Below are positions 1 through 64,000 of a stretch of DNA of 64,000 bases, piece by piece. Every line of letters starts with the position of its first letter. The stretch's first letter is position 1. Source of the stretch: Eutreptiella sp. 'Long Island Sound 2002' (lineage: Eukaryota > Protista > Euglenida). The stretch is taken from NCBI GenBank assembly GCA_964036045.1, contig OZ038378.1, positions 167,028,001 through 167,092,000 of the forward strand, read 5' to 3'. The notes below the pieces were generated by a model, which ran no database searches, was not told the origin of the DNA, and worked only from the letters and a program-made list of their open reading frames with translations. The translations under genes and the position numbers were made by a program.

Positions 1-1195
1 ATTGTTCTTGATTGTTAAATGCAGATTCCGGCCTTCCTTTTTACTGGCAACCTGAACACCTCAATCTCCCATGTCAGGTCCAAAGCTGCGTAATACCACC
101 CAGCATCGGCCTCGAGGGGTCCTTGTGGATTCTCTCCTCTGCAGTCCTGCGTGGTGGGCAGTTGCTTCCTGTGGTCTCCAGCTCTGAAATTATTTGTCTG
201 GAAAAATTCTGTCCCAGGGTTTTTGGCAAAGCGCAAGGAGGGGTAAAGAGATGGGGAGGTCGTGGATGCCGCAAGAGGGTGGGCTGAGGAAGGGGAATCT
301 TAAGGGGCATGGATTTTGTTTCTATTTAGAGAGAAAGCTGAGAGATATTAGCAAACCACAGCATCTATTCTCTTGGCATCATTAGTCATTGAACAGTGTT
401 GGTAACTGTGTGCACCTGAGCACAATGGGACCCTTATCACACCTGTTTCTTGAGAGTAAGGACCTCTGCAGTCAAGAGAGCTGGCTTTGAGTCTTCTTAC
501 GAGGGGCAAGGGAAAATGTGACAAACTTCTTTGTACTACATTGCAAAGGATTGTAGAACAACTTTCCTGGGCATATTTTTCTTGACACGTTGTTGCCCCA
601 AATCTGCCCCCCAACGACAACATGTGTTACCATATCAGAAATATTGGGGGGGAGTGGATAAATATTCTGTTGTAAGTCCACGCCTTTCAGTTGTGCACCA
701 CTCCCCATTTTCACATGGAATTTGTACCTCTCTTTCTCACTCAAATACCATGGAGCACCTTCGTGAGTGTTGCCCTTTGCTAAGGAGATGCTCTTTTGAG
801 TTGAGACAAAAACAGTGGACCTCGAATTCAGCAATTTATTGATTCGTATGATTGTTGTTGCTCTTGTTTGGAAAGGCTGGCAACAATGAGTCTCCAATTG
901 GGGATGATACCCCCACCGACGGTGGTGACTGGATAGTAGGCATCCCGGGTCCAACCCTACGCCCAGATGCTGAGGACCGGTTGCACCGGCAGACTTTTGA
1001 TAGGTTTCCCAGACATAGACAAAATGTTCAACCGTTTGACCAATCTCCTCCACCCCATTCCCTCAATTGTTCCTAGTTTTCCCAGTACCCCCCTAGTTCC
1101 CCCCAGTTGCCCCCCATTTTCCCCCATGCCACCCCCCCCCCCCCAACTCCCCCCAGTTCCCCCCACCCCTATTCCCCCATTTTTCGAGGTCTCAT

Positions 1196-1828
1196 GGGGA
1201 GCGTTAGCACGCCGGGCATCTTTTTTGACCCGTGCCCCACCGGTGACCTTTTAGGGGGTGCACTAAGCGCAGTGCGCGCGCATTGCAACTATTTGGACGT
1301 CTAGCCGTCCTAGAACCCCATACTTTGTGATACTATGGGCATTATTGTTGTTTGACAACAGGTATTTTGATGCTTCTTTCACACTCGGTATATGGTATAT
1401 TTGGATTCTCACCCAGTTTCACCGATTTTCTTCCATTTTTTGCTCGTTTCCACCACATCCACTCCTTACTAGGTTGATTTCTCCCCACCATGGGGACCCC
1501 GAGAAGGCAGGGGTGATGTAGTGAATGCTGAGTTTGCGCTTCGTTCTTGTCACGTGAGGCAGAAACGCCGTCCAAACCGCTTGCGGCTTGGGGGCTCATT
1601 GCTATAGCGAGGTTTATGGGAAAGGTAAAGGCAAAGTACCGTTTGTTAAGTACAATACAAATGACATTTGGAGTTGTTGAATTCACAGCTATTGCCTAAT
1701 TATGCAACGTGCTTTGTAGGCGCAGTCCATCATGGTCTATTTGGGGGGCCTTCTCCATCAGAGGGTATATCTGGGGCTGAAGTTGGGATAGTTAATAGAA
1801 AGGTAGCGCACCGGGCAAACATTCCCCC
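1196..1828. mobile_element. Non-autonomous MITE-like element, family A copy 1
   Basis: Aligns by eye along its whole length with 25932-26635. Termini are GGGGA...TTCCCCC. Flanked by a 3-bp duplication (CAT or ATG; register ambiguous). Its left part also shares the 'gcgcagtgcgcg..tgcaactatttgg.cgtctagccgt' block with the elements at 16089 and 21871. Confidence 0.75.
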
Positions 1829-2170
1829 CATGTACATCATGGGTGCGTTGCTGAGTGTCTTACCTGCCACGTGGTCTGGGTACTTTGCAAGACACAGAGT
1901 CAAAAGAAAAAACATGTTGTTGGGGAGGGCGACTCCTTTTTGAATGGGGTGAACTCCCATTCACTCTCAATCATGATTTCAGAATGCTGCATCTCGCATG
2001 CTTAGTTTTTCATCGTGAGCTTTGTTGTATTTGTGACCCAAGAAGCCCACACTGAACAGTGGAAGCAGACACACGCGCGCGCACACACACAGTAGAAAAG
2101 AAACGATGAGATTCTTGAGGAAATGCATATCACCTGGTGATTGAAGACACTGGTCTGGCACATTTCTCAG

Positions 2171-2353
2171 GATGAAGTACAACAGTGGAACGGGGTCGAT
2201 ACGCTCAACGAGTCTGATGTCGCATTCGCCAAGGCAGAGCTTCCTATGGCCATTTTCCGCAACGTTGTCCCTACTGTGCCCGCAAAGCCCCAAGCCAAGC
2301 AGGGTTCCATGATGTATGGCGTTGGATATTGCAGTGCCAAAAAGGCAGAGAAG
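2171..2353 (+). CDS. Probable internal exon of an unidentified multi-exon gene (DEVQQWNGVD...KKAEK)
   Basis: Acceptor tttctcag|, donor aag|gtttca, phase 0 at both ends, open and protein-like. No recognisable family. Confidence 0.55.
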
Positions 2354-2640
2354 GTTTCAATCCACGTTGCAGCTGAAATCTGATCAACCTTCACCCTTGT
2401 GTTAGAACGGCCGATCCACTTTCGAAGTGTTGATTGCCATTGTAACCGTGTGCAGCAAGATATGGGCTCGGTATTACGGCACGAGCACGCACAAACCTGC
2501 ATGGAATGCTCGAGTGCATTTTACTGGTACGGAAAGCAGCAAGGGCCCGGTCATTCCCCCTCCTTTTCCTGCATTCAAAGAGCCCCCGACAGATAGCAGC
2601 AGGTTTCTACGAATGCCGCTGCAGATGTGACAGTGCACAG

Positions 2641-3060
2641 CCCTTCGCAGTTATGGACATTGATGACCATCGCGTCGTCGATGGATCCTCCATCCAAACG
2701 TGCATCAGATTGAACCTGCAGATCCCGACTGCTTTTCGGGGAAGGGGATACTGCCGTTCATGGAATGGACAACCAGCCTTTGTTGCTCCCAGAAATAGGG
2801 ACACTCGTTGTGCCACTGTAGAATTGTGGAATCGTATGGCCCGTCACGGGACACCCTCCCGCATGTTCCACCGCCAGGTGTTCCTCCACCGGCAGCTCTA
2901 TTTGTTGGTTGGTCTCAAAGGCAAGCCTCATAGCGATTTCCGCGATTACCATTTCGTCACCACGAGCCCCGGAGCCTCCGGCACAGCCCTAAGTGAGGCA
3001 GAGGGACTCGCTGACACCCATACTCACCTTCATTCCCACTCCTACACTGCAGATGTGAAG
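2641..3060 (+). CDS. Probable exon(s) of the same unidentified gene (PFAVMDIDD...SYTADVK); may hide an internal intron
   Basis: Acceptor gcacag| in phase 0, strong donor aag|gtatgc in phase 0, continuous open frame (ORF 2506..3147). Confidence 0.5.
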
Positions 3061-3147
3061 GTATGCGTGTGTGAATCCTGCACGCGCCCGAGAGGCATCT
3101 GTGCTCATCCTCGAGGACCGACCCCTTTTCTATTGGACCTAAAGTAG

Positions 3148-3263
3148 CCCGGCTGTTGCCTTACGCGAACGCGGACGGTCCCTTTGTCCCCTTTTCCACC
3201 CCCTTTGACCTGCACGTGGGATGCTCTGTTGCATGGGGGAATAAGGAGGCTGTCGCTCAGAAG
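3148..3263 (+). CDS. Probable exon (RLLPYANADGPF...EAVAQK); 5' boundary uncertain
   Basis: Donor aag|gtggga in phase 0 matches the next exon. The nearest AG acceptor is not in the phase required, so the 5' boundary is unresolved. Confidence 0.4.
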
Positions 3264-3823
3264 GTGGGAGTATCCGGGGTCGAATACAAAGCCTCTTGTG
3301 TGTATTACACTGTCGCCGGCTTACTCCCTTGTACCCATTCCTTGCACCTGTCCTACCCATCACCATGGCAGTAGTAATCCTATCCTGAAGCCTGCGGGAG
3401 CCCTGGGGTTCTGGTGGCTACGGATACTTGGGTTTCAGCACACGGTGACGATGGTTGCAGAGTAGCACGAGGAATTTCAACCTAACTGCACCCCAAAGGT
3501 TCATTTTTTTTCCTGCGGTGCTGCAGAAAGTCATATTTTCGGCTGCTGGTGGGGAAGGGTTATAGAGGCGCCCCAAACAATTGGGGAGTGGGTCCAGCAG
3601 CGCAGTCTGCGTCAGTATGACGGGGGGCCACCTGCATGCACGGCATTTGACAAGGTGTCCCCCCATGGTCGGCATTGAAGGGTGAAACCCAAACAATAAG
3701 AGTCCCAGGGTTCAATTGACCACATGCAAATACATCGATGAACTGCACACGAGGACGGGGCACGCACGCATGCACGCGCGCGCGCACACACACACACACA
3801 CATACAGGCCCTCTTCTGTGCAG

Positions 3824-3952
3824 CTGGTGACCAACGAAGACCTCAGCAAGGGCAAGGGCGGCAATAAGATGTCCCGTGTGGATCAGCCTGCGTATCTGTG
3901 CGGCTTTGCCCGCCATTTGTGGCCCCTGATGCAGCCGGCGGACAAGAAAAAG
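3824..3952 (+). CDS. Probable exon (LVTNEDLSKGKGGNK...PADKKK)
   Basis: Acceptor ctcttctgtgcag| after a (CA)n tract, donor aag|gtttga, phase 0 at both ends, high GC at third codon positions. Confidence 0.6.
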
Positions 3953-5800
3953 GTTTGATGATTTTTTGAGGCGATAGGCGTGGGCTAGGCAGACGCCAAG
4001 TGGCTGTGTGTACACATGCTTCACATCTTCTTAAAGCATCCAACTGAAGGCTCTGTAGCTCTGTGTGCCCGCAGTGACGGAGGGCATTTGGGGCACCGAA
4101 AGCAGATCACCAGAAGCTGAGTGCGGGGGGTAGGTGATGGTCGAGGCCGCCTGTAGCTTCTCGATTGAGGAGTTTTGCATGTCTCCAGAGCGGGACAAGG
4201 GGCATTCGGTGTCTGTCCTCCCCTGTGCTCCAGCAAACCGATATTGCTAGTGGAAAGCCGCTTTGGCGTGTCGTCCATCCATTTGAGGGAATTAGGGTGC
4301 ACTTCCCATCTCAGGTCTGGAGATCACTGTTCATGCACAGTGGGGTCCACGAGGCGATGGAAGTGTGCCCTGAAGAGCGGACCTCGGTGATGGGGGCAGC
4401 CTCTGATTCTAAGGGCACATGAGGCATGCAGTTCTGCATGTCTGCTGGAGGCGCAGCGGACAATACGGGAGTGACAGACGAGCAGAGTGTGCGGACTTGT
4501 GTGCAGGCCTTGGGGTTGGGGCTTCATTCTCTCAAGATTGCAGGGAGTTGGGGGCCATATTTGTGGACTACCCCAAAATGCAGCCTGGGATCGATGTTCA
4601 AAAAGCAGATCTGCTGAACTCCTTTGATGCTGAACACTGTGAACGGCAAATTTGGACTTTTGCGATGTTGAGATCTTTTGAATTTTGCTCAGGCTGTTGC
4701 CGTTGGTGTGCAATCAGTGGCCCTGAGAGCGTTCCTCTGAATATCGGTTTGTGCAGCTCGTCAGTCTTTATTGGCAAGCCGTATGCCTTTCACTACCCGT
4801 AGATCCGTTGCTGCAGTTGTTGCGTAGCGATTCGGTTTTTTTTGGAAGATTGAGTGGCAGATGGGGTTGTGCAACGAGGCATGATGAGGTGGCGGATTCT
4901 TTGTGCCTGCAACGCTGGTATTGGAGACCAAGCTCCGTCCCGCCACCGAGGAACCAATTTTGATGCGGCACCAACGAACAACTGTTCCTGACACAAGACC
5001 GCACGTTGCGTGTGTGGTACCGAACAATGAATCATATACAAGAACATGTGATGCACAGCATAACGTCCCCCTTGACTCAAAGACCACAAAGCACTAGGAG
5101 GGTGGGGTTCGCCTCTGAGTAAAATCCTCTTGTCCTGTCCCACGTACTGCATCCACCACGTCCCCATTGATGACTTGCCGCCCAGATTCCAAAAGAGAGG
5201 TTTACATGAGGACATAATGTACAGAATGGTGTTCAGAACCTCAAGTACCCTCCAAAACACAAATTCCTGGATGCAATCAACTGTGATGTAACACAACCGC
5301 AAGTCATGAATGTGCAATGTACAATGTACAATGGAATGTTCTGAAAACTCTCATGCCGTCATGTACAATTTGGCACCAAATTATATCAGTTACCACAGTA
5401 GTGCGGTACCTCTGACAAGGGTGGGTGGGTCGATTTTACAACCCAGTGAGTCGCAAGCATCCTTCCAGAACCCAAGTATTCCTCCCCGAAACGTGGATGG
5501 CAAGATATGTTTGAAAGGTCGTTTTCAGGACACGGGATCCACGGGTGTGTGGCCAGGTTGTCTGCAAAGGGGACCTGGATGCACCCCTCTCATCAACTTG
5601 CAGCTTTGGGCACTTGTGTGCCATGTCTGGTGGGAAAGGCATTCGGGTGTAGAACAGGCGTTTTACAGTTTTTGGACCTTTGGCTAAGTCCAAGTTTACA
5701 AATCTTCCATTTTCTTAGAAATGACAGTTGCGGGCTCGGGAGGAGCAGTTGGGTCAGAGCCCTGGGGGCAGGAGGGGCTACTCCCCACTGCCCAGCACAG

Positions 5801-5906
5801 GCTTCATTGTGCGCTATGATGAGTACTATTTGGCCATGCCTATCATCATGTTTCACTCTTTCCGTCCCACCTTCAGCAATACCATCCCGTCAGTAACCTC
5901 CTTTTG
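5801..5906 (+). CDS. Possible further exon (FIVRYDEYYLAMPIIMFHSFRPTFSNTIPSVTSF)
   Basis: cacag| acceptor, GT donor, protein-like translation. Linkage to the upstream exons is not established. Confidence 0.35.
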
Positions 5907-6835
5907 GTCTGTGTGAGGTCAGAGTTGTATTCTTTAACATCGTTCCAGACGTTAGTTTGCCAATGTGGCCTGACAGCCTGATGGATTGTTGACTGCTTTG
6001 GGTGGGAAACAGAACTTCAGCTTATCGGCATGGAAACAGTCTTTCCCTTTGTGCTCCTGTTCGTGGTAGGTGGTCTCAGGTGAAGGGCCCGTTGCTTCCT
6101 TCAAGGCACCAAGGGTGCCGGAAGAAGGTTTTCTTGTGTTGGGAGTTAATGAGTCGGTGCTTGCCTCCCTGGCTGAGCCCCCCACCACCCATTTTGAGTA
6201 GGTCAAGTGCTGTGCCTCAGGCCAAAGTGGGTGCCTGCCTCTTTATTTTGAAACCCCCCCCTGGGGCCCATCACGGGCCCGACCGAAATTCAACAGAACC
6301 CCCAGATCCGTGGTGCCACGTGTGCTGAAGCATTGCGCTCGGAAGCGTCTTGGGGGCTGGCGTTCTTTGATCTTGGGGGCGCCCCGGGCTCGTTCCACGT
6401 GGATGTTCGGCCCCCCGCCCCACCCTCTTGGCTCCTGGAGGGGTCACTCAGGTGGTGTGCCCTCCGAAGCCCTCCGGGGTTTACACGGGCATTGGTTGCG
6501 CACCTCGGGCGTCTCGCCTGGGTACGTCCTGGGGCAGGGTGTGCCCCAGGTCCCCTGCGACTCCCCCAGCGTGAGGGCCCGGCCAGCCGGCAGAACCACC
6601 TGCGCCAACAGGTGCGTTCTGCCCCAGCCATCCCAGTCTCCATGGCAGCCGTGGGATGGTTTTGCAGCATGTCCCTGAGACCTGGGGTAGCGTGACTGAG
6701 CGCATGTCTCCTCCGGTGCGCTCAGCGTAAGGCTCCCCTGCCTCCCTCTGGGGCCTGGGGCACCAGGCAAACACACAACCCCCTGCTACAGAGAGGCAAC
6801 CAACTGTGCTGGCATGCCTTTGCCCACCCCTCCCC

Positions 6836-7030
6836 CAGGGATGTATTAGAAGGGAAGGGACCTCAGAGGTGGCCCCAGAAGCCGTTAGACAGGCGGTCGG
6901 AGGAGGTTGCCAAAGCGGTTGTGGGCAGTTACTGTCGGACACAAATGCCATTGAAGCTGGCACTTGGCGTCAGGGAGACAGTGGCTGGGCGTAGGCTGCC
7001 CCCCCCCCCCCCCTTTCCAATGCATCCCTG
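6836..7030. mobile_element. MITE with hAT-like termini
   Basis: Terminal inverted repeats CAGGGATGTATTAGAAGGG / CCCTTTCCAATGCATCCCTG. The flanking 8-mers ccctcccc / ccctgacc match at 6/8, consistent with a decayed 8-bp TSD. Confidence 0.65.
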
Positions 7031-9327
7031 CCCTGACCCCCTCTCAGCCCACACACGCGCCACATACACTGGCACGGTGCTGTCTCCCTCCGGCGTACGC
7101 CACCGCCGGTTTCGGAGGTGTCTGCAGTCCGGCAGGCCATGTGACCGGGCAACAGGGATCGCCTGGTTGAGTGCTGACCATGGGCCCGGGCGACCGGGGG
7201 AGGCCTTGACCCAACACAACCCAACCCCTGCCCTCTGAACGCCAGCCTGTCAAGTCTATGAGGATTTCGAAACTTTAGCAGTGCAACGACCTCTCCACCC
7301 GTTCCCCCTCCCTCAGGGTCCCCCACCAGCGCTAGGGGCTTTGGGAATATGAATCCAAAATGCCTGGGAAAGAATCTTTCATCGGGGCTGTGACAAACTG
7401 GTCATCTGGGGGCAGCAACTGCCCCTTTGGAGCGCGGTGCTTTGTCTGCCAAATGAGCCTCTGCCGTGTCAGCAGGCGACAGATCAGGCATGCGGCCTTT
7501 GAGTGCAGTTCTAGACTGTGCTTGACCCTCAACCCCTTCGACATGAGTTTGGATGGCACATCCGTACGATGTGCTATTGCTCAATGCACTCAATTGGTAT
7601 CGTACATGCTCCTACCACAAGCTGATTCATGGGCAAATATGTCCCGCCGGTACCGAACATCAAGGGTTGGTAGCGGTGGGGATGTCTCATTAGCACCGGG
7701 GTCTCATCACCACATGCTTACAAAACCGATGATCCCTGGTCCCCATTGCAAAAGGAATGCAATGCAAGTCACGTGCATGGGGAAATATTGATACGGCAAG
7801 CTGAACCCCTAGAGTCATCCATGGTGTCTGTTGAACCAAGCCCTTCTCGGGTGGCAGAGGACAAGTGCAGCTGGGCCTGGGCACCTGGGCATCTTCTCCC
7901 TCTGGCTCAGTCTCGAGCTGGATGCAGGACTGTGTAGGCCCGAATTGTTTGCGTTGTCCAAATTCTATTGAATGGGAATAAGAATTTTTTCGTTTTGCAG
8001 TTCAGAGGGTTAAAAAAATGGTGAAGAAATTTGTGCCGTAGTCAAAAGTAACTATCTTTACCTCAGCGATTCAAGCAAGCTCAACACGAGATGCAACAGA
8101 CACCAGAGGGTTGGCTGGGTCGACGGGAAGAGGCTGGTTCAAGCACGTGGTGCCGCTTGCAAGCACGGCAGCACCCCCGCACCCACAATACGCAACCCGC
8201 CCCTCTGCGCAACTTTTACAGGGCCCTGAACAATCACCTGTCGTTTCTTCCATTCTTGTCAGCCGAGGGGTTTTGCATCCCATGAACGGGCAATACTGGA
8301 GGCCCGACTGCTTCCACAAGAAAACTCGCAGTGTAGGTTTGGAGCGATTCTCTATTGCTGGGACACAGTGATGCAGCGGTCTTGAACCCCATCCTACGGG
8401 GCAGGTCCGCCTCCGCCCAGCAGGGTGATATGGCTGAGGTTGTGTGGACCGTCAGAGGAGGAGGCATGCAGCTCTGATTAGGCGTTGCTTGGGTGAGGTG
8501 TTGGCGGCAATAGATGCACCAATTAGTGCTTTTTCGGTAATTTTTTTTTCATTTGGTCAAGGGCCTGATTGACCCCTATTGTCCATTGTGTATCCGACAT
8601 TTTGCGCCGCAGTCCATCCAAAGTTGTGGATTCTCATAAGGCACCTTTTCATTTGTTTGTTGTTCGATAGTGCAGCCTATCAGAGCCTGGATAGTGTGGC
8701 AGATAAGACCTTCTTCTTGGACTCTGCATGTTTTTTCCCTTCCCATGTGGTGTATTGGCCGGGTAGGCTTCCCCCTGACTCTATGCGGCAGCACTGGGTG
8801 TTGCAGGTAGGCGTGCCTAGTGGCTCACGGGTAGTCAGCGTGGCGGAACAGTACCTCAGCGACGCCTTCCACCAGGATGTTCCTCCCTGGTTCCCTGGTA
8901 AGGATAGTGGTTCAATTGTGATGGGGCATGGGTGCCCCTGGGCACCTTCTCCCCCCTGCTGTATGGGGCTCTAATCCAGAGCACCTGGCTCCATAGTTTG
9001 GGAAAACCCATTGCCCTCTGTGAGCGCACCTTGTCTGGCGAGCATAGCTCGAAGCAGTCTCTGCACACATAACGTTTGTCTGACACCGGCTTGCGACCAT
9101 AAATGACACATTGCTGCTGTAGCTGTGTACGCCCAGACCACCACACCAATAATGCATGGATGTTTCTGGCGGAGGGCCGGCCCACAAAGAGGGCTCCTCA
9201 TGAGCACAGTCCTTGGTCCCAACATCTCTGTATGGCCGTGTTTTCCAGCCGTGACACCAAATGGGACTTCATTCCCTGCCGATTCCACACTTTTGTGCCA
9301 GACATGCCCGCCCCTCACTTTTGAGAC

Positions 9328-11319
9328 ATGCCTGGCGTACAGTCTCTGCCCGGGTCCACGGAGGATTTGCCAAAATCCCGCCGCAGATGCACGCCGAAGA
9401 TGTCCGACATGGATTCTGCCGCTGGGGCGGCCACCGCCAAACAGCAGGACGCTGCGCTCCTGCAAAGGTACCTGGGTGCCGGGGGCGACCCTAACCGCTG
9501 TCAGTCTGCCACCACTCTGTTGTATCATGCTGCCCGATGTGGGGACGCTCAACGGGTGCACATGCTGCTGCAGGCAGGGGCCCAAGCCTCGCTCCTGGTG
9601 CGGGGCCCCAACGGCAACTACCCGTTGCATGCCGCTGCCTTGGCGCGGGCGCCCGCGTGCATCGCGCTGCTGCTGGATGCCCACGCCGCCATTGACCCCC
9701 GGTTCGACGCATGCGCGCAGAAGAACTCCGCCGGGGACTCCCCGTTGGACAGCGCCGCCTCCGACGCCGAGACCTTGCGGGCATTCGACACGTGGTCCCC
9801 TCTGCGGGACGCCGGTCCCATGACCACTGTTCTGGGCCCGCCATGCTACCCCCAGCGCACCGACAAGAGCTCGCTTGTCCACACGCTGTCGACCTCGCCC
9901 CTGATTGGGAACCGCAATCTGCCGTTCAGCCGCCAGGCCGTACCAGTGGACAGCATCGCAGAAAGCATCCTGCAGGAGGAACAGGCCTGCGTGCAGGAGG
10001 ATGCGGCGTATGCCGCGTGGCTGGAACTGCGGGGCCAGTGGATCAGCAAGGAAATCAAGGGCTCGGAGAGTGTCGTCTGGCGGTGCCATGTCCCAGGGGC
10101 TGCGATGGTGGAGGACCTCAGGCACGCCTGGGACACCGGCAGTGACGGCCATCTGTTCCGCAAAGCGATCTCCCTTTACACTGCGCAGTCCTTTCTGTCT
10201 AAGGGCCTCCGCACCGCCACCCACGCACGCGACGACGCGAAGAAGCACTGCGCACCGATCCTCAAGCTTCTGCATGGCGCCCTCCGCTCGTTCCCGATCG
10301 AGCACCGGCACTGTGCTGCGGGGTATCGGAGCGTGAGCCTCTCTGAGACCGAGTACGGCCACTACGCTGCTCCTCCAGCGGACGGGTCGCCCAATTTTTT
10401 CAGTCTCGATGGTTTCATGTCCGTCACGATGTCTGCGGAGGTCGCGGTGGGTCGGCCAGTGGAGTGGAACTGCAATGCGTTGCTCGTCGTCACCCCTGCT
10501 GATCCTGCAGACCCCAACTGCTGCCCAGTGCGGGTTGCGGAAATGTCAGCCTGCCCGCAAGAAGCCGAGGCATTGTATCCCCTTGGACAACAGTTCCGCG
10601 TGACGAACACCAGCACCAAAACGCTCGAGCAGGTGGCGGAATGGCTTTCGGTGCAGTTGCCCTCTGAAGCCGCCCCTGCACTGCAGAAAACCATCTTTGT
10701 GATTGAAATGCACGCAGTAGATGTGTTCTGGGAAATGGCCGATGACGTTTTCAAGAATGGCGTGAACACGCAAGAGGCCTTCGACGCAATGAAAGCGAAG
10801 TGCGATGCGGACGTCGCCACTTATGGAGCGCACGACTGCCGAGTGGCACAGGGCTTGTTTCACATGGGCCGCGTACTTCACTGCATGGCAAATAGACTAC
10901 CGCATGGCCCACACAGTACGCCCCAGCGTATCACCAAGCACAGCGCAGCAGTCGACTCGCTCCAACGAAGTTTGGGCATTCGGAAGGCAGCACTGGGGGA
11001 CGACCACCCGGATGTTGTCGCTACATACACTGAACTTGCTTCTGTGTATGTCTCCCAGGGGGAGCCTGATAAAGCCCTCGACATCTTTCACAGTAGACTG
11101 GACAGAGAACGTGCTGCACTGGGCGATGATCACCTGAGTGTTGCTCTCACTTACAGTGAGCTTGCATCTGTATATTCATCCAAGGGGCAACATACTGCCG
11201 CGCTAGACAAGTACCAAAGGTGTTTGGACATTCGCACGGCAGCACTGGGCAATGCCCACCCAGATGTGATCAACATTTGGGGCAAGATTGCAGCCGTTTA
11301 CGCTGCCATGTTGGCATGA
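9328..11319 (+). CDS. Intronless 663-aa protein: N-terminal ankyrin repeats, R-S-E-clade (cholera-toxin-like) mono-ADP-ribosyltransferase domain, C-terminal kinesin-light-chain-type TPR repeats
   Basis: ANK motifs TLLYHAARCG, NYPLHAAA, GDSPLDSA. ART motifs GY-R334, FM-S365-VT, Q-E412-A-E414-ALYP. 42-aa TPR units with LGDDHPDVVATYTELASVY, LGDDHLSVALTYSELASVY, LGNAHPDV. High GC3. The true start may be a downstream Met. Confidence 0.88.
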   Translation: MPGVQSLPGSTEDLPKSRRRCTPKMSDMDSAAGAATAKQQDAALLQRYLGAGGDPNRCQSATTLLYHAARCGDAQRVHMLLQAGAQASLLVRGPNGNYPLHAAALARAPACIALLLDAHAAIDPRFDACAQKNSAGDSPLDSAASDAETLRAFDTWSPLRDAGPMTTVLGPPCYPQRTDKSSLVHTLSTSPLIGNRNLPFSRQAVPVDSIAESILQEEQACVQEDAAYAAWLELRGQWISKEIKGSESVVWRCHVPGAAMVEDLRHAWDTGSDGHLFRKAISLYTAQSFLSKGLRTATHARDDAKKHCAPILKLLHGALRSFPIEHRHCAAGYRSVSLSETEYGHYAAPPADGSPNFFSLDGFMSVTMSAEVAVGRPVEWNCNALLVVTPADPADPNCCPVRVAEMSACPQEAEALYPLGQQFRVTNTSTKTLEQVAEWLSVQLPSEAAPALQKTIFVIEMHAVDVFWEMADDVFKNGVNTQEAFDAMKAKCDADVATYGAHDCRVAQGLFHMGRVLHCMANRLPHGPHSTPQRITKHSAAVDSLQRSLGIRKAALGDDHPDVVATYTELASVYVSQGEPDKALDIFHSRLDRERAALGDDHLSVALTYSELASVYSSKGQHTAALDKYQRCLDIRTAALGNAHPDVINIWGKIAAVYAAMLA

Positions 11320-12446
11320 AGGCACCACGGCCATGACCCAGGGGTTGGCATGCAAGCAAACATTGGGAAAAAGATAGCACTGCTTCTGCACTGTTTCTGA
11401 AAGTCATGGCGTTCATACGCAATTCCTGCTCCCGACGTAAGCATGCATCCTTTTCATGGTCGTGGATCCGCCGTTTTCCGCCGTTTCTCTTGACCATAGC
11501 ACGTATGCCTTCCCTGTCACTTCAGCGGGGAATGGACATGTGCACAGTTTCCAGAATTCGACACGGTCCTGGTTTGGGCATCAAGAACGCAGTGCTGGGC
11601 GACAATCATGCCATAGTGCTGTCACTGTCATGACTGTCTGCCACAGGGTAGAATCCCCAGGCATCTGTCGTGGCATTGAGCTATTGTCCCATGGCGGTGT
11701 GCAACACTACAAGACATCATGGAGACGAAGCTCCACGTCGCCCTGCTGGCTACTCGCCCTTTTGTTCTTTCAGTCCTTGTGCTCTGGTCAGCCCTGCCCC
11801 TCATGTCAGTTCGACCTGTGGCACCAGTCCAGCTTGCATGGCATGAGTTGGATACGCCCCGCTTGTCATGGACCTCCAGCCATTCTCCGACTACCTTCTC
11901 CTTGCCCATGTTCTGCTGCCTGTTTTGGGGGGACGTCTGAGCCGCTATGCCGGCTGAGGTCTGCAGCTGACCCATATAAACTATGTTCAATGGCCCTACC
12001 AGTCTCTGGCCTGCTGCTTGCATCCCGCCACAGAGCCTCCCGTATGGGGCCAGGTATTGGGTAGCCCGTAGCAGGGCATCAACGAACAAAGAATGCTGGG
12101 TTTCAGTGGACATGCAGGTATGTCGGCCTGGAAGCAACGAGTCGAATCTGTATTGGGGTCGTACACACCACGGCATTTTTTCCGTGAATAAAATTTTCCC
12201 GTTTTTTATTTTGTAAAAAAAAGGGGGGGGGCTCCAGCCGCCGTTTATCACCCTCTTACCGCCGCCAACCGCCTTTGCTGCCCTTTAAGTGCCGCTCAAT
12301 TGTGTGCCTTTATCATACCTGAATCATGCACTGGCTCCGAGACGGCCTGGGTTTTTTGATTTTAATTAAACAAACGTGCTTACACAAACAGAGACACACA
12401 TGTGCACAATCACAGGTGGGAGGGCCAGGGTGGCAGCATATTGTAG

Positions 12447-12729
12447 GCAAAAGATGCCCAGATGGATGTTGAAACGTGAAAACGAGTTCATCGTTGTGGA
12501 GGAGAAGCGTATCGCCAGCCCCCTGTACGTGAACTTGGCCATGCGGTCCTTTGACACCGTCAAAAGCGGGGACTCTGACTGTCAGGCGGTATCTTTCGTC
12601 CTCCAAATGCTGTACAGAGGGCTCAGTATGTTTTTCCGGGCCATCCATCCGGTGTTCTTCGACCACCGGATGCCTCGAGGCCTCGAGCTAATTTGGCCCG
12701 TCTGGCGCCGAGCCATTGAATTCGGCTGA
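12447..12729 (+). CDS. Probable terminal exon of an unidentified gene (…PRWMLKRENEFIVVEEKRIASPLYVNLAMRSFD…RRAIEFG*)
   Basis: ttgtag| acceptor, strongly GC3-biased codons on the + strand, TGA stop. Upstream exons probably lie in 11.4-11.9 kb but are not resolved. Confidence 0.55.
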
Positions 12730-14467
12730 ACGAATCATCTGCTGTGCAACCGGTCTTCAGCCGCAGCGCCTTCACCGACAGCTTTTGTCTTTTCTTTTTT
12801 TTTTTTCCCTCAGGCGCCCCGGGAGGCAGCAGTCGCCATCCCATGAGTGACCAGTAGTCAGCGGCAGTTTGGCTGCCAAAGGAATGGATGAATGCCAATG
12901 AACATTAGCACGCTACCGCCGGAACCTCCGACATACGTCGGGGCTCCTCGGTAGCGCATCGTGATGCGGGGTGGGGCTGGCGCGGTGGTCTGCTTGGCGT
13001 TGGTTCCTCCTGGCAGCGTGTGTTGTAGAGCTGCAGCTGGTGCTGGCCCAACGCCCATTGGTTGCCTACGGATTGCCAACGCACGGATCACCAACGCCCG
13101 CTATCTGCGCCATCAAATTGTTGATAAACGTTGCACCAAGTTTCCTCTTTTTTTGCTTTACCTATGTTCCGCTCATGTCGCTTACTGCGGCGCGCGTGCG
13201 CAAGAGACGCACAGTGCAGTATTCAATGAGACCGTATTCCACGAGGACATCGCAGTCTCCCGGCCAATGGGCGGGAGATAATTGAAACTCGTCCTGGTCT
13301 GTCCTCTGATGTCGAAGGGGCATGTCACGCATGCAGACGCAACACAACGTCTGGATTTTTCTGTCCGAACAGGCACTTTGTCTGAGGTGCCCTCTGGTCG
13401 CTTGGGACGTCCCCATTTTGTGTTTATAAAGTGAGGGGCCTCTTTAAAGGGGAAGGGGGGGGCAGGGGAGTGGTGTGGCATCGTTTTGGGGGCAAATGGT
13501 GAGCTATGTTCCGGGCAGCCCTTGACCCCTTCCCGTCCACAGGCTGATGGTGCGGACTAGTCGTCTGCACACAGCGCAAACGTGTGACACACTCTCTCTT
13601 TTGTTTTGGTGCTTCCCCCCCGGTTCTGCCACACTTCCACCATCGCTCCCATTTGCGCAGACTCTTGTCCACACAACACTCCGTGGCCGTTGCTTCTGTC
13701 GTTCTTTGAATCTTTGTTGCGCTTCCGGCATTTGGTTGGGATGGGGATTGGTATCCTGGGGTCAGGGCACACCTTGATTGCTTGGAATGCGATTGGTTTG
13801 CTGTTCAGTGCACCTGAGATGCCTGGTAGTCTGTGGCACGGCAATGCCCAAGACCACTGTGTACCCACCACCAGTGGGTCTGTTTGCCGCACCACCCTCC
13901 GGCCCTCGCACAAACAACAATACAGTGCACTGTACATACCCAACGTCAAGGAGTCCGCCTCTTCGCACATCTCTGGTACAATAGAACTATGATATGCCGG
14001 TGGCCGTTTGGCCGACCCCCAAAAGAACGGTGGCAAAGCAGTCATTTTGCCTGCTTTGCACCCTCACATCCAGAACTGGAAGCACCAAAAGTGAACCGAG
14101 AAGAAGTCCTGCAATTTTGAGCCCCAACAACAAAGAGCCTTTGTGGGCCAATATAAGTGTTGGCATGACACGGCTCCTGTTAAGGGGCGAATGTCAGCCA
14201 TCCAACTGTTTTCACAGTTGCGCTGGAGGCGGATGCAGAACATGACCAGCACCACTGACCGACATTGTACCACGATGACTTCCTACGGGCGACTGTAGCT
14301 CCGCAGGACCAGTGTTGTAAATGATCTGTTCCTTGTTAGCCCCTTTTGTCTTTGCCTTTGCGGATGTGCTGCCTACAGGGGGGACCGGGTGTGCAAAATT
14401 TTTGGCGCAGCACTGATGATTATTGACCCTGCCCCTTAAATGTACCGGATTAGCCACAGATCAACCT

Positions 14468-14577
14468 CTCTCTACCTACCCATGCCTTAGCCTCCAGCAC
14501 GCACATGCACAGCAGTTCTCTGTACCTACCCATGCCTTAGCCTCCAGCACGCACATGCACAGCAGCTCTCTCTACCT
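14468..14577. repeat. 50-bp tandem repeat, ~2.2 copies
   Basis: tctacctacccatgccttagcctccagcacgcacatgcacagcag recurs at a 50-nt period (14471 and 14521). Confidence 0.9.
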
Positions 14578-16088
14578 GACCAGTGTGTCGAAGTCCTCGA
14601 TGGGCAGCAGGTGCCGCCCAACGGATTACAGAAGCCATGCAATTGCGCTGGTTGATGCTGGGACACCACATGCACCCTCTTGGCCAGTTTCAGCGGTTGC
14701 TGGCGCCCATATGTGCAGCAGCCAATGGGAGACACTCACTCCGACCAGATATGACTCGATTGCAATGGCAATGGGAGTGTACCCAGGAAGCATGCTGCAG
14801 CCACGAAAGAGCAGTGAGATGCCCCGGTCTCCACAAAGTCTGCTTGTCATACAACAGCGGAACTTCAATGTATTGTACGTATCGGCGTTTGGACCGAGCT
14901 ACTCTCGATAGCTCACGCAGGCCCAGGCCACGCCAGACTGCCAAACAACAGGATGCAGGGCGTTTGCCTGCGGCCACTGCCGTAGAGGCGGTACCTGCTG
15001 CCCAGGAAGCTCGACACGATTCTACTCAGCCATGTAATATGCCATTCCCCCCCCAACAGAAGTCCTGCAACATTTGGCACCATGTGTTCGGGGTTATTAA
15101 CAAATGAGTTTATTAAGAAGGCAGGCCCTTTGCTCAGTGCACTGGTGCATTACCACTAGATGGCGGTGCATGGTTGTCTGCGCTTCATGTTGATGGTTCT
15201 CAAGAGAAGCATGACAGCATATGGCAGCCGTCACTGACCCGCTCAGCTGCTGGGTGCCCATGTGTTGTACATACTTATTGCATCAACGTATACAGGGTCC
15301 TGCCGAGCACACTCAGTGACACGTTGAGCGTCAGGAAAAATTAATGAATGAGTTTATGAAGAAGGTTATCAACGACGTCAGCCAAATGTCAGCTGGTGCC
15401 TCTTATCCGTTTGCGGTGCCACTGCAAACTGCAGTCCCGGTCCCCCTTGTTTTCTATCAAGTATAGGTATGGTGGTTGCCTACCACACCCTACAGTACTC
15501 TGCCCCCTGGAGTCACAAAATGTGACTTGTTGCCTCAGAGGCCTTTGTCAATGAGCTGCGGCATGGCCCCTTGTGCCCCCTGCATTGTGCAATGTGATGC
15601 CGATGATCCGATGCCACGTGATACAAATTGATGCCAATTTGTACTAGTCTGTTCACCCCAGTTCTTGGCGAGCGTGTTTGACCATCAGTCACAACAAAGC
15701 CACTGGACGTGGCGATTCCATTCAGTGCAGAGCCACAGTGGTGTGGCTGTTGGTGTATTTTTGTAAGCTTGAACTCGGTGCCTTTGGTGCCTTCCTATGA
15801 AGACACCACTGCAGCAACTGCCTCATCTCTTTGTCGGGGATGCCTTGGTTGGCCCTCCGAGTGACTTCGAATGACTCGCAACGGATAAAGGTCCAACGCA
15901 GCGACTCTCCTAGTGAGCGGTACCAATGTCGGTGTTGGGCTGTGAGTCTCCTGGTGCTGTTAGCGACCTCTGCTACCTCCCCTGCAGATCCGTTGCTGTT
16001 CAGTTGGAAAACAAAAACATCATTGTTTGAGCTTGTCAGAGAAAGGACGACCCATTCATGTCCATTTTGCTCAAAGTGCCTGCAGTAG

Positions 16089-17177
16089 GGGGGCGCCTTA
16101 AGCGCAGTGCGTGCACAGTCCATGCACAGTGCGGGCGCAGTGCAACTATTTGGGCGTCTAGCCGTACTGGAGACACGTACTTTGTGATTCTAGGGGCATC
16201 ATTGTTGCCCCTGGCGTAGGTTTTGATGCTTCTTCCACATTGGGGATATGGCATTTTCGGATTTTCACCCACTTTCACCCATTTGCACCCCTCTTCACAC
16301 TTTTTTGCTCACCTCCACCATGGACTCCCACACTCTGGTGTGGGCTCTTGAGTTTGGGTGACGGACTCCCCAGTTTTTGCCTGACCACAGTCGAATGCCC
16401 TATGTGAGGCTGCATCACTACTGATGAGGATGCGTGGTTGTACCACAAGTGGAAATCGAAGGTTGACATGGATTCCCTCTTGCAAGCCACTTTGCCCCTT
16501 GGTCCAGCAGAGGATGAGGTGGACACATACGAGGCTTTGGCACTAGCTGGTAGGGTGATTGAGCTTTCAAATGCCGCCACTCCAGAGCATTCTGATTTTG
16601 TATTTCGTTGACAATTGAACATACAAGAGGAACCCCCCCCCCCCCCGGTGTCCAACAAACACTTCCATTCGGACCGTATTAATTTGGGACCAAATTAATT
16701 AGGTACTTAATTAGGTACAGGGCTCCCAAACCGCGGTTTGTGGCTAAAGGTTTGGGAATTGAGGAGCTGTTGTGATGTATCTTGAAGTAATGGTTCTTCT
16801 ACTCTGAAAAGTGCCAATTGCAGGCCTCTGCCGCATTGTGCTTTGAATGGGCTGGGTATCATGTGCCTAGGGACGTGTCGCCGCCGTTTCACAATGTTGT
16901 CGCGCGCACCGAACGGCGTGTCCAACGAACACACCCGTTCAGACCGTATTAATTTGGGACCAAATTGTTCGTTGGACACGGGGGGGGGGGGGGGTGGCTT
17001 TCCGCATTTTGCATGATGTCTCATGTGAGGGGAAGGTAGCTTGCATTTGTCTTTAGCTAGGGTAGTTTTGGTGACCTAAATTTAGGGGCATTTGGAAGGG
17101 GTGTGCCTGGGGGTTCTTGAGGGAGGACGTAGTCTAAAAAGTAGTGCGCAGTGCGCGCGCAGTGCAAGGATTCCCCC
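16089..17177. mobile_element. Non-autonomous DNA-transposon-like element, family B copy 1, containing a nested element
   Basis: Termini GGGGGCGCCTTAAGCGCAGTGC ... GCAGTGCAAGGATTCCCCC. TSD TAG at 16086-16088 and 17178-17180. Both ends are shared with 21871-22610. Confidence 0.8.
16633..16994. mobile_element. Poly-C/poly-G-tipped MITE nested in the family B copy
   Basis: C14-GGTGTCCAACAAAC on the left, GTTCGTTGGACAC-G15 on the right (inverted). Subterminal direct repeat GACCGTATTAATTTGGGACCAAATT at ~16672 and ~16942. Confidence 0.75.
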
Positions 17178-19694
17178 TAGAGAGCTCCCGTAGGTTGTGG
17201 GTTTTCTTATGCTGACAGGTGTTCTTGTTTCAGGCGGAGGGTTACTCTTGAGCCCTCATTCAGACACCAGGTGCACTTGCCAAAAGAAAGCATAGCCCCC
17301 CCCCCCCCCCAACGCTATTGTAAAGACAAGCCAAGCCCCAGTGTGCATGGTTCATGACTAGCCGGCGCCCATGGGTGGTGGAGAGCTGACCCAGACAGCC
17401 CAGGAAACATTCGATAGCCGCCTCGTGTGGTGAACTCAAGGCAACATTTGGCACTGGTCTGGTTTGCGCTGCGGTGCAACAAGGCAAAACACTGCACAGA
17501 GGGAGTTGTGGCGATGACCATATGCCTGTGACACAGGGGTATATGCGAGCTCTGTATCCCTGGCTTCATGGCCCTTCGCTGACGCGCTCTTGTCCAAACA
17601 GGGCAACCCCGTGTATCGGCACTTTTGGGCCTTTTTTGGAACATGGCCTTTGCGGTTCGAATATTAGGGGAATGTGGTTTGTAGACTTGTGCAGGCTGCA
17701 GGAGCGGTCCATTTGGGTGTCAAAGTGTGGGTGTAGCTGCCATTACATGTGCTCTTGTGTTCTGGTGTGTGTGTTGGCCTAGTGGGCACCTTTTCGGACT
17801 CATCAACAACTCTCCTTTTCCAACGGGGCTCCCCGTCACATACCATGAGTCCACGAACAATGAGTTGTGTGCTCAAGTTTTGCGTCCCTCTACACAAGGT
17901 GAGCTGTTCATTCGCATTGTGTAGGAGCGCAATGGTCATGAACAAGAGCATGATGCACCCCTGGATCGTGTCGCTTCACCCTCACATGGGGAACCCTCAC
18001 TGCCTGGTTTGCCTGAGTGCGGTCCAAGCCTGTCCCTCTGCCGCCCCTGTTTCCGCACTTTTCAGCTTTTTTTGAAACCATGGTTTGCGTGGTTCCAATT
18101 TTAAAAGAATGTGTTTTCTTTGAGCAGGCTGCAACAGCGGTCCATTTGGGTGTCGAAAGTGTGAGTGTAAAAATTAAAGGACAGTGATGCCTTTTTCTAC
18201 GCCTGAGATGTCTCAGTTTGGGCATTGGATAGAAAGGCACGGAAAAGGCATGCGCTTCCATCGCAGATGATGAATTACGCTCAGCCATGCCAAAAGCCAT
18301 TTTCCTCAATGGAATGAAGTTGTCCAGGTCTTCAAGGCCCGGACAAGGTTGGCAAGGGGTTCTATTCGGTGCCTGTCAGTCAGAACGCCAGCAACTGAGT
18401 GATACCTGAGTCGTACAGATGAGGATGAATGCTTTGTATTGTTGTATCTTGAGGGGCAGGGTTAGCCTCTGTCTGCAACGTGTGTTCTGTGGTATGTGTC
18501 GTGCACCAACACACGCTTGTCCAAACACCGTGACCCACGTTTCTGCACTTTTACTGAGCCTGGCCCGTGTTAGGACAATGGTAGAGAGCGATGGTGTCAA
18601 CAGATCAATGTGCACAGAATTTTTTGTTCTAGTGTGTATTTTTGGACAGCGTACACTAAAGCTAATTACCCTTATCCTGCGGCGCCTGCGGCGCATAGTA
18701 AGCGCTCCCGATGCATTCTATACTTCCTCCAACCAAGATAATTTGGCTGCTGTATGATCCTGAGGGGGGGCCAGGGGGGGGAAGTTCAGGAAACGCTTCT
18801 TTCCACTCAATTCATCTCCATTGGGCCCAACTCTCCCCTGTTCCCCGTGATACACTGTGGAACGCTTGTCCTCCAGCACCTGCTGTGCACCTGTGCATCA
18901 TACGAAAGCCTTCTCAGAAGATCTTTGTGTGGCATTGGAGGATTGGAGAGCTGGGGACAGCAGGACCCATACCACACGAGCGTGCACTTTGTGCCTAACG
19001 GGGACACACATGTGACCACAACAACGAAACGCTAAGGGCAGGTTCAGTTTCGGTTCCGACCTCTTGCTCTACTTGTTTGGCTCATCGCTGGGAGGTGGTG
19101 GTAGGGAGGATTGATGGTCCCTCAGAACGCGGTGATGTCTCTGGCTATCACATGGCAGCAGTCAGGTGAAAGTCTGCACCATCGTTGTGCGCCAATCGAG
19201 CACCTCAGACCAATCCGTGTGTGTTCCCCGCACGACGCGAGGCCCTGAGGCCCCTTCAGCGAGCCGTGCAGAAGCCTAAGCAGAGGATCAACGGCCACAC
19301 TCCAAACCACCCTCAGCACTTTTCTGGAGCCCTGTGAACACCCCCGCCCAGAGGGACATGGCGATCTACTTGACCGGGTCTTGGCCATTGCTGCCACTAC
19401 CTGAACTGCGCCTGACCTTTCCGTCAAATTTTCGGACTTTAATGGTGTTCTCGCATGGGTTGAATAAGCAGCGGCGCATATGGTGATGCAGTTCCGTGTG
19501 CACAGCCCATGGCCGTGATGGTTCTATTTGAGATGCGCCCTTTGCCCTGGGGGCGGGGGGGGCGCATAAATTCGGCAAGGGAAATTTGCATACAGAAAAA
19601 GTTCCGTGGAACAAATTCTTGTGTAATATTTTCATCCTTTTTCAAGGAAGTTGTGCGGTTTTTTCCTGGCTGTGCAGGATTCTACAAAGCAGTA

Positions 19695-20214
19695 CCCCCC
19701 CCCCCCCCCTGTAATAGCCATGCCCTTGTCCAAGCTACAGTAGGCGTAGGGACCGTATTCATTTGGTACCTAATTTTAATTCGGGACCAAATTTAGTGCA
19801 GCCACATAAGAAATGGGTTTGGTGACGAATTTGCCAGTTACATAGGGTCATGGACAGGGCAATTTCATTCCCAGAACTTGAAGTTGCCTGAGCCCAAACC
19901 AGCCCCTAAACCTGGGGCAAAGGTGTATGATCGCAAGAAGGGTTTCCAAACTGAACATTTGTAGGCTTCTTGTGCCTCATTGCTTGTAGGAATATGGGTG
20001 TGAACCTGAAGTTTCATGTTTCAAACACTTTCTTGTGTCTACATGCCTTTGGCAATGTGGGCAGAGGTTAAGGTGCACTCATACCATGCACTCACTCACG
20101 TGTGTGTTGGTACTTGTATGTGTTGCGCACAAGCCTGGTCCTTGTCTAAGCTACAGTAGGCGTAGAGATCGTATTGATTTGGTAATTTTGCGTAGCTTTT
20201 ACAAGGGGGGGGGG
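19695..20214. mobile_element. Poly-C/poly-G-tipped MITE related to the 16633 element
   Basis: C15-TGTAATAGC ... GCTTTTACAA-G10 inverted termini. Subterminal direct repeat ttgtc(c/t)aagctacagtaggcgtag(g/a)ga(c/t)cgtatt(c/g)atttggta at ~19726 and ~20141. Confidence 0.7.
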
Positions 20215-21870
20215 ACTTTTCATCCGCACCCAAGCAGCACTGGTGTGTACCTCTGTGGCATTTCAGTCCCAAATTCTGTATGTTGTCAATCAGAGCTGTC
20301 GTACACTTTGTGCTGCTCTGTACTCCAGCCACACTAGTTTCCACTGCTTTGTGCTGTATAGCAAATTTGCCTCTTCTTTGCACTTCTCATACAACGGCTT
20401 TGATTCCATCTGCATTTGCCTTCTCTGCTTCTGTTACAATTTGGCCTTGAACCTCAATCCCTGACAGGCATCAAGTGGCCCGTTGCATGGATGGATTTGA
20501 GTGGTCAGATTGGTTCACCAATTTATTTACCAGGGTGCGGGGTCACTGGAGTTTGGGGGTAGTTTGGACGAATCTGCATGCCTTGGTACATGAGGTGCAC
20601 GGATGGGCGGTGGGGGCAGAGGTTCGCCCGCAACATGCGCATGGAAAGTGGGTTGGCATGCACAAGAAGCACCGGGGGGTGGTGGTGGTTCGGTGCAGAC
20701 AAGGTGCACAAGGGGGGTTGGCGCACGAGGTGTGCGGGGTGGTGTGCCCTCCCCCCCCCCCCCCCCTGCAATGCCCCCCCCCGGGGGGGGGGGGGGGTCA
20801 CTTCACTGTTTTGCTAGCCAATATCTATTGCGGTGGTTTGTGTTCCCATCTGTCACACACACGTTCTTGCATTGCTTTCCCATTACTTCGAATCAGTCAC
20901 CTGTGTGTATTCTGTGATATTCTCTCTCCAAAGGTGGTGTACAGGGTGTTGTGTCCCTTTTTCAGACCCAAGATGTTTTCTCCCGGTGACCGTGTATGGG
21001 ACCACTCACGCACAGTTGGTGCACATGTGTTGGCCACTGTTGTGGGGCCTTGAAATACCCTTGCAATCCCCCCCCCCCCCCAAGGGGGAGACCCTCACTG
21101 GGCGACCGTCGCGCCCCCCTGGGGGGGGGCAGGGTAGTTGGTGCAGGAGAGTTAGCGTTGGGGTCAACGTTAGGGTTGGGTTCACTGAGTTGGTGGAACC
21201 AGTAAGGATTTGTAACCCTCTTTAGGGTGTAGGGTGGAGCTGCCCAGCATCAGTTGGTGGTGCTTGGCTTGATTCGCTTTTAAGTTAGACTGCCCCAATG
21301 GAGGCTGCTGCTCCAATCGAGGCCACCCAAGGGCTGATATTGAGTTTTTCGGGGAAAACCTTTGAAACTTGGTGCCAATGCCCATAGCACTTTCCCAATT
21401 GTCCCTGTCAAGGATGGACAGAATTGGCCTCGGAGATGATCTTTTGTGGTTCCTTTCACTCGCACCTTGTTTCAATGTGTTTGAATGCCATACATTGCTG
21501 TGGGCACCTTGTGGTGATGAATAATGACGAATAGAAACATTTGCAACTGTTTCAACACGACCAACACGCTTCAATACCCCATTGGAACTGAGGAATGGTG
21601 CACCACACATGCACTCGGGTAGGGCAGCAAGGTTGACATATGGGTCAATTAGTGGTCCAAAATGATTGTTTCCAAAGTTGTTCATAGACCACTTTTGCTT
21701 CATAAACATATGGTTTTAGGCTGTTTCGGGCTGTTTTCTAAAGGCCTTGAAAAGGGGCATTTTAGGGCCGAAAAAGGTTCTAAAGGGGTTCAAAGGCACA
21801 TTTCGAAACTGAACCTAGATCGTGTAGGACACTAAAACAAGTGGCATTGAAATAATTTTCGGCTATTTAT

Positions 21871-22610
21871 GGGGGCGCCTTAAGCGCAGTGCGCGTGCAG
21901 TGCAACTATTTGGGCGTTTGGCCGTACTGGAGACCCATGCTTTGAGATCATAGGGGCATCATTGTTACCTTGTTGCGTAGATTTTGATGCTTTTTTCACA
22001 TTGGGGATATAGCATTTTTGGATTTTCACCCAATTTCACCCATTTCCACCCTTTTTCACACTTTATTTGTATTTGCAAGGGCTATTTGGACCATGTCTTT
22101 GTGCAGGATACGACCCATCTCTTTGAATTGTGGTGTGCCTATGATTCCAAGCCAAGTCGCATTCGAATTCGCCATCAAATTCTTGTCCGGCCGGTCGTAT
22201 CAACTTACCAGGGTTGATGTGGCTGGTGAAGCAAAAGACCCGCCAGAGGGTGAGTAGTTCAACTCCGAATAATCTCGTAGCGGAAATTGCCTCCGCGGGG
22301 CTGTCTCCACAACGGTTGTCGTATTATGTCGACAAAGGTTTCGATGCACATACGAAAGGAGGTACCCCCGGCCGCCTCCCCCTCTATGTTAGAGGGTGTT
22401 GAGGGTGGCAACCAATACGCTGTTCATGGCTTTTCCAGATGTGCATGATGTGTGTCATGTGAAGGGAAGATAGTTTGCAACTTTCTTGAGCTGGTGCAGT
22501 TTGGGTCACCTAATTCTAAGGGTGATTCCAAGGGGTTTGCCTGGGGGCTCTTCGGGGGGAACATAGTCTAAAAGTAGCGCGCGGTGCGCGCGCAGTGCAA
22601 GGATTCCCCC
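21871..22610. mobile_element. Family B copy 2
   Basis: Same left (~200 bp) and right (~110-190 bp) ends as 16089-17177. TSD TAT at 21868-21870 and 22611-22613. The central segment is unrelated to copy 1. Confidence 0.8.
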
Positions 22611-22659
22611 TATGAGCCATTTTTGCTTGCACAAATGTACAACCACCAAGATCCTAGAG

Positions 22660-23060
22660 GACGGGTCCTTTAGTCGGAGCAAGGGAGGTAAGTTGTGATA
22701 AGGACCTTTGACAAGCGATCTTGTGAAAGGATGCAATAGCCCGCTAAAAGAACCCTACAAGATCCCCTTGAAAGACCACGGTGAAGGATCACCCCATTGA
22801 ACCCTCAATGGACCCCTTTAAAGAAGCCCCATGAAGGACTACCCGAAAAAAATCGTGTCATGGACCCCGTTGAAGGACCCGCCAAAGGATCTTGCTACAA
22901 AAGCCCTTGAAGAACCCCCAAACAACCCTGCAAAAGCAGCCGTGCAAAAGACACCATTGAAGGACACTGTGAACAGCCCTAGTGCGGGACCCTAGTGAAG
23001 GGCCTCTCTAATCCTGTAAAGGATCCCCTAAAGGACCACACCACAAGACCCCCGTGTAGG
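22660..23060. repeat. Degenerate minisatellite built on a (t)gaaggacccc-like unit
   Basis: Many diverged aaggaccc / gaaggatcc / gaagaaccc units at roughly 12-25-nt spacing. Confidence 0.6.
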
Positions 23061-25931
23061 GTTGCTTTGACGGGTGTACATCATGTTCCCTTTCCCACCA
23101 GTTGCGTCCCAATATTCAACCGTGGCTAGGATTAGGCAGGCTGGCAATGACCATACCTAGGGCTCACAAAGGTGCTCGGCTACGATCGTGATAGACAAAG
23201 GGGAAGGGGAAGAAGCTATGGTATGTTCTGAGAGTGTACTTAGATCCCGAGATTGACTCGTACCGCTGCGGAACTATTGCAGCTTGCTCAAAAAAAAAGA
23301 TAGACAAAGTGAAGGGGAAGGAAGGGGGAGGGGTTAGTGGACGGTGAAGCACTCAGCCACGCATGGGAATGAGGCTGTTTATGGAGATGGTTCAAAGCCA
23401 CCATCCGTGTGCCTGCAATGCCATGTGAATGGTCGGGGCAGTAGAGGTGTAGTCAATGGAGCTTGTGGAGTGACACCTGTCCAAACACTCTCTTCTTTAT
23501 CCTGCCCTCCGCTGACGTGTGGTGTGGTAGCATTCAATTCAGCATATTTCAAGGCCATCCATGAAGATGGTTCAAAGTTGCCTTTTGTTTGCTTAAAATG
23601 CTTGTTAGGGGTAAGGGCAATGGAATTGGTAGCACTAGCAGGCAGCGTTTGAAGGAAAACGTAAAATGTGGAGCCCCATCAATTGCGTCATGTTGTAATG
23701 ATTGTCCTAATTGACTCTTGCAGCACATACAGCAGTGACAATTCAAGGCATCACTCCACCAACACATAGCTACACCCCCCTTCCTTCCCTTGGTGAGAAC
23801 AATGGAACACTTCCAATTTTTGCGGAAACAAAACCTATTGTTGTTTTGACAAAGGGGCGCGGGGGGGGGGGGGTATTTATAAAGGGCAAAGCAAGACATA
23901 ATTCCACAAGTTGTGGAAATAACACATAGTTTTGTTCTAACAAGGGGTTGTTCTTGCAAGGGGTGGGGGGAGGAGGTACAATTTTGAGCTCTGGTGCACT
24001 TTCGGCGCTAGTGTTTACTTTTTTCTCCCTACCCATAGTATTGTGGCCACAAACCTTGTCTTGGGGACTAAAGAAGCATGTTTGCTTCCTACATCCCCCC
24101 TTGTACATCGCCATCAACACCATCAACGAGGTTTGATATCACCAGGAATGACCAGTTCATATTGTTCAAATACTTGTAGAGACAACAACGTTTTCACTGC
24201 CCTTCAACCACGTGTGCATCAAAGCCACCATTGTTGTCCTGGGCTCTTGCTGCTCTCCCCGATGTTTGCTTCAAGGAGTGTAAGGTTGAATGAGTGCCAT
24301 GCCATGCAGGCACGCGAGCGAAGCTTACTGTATGCGGTCCATAAAGGTCCCGAACGGCTTTACACAATGGGGTTCAAATACCCTCAAAATCTCCAACCAA
24401 AAAACAACATTGGGGCTCAAAGGCGTAAGGCAGAATCTACACCAAAGAGAGAGTCCCATCTATCATACACCTAATCACATACCCATGGTGACTCATCCCA
24501 ATGAAGAAGGGGACCCGTTGTGAACTTTGTGTCAATTGTGTCAATCAACAATGGACCATTGATATGTGGGTGTGTGTTCCCATCGTGACGACGGCTCCAC
24601 GCGTGAGCCCCCCAACTTGGAGGCACACAACATGTGGTGAGCTGGGGCTCAAATGGTGAGTAGAGTTGGTGACCCCATGCAGCTGGCATGGGTTGCTGAA
24701 TACCCTGCATGTAGATGGAATAGTACCTGTGATGGGTTCGCTTTTCAATTTCTGCTACCACACAAACAAGTTAAATCTGTCTAGAGGGAGGGCAGTACGT
24801 GCCACATAGGCTTGCTGGTGGAAGCCCAAGAGTTGGCCAAATTAGTTGCATATTGTGCTCTGCATCCATTCAGCTATGTTCTACAGGTTGCATTCTTTGG
24901 GGCTAAGTACTTGGTATCTCCCTTTAGACACATACTGAGAGGGATACTTTCTACAAGTGAGGTATTGTGGTTGCTGCATGATGAATTGTTTGCACCATAT
25001 GAGTAGCAACCTAGATAAGGAGATGATGGGATATGAGGGGACACATTTGCCACCCAAGAAATTGTCACGGCTGTCAATTATGCGTGCAACCTCTCATGCC
25101 ATTAAGCCGAAGAAAAATAGGTTCCAAGTTGTGAACCATGTCCTAACAGATGGAACCTACTTCCCCACAAAGAAGGACAAATTCTTGGAGGAAATACTTT
25201 GGCAAGCCAAAAAATAGTGAGCCGCCTGGACGGCCACAATCTCGTTTCATTCATGACCCTTCTCCTCGCTCTCGCCAATGGGTAGTACTACCCCCCTCTT
25301 GTATGCTTCATGTGTGCCTGATAAACAAAGCTTCACACTAGCTCATCCCCAATAATTGACCCATTATGTTGCAGCCATGTTTGCAATGCGTAGAACGCTT
25401 AGAGTCACGTTTTCCTGAGGCAGCAATAGAGACTGGAATGGACCGACTGGGTTCCTCCAAACCATGTAGGAAACAACTCTCTCCCCGAATGTGTGGCATC
25501 ACATGCAAATGGCTGATGTGGTGGTGGATACACTACAACGGCCGTGTCTCATGTGGGGCTTCGGAGCCATAGTGTGAATTCGACTAATTTCTCCCACCGC
25601 CCTCCCTCTCTCTGCTTTCATTGTCCAATTGCTCCATGCGACAACCTCATCTCATTGTTAGCGGTGGTCATCAGTGACCACCGAAGCTTCGGCACCACAT
25701 CAACAGATCTGGCATACATGTATGATACCTTCAGCCATGGATGCCAGGTAGTGGGTGGCTCCTCTCAGTGCAACAATAAAAATGTTTGGACCAGCACCTC
25801 CACTAGGCGATCTCATGGACCTGAAAGGGGTTGGTGGGTGAAAGTGGAAGCCTCCCCCCCTTTGCCAGTTCAAGTGAGGCTTGTCCACAGCAATAGCCAG
25901 TGCACCCCATGGCACATGTTTCTCGCTTATG

Positions 25932-26635
25932 TAGGGAGCCTTAGCGCACCGGGCGCGCGCATCTTTTTTGACCCGTGCCCCACCGGTGACCTTTTAGGGG
26001 GTGCACTAAGTGCTGTGCGCGCGCGGTGCAACTATTTGCACGTGTAGCCGTCCTAGAACCCCATGCTTTGTGATACTATGGGCATTATTGTTGTTTGACA
26101 GCGGGTATTTTGATGCTTCTTTCACATTCGGGATGTGGTATATTTGGATTCTCACCCAGTTTCATCCATTTTCATCCATTTTTTGCTCGTTTCCACCACA
26201 TCCACTCCTTACTAGGTTGATTTCTCGGCACCATGGGTACCCCAAGAAAGCAGGGGTGATGTAGCCATTCCGCCCAACTTTGGGCCCCTGAGAAGGCAGG
26301 GGTGATGTAGCCAATGCTGAGTTTGCGCTTCGTTCTTGTGACGTGAGGCAGAAACACCGTCCAAACCGCTTGCGGCTTGGGGGCTCATTACCATAGCGAA
26401 ATCTAGGGGAAAGGTAAAGGCAAAGTACCGTTTGTTAAGTACAATACAAATGACATTTGGAGTTGTTAAATTCACAGCTATTGCCTAGTTATGCAACGTG
26501 CTTTGTAGGGAAGGTGCGCAGTCCATCATGGTCTATTTGGGGGGCCTTCTCCATTAGAGGGTATATCTGGGGCTGAAGTTGGGACAGTTAATAGAAAGGT
26601 AGCGCGCCGGGCGCGCGCCGGGCAAACATTCCCTC
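25932..26635. mobile_element. Family A copy 2
   Basis: Colinear with 1196-1828, with an extra copy of the internal gagaaggcaggggtgatgtag unit. Flanked by ATG on both sides. Confidence 0.75.
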
Positions 26636-27652
26636 ATGTGTTGCTATGGTGTTCTTAGAGTGCTGAGTAGATTGATCTTGGTCATTATTTTTGTCATAAG
26701 CACTGTTTGAATCTGATGATGGTGCATAGAGGTCAGGGCAATGGCGGATTGAAGTGGGACCAACAGCGTGCGTGGAAGTAAGGCTGTTGAAAAACTGAAG
26801 CTGTTGAAGCTGAGGACCATCATCACAGGTTGAGGAACACACCGCATACACTCCCACCAGAAATACCTGGTGCATTAGTTGCGTGTAATATGTGGTGGCC
26901 CTCAGGCGTAAAGGGATGGCCTGTTTCTCCTTCTGTCAAGGCTTTATGCAAGCGATCAATGACCCTTCCCAACATTCTGCGGATGCCGGCACTGTGGACC
27001 TGGGCACCCCTCTCTTGGAAGCGATTCGCACTGGAGACATAGGGTCCAATGTAGCCACGCTGTTGCAAAACCATGGGCAAGCGCTCGCCTTTTATCAGGT
27101 TTTCACAGTGCTTCTGTGCCCCTTGTTGCCCACCCCATCCCCTACCACCCTCAATGCGTGCCCTTCCTGGTCTATCTGGCATGCAGCAGACAGCAGGCTG
27201 GATAGCACGGAGGGGCAAGGACTGCACGGATTATCAGTATCGAAAAAATTTGTGGGGAGAGCTAAAAATGATGGTGAAATTTCTCTCCCTGATTCACATG
27301 CCAATGATCGCCCCCCTTGACCTCGTCGTTCTGCTGTATCCCAAAGTGCCTGCCTCACTTTTCCGAATTTTACGGTCTGGACAAGGTCTTGAGCCTTGTC
27401 AGTCCTGAATTGTGGTCTGGTCGATGAAAAGGTGGGGGGGAGGTTGCCCCCTGGCCTTTGAGAGCCTGTCCACCCACCCACTACCTGAAGCTCACTATTC
27501 ACCCTCTTCTGGTAAAACTCGCTTTGTGTGACGGTTCTTATAAACGATGGTTTTGTCCAATGACCACCCTCTGGTCAAACGGAGTCTTTTTACCTTTAGA
27601 TACTGCCTAACGACCGCACTGATGTTAAATGTTACGGGTTGCCGCTCAATTT

Positions 27653-28108
27653 GGGGGGGGGGGGGGGGGGGGGGGGGCAATATATGAGGTTGGACCCCGG
27701 GTGCGCTTCATTCACCTGCTGTTTCGCACTTTCTGTGTCAACGTGTAACGGGGCTTTTGAACATTCGGTTCTCAGCCGGTGGTGCCGAAGTTTACAAAGA
27801 TATAGAACGATACAAAAGTCCTTTTTTTTACCACCAATGTTACCTTGAATTAATGGGCCACTGAATCTTTCATGGCCGATGTTACAGGAAGTAGGGGCGT
27901 GGTGTACGTCGCTAGGGGCAGTTGTGGGTCGAACCGGACACCCCCTCCTCTTCCAGACCCCCCAACCTACACCAATGGGGAACAGCGGTTTTGCCAATGG
28001 CAAAGGCCCTTGGGGCAATCGAGCTGATGAAGGTGTATGCAGATGCCCAGTTGATTTTTTTTTTTTTCACTCAAAGTCAATGGTAAATTATTCCCCCCCC
28101 CCCCCCCC
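27653..28108. mobile_element. Candidate poly-G...poly-C-tipped MITE
   Basis: G25-CAATA on the left and TATT-C16 on the right form inverted termini. No TSD can be resolved. Confidence 0.45.
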
Positions 28109-28673
28109 AGTGTGCATATTCAAACTCAAGTTATGCAAATAACTCTAGGGGGGGGTGTCAAAGCAAGTCTTCTACGGATACATTTGCCGGTGACATGTGA
28201 CTTATTTTGACTGTTTTCATCCCTGGTTTATATGTTGGTTGCCATACTGTATGGTTTGATCTTCTCAGTTGCCAGTCAGCCCATGCCAGGCTGCCAGTCA
28301 GCCCTGCCCTTCGGGCCCGCTACTGTATGCCAACAAAAGGGTTTACCGCACCTGGCATCGGCCATTGAATGGCTGCATTGTACTCTTCGTGAGGCAGAAC
28401 AAAAACAATATCCAGACGCTGATTTTTGGCTTTGTATCAGAGTCAAGTGCTTGTCTCTGTGCTGAGAGTGTAGAGTCAGAAGCATGGTGGGGTCCGGGTT
28501 CAAGTCGCATACAAACCAGCAAAACTGCTCAGAATGAAACAAGGAGTTCAGAAATAACTAGTGGAGGCACCTCCAGTGCCGACATCCCCAAAGGCAAACT
28601 TCATCTGCAGAGTGTCTTTTCAGTAATTCGATTTTGCCATCACATGCACCACCGGGGGGGGGGGGGGGGGCAG

Positions 28674-28810
28674 GAACGCGGAAACGACACCAACCAACAG
28701 GAGCACCGGCTGCAGCGGCCGACAGAAAGCAGCGACCCGACGCAACATGCGGAAGAAGGGGTGACTGTCCAGGGCCCCGTAAAAAACCAGACGGAATGTC
28801 ACACAGGGGG
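28674..28810. repeat. Dispersed repeat (gaacgcggaaac(g/a)acacca...), related copy at ~33290-33410
   Basis: gaacgcggaaacgacaccaaccaacaggagcacc at 28674 resembles gaacgcggaaacaacaccagcaggggcgcc at ~33381. Confidence 0.5.
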
Positions 28811-29094
28811 GGAGGGCAGGCCAGGCCCAGGCCAGAGCCATACAGCCATAGCCACAGCCAATGCCACAGCCACAGCCACAGGCACATCTGAAGCCACTGC
28901 AGGACCACAGCGCCCGTTAGAGCGACGCCCGGCGGCTGTTCAGGGGCCTGGGCCTACCTGCTCCGCCCCTGACTCTCGCGCTATCGTGATCCCCTACCAA
29001 GTCCTTTACTGCCCCCCTTCTGCTTTCCTCTGAGGCAGGTGGCGCTGGTGCTCTTCTCCGCGGCCTAACAAGCTCTGCCCCCTCAAGCCCGGCC

Positions 29095-29772
29095 ATGCCT
29101 GTGCCCTCAGCCCAGCCTTTGCTTCGGCCCCTTCCAGAACCGGATGCACTGACCTCAGCCCTCAGCGCTATTGCGGCCTTCCTCTCACACGCGGATGTGG
29201 CCATGCAGAGCATCCCCGCCTGCCCAGGCCTCATCACGTCCACGCTGGCGCTGTTGCCGCACTGCCCTGCCCCCGCTCTTGCCGTGCTCCAAAGTGCGAC
29301 CGCGGTGCGCCCGGGGTCCGGCGCGCCGTTCGGTTTCGAGGAGTGCCTCGCGACGCCCGCGGTGCACGACGGCCTGGCCGCTGCGTTGGCGCGGTCGGGG
29401 TCCGGGGCAGACGTCCTGACGGACGCCGCCCGCTGCGTGCGCAACGCCGCGCGCTGGCCGGCGCAGCGCCGGGCGCTGTGCCGCTGCGTCCGGCCGCTGG
29501 TGGCCGCGCTGGCGCACGCTGCGGGGGCCGTGCGGGAGGCCGCGGCCGAGGCCCTGATCAATCTGGCGTGCCATCAGCCGAACCGCGCGGACATTTTCGC
29601 GGCGGGCGCAGTCCCGGCGCTGATGCAGTGCGCCGGGGATGCGGCGGGGTCGGTGGGCAGCCGGGAGGCCGCTGCATCATGTCTGGGGTGTCTGTCGAGC
29701 TTCAACGAGGACGGGCAGCGCCAGTTGGCTGCCGCTGGGGCAGGCACTGCTCTGGTGCAGAGTCTCAGGCAG
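29095..29772 (+). CDS. Armadillo/HEAT-repeat protein, exon 1
   Basis: ARM-like units (VREAAAEALINLA, AAGAVPALMQ, SREAAASCLGCLS, AAGAGTALVQ), very high GC3, polypyrimidine-AG upstream of the ATG, phase-0 donor cag|gtgtgc. An alternative donor is at 29852. Confidence 0.75.
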
Positions 29773-30630
29773 GTGTGCACCGCCGGGCTGTTGCATGGCT
29801 CAGCGGATCACCACACGAATTGCACAATGCGGAGGCAGGCTCTCTGTAGAGGTAAGCCATGAGCCGGGCAGCAGTGCAACGGTGGTTGTGCACACAGCAG
29901 CAGCATGAGCACTGTGCCCAGTAGCCGATCTCTTGCCGCTGCACCGTGCTTTCCTTTCAATTCACACAGACCGGCCCCCCGCCGGGTGTTCCCCCAGGCT
30001 CCCCCACCGGCGCAAGAGGAGGCGGTGCAGCGATCCCACTGCACGGCTCAGCAGCGGCCTCTTGGGGTTGGTTGCGTTGGTGGCAATCCCAGGATCGCTA
30101 CCCTGGCCCATGTCGAGGCAGGAAGCGCTGGGCAGCCACCAAATGAGGGAGGGAGGAACAGGCGAGCAAGGGGCTACGCGCTGCCTGGGGAGAGGAGGGA
30201 GTTGGCCTGCGTGCGCCTGCACACACCTGAATGTGACTGGGCCCTTGGTTCCCGGGCCTGCCCCTGAGTCACGTCAGCCATGTCAGTCAGACGGCACACC
30301 AAGGTGCTGCGTGCACTGTGACCCGGCTGCTCACCCTTTTGCCGAACCCCCAAATTCGGAAAAGGTGCAAATGGTATTTTTGGAATCAGCGCGACGAAGG
30401 GGCTTTGGAATCATCATGATTTGCCTGGGATTTGGCGAAAAAGAATTTGAACCTTGTTTGACCCCCCACAAGATTTTTCAGCGCTTTTCGTGCCGGAGTT
30501 TTTAGTGATTGATCAACCCCCCCCCCCCCCCCTCCGCGAGTGGGTTCTGCAGTGGAAGAGGTTAAGGCGAGGGTCAGCACAATGAGTCTGCAGGATGGTG
30601 TTTTGTGGCATGTCCGGATGTATCGGCCCG

Positions 30631-31809
30631 CCGGATTTAACCGTACCTGGGTTCGGCGTACCTGTCGGCTCGGCGTACCTGTCGGCTCGGCGTACTTTCG
30701 GCCGGCCGATCGGCCGGCCGAAAGTCCGGCCGTACCTTCGGCCCGCCGACTCGGCCGGCCGAAGGTACGGCCGTACCTTCGGCCGGCCGATCGGCCGGCC
30801 GAAAGTACGGCCGTACCTTCGGCCAACCGATCGGCCGGCCGAAAGTACGGCCGTACCTTCGGCCGGCCGATCGGCCGGCCGAAGGTACGGTTTAATCCGT
30901 CACCCCCCCTTGTAGGGCCTCGGGGGTGGTTCCCGAGAGCGCTCAACCGTGGTCCACTATAAAGCTGTACACACAGAAGGCGGTGCACACACAAGGCGGA
31001 ACACACAAAAGGCGGTCTATAGCCACCGCAGGAGTCATGTTATTAAAGGGGCCACAGGCAAGGCGGTACACACAGAAGGCGGTGAACACACAAAAGGCGG
31101 TCTGTGGCCACCGCAGGAGTCATGTTATTAAAGGGGCCACAGGCAAGGCGGTACACACAAAAGGCGGTGCACACACAAGGCGGAACACACAAAAGGCGGT
31201 CTGTGGCCACCGCAGGAGTCATGTTATTAAAGGGGCCACAGGCAAGGCGGTACACACAGAAGGCGGTGCACACACAAGGCGGAACACACAAAAGGCGGTC
31301 TGTGGCCACCGCAGGAGTCATGTTATTAAAGGGGCCACAGGCAAGGCGGTACACACAAAAGGCGGTGCACACACAAGGCGGAACACACAAAAGGCGGTCT
31401 GTGGCCACCGCAGGAGTCATGTTATTAAAGGGGCCACAGGCAAGGCGGTACACACAGAAGGCGGTGCACACAAAAGGCGGACTGTGGCCACTGCAGGCGT
31501 CCTGTTATTAATATATAGGGGGGGGGGTTGTTAGTATATGGGGGTATTACTACAAGGGGGGGTGACGGATTAAACCGTACCTTCGGCCGGCCGACTCGGC
31601 CGGCCGGAGGTACGGCCGTACTTTCGGCCGGCCGATTCGGCCGGCCAGAGGTACGGCCGTACCTCCGGCCGTTTTTTCGGCCAAAACAAGGGGGGGGTGA
31701 CGGATTAAACCGTACTTTCGGCCGGCCGATCGGCCGGCCGAAAGTACGCCGAGCCGACAGGTACGCCGAGCCGACAGGTACGCCGAACCCCAGGTACGGT
31801 TTAATCCGG
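30631..31809. mobile_element. Foldback-like element with long modular inverted arms around a minisatellite
   Basis: Outer ~95 bp are near-perfect inverted repeats (ccggatttaaccgtacctgggttcggcgtacctgtcggctcgg... / ...gtacggtttaatccgg). Inner arm ends are also inverted (aatccgtcacccccccttgtag / ctacaagggggggtgacggatt). Arms are built from cggccggccga(t/a) palindromic modules. Confidence 0.75.
30964..31510. repeat. 99-bp minisatellite, ~5.5 copies
   Basis: gttatta anchors at 31039, 31124, 31223, 31322, 31421 and 31504 (spacing 85, 99, 99, 99, 83). Confidence 0.93.
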
Positions 31810-32317
31810 TGAGCTGGATGTATCAGTCACTCGGTATGGCGGTTGGGCCGTTGAAAGCCTATGCGCATTGCTGCTGTCTTGATGGCGATCTCAGATGGCC
31901 CCCCTCCCCTAAAAGCGCCGGGAAACAACAGCAACCGCTTGGAACCGTTTTGCACCTCTCCAAATGCTCATAACCGCTCTTGACACCCCGCTCTAGACTC
32001 CCTCCCGTTCCCATGATCCACGCCTGCAAGAGCGACGCTGCACAATGGCCGTGCACCATTGTGCACCGGATCTCGAATGCATCAGAGCAAGAATTTCCTC
32101 AATGCGATTGCACCACCAGCCCTCCCGGATGCTTCACTTAGAAAACTCTTTCCTTTGGGGTCAGCGGACAGCTCCTTGGAGCTTTGTTGAACAAGAGACG
32201 TTTGCTACAGACCACCCCTCACCCCCATTTGGTAAACTCATCGCTCATCAGCCCTCCGTAATCAGCTTGACCCCGCCGCTTCTCGTGCAGAGCTCCCTCA
32301 CACTTGCCCTCCTTCAG

Positions 32318-32518
32318 GTGGCGCCTCTTATTTCTGGGATCAACACGCAAATGATGGCCTCGCTTGCCTTGGCTATTGTAGACGCGCTGTGTAATTTGGC
32401 GGTGCTGGACGAGGGCAGTTGTCAAATCTTGGAGGCCCAGGCCGTGGAGGCGTTGGTCCGTGTTTTAGCGGTTTGCAACAGCCTGGGCAATGCAGGAGTC
32501 GCGGGCCTGAGACAGAAG
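32318..32518 (+). CDS. Armadillo/HEAT-repeat protein, exon 2
   Basis: cttcag| acceptor (alternative in-frame acceptor at 32290), IVDALCNLAV...AQAVEALVRVL ARM-like helices, donor aag|gtatcc, phase 0. Confidence 0.65.
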
Positions 32519-34123
32519 GTATCCATGCGTGCAGAAACGCTCAAGGGTTTGCTGTCCGTGGTCAAGTGCACACAAGGGCGTGTAGATCGGTGGGTGTGAG
32601 GGACCTGGGGTGCCCCTTTTGATGTCCCACACTTAATGATCCCAGGGTTAATCAGATTTTGACCATAACAGGCTTCTGAAGGGCAGGTATGTAATTTCAT
32701 GGTCGCCGTGGCGCTGTCCGTGCATGCGTAATGCTGCACAGTCGTTTTTTCTGGATAGCAACGTTCAATATAGATTACAGTCGGGGCGCAGGTGGCGATT
32801 TTCTCAGCACTGCTGTTCGACTGGTATGACATGGTGAAAGAATGCTATTGATGGTTTCCTTGGATGTTGCTGCAACTGTGAGCTCCGTGTGCGGGGCGTT
32901 TCAGATGCTGGTTGCAGCGCCTGGCACTGGCTGCATCACAGATGTGGGTAGCGCTCTCCCTGCAACTTCCAAAACTGTGGCCATGGGACATTTTCTTTCG
33001 ATAAGAGGCATACTGTGGTTTAAGCTCCATGTGTCTGAACTGTGCTTCTTGTTTGAACATCCCCCACGTCAGAGGATCGGTTCACAGGAGTGGCCAATTA
33101 TTGCCTACCATTGGGGGGAGGGGTTTGATGGAGGGAAAATTGGAGCGGACAGATTTGGAAGCCCTCCCTCATATCAAATATTTGTCAGGATGCTATGTGC
33201 TAAGATGCGTCCAATGGAGAGGGGCAGCTTTGGGGGGGGGGTGGACAGCAAGAACAGTCAAACGACCCCCACAACGGCCAACACAACCTCAATATGCCAA
33301 CTACTGGGCGCCGCTGACGCGCAAACGGCACAGCCTGCCACATCCAGCACAGCCCCAGCACACCAACCACTGGGCTCCGCGAACGCGGAAACAACACCAG
33401 CAGGGGCGCCTTGCAGGGCACCGTAGCGGAGCTCTGGGCAGGCAGGCAATCCTTGTAACGGGTGCCAGGGTCTAAACCGGCAGTGATGTCAAATTTCTGC
33501 TTACTTTTTTCGGGGGGCAACGGGAAATTGTGGGCCCAGTGAGCGGCACCCACACCGGCACCCCCACCCCCACCACAACATCACCAACACCACCACCAAC
33601 AGCTACTGCTGCTGCTGCTGCTGCTGCGCCGGCAGCGGCAGCAAATTGAGATTAAGCATGGATTGCCTCAGCCCTGCAACCAACTGGAATTCATCTTGAT
33701 TTTCGGAACAGGGGCCAACACGATTAACCGTGGCTCTTCAGCACCAGTCTTCTGCAGATGCAAGTTCAAGAGGTAGCAGAAGCATTAATTCTTTGGGCAG
33801 TTGGCATCCTCAACCATGCAGCCGTGCTGTAACATGTCAATCAACGGCACCGGATACAACCGCTGTGGAGTGCCCAAGCCTCAAGGGGGCAAAGAAGCAC
33901 CAGTTCCCCCGCGAGGTGAGAGAAGCCCCCTGGGCGGATAGAGGGAGGCTGGTGCTAAGGCAAGGTAAAGCACATATTTCAGAGTTTGGGTGCGTAGATG
34001 GTGGACCATGTCCTGCCTCAGGGTATGTGTCAGCGAGATCATAGCACTAAATGCTGTAGTGCATCGCTCACCCCTCCTGACGCTCACCCTCGGGCCCATG
34101 CCAATCCACGTCCACCCCTGCAG

Positions 34124-34420
34124 AGCGGCAGCACGCTGGTGATCCTGCTGAAGCAGGCGGACAGCCCAGAGCTGCAGCTTGGCGCCGAATTCCGTGCACA
34201 GTTCGCTGCTGCCAAGGGCCTTGAAGTGCTGCAGGCCTGCCAAAGCTTGGAGGCCCCGCCAAGACCGCACGAGCCCTGTTGCACGCCTTGTACCACGGGC
34301 CCTCCTGCGTTCTCGCCCGCTTTCTCGCCCCTGATAAGGCCAAAGGCAAAGCCACAGACACTCCCGTCTTTCGTCAAAGAACTGCTTTCGGTCCTGCAAC
34401 CGAGCAACACACAAACATAA
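34124..34420 (+). CDS. Armadillo/HEAT-repeat protein, probable exon 3
   Basis: cccctgcag| acceptor in phase 0 joins to give LRQK|SGSTLVILLKQ...FAAAKGLEVLQAC. The 3' end is uncertain. Confidence 0.55.
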   Translation, partial: SGSTLVILLKQADSPELQLGAEFRAQFAAAKGLEVLQACQSLEAPPRPHEPCCTPCTTGPPAFSPAFSPLIRPKAKPQTLPSFVKELLSVLQPSNTQT

Positions 34421-36458
34421 CAAGGCACGGGAACCTCAGCAGCAGCCAGAATGAGTATTCCTCCACAGAGCTTTCGGTTGGTTTTGTTTATGCATGGGGA
34501 GATGCAGGACGATTCCAAAAGGCCGTGTTGCAGGCCGCGTGCAGCTTGCGGATCCCTGCCGCCTTCCTGGCACCCTCGTTCCCCTCTACCCAACAGATTG
34601 TGCAATCAAATTGATGATGGCGCATGCTGCTCTGCACAGCCCTGGATGCCAGGCTGGGAGGATCCAGTTGAATCCCAGCTTATGGCTCTGCATTTGCAGC
34701 ACAGGATGCACAATCCTGGGCCCTCGTATCTTAGGCGAACCTAGCCCAGCTTTCAACCGAGCCTTGGGGACCGACAGGTTGACTTCTCAAGGCAAGACAT
34801 CACCTCCGACCGGAGAACAATACGGTCCGTGGGCGACTCTGAGGGCGTTGCGTGCCCTGTACGCAAATTGCGCCGTTTTTGACACCCAACCGCCCGCGCT
34901 ATGGGGGCGCTTCATGAAGCACCGTAGCCATGGGCTACTCCTGTGTGCAGCTTTGTACTGTACAGTGGCAACTTTTGGCCCGAGAATGTGGGGGCTGTAG
35001 ATGGCTGGTGGTTCTGAGGTCGGTTCTGGTAAAGTCATCCCAATAACGGCCCCTGTGCGCAACCCCCTCCGCTTGCGTTGCTCGGCTCATTCCTGACTGT
35101 AACCGCCCCTCAAAGCGTTGCCCTGAATGCTTGCGACCAGATCTAAAATCACCGCCGGACGAAACGGGCGCCATGGAGATTTCTGGTTTGGGACCGTGGA
35201 ATGACTCCATTTTTGGCAGCAAATAGAAGCACCGATGTCAAGCAAAAGGCACAACAGACCATCGTGGGGGAGGTACGTGCAGGGCTGGACCCCCCTGCCC
35301 CCCCCCCCCCCCCATCCAGAAGTGCCCCTCCGAAGTACCAACCGGCACACTGACTCAGCCCGTATGGCTCATCTTCCCCCCTCCAGACTCCCCAACCTAA
35401 CCCCCCATCCCTGCACAAGCACCGGCTTATCCCCATCTGACCATCGTTTTCCGGGCTTTTTCTGACCGCGGTTGTGCTCCGATTATAAAAGGAAAAGGGG
35501 GCTGGACCAGGCTTGTGGTAGTTCCTCCTGCTCATACCAACATTCTGCTTGCAGCTGATCATAGCAGCGGCAGTGATTCTGACTCTGAGCTCCTCACATC
35601 AGATCATTCATCGTCTTGCTCAGGTTCTGGGGAGGATGATGAAGTGCAGGTTGTGTGGGCCAAGGCGGGCCGTGGGATTTGGGGCCTTGGCCATGTGTTT
35701 GAGGGCGAGCTTTACTTCACCAAAGATCTTGTTGATGACAGCTTTGTCCCAAGGAATAAGAAGCCTAAACCCATTCCAAAACCTGCAGCCAAGCCTGATC
35801 CAAAGCCTGCCCCAAAGGGCAAGCGTGTGCAATTGTTTATTATTGTTTAAGATGAGGTGTAAGGTTGGAAAGAGCTTCTATTCCACAGCGCCTGATGCCC
35901 CTGATGGGCAGTGAGGATGTCCAGAACATGCTGAATTTTGCCTGCACATTGTGTTCTGGTGCCTGTTGCAACAATTGTGGTTGGGGTGAGGTATGGGCAG
36001 GTGTTTGCCACATGCATTCTGTTGGTACCACAGGTCACGCGCAACCGGGGGCTTGCCTATGCCCGGGACCCCATCTGACCGTCGTTTTCCTGATTTTCAG
36101 CGTGCAAGCGGGGGGGGGGGGGGACTGGGAACAGCAGTCACCATCCTCATCATCAGCTGTCATATGTCTTACTTGGATTTATCATGCCTTGTTTTTTTGC
36201 CTCAAACTGTCATACACTACATCTCATGGCACAAAGAGATCATGCCACTGACTTCGTGCCCTTATTATACGCTCCGTGTGCCAATAGGTGGTGCTTTCCT
36301 TGTATATTAGCCTATTGACAAAACTTCGCAAAAAAAAAAAGCCCATATCACTGCTCGCCAGGTGCCTTTGCTGGTTCATGTGTGTTTGCTGGAATACCCG
36401 GATTTCTTTTCACTCATGGTCATGTCAGTCACTAAGCACGTTGTACGTCGAGTCGTCA

Positions 36459-37270
36459 CTTGCACTAACACTCTGAGGGGGGCCCATGATGGCCAAAAAA
36501 CGTAGGCAGTGTTCGCTGCTGACAGCATGCTCGGAAAACCCTCACAAAACAGCTCCCGTTCTATGACCATACGAAAGCACGCACAAAAACGCATACTACA
36601 GATCGAAGGGCATCAGTAGAGCTTCGATTCGCTCGGGAGACGGCTATGTACCTCAACGTTGTATTCGCGCAGCGCCAAATTCCGTAAGGTCCACGATTGA
36701 AAAAATGCACTTTTTTTTTACCAAAATCGGTCTCCCTCCAACGGCCGTATCTCGGCGCCACCAAGTCGTTTGGAGCTAATTTTTTTTTCTGCGACCCTTG
36801 GACCCCGCCGGAGGTACTAGTGCTTGAATCCGGGCAAGATGAGCCACAGGCGCCTGGCAATTTCTGTCGCCGGTTGAGCCGCGTTTCAAAAATTGCCGTT
36901 TTTTTCCAACTTGAACCCTTCGCCAAATGGCCAAAACGAATCGGTTTTTTGAAATGCCAAAGGCTACATGGATCGTTTTTCGATGCCGTTCACAAATCTG
37001 CAGTCGGATTCGGATTTCTTGAAAATTCTTTGTTGGTGATTTTTTTTTCGGGATCCTAGGATTTTGCAAGAATTTCCAAAAAGGGCTCCTGCTTCGTTGT
37101 AGGCCTCGGCCTGCCATCCACCGATGTGGGGTTCGTTGGTCCCCAACGTTGTTCTAAGTCTCCTCTCCTGCAGGAAAGTTTGCTAACAATGCAATAGTGG
37201 TTGTTGACCATCGGGCGCGGCACAGCCCCTCCCCCACCGCGTACACGGGAGGGAGCGTGGCAGAGAGCCG
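36459..37270. repeat. Dispersed ~0.8-kb repeat, uninterrupted copy
   Basis: Colinear with 38779-39573 plus 45903-45930, starting cttgcactaacactctgagggggg. No terminal inverted repeat recognised. Confidence 0.85.
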
Positions 37271-38778
37271 CGGAATGCCACAAGGCCCGTGGTTCGCCCG
37301 GCCCGCCCACCCGCTACAAGACGTGCACGCAAAGTGATAGTGATATGTACTAATACAACGAGGGAACATCAGGACAATATCAAAATCATCTTGTCCAGTG
37401 GCTTATTAAAACAGCCAAAGAAAGGTCCTGCGGTGGCTGCGTTCCTTTTCACCCATATGTGCATCGGCATACTGATATGATCACACACTGTTGCAAATCA
37501 ATGTATGATTTACACAACAAGCCTTTACCATGTTCCGTACCGCCACAATTTCCTCCTGCAACCAAACAATATTTGTTCCAACCAAACACACCCGAAGCAA
37601 AGTAGTTTTTCATACCCTGGTTACATTTCATTTCTACATGTCTATATACTTGTTCCGACTTATATGCGCATTAGCAAAATTAACACAGCAACAACATCTA
37701 AGTTTCTCTATATAGCTACATAAACTTGCACAAATGGTTCCAGCCAAATCACATAAAAAGACAAAAAAAATTTTTGGGCTATTTTCGACATCAGCGCTTT
37801 GGCTAGCCTTGGGAAGGTCTCGCTACGCTCCCCCTCCCCAAGCCTAGGAATGTTTTTTTATTGCCGTGTTGGTCCAGATTGCTACACAATTTGAACATCC
37901 TTTTTTTTCAACAGCTGGACTTGCTATGCCGAAAGCTCCTATCCAAGACCTCTGCAACCACCAGTCAAGTCATACCACAGATTTTCACCCTTTGTTTAGA
38001 TGCAATAAATCAACTCCGTGAGTGGGAGGGAGAGCTATATTTCGGTTACCATGATGTTTGCAAAATCAGGCCTCAAAAATTGGATTCACAAATGATTTTT
38101 TTCCCGGAACAGCAAATGCTCTTTTTGTCCCACCTTTAGCGCTTGCCGACACCAACAGCCTGTTGCTTCTAATTGCGTCCTTTTCGGTTTCCACCAACCC
38201 ACATCGTTATCGAGCGGTGGTTCGTCCCCGGGACAATGCACCACAGCTTGCACCATGTACTGCAACATGTGGAGAACCCCCAAGTCACAAACTGACCTGA
38301 TTATAGCCTTTGACCGGGGATCAGACCATGCCTTCTCAGGTCTATTGGTCCGCTGTACGCAGCCACGTTCGTTTTAGTCCATGGGCAAACTCCAGGTCAC
38401 CACAAGATGGATTTTTTAAACAATCCTTGTAAAATATGTCAAAACAACGTCCATCTGTAACATGAAAAAAAAAAGTACTTTTTGGCGTAATTTTTGCGAG
38501 GAACGTTCAAAGCTGCCGAATACCACCCCCCGATCATGCTGTTCTACATCTCTCAAGGATCGTCATGCGTTTTGTCCCAAGGCCTAAGTCCACAACATGT
38601 TCAAATGCCACCCAAAACACGCGACTGCGCAACTTCAAAAAATTGCAAAATGTCAACCCCCCGACACACCAACCAGCTGCATTGTATCCCTTCACTGCCC
38701 CAAATACCACCCTAACACGTGCTATGCACCACAAAGGACCTCGATAAAAAAATTTGACGGCAGATGGTTCCGGGGCTG

Positions 38779-39573
38779 CTTGCACTAACACTCTGAGGGG
38801 GGGCCATGATGGCCAAAAACGTAGACAATTTTCGCTGCTGGCCGCATGCTCCGAAAACCCTCACAAAACAGCTCCCGTTCTATGACAACACGAAAGCACG
38901 CACAAAACCGCATACTACAGATCGAAGGGCATCAGTAGAGCTTCGATTTGGTCGGGGGGTGGCCTCGTACCTCAGCGCTATATTTGTGCTGCGCCAAATT
39001 CCGTAAGGTCCACAATTGAAAAAAAGCACTTTTTTCGCCCAAACTAGTCTCCCTCCAACGGACGTATCTCAGCGCCACCGGGTCGTTTGGAGCTAATTTT
39101 TTTTTTCTGCGACCCTTGGAGCTGGCCGGAGGTACTAGTGCTTGAATACGGGTCAGATGAACCACAGGCGGGGCGCTATTTCTGTCGCCAGTTGACCCGC
39201 GTTTCGAAAATTGCCGTTTTTTACCCAACAACTTGACCCCTTCACCAAACAGCCAAAACGGATCGGTTTTTCGAAATTCCAATTGCTATATGGATCATTT
39301 TTCAATGCCGTTCACAAATCTGCGGTCGGATCTTGATTTCCTGAAAATCCGTTTTTCGTGATTTTTTTTCCACATCCTAGGATTCTGACAGAATTTTCAA
39401 AAAGGGCTCAAGTGTTGTCGTAGGCCTCAGCCGGCCATCCACCGATGTGGGGTCTGTTGGTCCCCAACGCCGTTCTAAATTAGCAACGCTGCAGAAAAGT
39501 TTGCTGACATAACAATTGCGGTTGTCAATTGTCAACCATCGGGCGTGGCGGGGCCCCTCCCCCACCGCTAGCA
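38779..39573. repeat. Second copy of the 0.8-kb repeat, split by the retrotransposon and resuming at 45903
   Basis: Homology to 36459-37245 stops at the left TSD and resumes after the right TSD (cacgggagggagcg). Confidence 0.85.
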
Positions 39574-39574
39574 G

Positions 39575-39603
39575 ACACTCTCTGAGTGTCTATTTTTTTT
39601 TCG
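39575..39603 (+). other. Euglenid spliced-leader exon sequence at the element's 5' end
   Basis: ACACTCTCTGAGTGTCTATTTTTTTTTCG versus the euglenid SL as recalled from the literature (ACACTTTCTGAGTGTCTATTTTTTTTCG): one substitution and one extra T. Confidence 0.9.
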
Positions 39604-39643
39604 GTTGTATTATTTCTGCCATGTGCAACCCCGTTTGGGGTGA

Positions 39644-40225
39644 ATGAAACGTACAACCGCAGCGAAAGCGCCCGGGTCCACAGGCCGCGCCAGTGCCGAC
39701 ACCCGAGTGATGGATCGCACTCAGGGAGCAGATGTTCTCGTGGAGACGGATAGCAAGCAGCTTGCTACTCTCACTGGGATTGATGATGCTGACTATTTCA
39801 TTCAAGAAGAGTTTTTTTTGAGGGCTGGTACTTCCATTGCGGACACTGTCCCGTCCTACAAGCTGGCATCTCTGCTAAAGTCTGACTCCGCCACGGTACA
39901 AAAAGCTTTTCGGGGCCAGGAGCCCTACATTGTTCTATGTGCTCATATGTCTGAAATTGCGAATATCAACAGGGCTGTTGCTATGCTTACGGAGAATCTG
40001 CGAGCGGTGGGGGAAATCTCATTGGTGCTGCTTGAAGGGGTCTGTGACAATCCAGATGTGTTCTTGAACAGAGCTCTGACTGTCAAGGAGAGCGCGACGG
40101 TCAATCCAGCGATGCTACAGCTGGCAGACAGGCCTCTGATTACCAAGAAACAGCAGTATTCAGTATGGGTAATTCATACCACGACTGCGAGCAGGCTGAC
40201 GCGTGCCCAGCCTAAATTCCGGTAA
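39644..40225 (+). CDS. Retrotransposon ORF1, N-terminal part (193 aa, unknown function)
   Basis: Open frame 40 nt after the SL. Same frame as 40232-41278, separated by a single TAA. Confidence 0.7.
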   Translation: MKRTTAAKAPGSTGRASADTRVMDRTQGADVLVETDSKQLATLTGIDDADYFIQEEFFLRAGTSIADTVPSYKLASLLKSDSATVQKAFRGQEPYIVLCAHMSEIANINRAVAMLTENLRAVGEISLVLLEGVCDNPDVFLNRALTVKESATVNPAMLQLADRPLITKKQQYSVWVIHTTTASRLTRAQPKFR

Positions 40226-40231
40226 ATTCGC

Positions 40232-41278
40232 ATGTTTGCCCCGGGGGATGAGCCCAATGTTATAGTCTTCAAGGTGCCAAAGGAGGAAGAGAAGATGATG
40301 GTACTTCAGTACCATGTACAGTGGGAGCAGGAACTTTTCGACAGTCTGTCTATTCAGAAAACGGAGGCGGTGCTGGTTCCTGGGGCAGATCCGGGACAGT
40401 CCAGATACTTATTTTGCCAATTGTCTTTAGACCATGCGCACGAGCTTGTGCGACTGTATGGCAATAGAGCCCGGTTTGGCATCATGCCGCTGAAATGGTA
40501 TCAGGGGGACGCGGTGGACGATCTTCCAAGAAGGTTTGAAGTTTACGTCGGTGCAGAGGTACGTGCGAAACACGCACCGTTTATGTTTGCCTATCTGCTG
40601 TCGCTGTTTTGGGAGCTCCGGCCCAATGGGCTCTTGGCAGCACAATCGGGTGTGGCTATTCAAGTGGTTGGGTACAATAAAGTTCGACTGGGACTGTCTG
40701 ACGCTGCGCACAACGTGCTGGTGGAACAGTTGGACAAGTGCTCCTCGCAGTATGGCCTTAAATTCAAAGATGAGGGTTCAGGGGAGTTTGTTGGCCAGGG
40801 TGACACGTACATACAGCCGCCAGCTGAGTGGGGACCGGCAGATAACTTGTTCCTGATCAATGTGCCGCCGTGGTGGGGGGAAAAGGCGATCGTGGCAATC
40901 ATGCAAACCTCTGAAGTTGAGAAACTTATTGTGCGACGCATGAGATGGTCGGTGGGTGAGATACGCACCCTCACGTGGAAAGTGTGTGTGCCGCAGGCAG
41001 AAACGCCCAAAATTCTGGGATCTGTGTTCCGAGGATCCGAAGGAGACTTCCTGATGCAGGTCATTTCTCAACCTGAGTATGCCATGCGTAGGGAGCGCGG
41101 CAATCCTAAAGGTGGAGGCAAAGGAAGAGGCAAAGGGGGAGCCGGCTCCAGTAGTGCGTCTGTGTCGTCGTCGCGTAGCTACAGTTCAGTGGCATCGTCT
41201 GGTGCCTCCACGTCAGTGGCGTCATCGGCTGCCATGGAGTGTGATGTGGATCTGAAGTTCAACAAGCGAAAGCGATGA
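40232..41278 (+). CDS. Retrotransposon ORF1, main part (348 aa, putative RNA-binding, gag-like)
   Basis: RRM-like segments (NVIVFKVP, NLFLINVP), KGGGKGRGKGG basic/RG tail, Ser-rich end. The stop overlaps the ORF2 ATG (ATGA). Confidence 0.75.
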   Translation: MFAPGDEPNVIVFKVPKEEEKMMVLQYHVQWEQELFDSLSIQKTEAVLVPGADPGQSRYLFCQLSLDHAHELVRLYGNRARFGIMPLKWYQGDAVDDLPRRFEVYVGAEVRAKHAPFMFAYLLSLFWELRPNGLLAAQSGVAIQVVGYNKVRLGLSDAAHNVLVEQLDKCSSQYGLKFKDEGSGEFVGQGDTYIQPPAEWGPADNLFLINVPPWWGEKAIVAIMQTSEVEKLIVRRMRWSVGEIRTLTWKVCVPQAETPKILGSVFRGSEGDFLMQVISQPEYAMRRERGNPKGGGKGRGKGGAGSSSASVSSSRSYSSVASSGASTSVASSAAMECDVDLKFNKRKR

Positions 41279-44200
41279 TCTCTCTTTCCTTAATGAGCCG
41301 ACGTTGGGCGGCGGTAACCACCAACGTCAATGGGTGGCATAGGAAGCCACCGGATAAGGCGGAAATGCGTAAAGTTCTGTTGATCCGTATGCTGAGACAG
41401 CATCATGTGGACATAGCGGCAGTGCAGGAGCACCATATCACCACACAACCGGTGCTCGATTCGCAAAAGCTGTGGGCGGAGAAGCGAGGGTATGGGTTGG
41501 CGGCAGTGCCGACCCCAACTAACATGCGTGGTGGGGTGTTATTAATGTGGAGGACCCCAATGTGGGAATTGCAGTCGGCGGAGTACATTGGACATCGACT
41601 TATTGTAGCTGTGCTCAAGCATGTGTCGGGGGACTCCATACAAGTGCTCGCGGGGCATTTACATCACGATGCGCCTCAGCGACAAAAACAATGGGAGCAA
41701 CTGGGAAGGCGATTGAGCCCAGCAGGGGCCCCACTGATCGCGCTGTGCGATCACAACTCCCATATAATTCCGGGAGTGGACAGTGAAGGAATGAAGGAAA
41801 GTAAATTAAAAACACAGCTCAATGACAAGGCTAGGCAGCGGGAGGTCCAGGTACTGGAAAAGTGTAAGTTGCATGATGCATGGGATGTTCTGTATGGCGA
41901 GTGTGATGACCGCCCGAATGGGTTCACGTACGGGTGGGTGCAGAAGCCTGAGGTGAGATGGAAGCCCAGACGACTAGACAGGGTGCATGTGGCAGACTCC
42001 CTACGGGAATATGTCCAAGGAGTGTACACCACAACAGCAGTGGCTTCCGACCACAAGGCAGTGGTGGTGCAATTTGAGCAACCGCCGATGCGCAGGGTGC
42101 AACCGCGTCTGCGGTTCCCAACAGAAATGTTAAGTGATCAGTCAGCAGTGGACAACCTACGAGGTCTGTTGCAGGGATTGCAGGCGCCAGACTCGCAAAA
42201 TGTGTTCCAGTGGTGGAATGAAGCTGAGGCAATCATTCAAGAGCAAGGGGTCCAGTGGCGACGAATGAATCCACGAGAAGATCACTTGCCAATACAGGGC
42301 ATTCTGCGATTGTCATCCCCCGGAAGGGTGATCCCGGCTGGGTGGGAATATTTGGCAGACAAAGGGGTCTGCCCTGAAACATCAGCTCAGGCGTACCAGT
42401 TGCTGGTGGTATATGCTGACCGGGAGGCCAAAGACTCTCAAAGGCAATCACTGTGTCATATGCTCAAGGAGGAGCTTCTCAGCAAGCGGCAAGAGGCTGC
42501 TACACAGGCTGAACGCCGGAGGAAGGTACATGTACAATTGAGGGAGTTGCAAGCCAAGAGGCAGCTGTATGGTATCAAGAACAAACAGGGGGTGTACTGC
42601 ACACGGCCGCAAGACATCGCGACCGCATTTAAGGAATTCTGGGAGCAAGTCATGAAAAAACCAGACCAGTCGGTAGAACAGTGCAGAGAGTGGATGGAAG
42701 GTCTGGGGATACCGCGCAGGGTGCGACAGGCATTGCCCAAGCTGACAAAGGAAGTGTCCGAGGACACGGTGCAGGCTGCGCTCGAGCGCATGAAGAAGGG
42801 ATCGTCGCCGGGATTAGACGGGATCCCGGTTGAGGTCTACTCAGCAATGGCAGAGGTGTTCATCCCTCCTATGACTATGGCGATCAAAAGTTGTCTTCAA
42901 CAGCGTCAGGTGCCAGCACAATGGCTGGTGAGCTTGCAGCGAAATATACCAAAGGGTCGGGCAGCGGACACAGTTGGCGAGATGCGACCTATTGCATTAC
43001 AGACGGTGATTTGGAAATGGATGGCTACAACCATCCTAGTCCTCATAGAGGACGCGTTGCAGGTAGCAGTGCCACCAGCCCAAAAGGGGTTTTTGAAAAA
43101 TAGACAAATGCTCCAGCACATAATAAACGCCAAGGGCCTGTGGCACTCGGAGACAGAGGGCACATTTCTGTCAGTGGACTTCGCCAAAGCTTATGATTCA
43201 GTATCACACAGCTTCTTTGCAGTAGGCATGCAGTTCTTGGGAATGCCGACTGAGATCACAGAGCTTCTAGTGCATTCACTGTCAGGACAGGTGCAGTTCT
43301 GTGTGGACAATGGTGTGGTTCCTGGCATTTCCATGCAGCCGGAGTCTGGGATTCGCCAAGGCGACCCACTATCTCCGCCAATCTTTGCGTTACTAACAGT
43401 CTTCCTGGTGTTCCAGTTCCGGAAACGGTGTCCGGAAGCACAGCTAATGCTGTATGCAGATGACTTATTAATATGGATACCTGGGGGGGATGAGGAAGCT
43501 CTGAAACAGGCAGAACGAGCTATGAGTCTGCTCAATGAGTTCGGGAAATTCTCGGGACTACATGTCAATCCGTCCAAGTCTTTTGCGGTACTCAAACGGG
43601 CGTGCGGTCCGTTGCCAGAGCGCTATGTTGGGTTGGAAGTGCGGGAAAGAGTCAAGTACTTGGGTGTTTTAATTGGACAGGTGAATGCGGAGCAGGCTTA
43701 TGCTGGTCCAATGGCTAAAATGAAGTCCAGGGCGACTTTTCTGAAAACATTACCATTAGATCTGTGGGAACGTGCTGAAATCTACAAGGTGTGGGTGCAG
43801 CCTGTAGTGCAGTTAACAGCACAAGTGTATGAACCATCAAAGAAGGTGTTGACGACTCTCAATGTTATATTCAAAATTGCCTTGGGGATCTCCACGTGGG
43901 ACCTCAGCCCAGCGATGTTGGCGCTGCCGTACAACCACGGTGGAGTGTGGACGTACCCACTGGCTGTCTGGGTGCGATTTCAGTATGGGCGCTTGTTCCA
44001 AACTGTTCTAAAGGATAAAGTGTGCTTCTCAGGCCAATGGGTAGCGAATTTCGAACAGTGGGCGGAGTCAATTGGGCTGTCCCTGAGGCCATCTTTCTTG
44101 CCATATCTGCAGCTAGCTGTGGTAAAACTGAGCGCGCGAACGTGGCTGCAAGCATCAGTGCTCATGTTTTCGCGGTTGCGGGCGGCAGCTCCGCCCTTGG

Positions 44201-44280
44201 TGGGAATACCCAGCAACATGCCGCTGTGGCACAACGTGCTCTTCAGAAACAAATTGGGGCATCGTGCGCAAGGGGATTAG
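41275..44280 (+). CDS. Retrotransposon ORF2: APE endonuclease and reverse transcriptase (continues by frameshift)
   Basis: APE motifs TNVNG, DIAAVQEHH, CDHN, RLDRV, SDHKAV. RT motifs SPGLDG, RPIAL, VDFAKAYDSV, GIRQGDPLSP, LYADDL, GLHVNPSKS, KYLGV. Confidence 0.95.
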   Translation: MISLSLMSRRWAAVTTNVNGWHRKPPDKAEMRKVLLIRMLRQHHVDIAAVQEHHITTQPVLDSQKLWAEKRGYGLAAVPTPTNMRGGVLLMWRTPMWELQSAEYIGHRLIVAVLKHVSGDSIQVLAGHLHHDAPQRQKQWEQLGRRLSPAGAPLIALCDHNSHIIPGVDSEGMKESKLKTQLNDKARQREVQVLEKCKLHDAWDVLYGECDDRPNGFTYGWVQKPEVRWKPRRLDRVHVADSLREYVQGVYTTTAVASDHKAVVVQFEQPPMRRVQPRLRFPTEMLSDQSAVDNLRGLLQGLQAPDSQNVFQWWNEAEAIIQEQGVQWRRMNPREDHLPIQGILRLSSPGRVIPAGWEYLADKGVCPETSAQAYQLLVVYADREAKDSQRQSLCHMLKEELLSKRQEAATQAERRRKVHVQLRELQAKRQLYGIKNKQGVYCTRPQDIATAFKEFWEQVMKKPDQSVEQCREWMEGLGIPRRVRQALPKLTKEVSEDTVQAALERMKKGSSPGLDGIPVEVYSAMAEVFIPPMTMAIKSCLQQRQVPAQWLVSLQRNIPKGRAADTVGEMRPIALQTVIWKWMATTILVLIEDALQVAVPPAQKGFLKNRQMLQHIINAKGLWHSETEGTFLSVDFAKAYDSVSHSFFAVGMQFLGMPTEITELLVHSLSGQVQFCVDNGVVPGISMQPESGIRQGDPLSPPIFALLTVFLVFQFRKRCPEAQLMLYADDLLIWIPGGDEEALKQAERAMSLLNEFGKFSGLHVNPSKSFAVLKRACGPLPERYVGLEVRERVKYLGVLIGQVNAEQAYAGPMAKMKSRATFLKTLPLDLWERAEIYKVWVQPVVQLTAQVYEPSKKVLTTLNVIFKIALGISTWDLSPAMLALPYNHGGVWTYPLAVWVRFQYGRLFQTVLKDKVCFSGQWVANFEQWAESIGLSLRPSFLPYLQLAVVKLSARTWLQASVLMFSRLRAAAPPLVGIPSNMPLWHNVLFRNKLGHRAQGD

Positions 44281-45733
44281 CACTTTGGCACAAATTGTGG
44301 AGGGAGGAGAGTTGCAGGCGGCGGTGAAACTACCTCCGACATGAACGCCGGTGTATCGGACGAAAATACCACAAGTGCTTGCTTTACCGGTGCAGGATTT
44401 GCCTAAAGTGTGGACGCAACCAAATCAGAAAATGCTAGCAGTGCTTTGCCCGCTGGAGCCGCCACAAAAACGGCAGGAGCCAGAGGTGTGGGAACAGTTA
44501 GCACAACTCAAGCTACCGGGGGCGCAACGAGATTTCATGCGAAGGGCGCTGTGGAAAAAGCTAGCAGTGGGGGCGCGCACGCAGCACGCATATCATCAGC
44601 CCAACTGCATTTTATGCTCTGTACCCGAAACTATCAAACATGTGCTTGCAGCGTGCAAATTCTGGCCAGTGGCCGTGGATATTGTGCGTAAAGCCTTTGG
44701 CCCGGTATGGGGCCGAGACGGGGCCATGTGCCCCATGGATACGTTGCTTGTGGCTCAGCCACTGTTATCGCTGAGCACCACGCAGGGACTGGCGCTATGG
44801 GCGGCGGCGAGAGCGTCCTGGGTCCTGCGATGTGATGCAAAATTTAGATCGTTGTCGGTGGCAATGCCTGACTTTGTAGTAGCCTGGATGACACTTGTAG
44901 AGGTGTGGGCGTCAGCACCACAGTCATCATTTGTGAGGCAAGAGGCCAAGCATCTGTGCAACTGTCTAAGGAAATTCTTGGATGGAGATCAGCCATTTCC
45001 CTCCATGCAGCCACAGGGGGCAATTGTCAGAGGACGGGGGGTACAAGTGCCAAAAAAGGCAAAATGGGCATCGGTTTTGCCGGGCCTGCTGCAGAGAATT
45101 GACGCTAAAGCACAGCAAGGATGGGATGTGGCTTTTGTTGATGGGTCCAAGCAGGAGACAGGTGGTGTGCATCATGCAGGCTATGGTGTGTGGTTTGGGG
45201 ACAATGACGCTCGCAATGAGGAGCTGCCGCTATTGAACACAGAGCGGCAATCTATAACTCGGGCAGAGCTAAGAGCAGCCCTTCGGGCTGTATATCATAA
45301 ATGCCCCGGACGGCCTCTCCTGGTGGTGACAGACTCGGAACTGGTGTATAAAGGGTTAACAGGAAAATGCAACAAGTGGTCCAGGCACAAATGGGTGGGC
45401 TCCAGGGGACCGCTGGCACATGTTGATCTGTGGGAGGATTTGTGGGGGCAGTGGCAGCTACTAGGGGACAGTGTCGATGTGCTATGGGTGCCGTCACATG
45501 TGGGGGTCACGGGAAATGAGCATGCAGACGCCAAGGCGTCCAAGGGAGCGAGAAAGGCATATGAATGTGTCATGAAACAAAAATCAGTGCAGGATATCTG
45601 GGGGGAGTTGGGACTGCAGGAAATGCCTGACTCGTATGACACGGATTCAAACTGCTCGGGGGGGTCCCACATTTCAGAGGAATTAAATGAGGACAACTCA
45701 GAGAACTGGCCCAAGCGGTGTCGGTACAGCTAA
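44264..45733 (+). pseudogene. ORF2 C-terminal part: zinc knuckle (zf-RVT-like) and RNase H1, cut off by a frameshift (~44263) and a TGA (44342-44344)
   Basis: CILCSVPETIKHVLAAC. RNase H acidic residues in VDGS, RAEL, TDS, NEHAD, plus WVPSH. The frame from 44264 reads VRKGISTLAQIVEGG...PT*TPVYRTK. Confidence 0.85.
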
Positions 45734-46010
45734 TCGGGGCCATGGGGAGGGCAGAGTGAGGTGACCTGCGAACAATGCTATGTCTGTGAACAAACAGTGC
45801 TGCAGTGCAGCAGAACAATGTTGTTGGCGATGACCTATGACCTGTGTCAAGGGGGTCATATGGTAGCTGAGTATCCGTTGCTTCACACCCCCACCGCTAG
45901 CACGGGAGGGAGCGCGGCATAAACGCCGCGTAAGCAAAAAAAAAAAAGAGAGACGTGCTTGCATGCACGGCACTGTTGAGCCATACTGTAACCTGCACCT
46001 GCGGGAGGGG

Positions 46011-46014
<4 letters not shown>

Positions 46015-46068
<54 letters not shown>
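46015..46068. repeat. (AG)27 microsatellite
   Basis: Direct reading of the sequence. Confidence 0.95.
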
Positions 46069-46075
<7 letters not shown>

Positions 46076-46715
46076 AGGCGGGCAAAAGCAACTAATTGTA
46101 GCAACTGTACTAGGTGGAGCAGGGTCACTGGATGTTTGTGGGGGTTGCTTCATGGTAAGTCTCAAGTCGTGTGTTTGGGACAATGGAAGGCTGTGTCAGA
46201 AAGGACAATCTGTGTTGTTCATTTGCATGCTGACCGGAACAAACCGGTCCCAGGATGCTGATTTTTGACAGTGGCTCGAGATGGGCAGGTGGAAGCAGTT
46301 ATGCCCCCCAGCAGCCCCCCCCTGCATGCCCCTTGCATGCAAGTTGGACATTGCTCTGCATGTTGTTTCCGGGTACTTCAGTGCCTGATGGAATTGAGTG
46401 CACCCCCCTTGCATGTCCCTTCCAGGTGGGCAATAGCTCAGCTGGTTGCGGCATGTGGCTGTAATGTTTGCAAATGCGGCCACTACGAAGATTTTGATAC
46501 TTCTGCTGAAGACACAATATCCATGGGGGGCACTCAGGGATGTCGCTATGAACCAGCCATCTCCAACAAAATTTCGGTGATGTACACTCAATTGAATTTG
46601 GTTATCTCCAATTCTTCCTGTAATTTCATGAGACATCCGCTTCTGAGTGACATTCATGTGCAAGGATTTTTGTTCTTCTTTGCTGCTGCACAAGGTACGG
46701 CACTGCCCACTGACC

Positions 46716-47009
46716 ATGGTGCTGTCCAAATCGTTTTCTTCTGAGCCTGCTGACAAGAGGCAATTCACAGAGGATTTCGATCGGGCCTACTCTCGATGGG
46801 CAGGATGGTACGACACCCTTGTCAAGGTTCTGCCATTCTGGAGGACCTGGCTGCAGGCCACCATCCCGCATTTACAGGGACCCAAGGTCCTAGAGGTGTC
46901 TTTTGGCACTGGATGGTTACTGACACAAATCGCAGGGCAATTCGACAGCTACGGACTGGACTACAATCTCCGCATGTGTGACATCGCCAAGGAAAATCTC
47001 CAAAGGAAG
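46716..47009 (+). CDS. Class I SAM-dependent methyltransferase (UbiE/Methyltransf_11-like), exon 1
   Basis: Motif I VLEVSFGTG, GLDYNLRMCDIAK. Polypyrimidine-AG upstream of ATG 46716. Donor aag|gtcctg in phase 0. Confidence 0.85.
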
Positions 47010-49506
47010 GTCCTGCCTCCCAGCCTCATGTTTTGTCCCCCCTGTCTCACGGTACAGTAACTGGGATCCCCTTTGTCTCGGCCAACATCCTCCTAGGGAG
47101 GGAGTCAGAATTGCCATGAACGGCAATATTTAGCCCGCTGTTCCAACGCCGATTTCCAGCGGCATCCCACGAGGAGCCATGGAACTGGGTGTAATACCTT
47201 TCCTGTTCTTGAGAAATGGACATTTCGGGGGGAACGTTCCTAGACCTCTGCAGAGGACTCTAGCACCTGTCCATCTCTTAGGGTGGTTTGCAATGTGGAT
47301 GAGTTCCCAAGTTGGGCCGCGATTTCGTGTACTGTCTTGCCCGGTCCATACATTGTGTCCTCCCCCTATGCCTATGCCTAACCCAGCGCACGCCATGCAT
47401 GTCGTCAGCATTTAGACTAAGGGTGATGGGGGCTGTAAAGTGATAGAAGAAACGCTTCCTGTGATGTGCACTGTCGTCTTGGTCGATCTACTTGTCTGGC
47501 TGCTGTCCACTGCATGCATATGACGTGCCCACCATCTCTGCACCACACGCACCAGCGCGCCCTGCTGCATGCGGGCCAACACACAGCAACCTGAGTAGTG
47601 TTTCACGCATGGGCGCCACACACTGCCACACACTGTGGCGCGCACCCATGCACTCCTAATCTGACACTGTCAGCATACGTGGACACTTGCCACCCATAGG
47701 CGCTTTCTTTGTATCGCGCACGCCGGTGCAACCTGATGCATGCACACACACAAACTGATTCCCACCCACGTACGGGCGCCACACGCTGTAGCATACATGC
47801 GCGCATCCCATGTGTGGCACTACCAGATTGATAATGTAGCTGCTTGTTCCCTAAATGACATGCACATAACCTCCACAACGATCGATTGCTTGATGGGCGT
47901 GGCGGACCGCTTGCACTGTTGCGTGAAGGGTCAACACATGTTATGCCAGTACGATGCATGGAACTATGGTCTGCTCAGTTTTTGGGTGCACCTGTGCTGG
48001 ACATAAATGGACCTTCAGCTTTCTCCCAAGTTCTCCCGAGTACACTCAATGACACCTTGAGTGTCAAGAACTCAAAAAAAAAAAACGGGATGTGGATGAG
48101 AACCCAAGTTGGGCTGTCAAGAAAGACAGGTTGTTAAGGAGAATTGATTACTGATTGCATTGATTGTGTGGGAGACGAGGTGGGCGAGTCACTGACTTCA
48201 ATGCAGTAAGGAGTGGGTGGGGCAAGCAAGTGGCGGGCAGTGAGGCATGAGGGAGGGAGAGAGGACACGCAGAAGGGCAAGCAGCAAGGTGAGGTTAACG
48301 AAATCAGCAGAAGGCGAGAGTGGTGACCAGTGACGGGGTGAGCGAGGGGTAACAGATACAGGGACCCCCCCTTGCCCTCATCATTAGCCTTGATGGCAAA
48401 CACGCCGTTCATCCCTCAACATTTCAGTTATGAGATGCACGAGCAGACCAAAAAGACATGAAGGCAGTATTCATGAGTTCCAATGAGTGCACAACCACAT
48501 GTTAGTAGTTGTAGAAGTTGGGTTGGAACAGTCAAGGGGCAACAACCAGTCAGCACATATTCTGCACTCCGACTATGGTGGACACCACAACCTTGCAACA
48601 GGTCCCTGGGCAGGTGGTGCACGCACCAAGAAAGTGCATGTTCTTAAGCGATGAAGCACAGTGTTAGCTGGGCGGTACCCAACAACTGACATGTGAGGCC
48701 TGTGGTACCCTTGCTGTTCAAAGTGCAGGGCACCAATGAAGTGGCAGCGGAGTAGCCTGGGGTTGCGTTGAAGCGGGTTGTCCGAGAAGGGACTCGTTGC
48801 ACTGGTGATAAAACGGCGCCCTACACCCTACACCCTCCCTCCGTTCCTCCCTCCATCCCTTCTAACCTCCCTCCCTCCCTGGGGTTAAAACTCACCTCGA
48901 ATAGAGGTTGTTAGATCAAGCGCAGGCGCGGGCGTCGTATACCCCCCCTTTTTGGGGGTCATTCGCGTAGCATACCTCAAGGCATGATATTGGATGTCCA
49001 ACCCCTTGTAAAATCATGATTTTTCCCAATAAGACAATGCCCCAATGGATTTTTTGATTCTGAGGCCTGAAACCCCTAAAACTAGATAACACTTTTTTGA
49101 GGGGGGGTCAAAAGTCTTCGCTGAGAAGGCTCCAAGCAATGGGGAGGCACACTTATGACACACCCAGCTCCGGTCGAATGGTAATGCACCCAGCTGTAGA
49201 ATTTTAGGTCGGCGGTTGGAATCCTGGTCGGTGGTATTGGCCGCACCAGGGTTCGGACCGCCGACCAAAAAGTCTGCGGCTGCCTGCATTACCATTCGGC
49301 CACTGCCTATGCTGAGATCAGTAGGTCTCCCCACTGCTTGGACCCGTGTCTGCCACTGACAAAAAACCCAAAGTTTGTGTTTCTGTCTGACTGGCTGCTG
49401 GCCTGTCTAACTGACTGATTGGCTGACTGTCAGCCTCTCTTCGAGGTGCACTGCCAAAGGCAATAGAATTTCCTCTTCCCCTCCCCCTTCCTCTTGTCGC
49501 CCCCAG

Positions 49507-49857
49507 AGGCTGTCAGCGGAGGTAATTCAGGGCACCGTGGAAGCCATGCCCTACGAGAATGAATTTTTCGACAGCGTGGTCAGCACCATGGCGTTCAGTG
49601 GGTACCCGGATGCCGACAAGGCCATGGCAGAGATGCAACGTGTACTGAAGCCCGAGGGCCGGCTGATCGTGCTGGACATCAATTTCCCCCGTGAAGAAGG
49701 TTACGTGGGCATGGGCCTTGCGCGACTATGGCAGAGCAGCGGAGACCTCCTCCGTGATATGGACGCCCTCTTTCAGCGGCAGAACCTGGACTACACTGAC
49801 GAGGAGGTTGGGGGTTTTGGCACAGTACATCTGTACATTGCACAGAAACGGAGGTGA
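49507..49857 (+). CDS. Class I SAM-dependent methyltransferase, exon 2
   Basis: Long pyrimidine tract and ccccag| acceptor in phase 0. GTVEAMPYENEFFDSVVST and RVLKPEGRLIVLD motifs. Joined protein is 214 aa. Confidence 0.88.
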   Translation, partial: RLSAEVIQGTVEAMPYENEFFDSVVSTMAFSGYPDADKAMAEMQRVLKPEGRLIVLDINFPREEGYVGMGLARLWQSSGDLLRDMDALFQRQNLDYTDEEVGGFGTVHLYIAQKRR

Positions 49858-50346
49858 ATGAGGCTTTGGGGGTGGGTTTTTGGGGTAATTGCCTATTTTT
49901 AAGAAAACACCCCAATTGGATTCCTGAGCCACCTGGCATGGCATGCCGCTGTTTTCTGCTAATTGTGGACACCTGTGATAGTTTCCCACGCACATGAATG
50001 GGTTCACACACACAATGACGCATTTGGCACGCATATGGATGGGTCCACATCGACTAGGTTCCGGTGCACATGCACAAAGATGATTGCCAAAGGCTGATGG
50101 GCTGCCACATGCACTGATGGCGCTACCCACACCTTTTGATGCATACCGGCGGGCACTAGACTTGGCACTTTGCTTTCCCCCTTCCACCAGTTTGTGTCGC
50201 TAGATGCTGGGGTTGGCAGATTTCGCTTTAGGGGGGAGGGGGTCACAGGAGCCCCCCAAAACTGGGCTGGCGGGGGGGTCTTGGAAAAGGGCACCCATAA
50301 CAGGGACCAATATTGCCGTTTAATCGAGGCAGCACTTTGTCCGTTT

Positions 50347-50608
50347 TTGTCCCCTCTTTGGGGACCCCTGAGAAGGCAGGGATTATGTTGCCATTTTGCC
50401 CACATGTAGGCCCCCAAGACGGCAGGATTTATGTAGCCACTTCTGATTTTGTCCCCCCCCCCTTGTGGACCCCTGAGAAGTACGGGTTATGTCGCCACTT
50501 CTGATTTTGTCTCCTCTTGGGGACCCCCTAGAAGGCAGGGGTTATGTAGCTATTTTGCCAACATGTGGGGCCCCAAGATGGGAGGGGTCATGTAGCCACT
50601 TCTGATCC
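50347..50608. repeat. About five tandem ~45-55-bp units (cccc..gaaggcaggg.t.atgtagcca) derived from the family A internal unit
   Basis: The same motif occurs once at ~1495-1522 and twice at ~26240-26312. Confidence 0.7.
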
Positions 50609-51236
50609 ACAAAGTGAGGCCTCTTGAGTTGGGGATATGGACCCACAATCCACAAATTGAGTGGCACCTTGAGTTGGGGATATGGACTCGCACTACATCT
50701 ACTACCCCTACCCACCTACATTCCAATTGTGTGATGAATTGCAATTGCATAATGTCTCGGGTTTTTTTGATGATCTGGTGTCCAACCTAGGGGACCTGAC
50801 GAATGAGCAATTGCTCAAAAAAAATCCAATGAGGATTTGCAGTGGTCAAGGTTGTGCAAAGAGGTATGGCAGAAGAACCATTACCCTAAGGCGGAAGCAA
50901 GGATGAGCTAAGTGGGTATGGAGTCGGGTGTTCTGAGAAAAAACGGCCTGTTTTTTTGGTCTTTTCCCCCGTTTTTGGCCGTTTTTGCCCATGGGGTAGT
51001 GTTTCTTCATGTTTTTTGGCGTTTTTTGGGTTTCTCATGGTGCAATTTGGTACAACCACCAATTTTGGTACCAAGGAAGCATTGTTTTCTATTTTTTTGG
51101 CATCTTTTGTCTCTCCAACTTCTCTGGCAGAGTGTTTTTTGTTTTTTTTTGTTTTTTCCCGTTCTTGCCCCTTTTGTCCCCATGGGTTAGTGATTTTTCA
51201 TGTCTTTTAATGTTTTTTGTTGTTGTTTGTGCAGAC

Positions 51237-51420
51237 ATGGGATGTGGGATGTGGAATAAAGATTTCATGGAATGTAGATGTGCAACGGGGGATGCAACTA
51301 TATGGAACATGTGGGACGTGGGATGTGGGATGCGGGATGTGGGACGCCAATATATAGGAGATGTGGGATGTGGGATATGCAATTTAGATATCATGGCATG
51401 TAGATGTCCAATGTGGGATA
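51237..51420. repeat. Degenerate (GGGATGT)n repeat
   Basis: Repeated gggatgtgggatgt / gggatgcgggatgt units. Confidence 0.7.
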
Positions 51421-54400
51421 CACGTTGCAAATATATAGGAGATGGGTTTGGGAGGTAGACAATTTGCGTTCAATGGTATTACCCCTCTTCTGAGTTGTCA
51501 TCATGTTTTATTGATGCCTTGGATTTGGCTGAAGAAAGACGTCGAGGGCGCCGAGTGGTCGTCCCATGTCTCCATTTCGTTTGCCACACCTTACGTGTGT
51601 CACCAACCGTGGTTGTGCAGTGTGCATGAACACTGTGCGTACATTGGGGATGTTGAAGCACCAAGCCCGTCAAAGGACATTGATAGGCCACGCACACGCA
51701 CACGTAAAGTGGAACTTGTATTGCACATCGACACCACATAGGTCATGGGTCTGCTTGCCACATGCGACATAGGTCTTAAGGTGCCCCCCAAACTGACAAT
51801 CGCAAACACCACAAGCCCCGGTTCATCAAGGCCTTTGCCTCTCCACCACCAACACCACCAAACCGGGCCCAGAGGCGTCTATTTCGCAAGCAGTGGCAAA
51901 AGGCTAGGCCATGGTTGAAATACACCAACGACCTCATGCACTGTGCTGCTTGTCGGATAAATCCGCAACCTCGTTCCATTGAATGGGCCTAGGGCACTAC
52001 CGGCTTCCGCGCCTCAGTGGTGAAGAACCATGAGCGCTAAGGTCCGCGCTATATTGCACTGGCAATGGGACTAGGTTTCCGGTGGCGAAATGACATCGGC
52101 CTAAGGTACCGTGCTGCCACAGGTATGCACTAGGGTACCGACGGCCTTCCAGGCGGTGTACCAAAGTGAGAAGTGTGGAGGTTCATTGTATGCTTTCTCT
52201 TGGGATTTGCTTATGATCAAGCTCTGTGGTGGCGATGTCTTTCCCAGCTACCGCTCACGGTTCTCTACCCGTGTCATTGTTTGGGCCATAACGGTGCCTT
52301 TCCGCAATGCCTAGGGCACTATCATCCAAAGCTCCGAGTACCTGGCTCTTATTTCAGATTCCGCCACGGATAGGGCCGTTCGCAAGGCAGAGGTACCAAA
52401 CCAGGTTTGAAGGCAAGCCCCGGACTGTGTTTGTGTCATGTCAAGCTTTTCCCAATGGCATCCGGAAAGAATAATTCAAAATTCCCGGTACACCAGTACA
52501 GGCCGGCAGGGGCAGAAATTGGGGCACCGGAGTCACAGAGTTGGAAACGCATTAAACAATGATCAGGAGACCACAACCAAGAATCAACGGCAATGCATCC
52601 AGGGTTGTAAAAAAAAAACAGGGATGTCCGGACCACAACTAGCATGTAATAGCATTCATCTGCCGTGCATCCAGAGTTGTAAAAATAAATAAACAGTGGT
52701 GGCCGGGTCACATGCATGTCCAAAGGACCCTATAACACCTTAACAATGCATTAGAGATCATAGTGTTGTGAAAAAACATCATTTTTGGTGAAAAAACATC
52801 AAAACCACAAAGACCGGCTTTTTTTAACAAAAAAAAAAGCACCATTTTGGGTGTCTAGGTGTCGCGGGGGTCCGTGACGCCCGTTTATCTCATCTTTGCA
52901 CCGTAGAAGCCGCAGGAGATGTCAAAGGGGTTGTGATGAAAGCTTTTGGCAGTGCACATGCTGCAAACATGCATGCCGTAGAGAAGTGGTTTGCACACTG
53001 TCACTTGCAACAATTTGCCAAGGTGGAGAGCATCTGAAAAGGCAATGTGGTATGGTTACCCCTGGGATAAAGGGTGAAGTGGGACATTTCCTTTGGCAAG
53101 CCTGTGCTTCCTTGGGTCTCAATGTACAATGCATGTTGCGAGTATGAAGCGGTTTGCTGATCGATTCGGACCTGAGTACCTGTGGCCCTCAGGTAGAGTT
53201 GATCCAATATGTTTTCAATCATGCCGAAGCCCTTAATTCATGTATGGGTTTGCCTGTTGATACTACACCGGTTGTAAAGCAATGCTTGGTAGAGGACGAA
53301 GATGGTGAATTAGGATGAGGGCATTGTTTGTGTCCATTGTCTTAGTGGCGATGCGTCCGAGGAGAATGATATTCTCATTTGTGAGAGTGCTCATTCTACT
53401 ATTGGTTGTGTCTAGAGTGTATCTTTGCACACTTGCGGGGCCTAGTAGCTGTCTCGTTGAGCCCAACAATGACCCCTCAAACCGCGGGGATGGGCGCATC
53501 TGCTAGCTCTACTTCAACCTCTACCTCTGCCTCTTCTTGTAACTCTTCCTCTAACTCCAGCTCTGACTCTAACTTTGACTCTGACTCTGATTGTACTTTT
53601 GTAACTGATCGTAGCTCGTAGAATATGTGGTTATTGTGGAAGGCCATGGTGGGGCGCTACACTTGTGTGGCCGGAAATGACTAGGGGCCAAGTGCCCTTA
53701 AACATAATACCACCCCCATTGTGACCGCGGTACTCCCTAGGTGGGTTCTGGGGGTCCCGTCACAGGAGCCCTTTTGGGGGGGGGTCCAGCCAGGGGGCTC
53801 CAATGACCCCCCCCCCTAAAGCAGAAGTCCGCACACCCTTGGAGAACACCGCACCACAGAACAGCACTAATAGTTGCTCTGCAAGTGCTGTGCCTCTGTG
53901 GACATTACATTCTCCAATGCTCAGCGTGACCCACAGCAATAGAGCATGACGGCAGCCCTCCAAGCAGCAAGCAGCCGCAGATTGCAAGAGATGCAAGTAA
54001 TCCCTTGTGCCCCCCTCTCACCCCCCCCTCCCGCACCTCCGCACAACGACTGCCTTGCGCAACGATCAAACCTTTGGTCAAAAGGGCACATTTTGAGACA
54101 CTACCTGCACCCACAGGCTTGTCCAACGACCAGCCCCTGCTCAGACCGCGCCTTTTTGTTTGGAAACATAGTCCACCGACCACCTGTATTGGCATTTGCA
54201 GCTTGTCCTTCTGGCTTTCTGCATGCAATCAGCCAGACTCGCGTTCTTGAATTTTACCCTCCTAAATGTGCAGGGGCATGACTTGCCTGGATCAAGATTC
54301 TGTTGGGGCCAGCAGCAGTAGAGAGCAGCAGGGGGCGGTGGCGGCGGCATGGGGACAGGCTAGCGCATACCTTGTAAACCTGCCTCCTGGGGGATTTTTG

Positions 54401-56761
54401 TAAAGGCATGAAGGCTGCTGTGAGCAGCTTGTTCCTGACCACTTAGTTGTACCTGATGCCACACAGTGAGGCATTGCTCTGTAACATGATATGCAATTCT
54501 GCAGTACATGGCCCATCCCTGACACACAGCCCTTTTCAACACTGCACCACCACTTGACCAGATGCATTTTGGGGTTTTGTATCTTTGCAACATGCTTCAG
54601 CTTTATGATGACTATGTTCTGCTCCTTCCTTCCGTCCGTCCTCTGCGAGCTGACAAGCCTTTCGCCTGCGCACATGCAAAAGGGCATCTACGCACAGCGC
54701 ACCACAATGCACAGTCTACACAGCAGCATTCAGACAAATTTCGGGTGTTTGCCTGCTCATCCACAGAATAATTGCACCCCGCCCACCACAAAGGTGCAAA
54801 TCGCCACAAACACCAATACCCATCTCCATCCTTCACCACTGTGTGCGCACTGTGCACACAGTATGTGTAGGACACCGGCCCTTGCTGTCGCGGACGCCTT
54901 TGAGGGGTGCCGCACGGTGGCCGTCAACGACGAGTAGGAGGGAAAGATCATTGCACCTGGCCTGTGCCCAGCGTATACCCCGTGGACAGCCCAAAGGGCA
55001 CTGACAAGCTGTCGGCGTAAAACCAACTCTGTAAAATGTAGGCTTCCAGTATGTGCATTCAATGCTCACATGGCCTTGGTCATTCCTATGCAAGCAATGT
55101 TGCACCTCACATGCACACCCAGGAGGCGTGAGATTGCATCGGATGTGATTCTCAACTGTGCCCTGTGCTGCATGTGACACACGTTTCTGTATCTGTTCCC
55201 TGAATCTTCTGCATTTTCTCAGCTTTCACCTTCCAATTAACGTTCAACATCAATTGTGATCCATCGCTTACCTTCTGGACCCTTTGGGTCCAGTCTCAGT
55301 GTAAGGGGTCCTGGTTTTGCCAGATCATGAGGCACTGAGTGCATGCCTTTGTGTGGACGATTTCCAGAGGAAATTGGGGTATCCACAGTTTGGACTTTTG
55401 CCCCTGCCGAAAAGTGCCTGCACTGATCTGGGTGGTAAGGAGAGCCAAGATTGCCTTTAGCTCAGAGAGATCTGGCTGTATAATTCAGGGTCTGTTCAAC
55501 AGGACAGACAGCAAGACAAAAAGTAGCATCTCACAGAACGGAGTGCAGGAATCCACCCTGCTGCTTTTGCTGCAACCCTTCGGTTCCCTCAGGGATGCAA
55601 TGTCTGTGCGGCAACAAGTGTTCTGTTACGGAGCTATGAAGATGCCAGGTATTGTGCAACCCAGAAAGCTCTGGAGTGGCCCTGGACTAGGGCTGGGTGT
55701 GACTGGAATATGGAATGGGAGAGTGAATCGGGAATCAACCGAGAAAAAGAGTAGATGTGGTGGAAATGGGCAAAAAAGTGTGCAAAAAAGTAGAAACGGG
55801 TGAAACACGGTGAACATCCATCTGGGAGCCATGCAGGCCCAAGGGGCAGGATAAAGGCAAAACAAGCAAATTTATTCTGGTGTGGGCAGATTGGTTCAAC
55901 GTGGATGGGGCGGGCCTTACCTTGTCAAGCAAAGCCGTCCACCAAGAGCCTCCAGCACAATTCACCAGAGCTGGTGGCGCCAAGCCTGGGGGACCCACAG
56001 GGGCATAACGGATTCAGGCGTTGCACATCAATGACTTTATCCTACTAAGGCCCTGCAGTGGGATCTAGGAGGTCCTATGCAGTGGGTGTTTGTCCTACCA
56101 AGGCCCTGCAGTGGGGCCTCGGCCCTTCATAATTGGTTGCTTTTCCTTTTAACACTAGAGAAGGATTGGGAACTGATGGTAATCCCCTGCTTCCCACTAC
56201 CATGCAGGGCCAAGAATCACGGGAGGGGGACCAATGGTGGGGGGGTAGGTTCAGCGCCCCAAGGGGACTCATTCGTTGATGCGGAACACATCTACTCATA
56301 CCTGACATTGACAATCCATTTATAGAGGGAGTTGTTGCACTGTGCACACACTGTGCTCACAGGGCTATGAGCCAAGCACCAGTGAATCATCTCCCAAAAA
56401 GCCCTTAAAACACCACAAAACCTTCCTTGCTAGCACAAACTTGGTTGCTGGAGGCTTTTTGATGGTTGCCAGTAATTCTTGGAGGCTTCTAGGTACTTGC
56501 TGTTATTTCCTGAAGGCACCCCCCTTCAGCTTGTGCTCCCACTCCTCCACTTGGAATACTACCAAGATGGGTTGAGAGTGGTGAATCGGCAATGCAAGAT
56601 GGAGTCCATCTCCTTTGCCAACCCCAGTTCAGACTCGCCACCTGACTGCCCTCCATCTCCGCTGCCCAACACACAGTCAAGTTCCCCCCCAAAGGCCCCT
56701 GGTCCTTCACCATGCCACAAGAACTGGGAAGGTCCCCCTCAAGGTCCCCTCCAGTCCAGTT

Positions 56762-56881
56762 TGGGTCGCCTAATTCTAAGGGTGTTTGCAAGGGGCGTGC
56801 CTAGGGGCTCTTCGGGGGGAACATAGTCTAAAAGTAGCGCGCAGTGTGCGCGCAGTGCACGCGCAGTGCAAGGATTCCCCC
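56762..56881. mobile_element. Right end of a family B element; left end not found
   Basis: gggtcgcctaattctaaggg...acatagtctaaaagtagcgcgc...gcaaggattccccc matches 22503-22610 and 17068-17177. Confidence 0.75.
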
Positions 56882-56919
56882 TGGGTGAGTGAAGCGCCGA
56901 CTCGCCACCATTGTGCACC

Positions 56920-57177
56920 AGTGCCGGTGCATGAACGTCAGAGTGTTGGCCGAGTGGAGTTGCGAGGGGTATTTTGGGTCCTGCAGGGGCGCCAGGCGGG
57001 GGAGCACTTGGTGGTAGTCTCAGATTCGGAGTATGTGTATAAGCGCATTGTCGCCACTAGTGGAAAATGGCGTCCAGGGAGGTGGGACATTGAGACCTGT
57101 GGAAGGCCATAACGAGAGGCGGCAGGAGACTTGGTCCAGGTACGATGGGTACCCTCCCATTTGGGAGTGGAGGGCTT
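56920..57177 (+). pseudogene. Decayed RNase H fragment of a related non-LTR retrotransposon
   Basis: ERQSVGRVELRGV...LVVVSDSEYVYK and, after a frameshift, VRWVPSHLGVEG parallel ERQSITRAELRAA...LLVVTDSELVYK...WVPSHVGVTG of the full element. Confidence 0.75.
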
Positions 57178-57439
57178 ACATCCACTTGCATCCACCCCCT
57201 CACCCTTTTGGGGGGGCTATCGGTGTAGGCCACCATCCACCCCAATGACTGCATGCCCTCCAACTCCTTCAACAGACTGTCCTGATGCAACCCCCCTTCT
57301 GCTTCCTTCAGTGGATTCGCCACGTGCAACTTTGTGAGCCGGATGCCCCTGAATCCCAAATGTGTACGTGAGAAGGGGGAGGGACAGAACTGAATGGTCA
57401 TTGTTGCTGAAGTGCAATTGTACTCCAGAACTGCTTCTG

Positions 57440-57449
57440 CATTTTGTAG
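57440..57449 (+). promoter_or_regulatory. Putative trans-splice acceptor (pyrimidine tract and AG) 5 nt upstream of ATG 57455
   Basis: ctgcttctgcattttgtag|cacccATG. Inferred from the euglenid context. Confidence 0.4.
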
Positions 57450-57454
57450 CACCC

Positions 57455-58609
57455 ATGGCCTCGGAGGATGAGACGTGGGCCCCTCCGCCCCGCGCCTGCC
57501 AAAGCGCAAGCGACCCCTGCACCCGGGACCAGATAGACCGTGAATTCGAGTTGCGCTGTAATGCGAACCAGATTGCCAAGGAGCTCCAAGTGCTACTGGC
57601 GAACGCCCACGTCCGTGGGGTGCTTCACATCGGCACCTCCCCCCAACCGATCTGGCGGGAGGTGCTGTGGGACCAGGTGCGCACTTTGCAGGGCTGTGGC
57701 CTTCTGAACGTGACGGCGCACGTGCATGCCTCTCTGCATGCACCGCCGGGCGCGGCGCGTGTGGACACGGCTGATGTTGCACGGAAGCTCAGCGCCGTTC
57801 ACCCGAGCGTCAGTTTCTCTCACAGCAACCGCTCCGTGCCGTGGGAGTTCGATGCGCTCGAACATGTGACCCAGGCGTGCCGTGAGGAGCAGGGCGCACG
57901 GCACCCCAGTCGCACGCTCGTGTATTACCTGCACACCAAAGGCGTCACCCGCTGGAACCCGGACTGGGTTCAGCGGTGGCACCCGCCCAGGGCTCGCGCG
58001 TACCAGATGTCACTGTACTGGCGTAAGTATATGGAATACTACCTCTTTGAGAACCCGCACTGGTGTGTGGCCGCACTGCTCGGCGGGCATTATTTGGACC
58101 GCAAGCCAGAGGAGGGCGGTGCGCTGACCTGTGGTGTCGATTTCTCGCTTGTCCCCTTCGTGCACTACGGGGGCAACTTCTTCTGGGCGCGCTGTGATTA
58201 TGTGCTTCAGCTGCCCGGCATCACCCCAGACAACGGGGACTACTATGCCTCCGAGCGGTACATTGGCATGGGAGTGAAGACGACGAAGGGAACGGGGAAG
58301 AAGAAAGGGATCGTAGAGGCGGATAGCCGCCATGTCAGCCTCTTTGACAAATACCAGCATGCGAACTTCTACCAGGCCGTGGTGCACCGTGATGTCTACG
58401 CCCGCCGGCACTCGCATTTCCAGGGTCAAGACAATGCAGGGCTGGTGCAGGAAATGCACACAATCCAGGACAGTGGGTGGCCTACGCACCTTGTTACCGC
58501 CAAGGGCCACCGGCGAATTGGCCAAGTTGGTGTTGCGCTCGCTGCTCTGATTGTGTGGGTTTGGTTCGCTTGGCGTCAGCTGGGAAAACGCATCAGCACC
58601 GCAGCATAA
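57455..58609 (+). CDS. Intronless 384-aa protein with YLHTKG / YWRKYMEY / HYGGNFFWA / SERYIG motifs and a C-terminal transmembrane anchor; possibly glycosyltransferase-like
   Basis: High-GC3 ORF, plausible acceptor just before Met 57455, hydrophobic tail VGVALAALIVWVWFAW. The function call is tentative. Confidence 0.75.
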   Translation: MASEDETWAPPPRACQSASDPCTRDQIDREFELRCNANQIAKELQVLLANAHVRGVLHIGTSPQPIWREVLWDQVRTLQGCGLLNVTAHVHASLHAPPGAARVDTADVARKLSAVHPSVSFSHSNRSVPWEFDALEHVTQACREEQGARHPSRTLVYYLHTKGVTRWNPDWVQRWHPPRARAYQMSLYWRKYMEYYLFENPHWCVAALLGGHYLDRKPEEGGALTCGVDFSLVPFVHYGGNFFWARCDYVLQLPGITPDNGDYYASERYIGMGVKTTKGTGKKKGIVEADSRHVSLFDKYQHANFYQAVVHRDVYARRHSHFQGQDNAGLVQEMHTIQDSGWPTHLVTAKGHRRIGQVGVALAALIVWVWFAWRQLGKRISTAA

Positions 58610-61600
58610 GCTGGTTGGGAGAGGGAGTTCAGGATCCCCCATCTGCCGCATGCTGTGTTCAATGCACATTATCTTCGTTGTGCGCTGGCTTCCCAACCTG
58701 AGGTCACCTCCGTGTGTAAGCTGGGTGGCTGAGCCCACTAGACTCATCATGCACCTCTAGAAGCAAACAGTGGGTAAGGATTCCGACATGTATGACATAT
58801 CCCCCCCCCCCCAAAACTCTCCACACAGTACAGGGTGTTTTACAAGTTTTCGGTTCCAACAGATGGGAAACATTTCAAACGACCTTTTAAGTGCGCCTCC
58901 TTGTGGACGGATGTCACGGGACACTGTCAGGAAGCGTTGCTGAGTCAGGCTGCTGTGAAGCTTTCCCCTCGCCCCCCCCCCCCCCCCTCCCCCCGGCCCG
59001 ACAGTGGTACACATCTGAGAGACAATGTGTGAAGAACACTCCTTCTGGCGCCCTGTGGCTTACCAACAAAGCAAAAGAACAAAAAGGCAGGACTCAGTCC
59101 GCAAAACCGTGACAGAACAATGACGGTCACCACCAGGTCAAACCCTTGCCCCTTTTAACGCGTTCCACCAGGGCCCCAAGCTCAGTCAATTTCTTGGTGC
59201 CTCTAACAAGCACGTTGACATGCAATCATGACCTTTTCACCTTTAAACTGCCTACACCTCTACCCCGTGTGCCTGTTGGGCCTCAATCTCTTTGGGGCAC
59301 ATTCCATTGTAGATTGACTAACAAAGAGGAAGGAGTTCACCTTAAAACAACATTGAGCGAAATGTATCAGAATGTACATGAGCAGGCCAACAACCGAATC
59401 TGGGGGAAAGCATATCCACTTCGTCGTGATTTCAATTGCACCTTCAACCACAAGCCTTGTATTTCCAACGCACACGCACCTGTTGGGCTTCGTTTTGGCC
59501 ACCCTGGCTGAAGAGCACAGAAGGACAAGTTCCAGGGGTGTCTCATGCATGGCATTGTGCTTACATTTACCCATCGCATACCCCCCCCGTGAGCTGATAT
59601 GCATGCATGTCAAAGGGCCTACAACCCAGGGCATACCTCTGTTGAGCTGATATGCCCTCGCAGACCAGAAGACATGTTGGCCAGACACGATGGGAATGTT
59701 GCTGCATATCAGCCCAGAAAGGGTATGCCCAAGGTATGTGCAGGCACTAGGACGTGCATTTGTACTCGCCTTGTGGTGCGTAGACAGCATGGTTTTCCAC
59801 TCCGCCAAGGGTTAGAAAGGCCCTTGCGGACCTTAAAACCATGTTGTCCAGACGCTTCAGGAGCATGCTGCTGCATGTGAGTACTGATGCATGTCATGGT
59901 TCCTACACATACCCAGGGCATACCCCCCCCTGATATGCACCAACATCCCCCTGGAGCGTCTGGACAGCATTGCTTCCAGGTCCGCCAGGGCGCTAGCAGA
60001 TTTGCCGGGGCTACGTGCATTTTCAGCAAATCTTGCGAGAGACAAAATCGAAGAGCGCGAAATTCCGCAGCCGATGGTCAAAAGTGCCGCGCGTTTGGGG
60101 GCCCCTAAACCGAGTTACGGCCATTTTAGTCAACCGGCCGGCCACGGCCGGGGGAAGTTTTCAAGCCGAAAAACACCCAAAATGGGGGATATTCCCATCT
60201 ACCTTCTCTCCATTGTGCATGGGCACACTTTGTCATGTGATGGATTTGATTACGGGCTGTCAGGTATAAACGCAGCTGCAAGACATGGAAAAGCAGATCG
60301 TAGCTAAAGCAGCTGCCTTTGCAGGCAGTTGCTCCCTGCAAAAAAGGAAACCCAGTGCATCATGGGCACCTCCAAGGAGCACAGCGCTGCTGCATCCTCC
60401 TTCGGGATGTATTCCGGCTTGTACGGCTGTTCGGGTGCCTGAAAGATCAGCAGTCATTCCTGCACAAGTAAGGGGCTGGTTGGGGAGAGAAGCAGATCAT
60501 AGCTAAAGCAGCAGCCACAACGTGCCGTTGCACCCCACAAAAGGCATGACACAACAATGAAACACTGTGCAACACCCGGAGGTTGGCAAGTGTAAGGAAC
60601 ACAGCACTTCTGCATTCTCAGTCAAAATGCGCCCCGGCTTGTGCTGCTTATCGGGTTCCTGCAAGATAATCCGTCAGATACCTGTGGCCATTCAGATCTT
60701 TCTTCGGACTGTTGGGACCATTAGTCAGTTAGTGACCAGGCAATGCGTAACATGTGGTGATCCTTGCTGCTCATAACTGGCTGCTAAAGCCTTGTCACCA
60801 GCAGCAGCATTGTCTGGTTCCTCGTTATTGTGCTTGTCATCGTCTTCTTCAGCTTCCTCTTCATATCAAATTGCTTCGTCCTCATTGCTTGAAGGGACAG
60901 GGGGTGACATGGTCTGGGGATGTGCCGGGTGTGGGGGGAAGGGGGCATACCTCATCCTTTTGCGGTCGCCCACCTTCCAGTTCGGATGCACTTTGTTCAG
61001 GGGCAGGGGCCTGGAATAGGGTGCGCAATTTTGGCAACAACTAAACCAGCCAAATTCAGCAGAAATCGGACATGTTGCGAGATAACATTGCTTACTTGTG
61101 ACTCATTTACCTTCTTTCTAGCTTCTGGATCTTGACTGCATTCCTACACAGGGACGGGGAGTTGCAATGGCAGGCTTCGAAATCGCTGATGCAAGTTCTG
61201 TTCACATGCTGCAGACATGTTTTGCTACCGCCATGGCAAAGATCAACAGCCCCTCTCTGGTGCATACCATGGGAGGTTTTTTGGCCCATCCTGGGGGGTT
61301 TTTTGGTACGCACCACAGCCCCCCTCTGCTTCATCTTATCATTTTGTTGCTGGATCATCAGAATCTGCTGGTCAGGGGTCATATTACCATAATACCCCCA
61401 TCCCCCCAAGATAGAGGGTTGTAGTAGTCAGACCTAATGGTTTAGTAGAAAAGTCCAAAAGTGGTGAAAAGGCATTAGCACGTGTCAAACTGTTTCAGAA
61501 CCAATTATTATCATCAAAGGGCATCAGAATACATTTTTCAAACTGCCTGTGCCGGATTATGCGAACGGAAAGGGTAGACACTCATCAAGTCAACAACATA

Positions 61601-63699
61601 GCACCAAATGCGGATGGGTAGCTCCGATGCAAACCCGAAAGGCATTCGGCAATCACAAAGGTGCACAGAAAGATGTGGTCATGGAAAGACAAAACCTGCA
61701 AATCCGAAGAGAAATTTGGCGCTCTTGGACATGAACACATAGTTGACGATATTTAATTTTTTATGAAGCACAGGCATCGTTGTTGTATTGCGCTTTTGCT
61801 GGTGTTAATATGCATGCTGATTGAAAAGATTTGAATGCCACTTCCGTGGGTCTAGGGAATATCCATTGTGTTGTAATGTTGGCCCATTTTGGGACATGGA
61901 AACCATACGGCTCTTGTTGGAATTTCAAAATGTCAACTTTTTTGGAACATTGAAAGTTGGACATCCATCTTTTGGATTTTCCATGCTTTGTGCCTCGATG
62001 TCGCTGATTCTCCATGCGTTTTTACAATTATGCAATACTTTGTTTTGGTTTGATAAGTTATGTCCATCATGTCATCTTACCCATCGGGAAAAAAAGATGA
62101 AGAATTGCATTCACCTACTCTCCAAGTTTCTTTATTGTGGTTGCCATTTCTACATTCAGCCTATTGATTTAGGTGCTATGAAATCAACCCACAATTATGT
62201 CATTACCTTTTCGGCACTTTTGATTTGCTTTTGGTGCTTGATTTGCTTTGGTGGACTTGGCGGACAACTGTTCAGATCATTGAGCACACATTGTCATTTT
62301 GCTCATTGACTTCTCTTGCAACCCTGCGATCCAATATTCAGAGATAGAACAGACTTTGTGACGTGTGATCAAGTTTCTTTGGAGTTTAGATCTTGGAATT
62401 CTGATCGCAGTATTCGATGAAACAAACTGGATATCGTTTGAACGTTTTGGTATTGGTCAAAATACTTGTGTGGTTATATTCTTGAATAATGCATATGTGG
62501 CAAAGTACAAGGCCTGTGGTGCTTCAACAGTTCATAGGAAGTATTTAACATGGTTGCGGTGCTTCAAATTTCGCATTATGTCGTATGCATACATCTTTCT
62601 CGTGGTGTGTCCTAACTGTATCCTTGTGGTACAACTAAACGTTGACATTTTAGAGCTGCCAAACGCGCCAAAAAATTATGTCAAAATGATGTAATGCATC
62701 CAAGTTGAAGCATGAACAAAAAAAATAACAATGAAGGAGCTTAGAAAGCAAAGTAAACTTGCTATTTGAGAGGACACCAACAATGGACCTGGCTAGCAGA
62801 ATACCTGAGCCGGTGTGGCAAAACACCAATTTGTAATCGGCAACCCCAAGAGACACATCCAAAAAGTAGCTTTTGGTGGGAGATGCGGTTGATAAAGGAT
62901 AGCATTCTCTCCAAAAATGATGAATTTCCAAAGTCTTAGAGTACACCAATTTTCTTCACAAATGGATTTCGCTACGGTTGATAAAAAAAAACCCTCTTTG
63001 CAGTGATTCTAACTTTGCCAAATTTTGAGCCTATAGCATGTGTTGGCCGTTTGTTCCTTGTTGAACTTAATTGTAGTCTTTTCGTGCACCATCATCCTGG
63101 TTGTGGTCATAACCTGCGTCTTTGCTTTCGGTCATTTTGAATTGCAGTGAGGCTTTCGACATGGCCCCACAGTACGTATGTGCAGTTGGGTTTGTCAACT
63201 AAATGTTATCTGTAGCTCCATTTGAACTGTCTGAGTGTGTTTGGGCCCATACTAGGTGGGTGGGGGGTATTTTTTCGATTGAGAGATTTTTTCATCTGAT
63301 GCTGATCTTTGGTGTGTTTTCAACACACTGTACTTTAGGCCCATGCTTATGTTTGTTGCATCGAAGCATATGTGACGGGCAGTCATGACGCGTGCACAAT
63401 GCACCGCGCAATAGTTCTAAGCGAAAGGCTGGTGCTTGTGATTATTGTGTATGCAATTTTATGTTTGATGTCTGAAGTGAAATGCGGACTCTTTTTTTTC
63501 TTTTTTGACACACATTGACAGATTTTGTTCTATTCAATAAAGAAATTACAAAATTTTTGTCTTCTGTGTTTTTCCAAACTTTGCGCATCGACTCTACAAG
63601 GGCCGCTTGTTGTCCGTAAAGTGTCACAAAATGTGCAACATAAAAATTGCATAAATTTTCATGCCATCTTTGCAATTATGTAAAACTTTAGGATGATTT

Positions 63700-63995
63700 T
63701 AGAACAATGACCTCCCTGAGCTCAATGCGCGTATAACTTAAGCCCTTTTGGAACAATCCTTGATCATGTTAATGCCTACGACCACTGTTGAACCCAACCA
63801 TAGCCTTGTCCTCACACATCTTCACTAAGCGTCATAACGCAATCCTAGATCCCACATCATACATCAATGTTCCCCGTGATTGTGCTTCAAGCAACATTCA
63901 ATGTGTTTTTCATCAATCTCGGAACCACAAACTTTGCCATTTCATTTTTCTCAATACAATTGCGTCAAGCAAATTTCAATGCTTCTTGTGCTACA
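63700..63995 (-). pseudogene. Possible heavily decayed hAT-type transposase fragment
   Basis: The minus-strand reading DCVMTLSEDV*GQGYG resembles the hAT 'DxRGQGYDG' motif. Several stops and frameshifts. Confidence 0.25.
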
Positions 63996-64000
63996 TTCAC

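Follow-up and report, generated by a model that had tools for sequence, protein, structure and literature searches.

Analysis of a 64,000-nt stretch of DNA (hereafter the window) from the euglenid Eutreptiella sp. 'Long Island Sound 2002' revealed a non-LTR retrotransposon whose 5′ end is the spliced leader (SL) of the host mRNAs, preceded by an extra G. This G+SL head is constant across the family of the element, outron-bearing copies were not found, and the target is poly(C). On balance, the SL was probably captured once by trans-splicing and has since been inherited in DNA as a G+SL head, with transcription starting inside the element. The features of the copy present in the window are collected in Table 1.

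Table 1. Features of the SL-headed retrotransposon, with positions counted from the first base of the window.
Feature	Position	Strand	Remarks
5′ target-site duplication copy, 15 bp	39559..39573	+	C-run at its start; identical to 45888-45902
Extra G preceding the leader	39574	+	absent from target and SL-RNA genes (T there); constant in family
SL exon, 29 nt, variant	39575..39603	+	reads ACACTCTCTGAGTGTCTATTTTTTTTTCG; stops exactly at exon boundary CG
5′ UTR body	39604..39643	+	begins GTTGTATT; CCCC-N4-GGGG hairpin inside
Upstream ORF, 9 codons (8 sense + TGA stop)	39621..39647	+	TGA overlaps ORF1 ATG as ATGA
ORF1	39644..41278	+	544 aa in intact relative P0001; no Pfam domain; broken here by TAA
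ORF2, first part	41275..44280	+	start overlaps ORF1 stop (ATGA)
Apurinic-type endonuclease (APE) in ORF2	about 41323-42054	+	Exo_endo_phos PF03372, 8.9e-08
Reverse transcriptase (RT) in ORF2	about 42946-43668	+	RVT_1 PF00078, 2.4e-25
Frame break in ORF2	44265..44350 (about)	+	copy P0010 stays in one frame here
ORF2, second part	44351..45733	+	zf-RVT and RNase_H by Pfam
zf-RVT	about 44477-44662	+	PF13966, 4.5e-05, under its cut-off
RNase H	about 45131-45550	+	PF00075, 2.5e-17
3′ UTR	45734..45887	+	ends ...GAGTATCCGTTGCTTCACA; no poly(A); C-run of the duplication directly adjoins
3′ target-site duplication copy	45888..45902	+	identical to 39559-39573

The direct repeat CCCCCACCGCTAGCA is exact on both sides of the insertion, and the target-site duplication is exactly 15 bp long since its two copies are flanked by different bases (t/a before, g/c after). 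It encloses 6,314 bp, as had been claimed in a first-pass annotation made from the sequence of the window. The reconstructed empty site, composed of the 5′ flank, one duplication copy and the 3′ flank, found nine exact matches in the genome and, allowing up to three mismatches, 49 matches elsewhere in the genome, against none in the control. These paralogues read ...TAGCA|CGGG without interruption, with a single copy of the duplication, and no SL gene is present in any of the 49. They establish that the boundaries of the insertion are real and that the G, which they do not contain and which had been proposed as non-templated, is part of the insert. Two public runs contain contigs that span the junction itself (X3 record 6, X6 record 21) and join the flank, the G, the variant SL and the element body, and cover 39434/39440-39610 with zero differences; these runs may correspond to the assembly's own sample.

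Pfam searches confirmed the APE-RT-RNase H organization described earlier (Exo_endo_phos, RVT_1 and RNase_H) and added zf-RVT. The match to PF03372 scored 32.6 bits, compared with a cut-off of 24.5, over ORF2 residues 17-260. The features of APE-type non-LTR elements are present, namely a target-site duplication, no terminal repeats and 5′ truncation of the majority of copies. The best solved relative is human L1 ORF2p (2e-23), and the nearest named relatives are plant L1-like proteins, RT identity being 23-30%. The poly(A) or A-rich tail typical of the L1 clade proper is lacking. From its sequence, the element can be classified as an APE-type non-LTR retrotransposon (LINE) that appears L1-like, without placement in L1 proper. 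Its description as full-length holds for its structure, which is complete, and not for its coding capacity: an in-frame TAA at 40223-40225 interrupts ORF1, and ORF2 contains a frame break. Position 40223 is a C in all four runs. In copy P0010, residues 1-347 align to the first part of ORF2 and residues 384-843 to the second.

The host SL is 28 nt long, and the SL-RNA genes (L001-L009, L011) read ACACTTTCTGAGTGTCTATTTTTTTTCG followed by GTATATACTCGC. Comparison with these genes revealed the C at position 6, in place of T, and the one extra T (nine instead of eight) attributed to the leader of the window in the first-pass annotation. The window contains a single 19-nt SL core, and shuffles contain none. 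The SL exon ends ...TTTCG and is directly followed by the element body, the SL-RNA intron (GTATATACTCGC in the genes) being absent; as had been noted, the leader lies inside the duplication and no SL-gene remainder accompanies it. This exact exon boundary and the missing intron argue for acquisition of the leader by trans-splicing. SL-RNA genes read ...GGT|ACAC, with a T at the position of the element's G.

The G, the 29-nt leader and an ATG 17 nt past it were read directly. This ATG, at 39621, opens the upstream ORF, while that of ORF1 is located at 39644, and the overlapping layout of the two frames was found in every aligned subfamily. A predicted stem between 39602-39610 and 39651-39659 (fold, z = -2.7) encloses the start codons; this stem and the 5′ UTR hairpin are retained in copies that are about 70% identical. 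Two smaller observations of the first-pass annotation had to be adjusted. The GACACTC-TCT-GAGTGTC hairpin is present and corresponds to the 5′ stem that the SL itself forms, with the G extending it, and only this family has the GT that follows the SL in the window, the others with an SL head having AT, AC or GC. Rfam gave nothing in the window at the gathering threshold, and relaxing E to 10 over 39500-39900 brought up nothing but a chance match to a snoRNA, with no HDV-like ribozyme and no SL-RNA family.

The first 198 nt after the SL were found in 26 genomic copies, 20 at 94-100% identity and six at 70-76%. The SL is complete at the identical junction in 24 of them, the exceptions being L045, where it is 5′-truncated, and L056, where its hairpin part is inverted. 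By an independent pattern search, the 5′ UTR start is present exactly 20 times, always immediately after ...TTTTTTTCG, and these copies sit in 20 different, unrelated flanks following C-runs. Neither an outron nor an AG acceptor was detected at the head junction (0 among 20 + 6 + 1 copies), other upstream sequence replaces the SL in no copy holding the 5′ UTR start, and no SL-less parent locus with an outron and an AG acceptor exists among all matches to this start. The outron-bearing master sought among the family copies, following a proposal of the first-pass annotation, was thus not found, which by the rule laid down there supports the alternative of a hard-wired SL. That alternative, favoured here by the same junction in 20 of 20 copies, the lack of outrons and the frequency of the G, had been coupled to an identical variant SL in every copy; the other copies carry the canonical SL and not the C6 variant of the window. 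An SL fused to the element's first downstream AG, one of several possible acceptors, gave no match.

A G directly precedes the SL in 19 of the 22 scorable copies of the family, compared with 25 of 100 in the large 'ATTGA' SL-headed family (C 45, T 17, A 13). The extra G is thus a constant of the window's family and is not general to SL-headed copies. The duplication does not include this G in the copy of the window, nor in L036, L037, L046, L048 and L058, the duplications measuring 15-16 bp in L036, L037 and L058; for loci L031-L056, 5′ flanks were paired with 3′ flanks taken from the pattern search. The copies divide into at least two subfamilies that differ by about 10%, each with several independent insertions, indicating that SL-headed lineages kept yielding SL-headed offspring. 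The head is also common to relatives with about 70% DNA identity, and L058, from another assembly and with 51% ORF1 identity, combines its own 16-bp duplication with a G+SL head and the same 3′ end. No euglenid SL was found upstream of the out-of-genome relatives P0008 (L057, 1.6 kb) and P0012 (L059, 6 kb), a result that does not bear on other euglenids. The private divergence of the window's copy is 0.8%. Variants of the SL are confined to single copies or recur in unrelated ones, and sister copies do not have them in common (20 copies, in which T-run lengths are unreliable), a distribution that fits both inheritance and trans-splicing in each cycle. In the one RNA-labelled run, an estuary metatranscriptome (X1), two short contigs map within the element while the head is not covered, which is no proof of transcription.

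At the other end, the terminus ...GCTTCACA runs directly into C's in the window and in 100 listed 3′ ends. In the pattern search, 3′ ends of the same type numbered at least 1,719 genome-wide, and CC(C)n came next in nearly all of them; complete 5′ ends number 20, and this disparity is the truncation pattern usually seen in LINEs. A C-run of at least 6 is present within 30 nt upstream of the head in 19 of 22 copies, and the mean longest upstream C-run is 11.3, compared with 2.4 in control windows. The target is a poly(C) tract, located in unrelated repeats.

The 2.28-Gb genome uses an SL of the Euglena gracilis type and contains about 8,300 SL cores, of which about 80% (about 6,500) are not SL-RNA genes. 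The C6 variant is found in eight minor SL-RNA-gene-like loci, and the window holds its only retrocopy genome-wide; given these loci, a variant SL RNA may have been the donor of the window's leader. The SL-headed loci L010-L030 have nothing in common with the element beyond the SL, and host-like genes, for example those encoding a C-type lectin (L012/L023) and an OTU protease (L010), occur as SL-headed copies. At 104 sites genome-wide, the SL is joined to a tandem relic leader (TGTCTATTTTTTTTCG); these represent about 1-2% of SL sites (104 versus about 6,500 non-gene sites), and none lies in the 26 copies of the window's family. The relic leaders prove that some SL-headed retrocopies were transcribed from outside and trans-spliced again. 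Head-to-tail junctions, with the SL directly after the 3′ end of another element, were observed in L013, L045 and L054.

Based on these results, insertion may proceed by target-primed reverse transcription, the endonuclease nicking within a poly(C)/poly(G) tract, where the RNA, C-rich at its 3′ terminus (...CACA then C's), could pair with the run of G. The target duplication would result from a second nick, placed about 15 bp away, and the cDNA would be extended to the extreme 5′ end of the RNA, that is, to the G and the host SL. The leader would have been gained through trans-splicing of an ancestral element RNA, and the extra G may be a copied cap. Part of the element DNA since this capture, the G+SL head would be handed down at each copying. 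In that case, new element RNAs would need to begin at the head itself, the G+SL with the conserved 5′ UTR serving as an internal start signal, and would bear the same leader as host mRNAs do for translation. That the capture was ancient and happened once, that transcription starts internally and that the leader plays a part in translation are our inferences; a start at the very first base is suggested by the constant head and the lack of any other source.

Trans-splicing in every cycle seems rather doubtful to us. A pre-RNA from an outron-bearing source or from read-through would receive a fresh capped SL and be copied up to its cap (the G), and all SL-headed genomic copies would be end products. 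Copying of the cap is established for L1, in which an extra 5′ G is found at full-length insertions, and the exact exon boundary without SL intron is what this scheme would produce. The SL consensus is unchanged over subfamilies that are 10-30% diverged elsewhere, which refreshing in each cycle would explain as well as selection; the C6 variant exists in SL-RNA-gene-like loci, host-like genes are SL-headed too, and the 104 relics attest to repeated trans-splicing and retroposition in this genome. However, none of the 20 + 6 + 1 copies has an outron or an acceptor, and the DNA-copy junction, CG|G, offers no acceptor, so that renewed splicing of a copy at this position is impossible. Several hidden masters would be required for the two or more propagating subfamilies, although a source copy could sit in unassembled DNA. 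Relics would be common if read-through followed by trans-splicing were the usual route, but they are few and the family has none. The G is family-specific rather than general among SL-headed copies, and the first internal AG yielded no SL fusion. Finally, C6 occurs in one retrocopy only, and a single transition fits its private divergence. Origin from a trans-spliced RNA, as proposed in the first-pass annotation, thus stands, whereas a freshly spliced copy and a life cycle coupled to trans-splicing are not favoured by the family data.

Addition of the SL during reverse transcription, by a switch of the RT from an SL-less element RNA to an SL-bearing RNA, is very improbable. U6-L1 chimeras arise by such template switching, the head-to-tail junctions of L013, L045 and L054 place an SL directly after a foreign 3′ end, and odd heads such as the inverted hairpin of L056 suggest template jumps in this genome. 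However, jumps would scatter, and the same junction nucleotide is used in 26 copies and in a distant relative; the exon alone is present and never the intron part of the SL RNA, and another mRNA serving as template would have added sequence past its SL. The chance of an artefact, either a misassembled junction or an insertion of the SLACS/CZAR/CRE/NeSL type into an SL-RNA gene with part of the target carried along, is negligible; nothing points to it beyond the SL sequence adjoining a retroelement. Misassembly of the junction or duplication, raised as a caveat in the first-pass annotation, was rejected because public-run contigs bridge it without differences. Insertion into an SL-RNA gene was rejected on the 49 target paralogues devoid of an SL gene and the 20 copies in 20 flanks, and an element of this type on the SL lying inside the duplication and the APE-type, not restriction-like, endonuclease.

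SLACS, CZAR, CRE1/2 and NeSL-1 encode a restriction-like endonuclease and insert into SL-RNA genes, so that the SL is flanking target DNA. The present element resembles them in being physically tied to an SL sequence and differs, as had been claimed, by an APE domain upstream of the RT without REL-type domain, a poly(C) target without SL gene, an SL inside the duplication and the lack of a fixed SL-RNA-gene site. With L1-clade LINEs (human L1 ORF2p, 8c8j and 8uw3; plant L1, which has zf-RVT and RNase H) it shares the APE, RT, C-terminal zinc-binding and RNase H domains, two ORFs, a duplication of about 15 bp, massive 5′ truncation and the additional G that heads full-length insertions. It departs from them by its RT identity of 23-30%, its C-rich 3′ end without poly(A), its poly(C) target, a domainless ORF1, ATGA-chained ORFs after a conserved upstream ORF, and the host SL head. 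The trypanosomatid L1Tc/ingi elements carry an element-specific 5′ hallmark, Pr77, and produce unspliced, SL-less translatable transcripts (PMC1874656, PMC8190864). Both are APE-RT-RNase H LINEs of euglenozoans whose genes depend on SL trans-splicing, and in both a short conserved 5′ terminus would solve expression from within the element. Unlike Pr77, this terminus is the host SL; moreover, no protein named ingi is as close to the RT as L1 and the plant L1-like proteins are, and neither an HDV-like ribozyme nor any other Rfam family was detected at the 5′ end.

Slamovits and Keeling reportedly described DinoSL-tagged 'recycled cDNAs' of dinoflagellates in 2008. In the literature searched, SL tags were reported solely for dinoflagellate retrogenes. 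Reviews cover these DinoSL-tagged retrogenes and the formation of relics, in which renewed trans-splicing of a copy, at an AG located in its earlier leader, leaves tandem leaders (PMC6050394, PMC5585692, PMC12014239). A possible promoter function of retroposed leaders is also proposed in the dinoflagellate review literature. As in dinoflagellates, genomic copies here start with the SL exon, derived from reverse-transcribed trans-spliced RNA, and tandem relic leaders exist at 104 sites of the genome, none of them in this family. Dinoflagellate tags concern host genes and the responsible retroelement is not known, whereas the tagged RNA is here that of an autonomous LINE itself; the tag is moreover constant over diverged subfamilies, relics are rare, and both the lineage (Euglenozoa) and the SL are different. 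The lack of an SL-less parent separates a heritable SL head from a one-off SL retrocopy.

A bolder extension of the inherited head, which we put forward tentatively, is that a DNA-borne SL alone suffices as a portable signal for RNA polymerase to start, serving LINE families as both internal promoter and translation leader. The Ascaris SL-RNA gene contains an intragenic promoter element that can be likened to such a signal, and we know of no promoter activity shown for an SL sequence in euglenids. If true, a portable SL would explain the expression and spread of thousands of SL-headed retrocopies, host-like genes included, with neither promoters of their own nor renewed trans-splicing.

The RNA of a LINE must hold all that its expression needs, in a host where mRNA 5′ ends come from trans-splicing. 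L1Tc of trypanosomes meets this with its own Pr77 and leaderless RNAs; the euglenid family would do so with the host leader as its inherited 5′ end, so that a tag of host mRNAs would have become built into a selfish element and heritable with it. The SL moreover marks DNA unambiguously as RNA-derived. With about 6,500 of about 8,300 SL cores outside SL-RNA genes, retroposition of SL-bearing RNA appears as a major builder of this genome, one that can be counted family by family. Recycled SL-tagged cDNAs and tandem relics thus have a second, independent occurrence, in Euglenozoa beside dinoflagellates.

The element under study, an L1-like APE-type non-LTR retrotransposon copy headed by a G and a spliced leader (SL), comprises 6,314 bp between two copies of a target-site duplication, whose length is exactly 15 bp since the bases next to either repeat are unlike each other. 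Among solved structures, human L1 ORF2p is closest (2e-23); among named proteins, plant L1-like ones come nearest, with 23-30% identity. The first-pass annotation had described a full-length element; both boundaries were confirmed, but both ORFs are damaged and the copy is not intact. The TAA in ORF1 begins at a base that is C in all four runs compared, and ORF1 is open over 544 aa in the relative P0001. The stretch containing the ORF2 frame change is read through in another copy (P0010).

Features of the element copy (window positions)
Feature	Position	Remark
Target-site duplication CCCCCACCGCTAGCA	39559-39573 and 45888-45902	exact identity of both copies
Extra G, first base of insert	39574	
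29-nt leader	39575-39603	
Body, opening GTTGTATT	from 39604	
Upstream ORF, 9 codons (8 sense + stop)	39621-39647	terminal ATGA opens ORF1
ORF1	starts 39644	terminal ATGA opens ORF2
In-frame TAA in ORF1	40223-40225	
ORF1/ORF2 overlap ATGA	41275-41278	
APE-type endonuclease + RVT_1	within 41275-44280	Pfam
ORF2 frame change	between ~44265 and ~44350	
zf-RVT (under its cut-off) + RNase H	within 44351-45733	Pfam

Contigs from two public sequencing runs (X3 and X6; records 6, 21) bridged 39434/39440-39610 with zero differences; they were not counted as independent, as both runs possibly derive from the sample used for the assembly itself. Stronger junction evidence came from the empty site. Other run contigs depart from the window at 39573 and resume with the sequence 3' of 45902, and the reconstructed empty site has 9 exact matches elsewhere in the genome and 49 with ≤3 mismatches (control, 0). 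The target is therefore a repeat with uninterrupted other copies, and G...ACA delimits the insert exactly; the G at 39574 is not target DNA. The bridging contigs and these empty sites rule against a misassembled junction. The proposed duplication around an APE-RT-RNase H element is thus borne out, as is the proposed start with an extra G and an SL, the leader being a variant host SL and the G absent from the empty sites. The host DNA of the insertion (39400-39573, 45903-45960) is a dispersed or tandem repeat, several of the 49 near-identical empty sites lying ~2.3 kb apart (e.g., C4:88914682-88921557). A (GA)n microsatellite of ~50 bp (46017-46068) is located 115 bp 3' of the insertion.

Insertions of the family favor C-rich sites. 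Of 22 scorable copies, 19 have a C-run of at least six in the 30 nt preceding the head, the mean longest C-run being 11.3 upstream of heads versus 2.4 in control windows. Where the two flanks could be matched up (the window, L036, L037, L043, L046, L048, L049, and, from another assembly, L058), the duplications measure ~13-16 bp and start inside the C-run. Almost all of the 3' ends listed run on into C's, with no poly(A). We infer a nick inside the bottom-strand G-run, where the C-rich RNA end would pair. This would be analogous to L1, whose poly(A) pairs with a T-rich nick site.

In the SL-RNA genes of the species (L001-L009 and L011), ...GGT is followed by ACACTTTCTGAGTGTCTATTTTTTTTCG and then GTATATACTCGC. 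As the first-pass annotation had noted, the window leader has a C at position 6 and nine T's; the comparison revealed these as a T>C change and one T more than the host's eight. The leader ends exactly at the SL exon boundary. Within the family, C at position 6 is unique to the window, the remaining copies carrying the canonical SL. It recurs in eight SL-RNA-gene-like loci, followed by GTAAGTA, GTAACTA, GTGTATA or GTATAAC; these include a cluster on contig C6. Minor loci of this kind, with divergent intron starts (GTAAGTA, GTAACTA), lie at G000:C6:126752289-126764370, C9:33210204, C16:22269925 and C21:7628569. The SL-RNA genes form large loose arrays with a spacing of 1.6 to 60 kb, several close to contig ends (G000:C1:29k-458k, C2:22k-1.64M, C3:164.0-164.7M, C4:178.6-179.4M, C9:24k-1.07M), with at least two different upstream sequences before the SL, ACAGAGAGGT and TAGCAGGGGT.

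The head proved constant across the family, for most of whose copies ~3 kb per locus was covered. The 198 nt 3' of the SL gave 26 genomic matches (20 at 94-100% and 6 at 70-76% identity), 24 with a complete SL at the same junction. In L045, the SL is 5'-truncated and joined to the 3' end of another element; in L056, an old copy, the hairpin part of the SL is inverted (L056:1516-1645, minus strand), reading GACACCCAGAAAGTGTC versus GACACTTTCTGGGTGTC, with T-run and body normally oriented. A genome-wide pattern search with the 5' UTR start and ten free upstream bases hit exactly 20 places, all preceded by ...TTTTTTTCG; the master copies with outron and AG acceptor proposed earlier were not found, no copy showing an outron, a polypyrimidine-AG acceptor or other upstream sequence. 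In a tree built on the initial 1.7 kb, two subfamilies separate by ~10%, and each is represented by several insertions with different flanks; the SL variants are private. L058, with only 51% ORF1 identity, has its own 16-bp duplication, the same G+SL head (the SL's CG reading GG), an upstream ORF and the CCCC-N4-GGGG hairpin, and shares the 3' end with the window element. The 3'-end motif has at least 1,719 matches versus 20 complete 5' ends; such 5' truncation is usual for LINEs. At head-to-tail junctions (L013, L045, L054), a whole or 5'-truncated SL directly follows a related element's 3' end (...AGTTTCCGTTGCCTCATGGCCC), and an X5 contig with a loose end at 39582 was grouped with them; they suggest template jumps or insertion beside earlier tails. 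A metagenome contig of 6 kb holds a relative with 40% RT identity and no euglenid SL, with six CCCTAA telomere-type repeats ~200 nt upstream of ORF1 (L059:220-260), and may represent a telomere-associated LINE of another organism.

In 19 of 22 copies, the extra G stands directly before the SL; it lies outside the duplication in every case open to judgement (the window, L036, L037, L046, L048, L058). SL-RNA genes have a T at this position. On contig C1 (counted from a list, a four-fold repeated unit omitted), the base before 27 complete SLs at dispersed sites was C 13, G 8, A 4 and T 2 times; in the largest other family (SL then ATTGA), C 45, G 25, T 17 and A 13 of 100. In this family, SL + ATTGACCCTCAG, the commonest SL-headed one of the sample, the 45 C's among 100 complete copies are twice the even-base expectation. 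The G is therefore no general property of SL-headed copies but a trait of the element's own family. It may have been inherited together with the head, perhaps as the founding RNA's copied cap, or may be newly added each time by the family's enzyme. GG heads are absent among the family copies, a mild argument that transcripts begin at the A and acquire a single G again, or that the enzyme seldom copies the cap.

The 19-nt SL core has 8,280 genomic matches with ≤1 mismatch (control, 1), ~1,700 of them SL-RNA genes in arrays. The first 100 exact sites on C1 comprise ~12 genes, the remainder forming recurrent families, at least 15 in number, with a fixed junction specific to each; those sampled share no DNA with the element beyond the SL. 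In two of these families, a recognisable ORF directly follows the SL, for an OTU protease (L010) and a C-type lectin domain (L012/L023). Re-trans-splicing of an SL-headed copy transcribed from outside takes place at the AG within its old leader and yields SL + TGTCTATTTTTTTTCG. Such relic leaders occupy 104 genomic sites, some three or four deep (control, 0), corresponding to 1-2% of non-gene SL sites and none in the element's family. They consist of a full SL to which the 16-nt tail TGTCTATTTTTTTTCG, the SL part after the internal AG, is appended one to three times (G000:C1:55396078-55396119, C2:169035774-169035831, C5:86359048-86359089, C10:43091979-43092020 and ~100 more). Pairs of complete SLs with a short fixed spacer, GACCATGTTCACTG, between them occur at G000:C1:62485347-62485446, C1:114058395 and C1:158792044, and in an X3/X6 contig the spacer measures 25 nt, as though a copy had undergone renewed trans-splicing at an AG located a few nucleotides before its old head. 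Tandem relics of the TGTCTATTTTTTTTCG type are known from dinoflagellates as the mark of repeated trans-splicing and retroposition. In the full-text literature searched, mostly without subscription journals, SL-tagged retrogenes and relic leaders came up for dinoflagellates alone; nothing on SL-headed retroelements in euglenids was found there, and novelty is thus unproven. For trypanosomatid LINEs, an internal promoter, Pr77, has been described.

The first-pass annotation had preferred trans-splicing in every cycle over a head hard-wired in the element DNA. Trans-splicing, a hidden master included, agrees with an SL consensus undrifted despite 10-30% body divergence, with sister copies that do not inherit SL variants, and with the window's C at position 6 in gene-like loci. 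However, this coincidence probably carries little weight: the window is the genome's only retrocopy with this variant, and its private divergence of 0.8% makes one transition in 29 nt not unusual. Neither was an outron-bearing source found in the 2.28-Gb assembly, nor could the DNA junction CG/G serve as an acceptor, and we regard recurrent trans-splicing as rather unlikely. Template switching appears very improbable, and an artefact or insertion into an SL gene has practically no claim. The same missing source and unusable junction, the family-specific G, the scarcity of relic leaders and at least three diverged lineages, all propagating with the head, incline us modestly towards a hard-wired head. 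On balance, the family would carry its SL in its own DNA.
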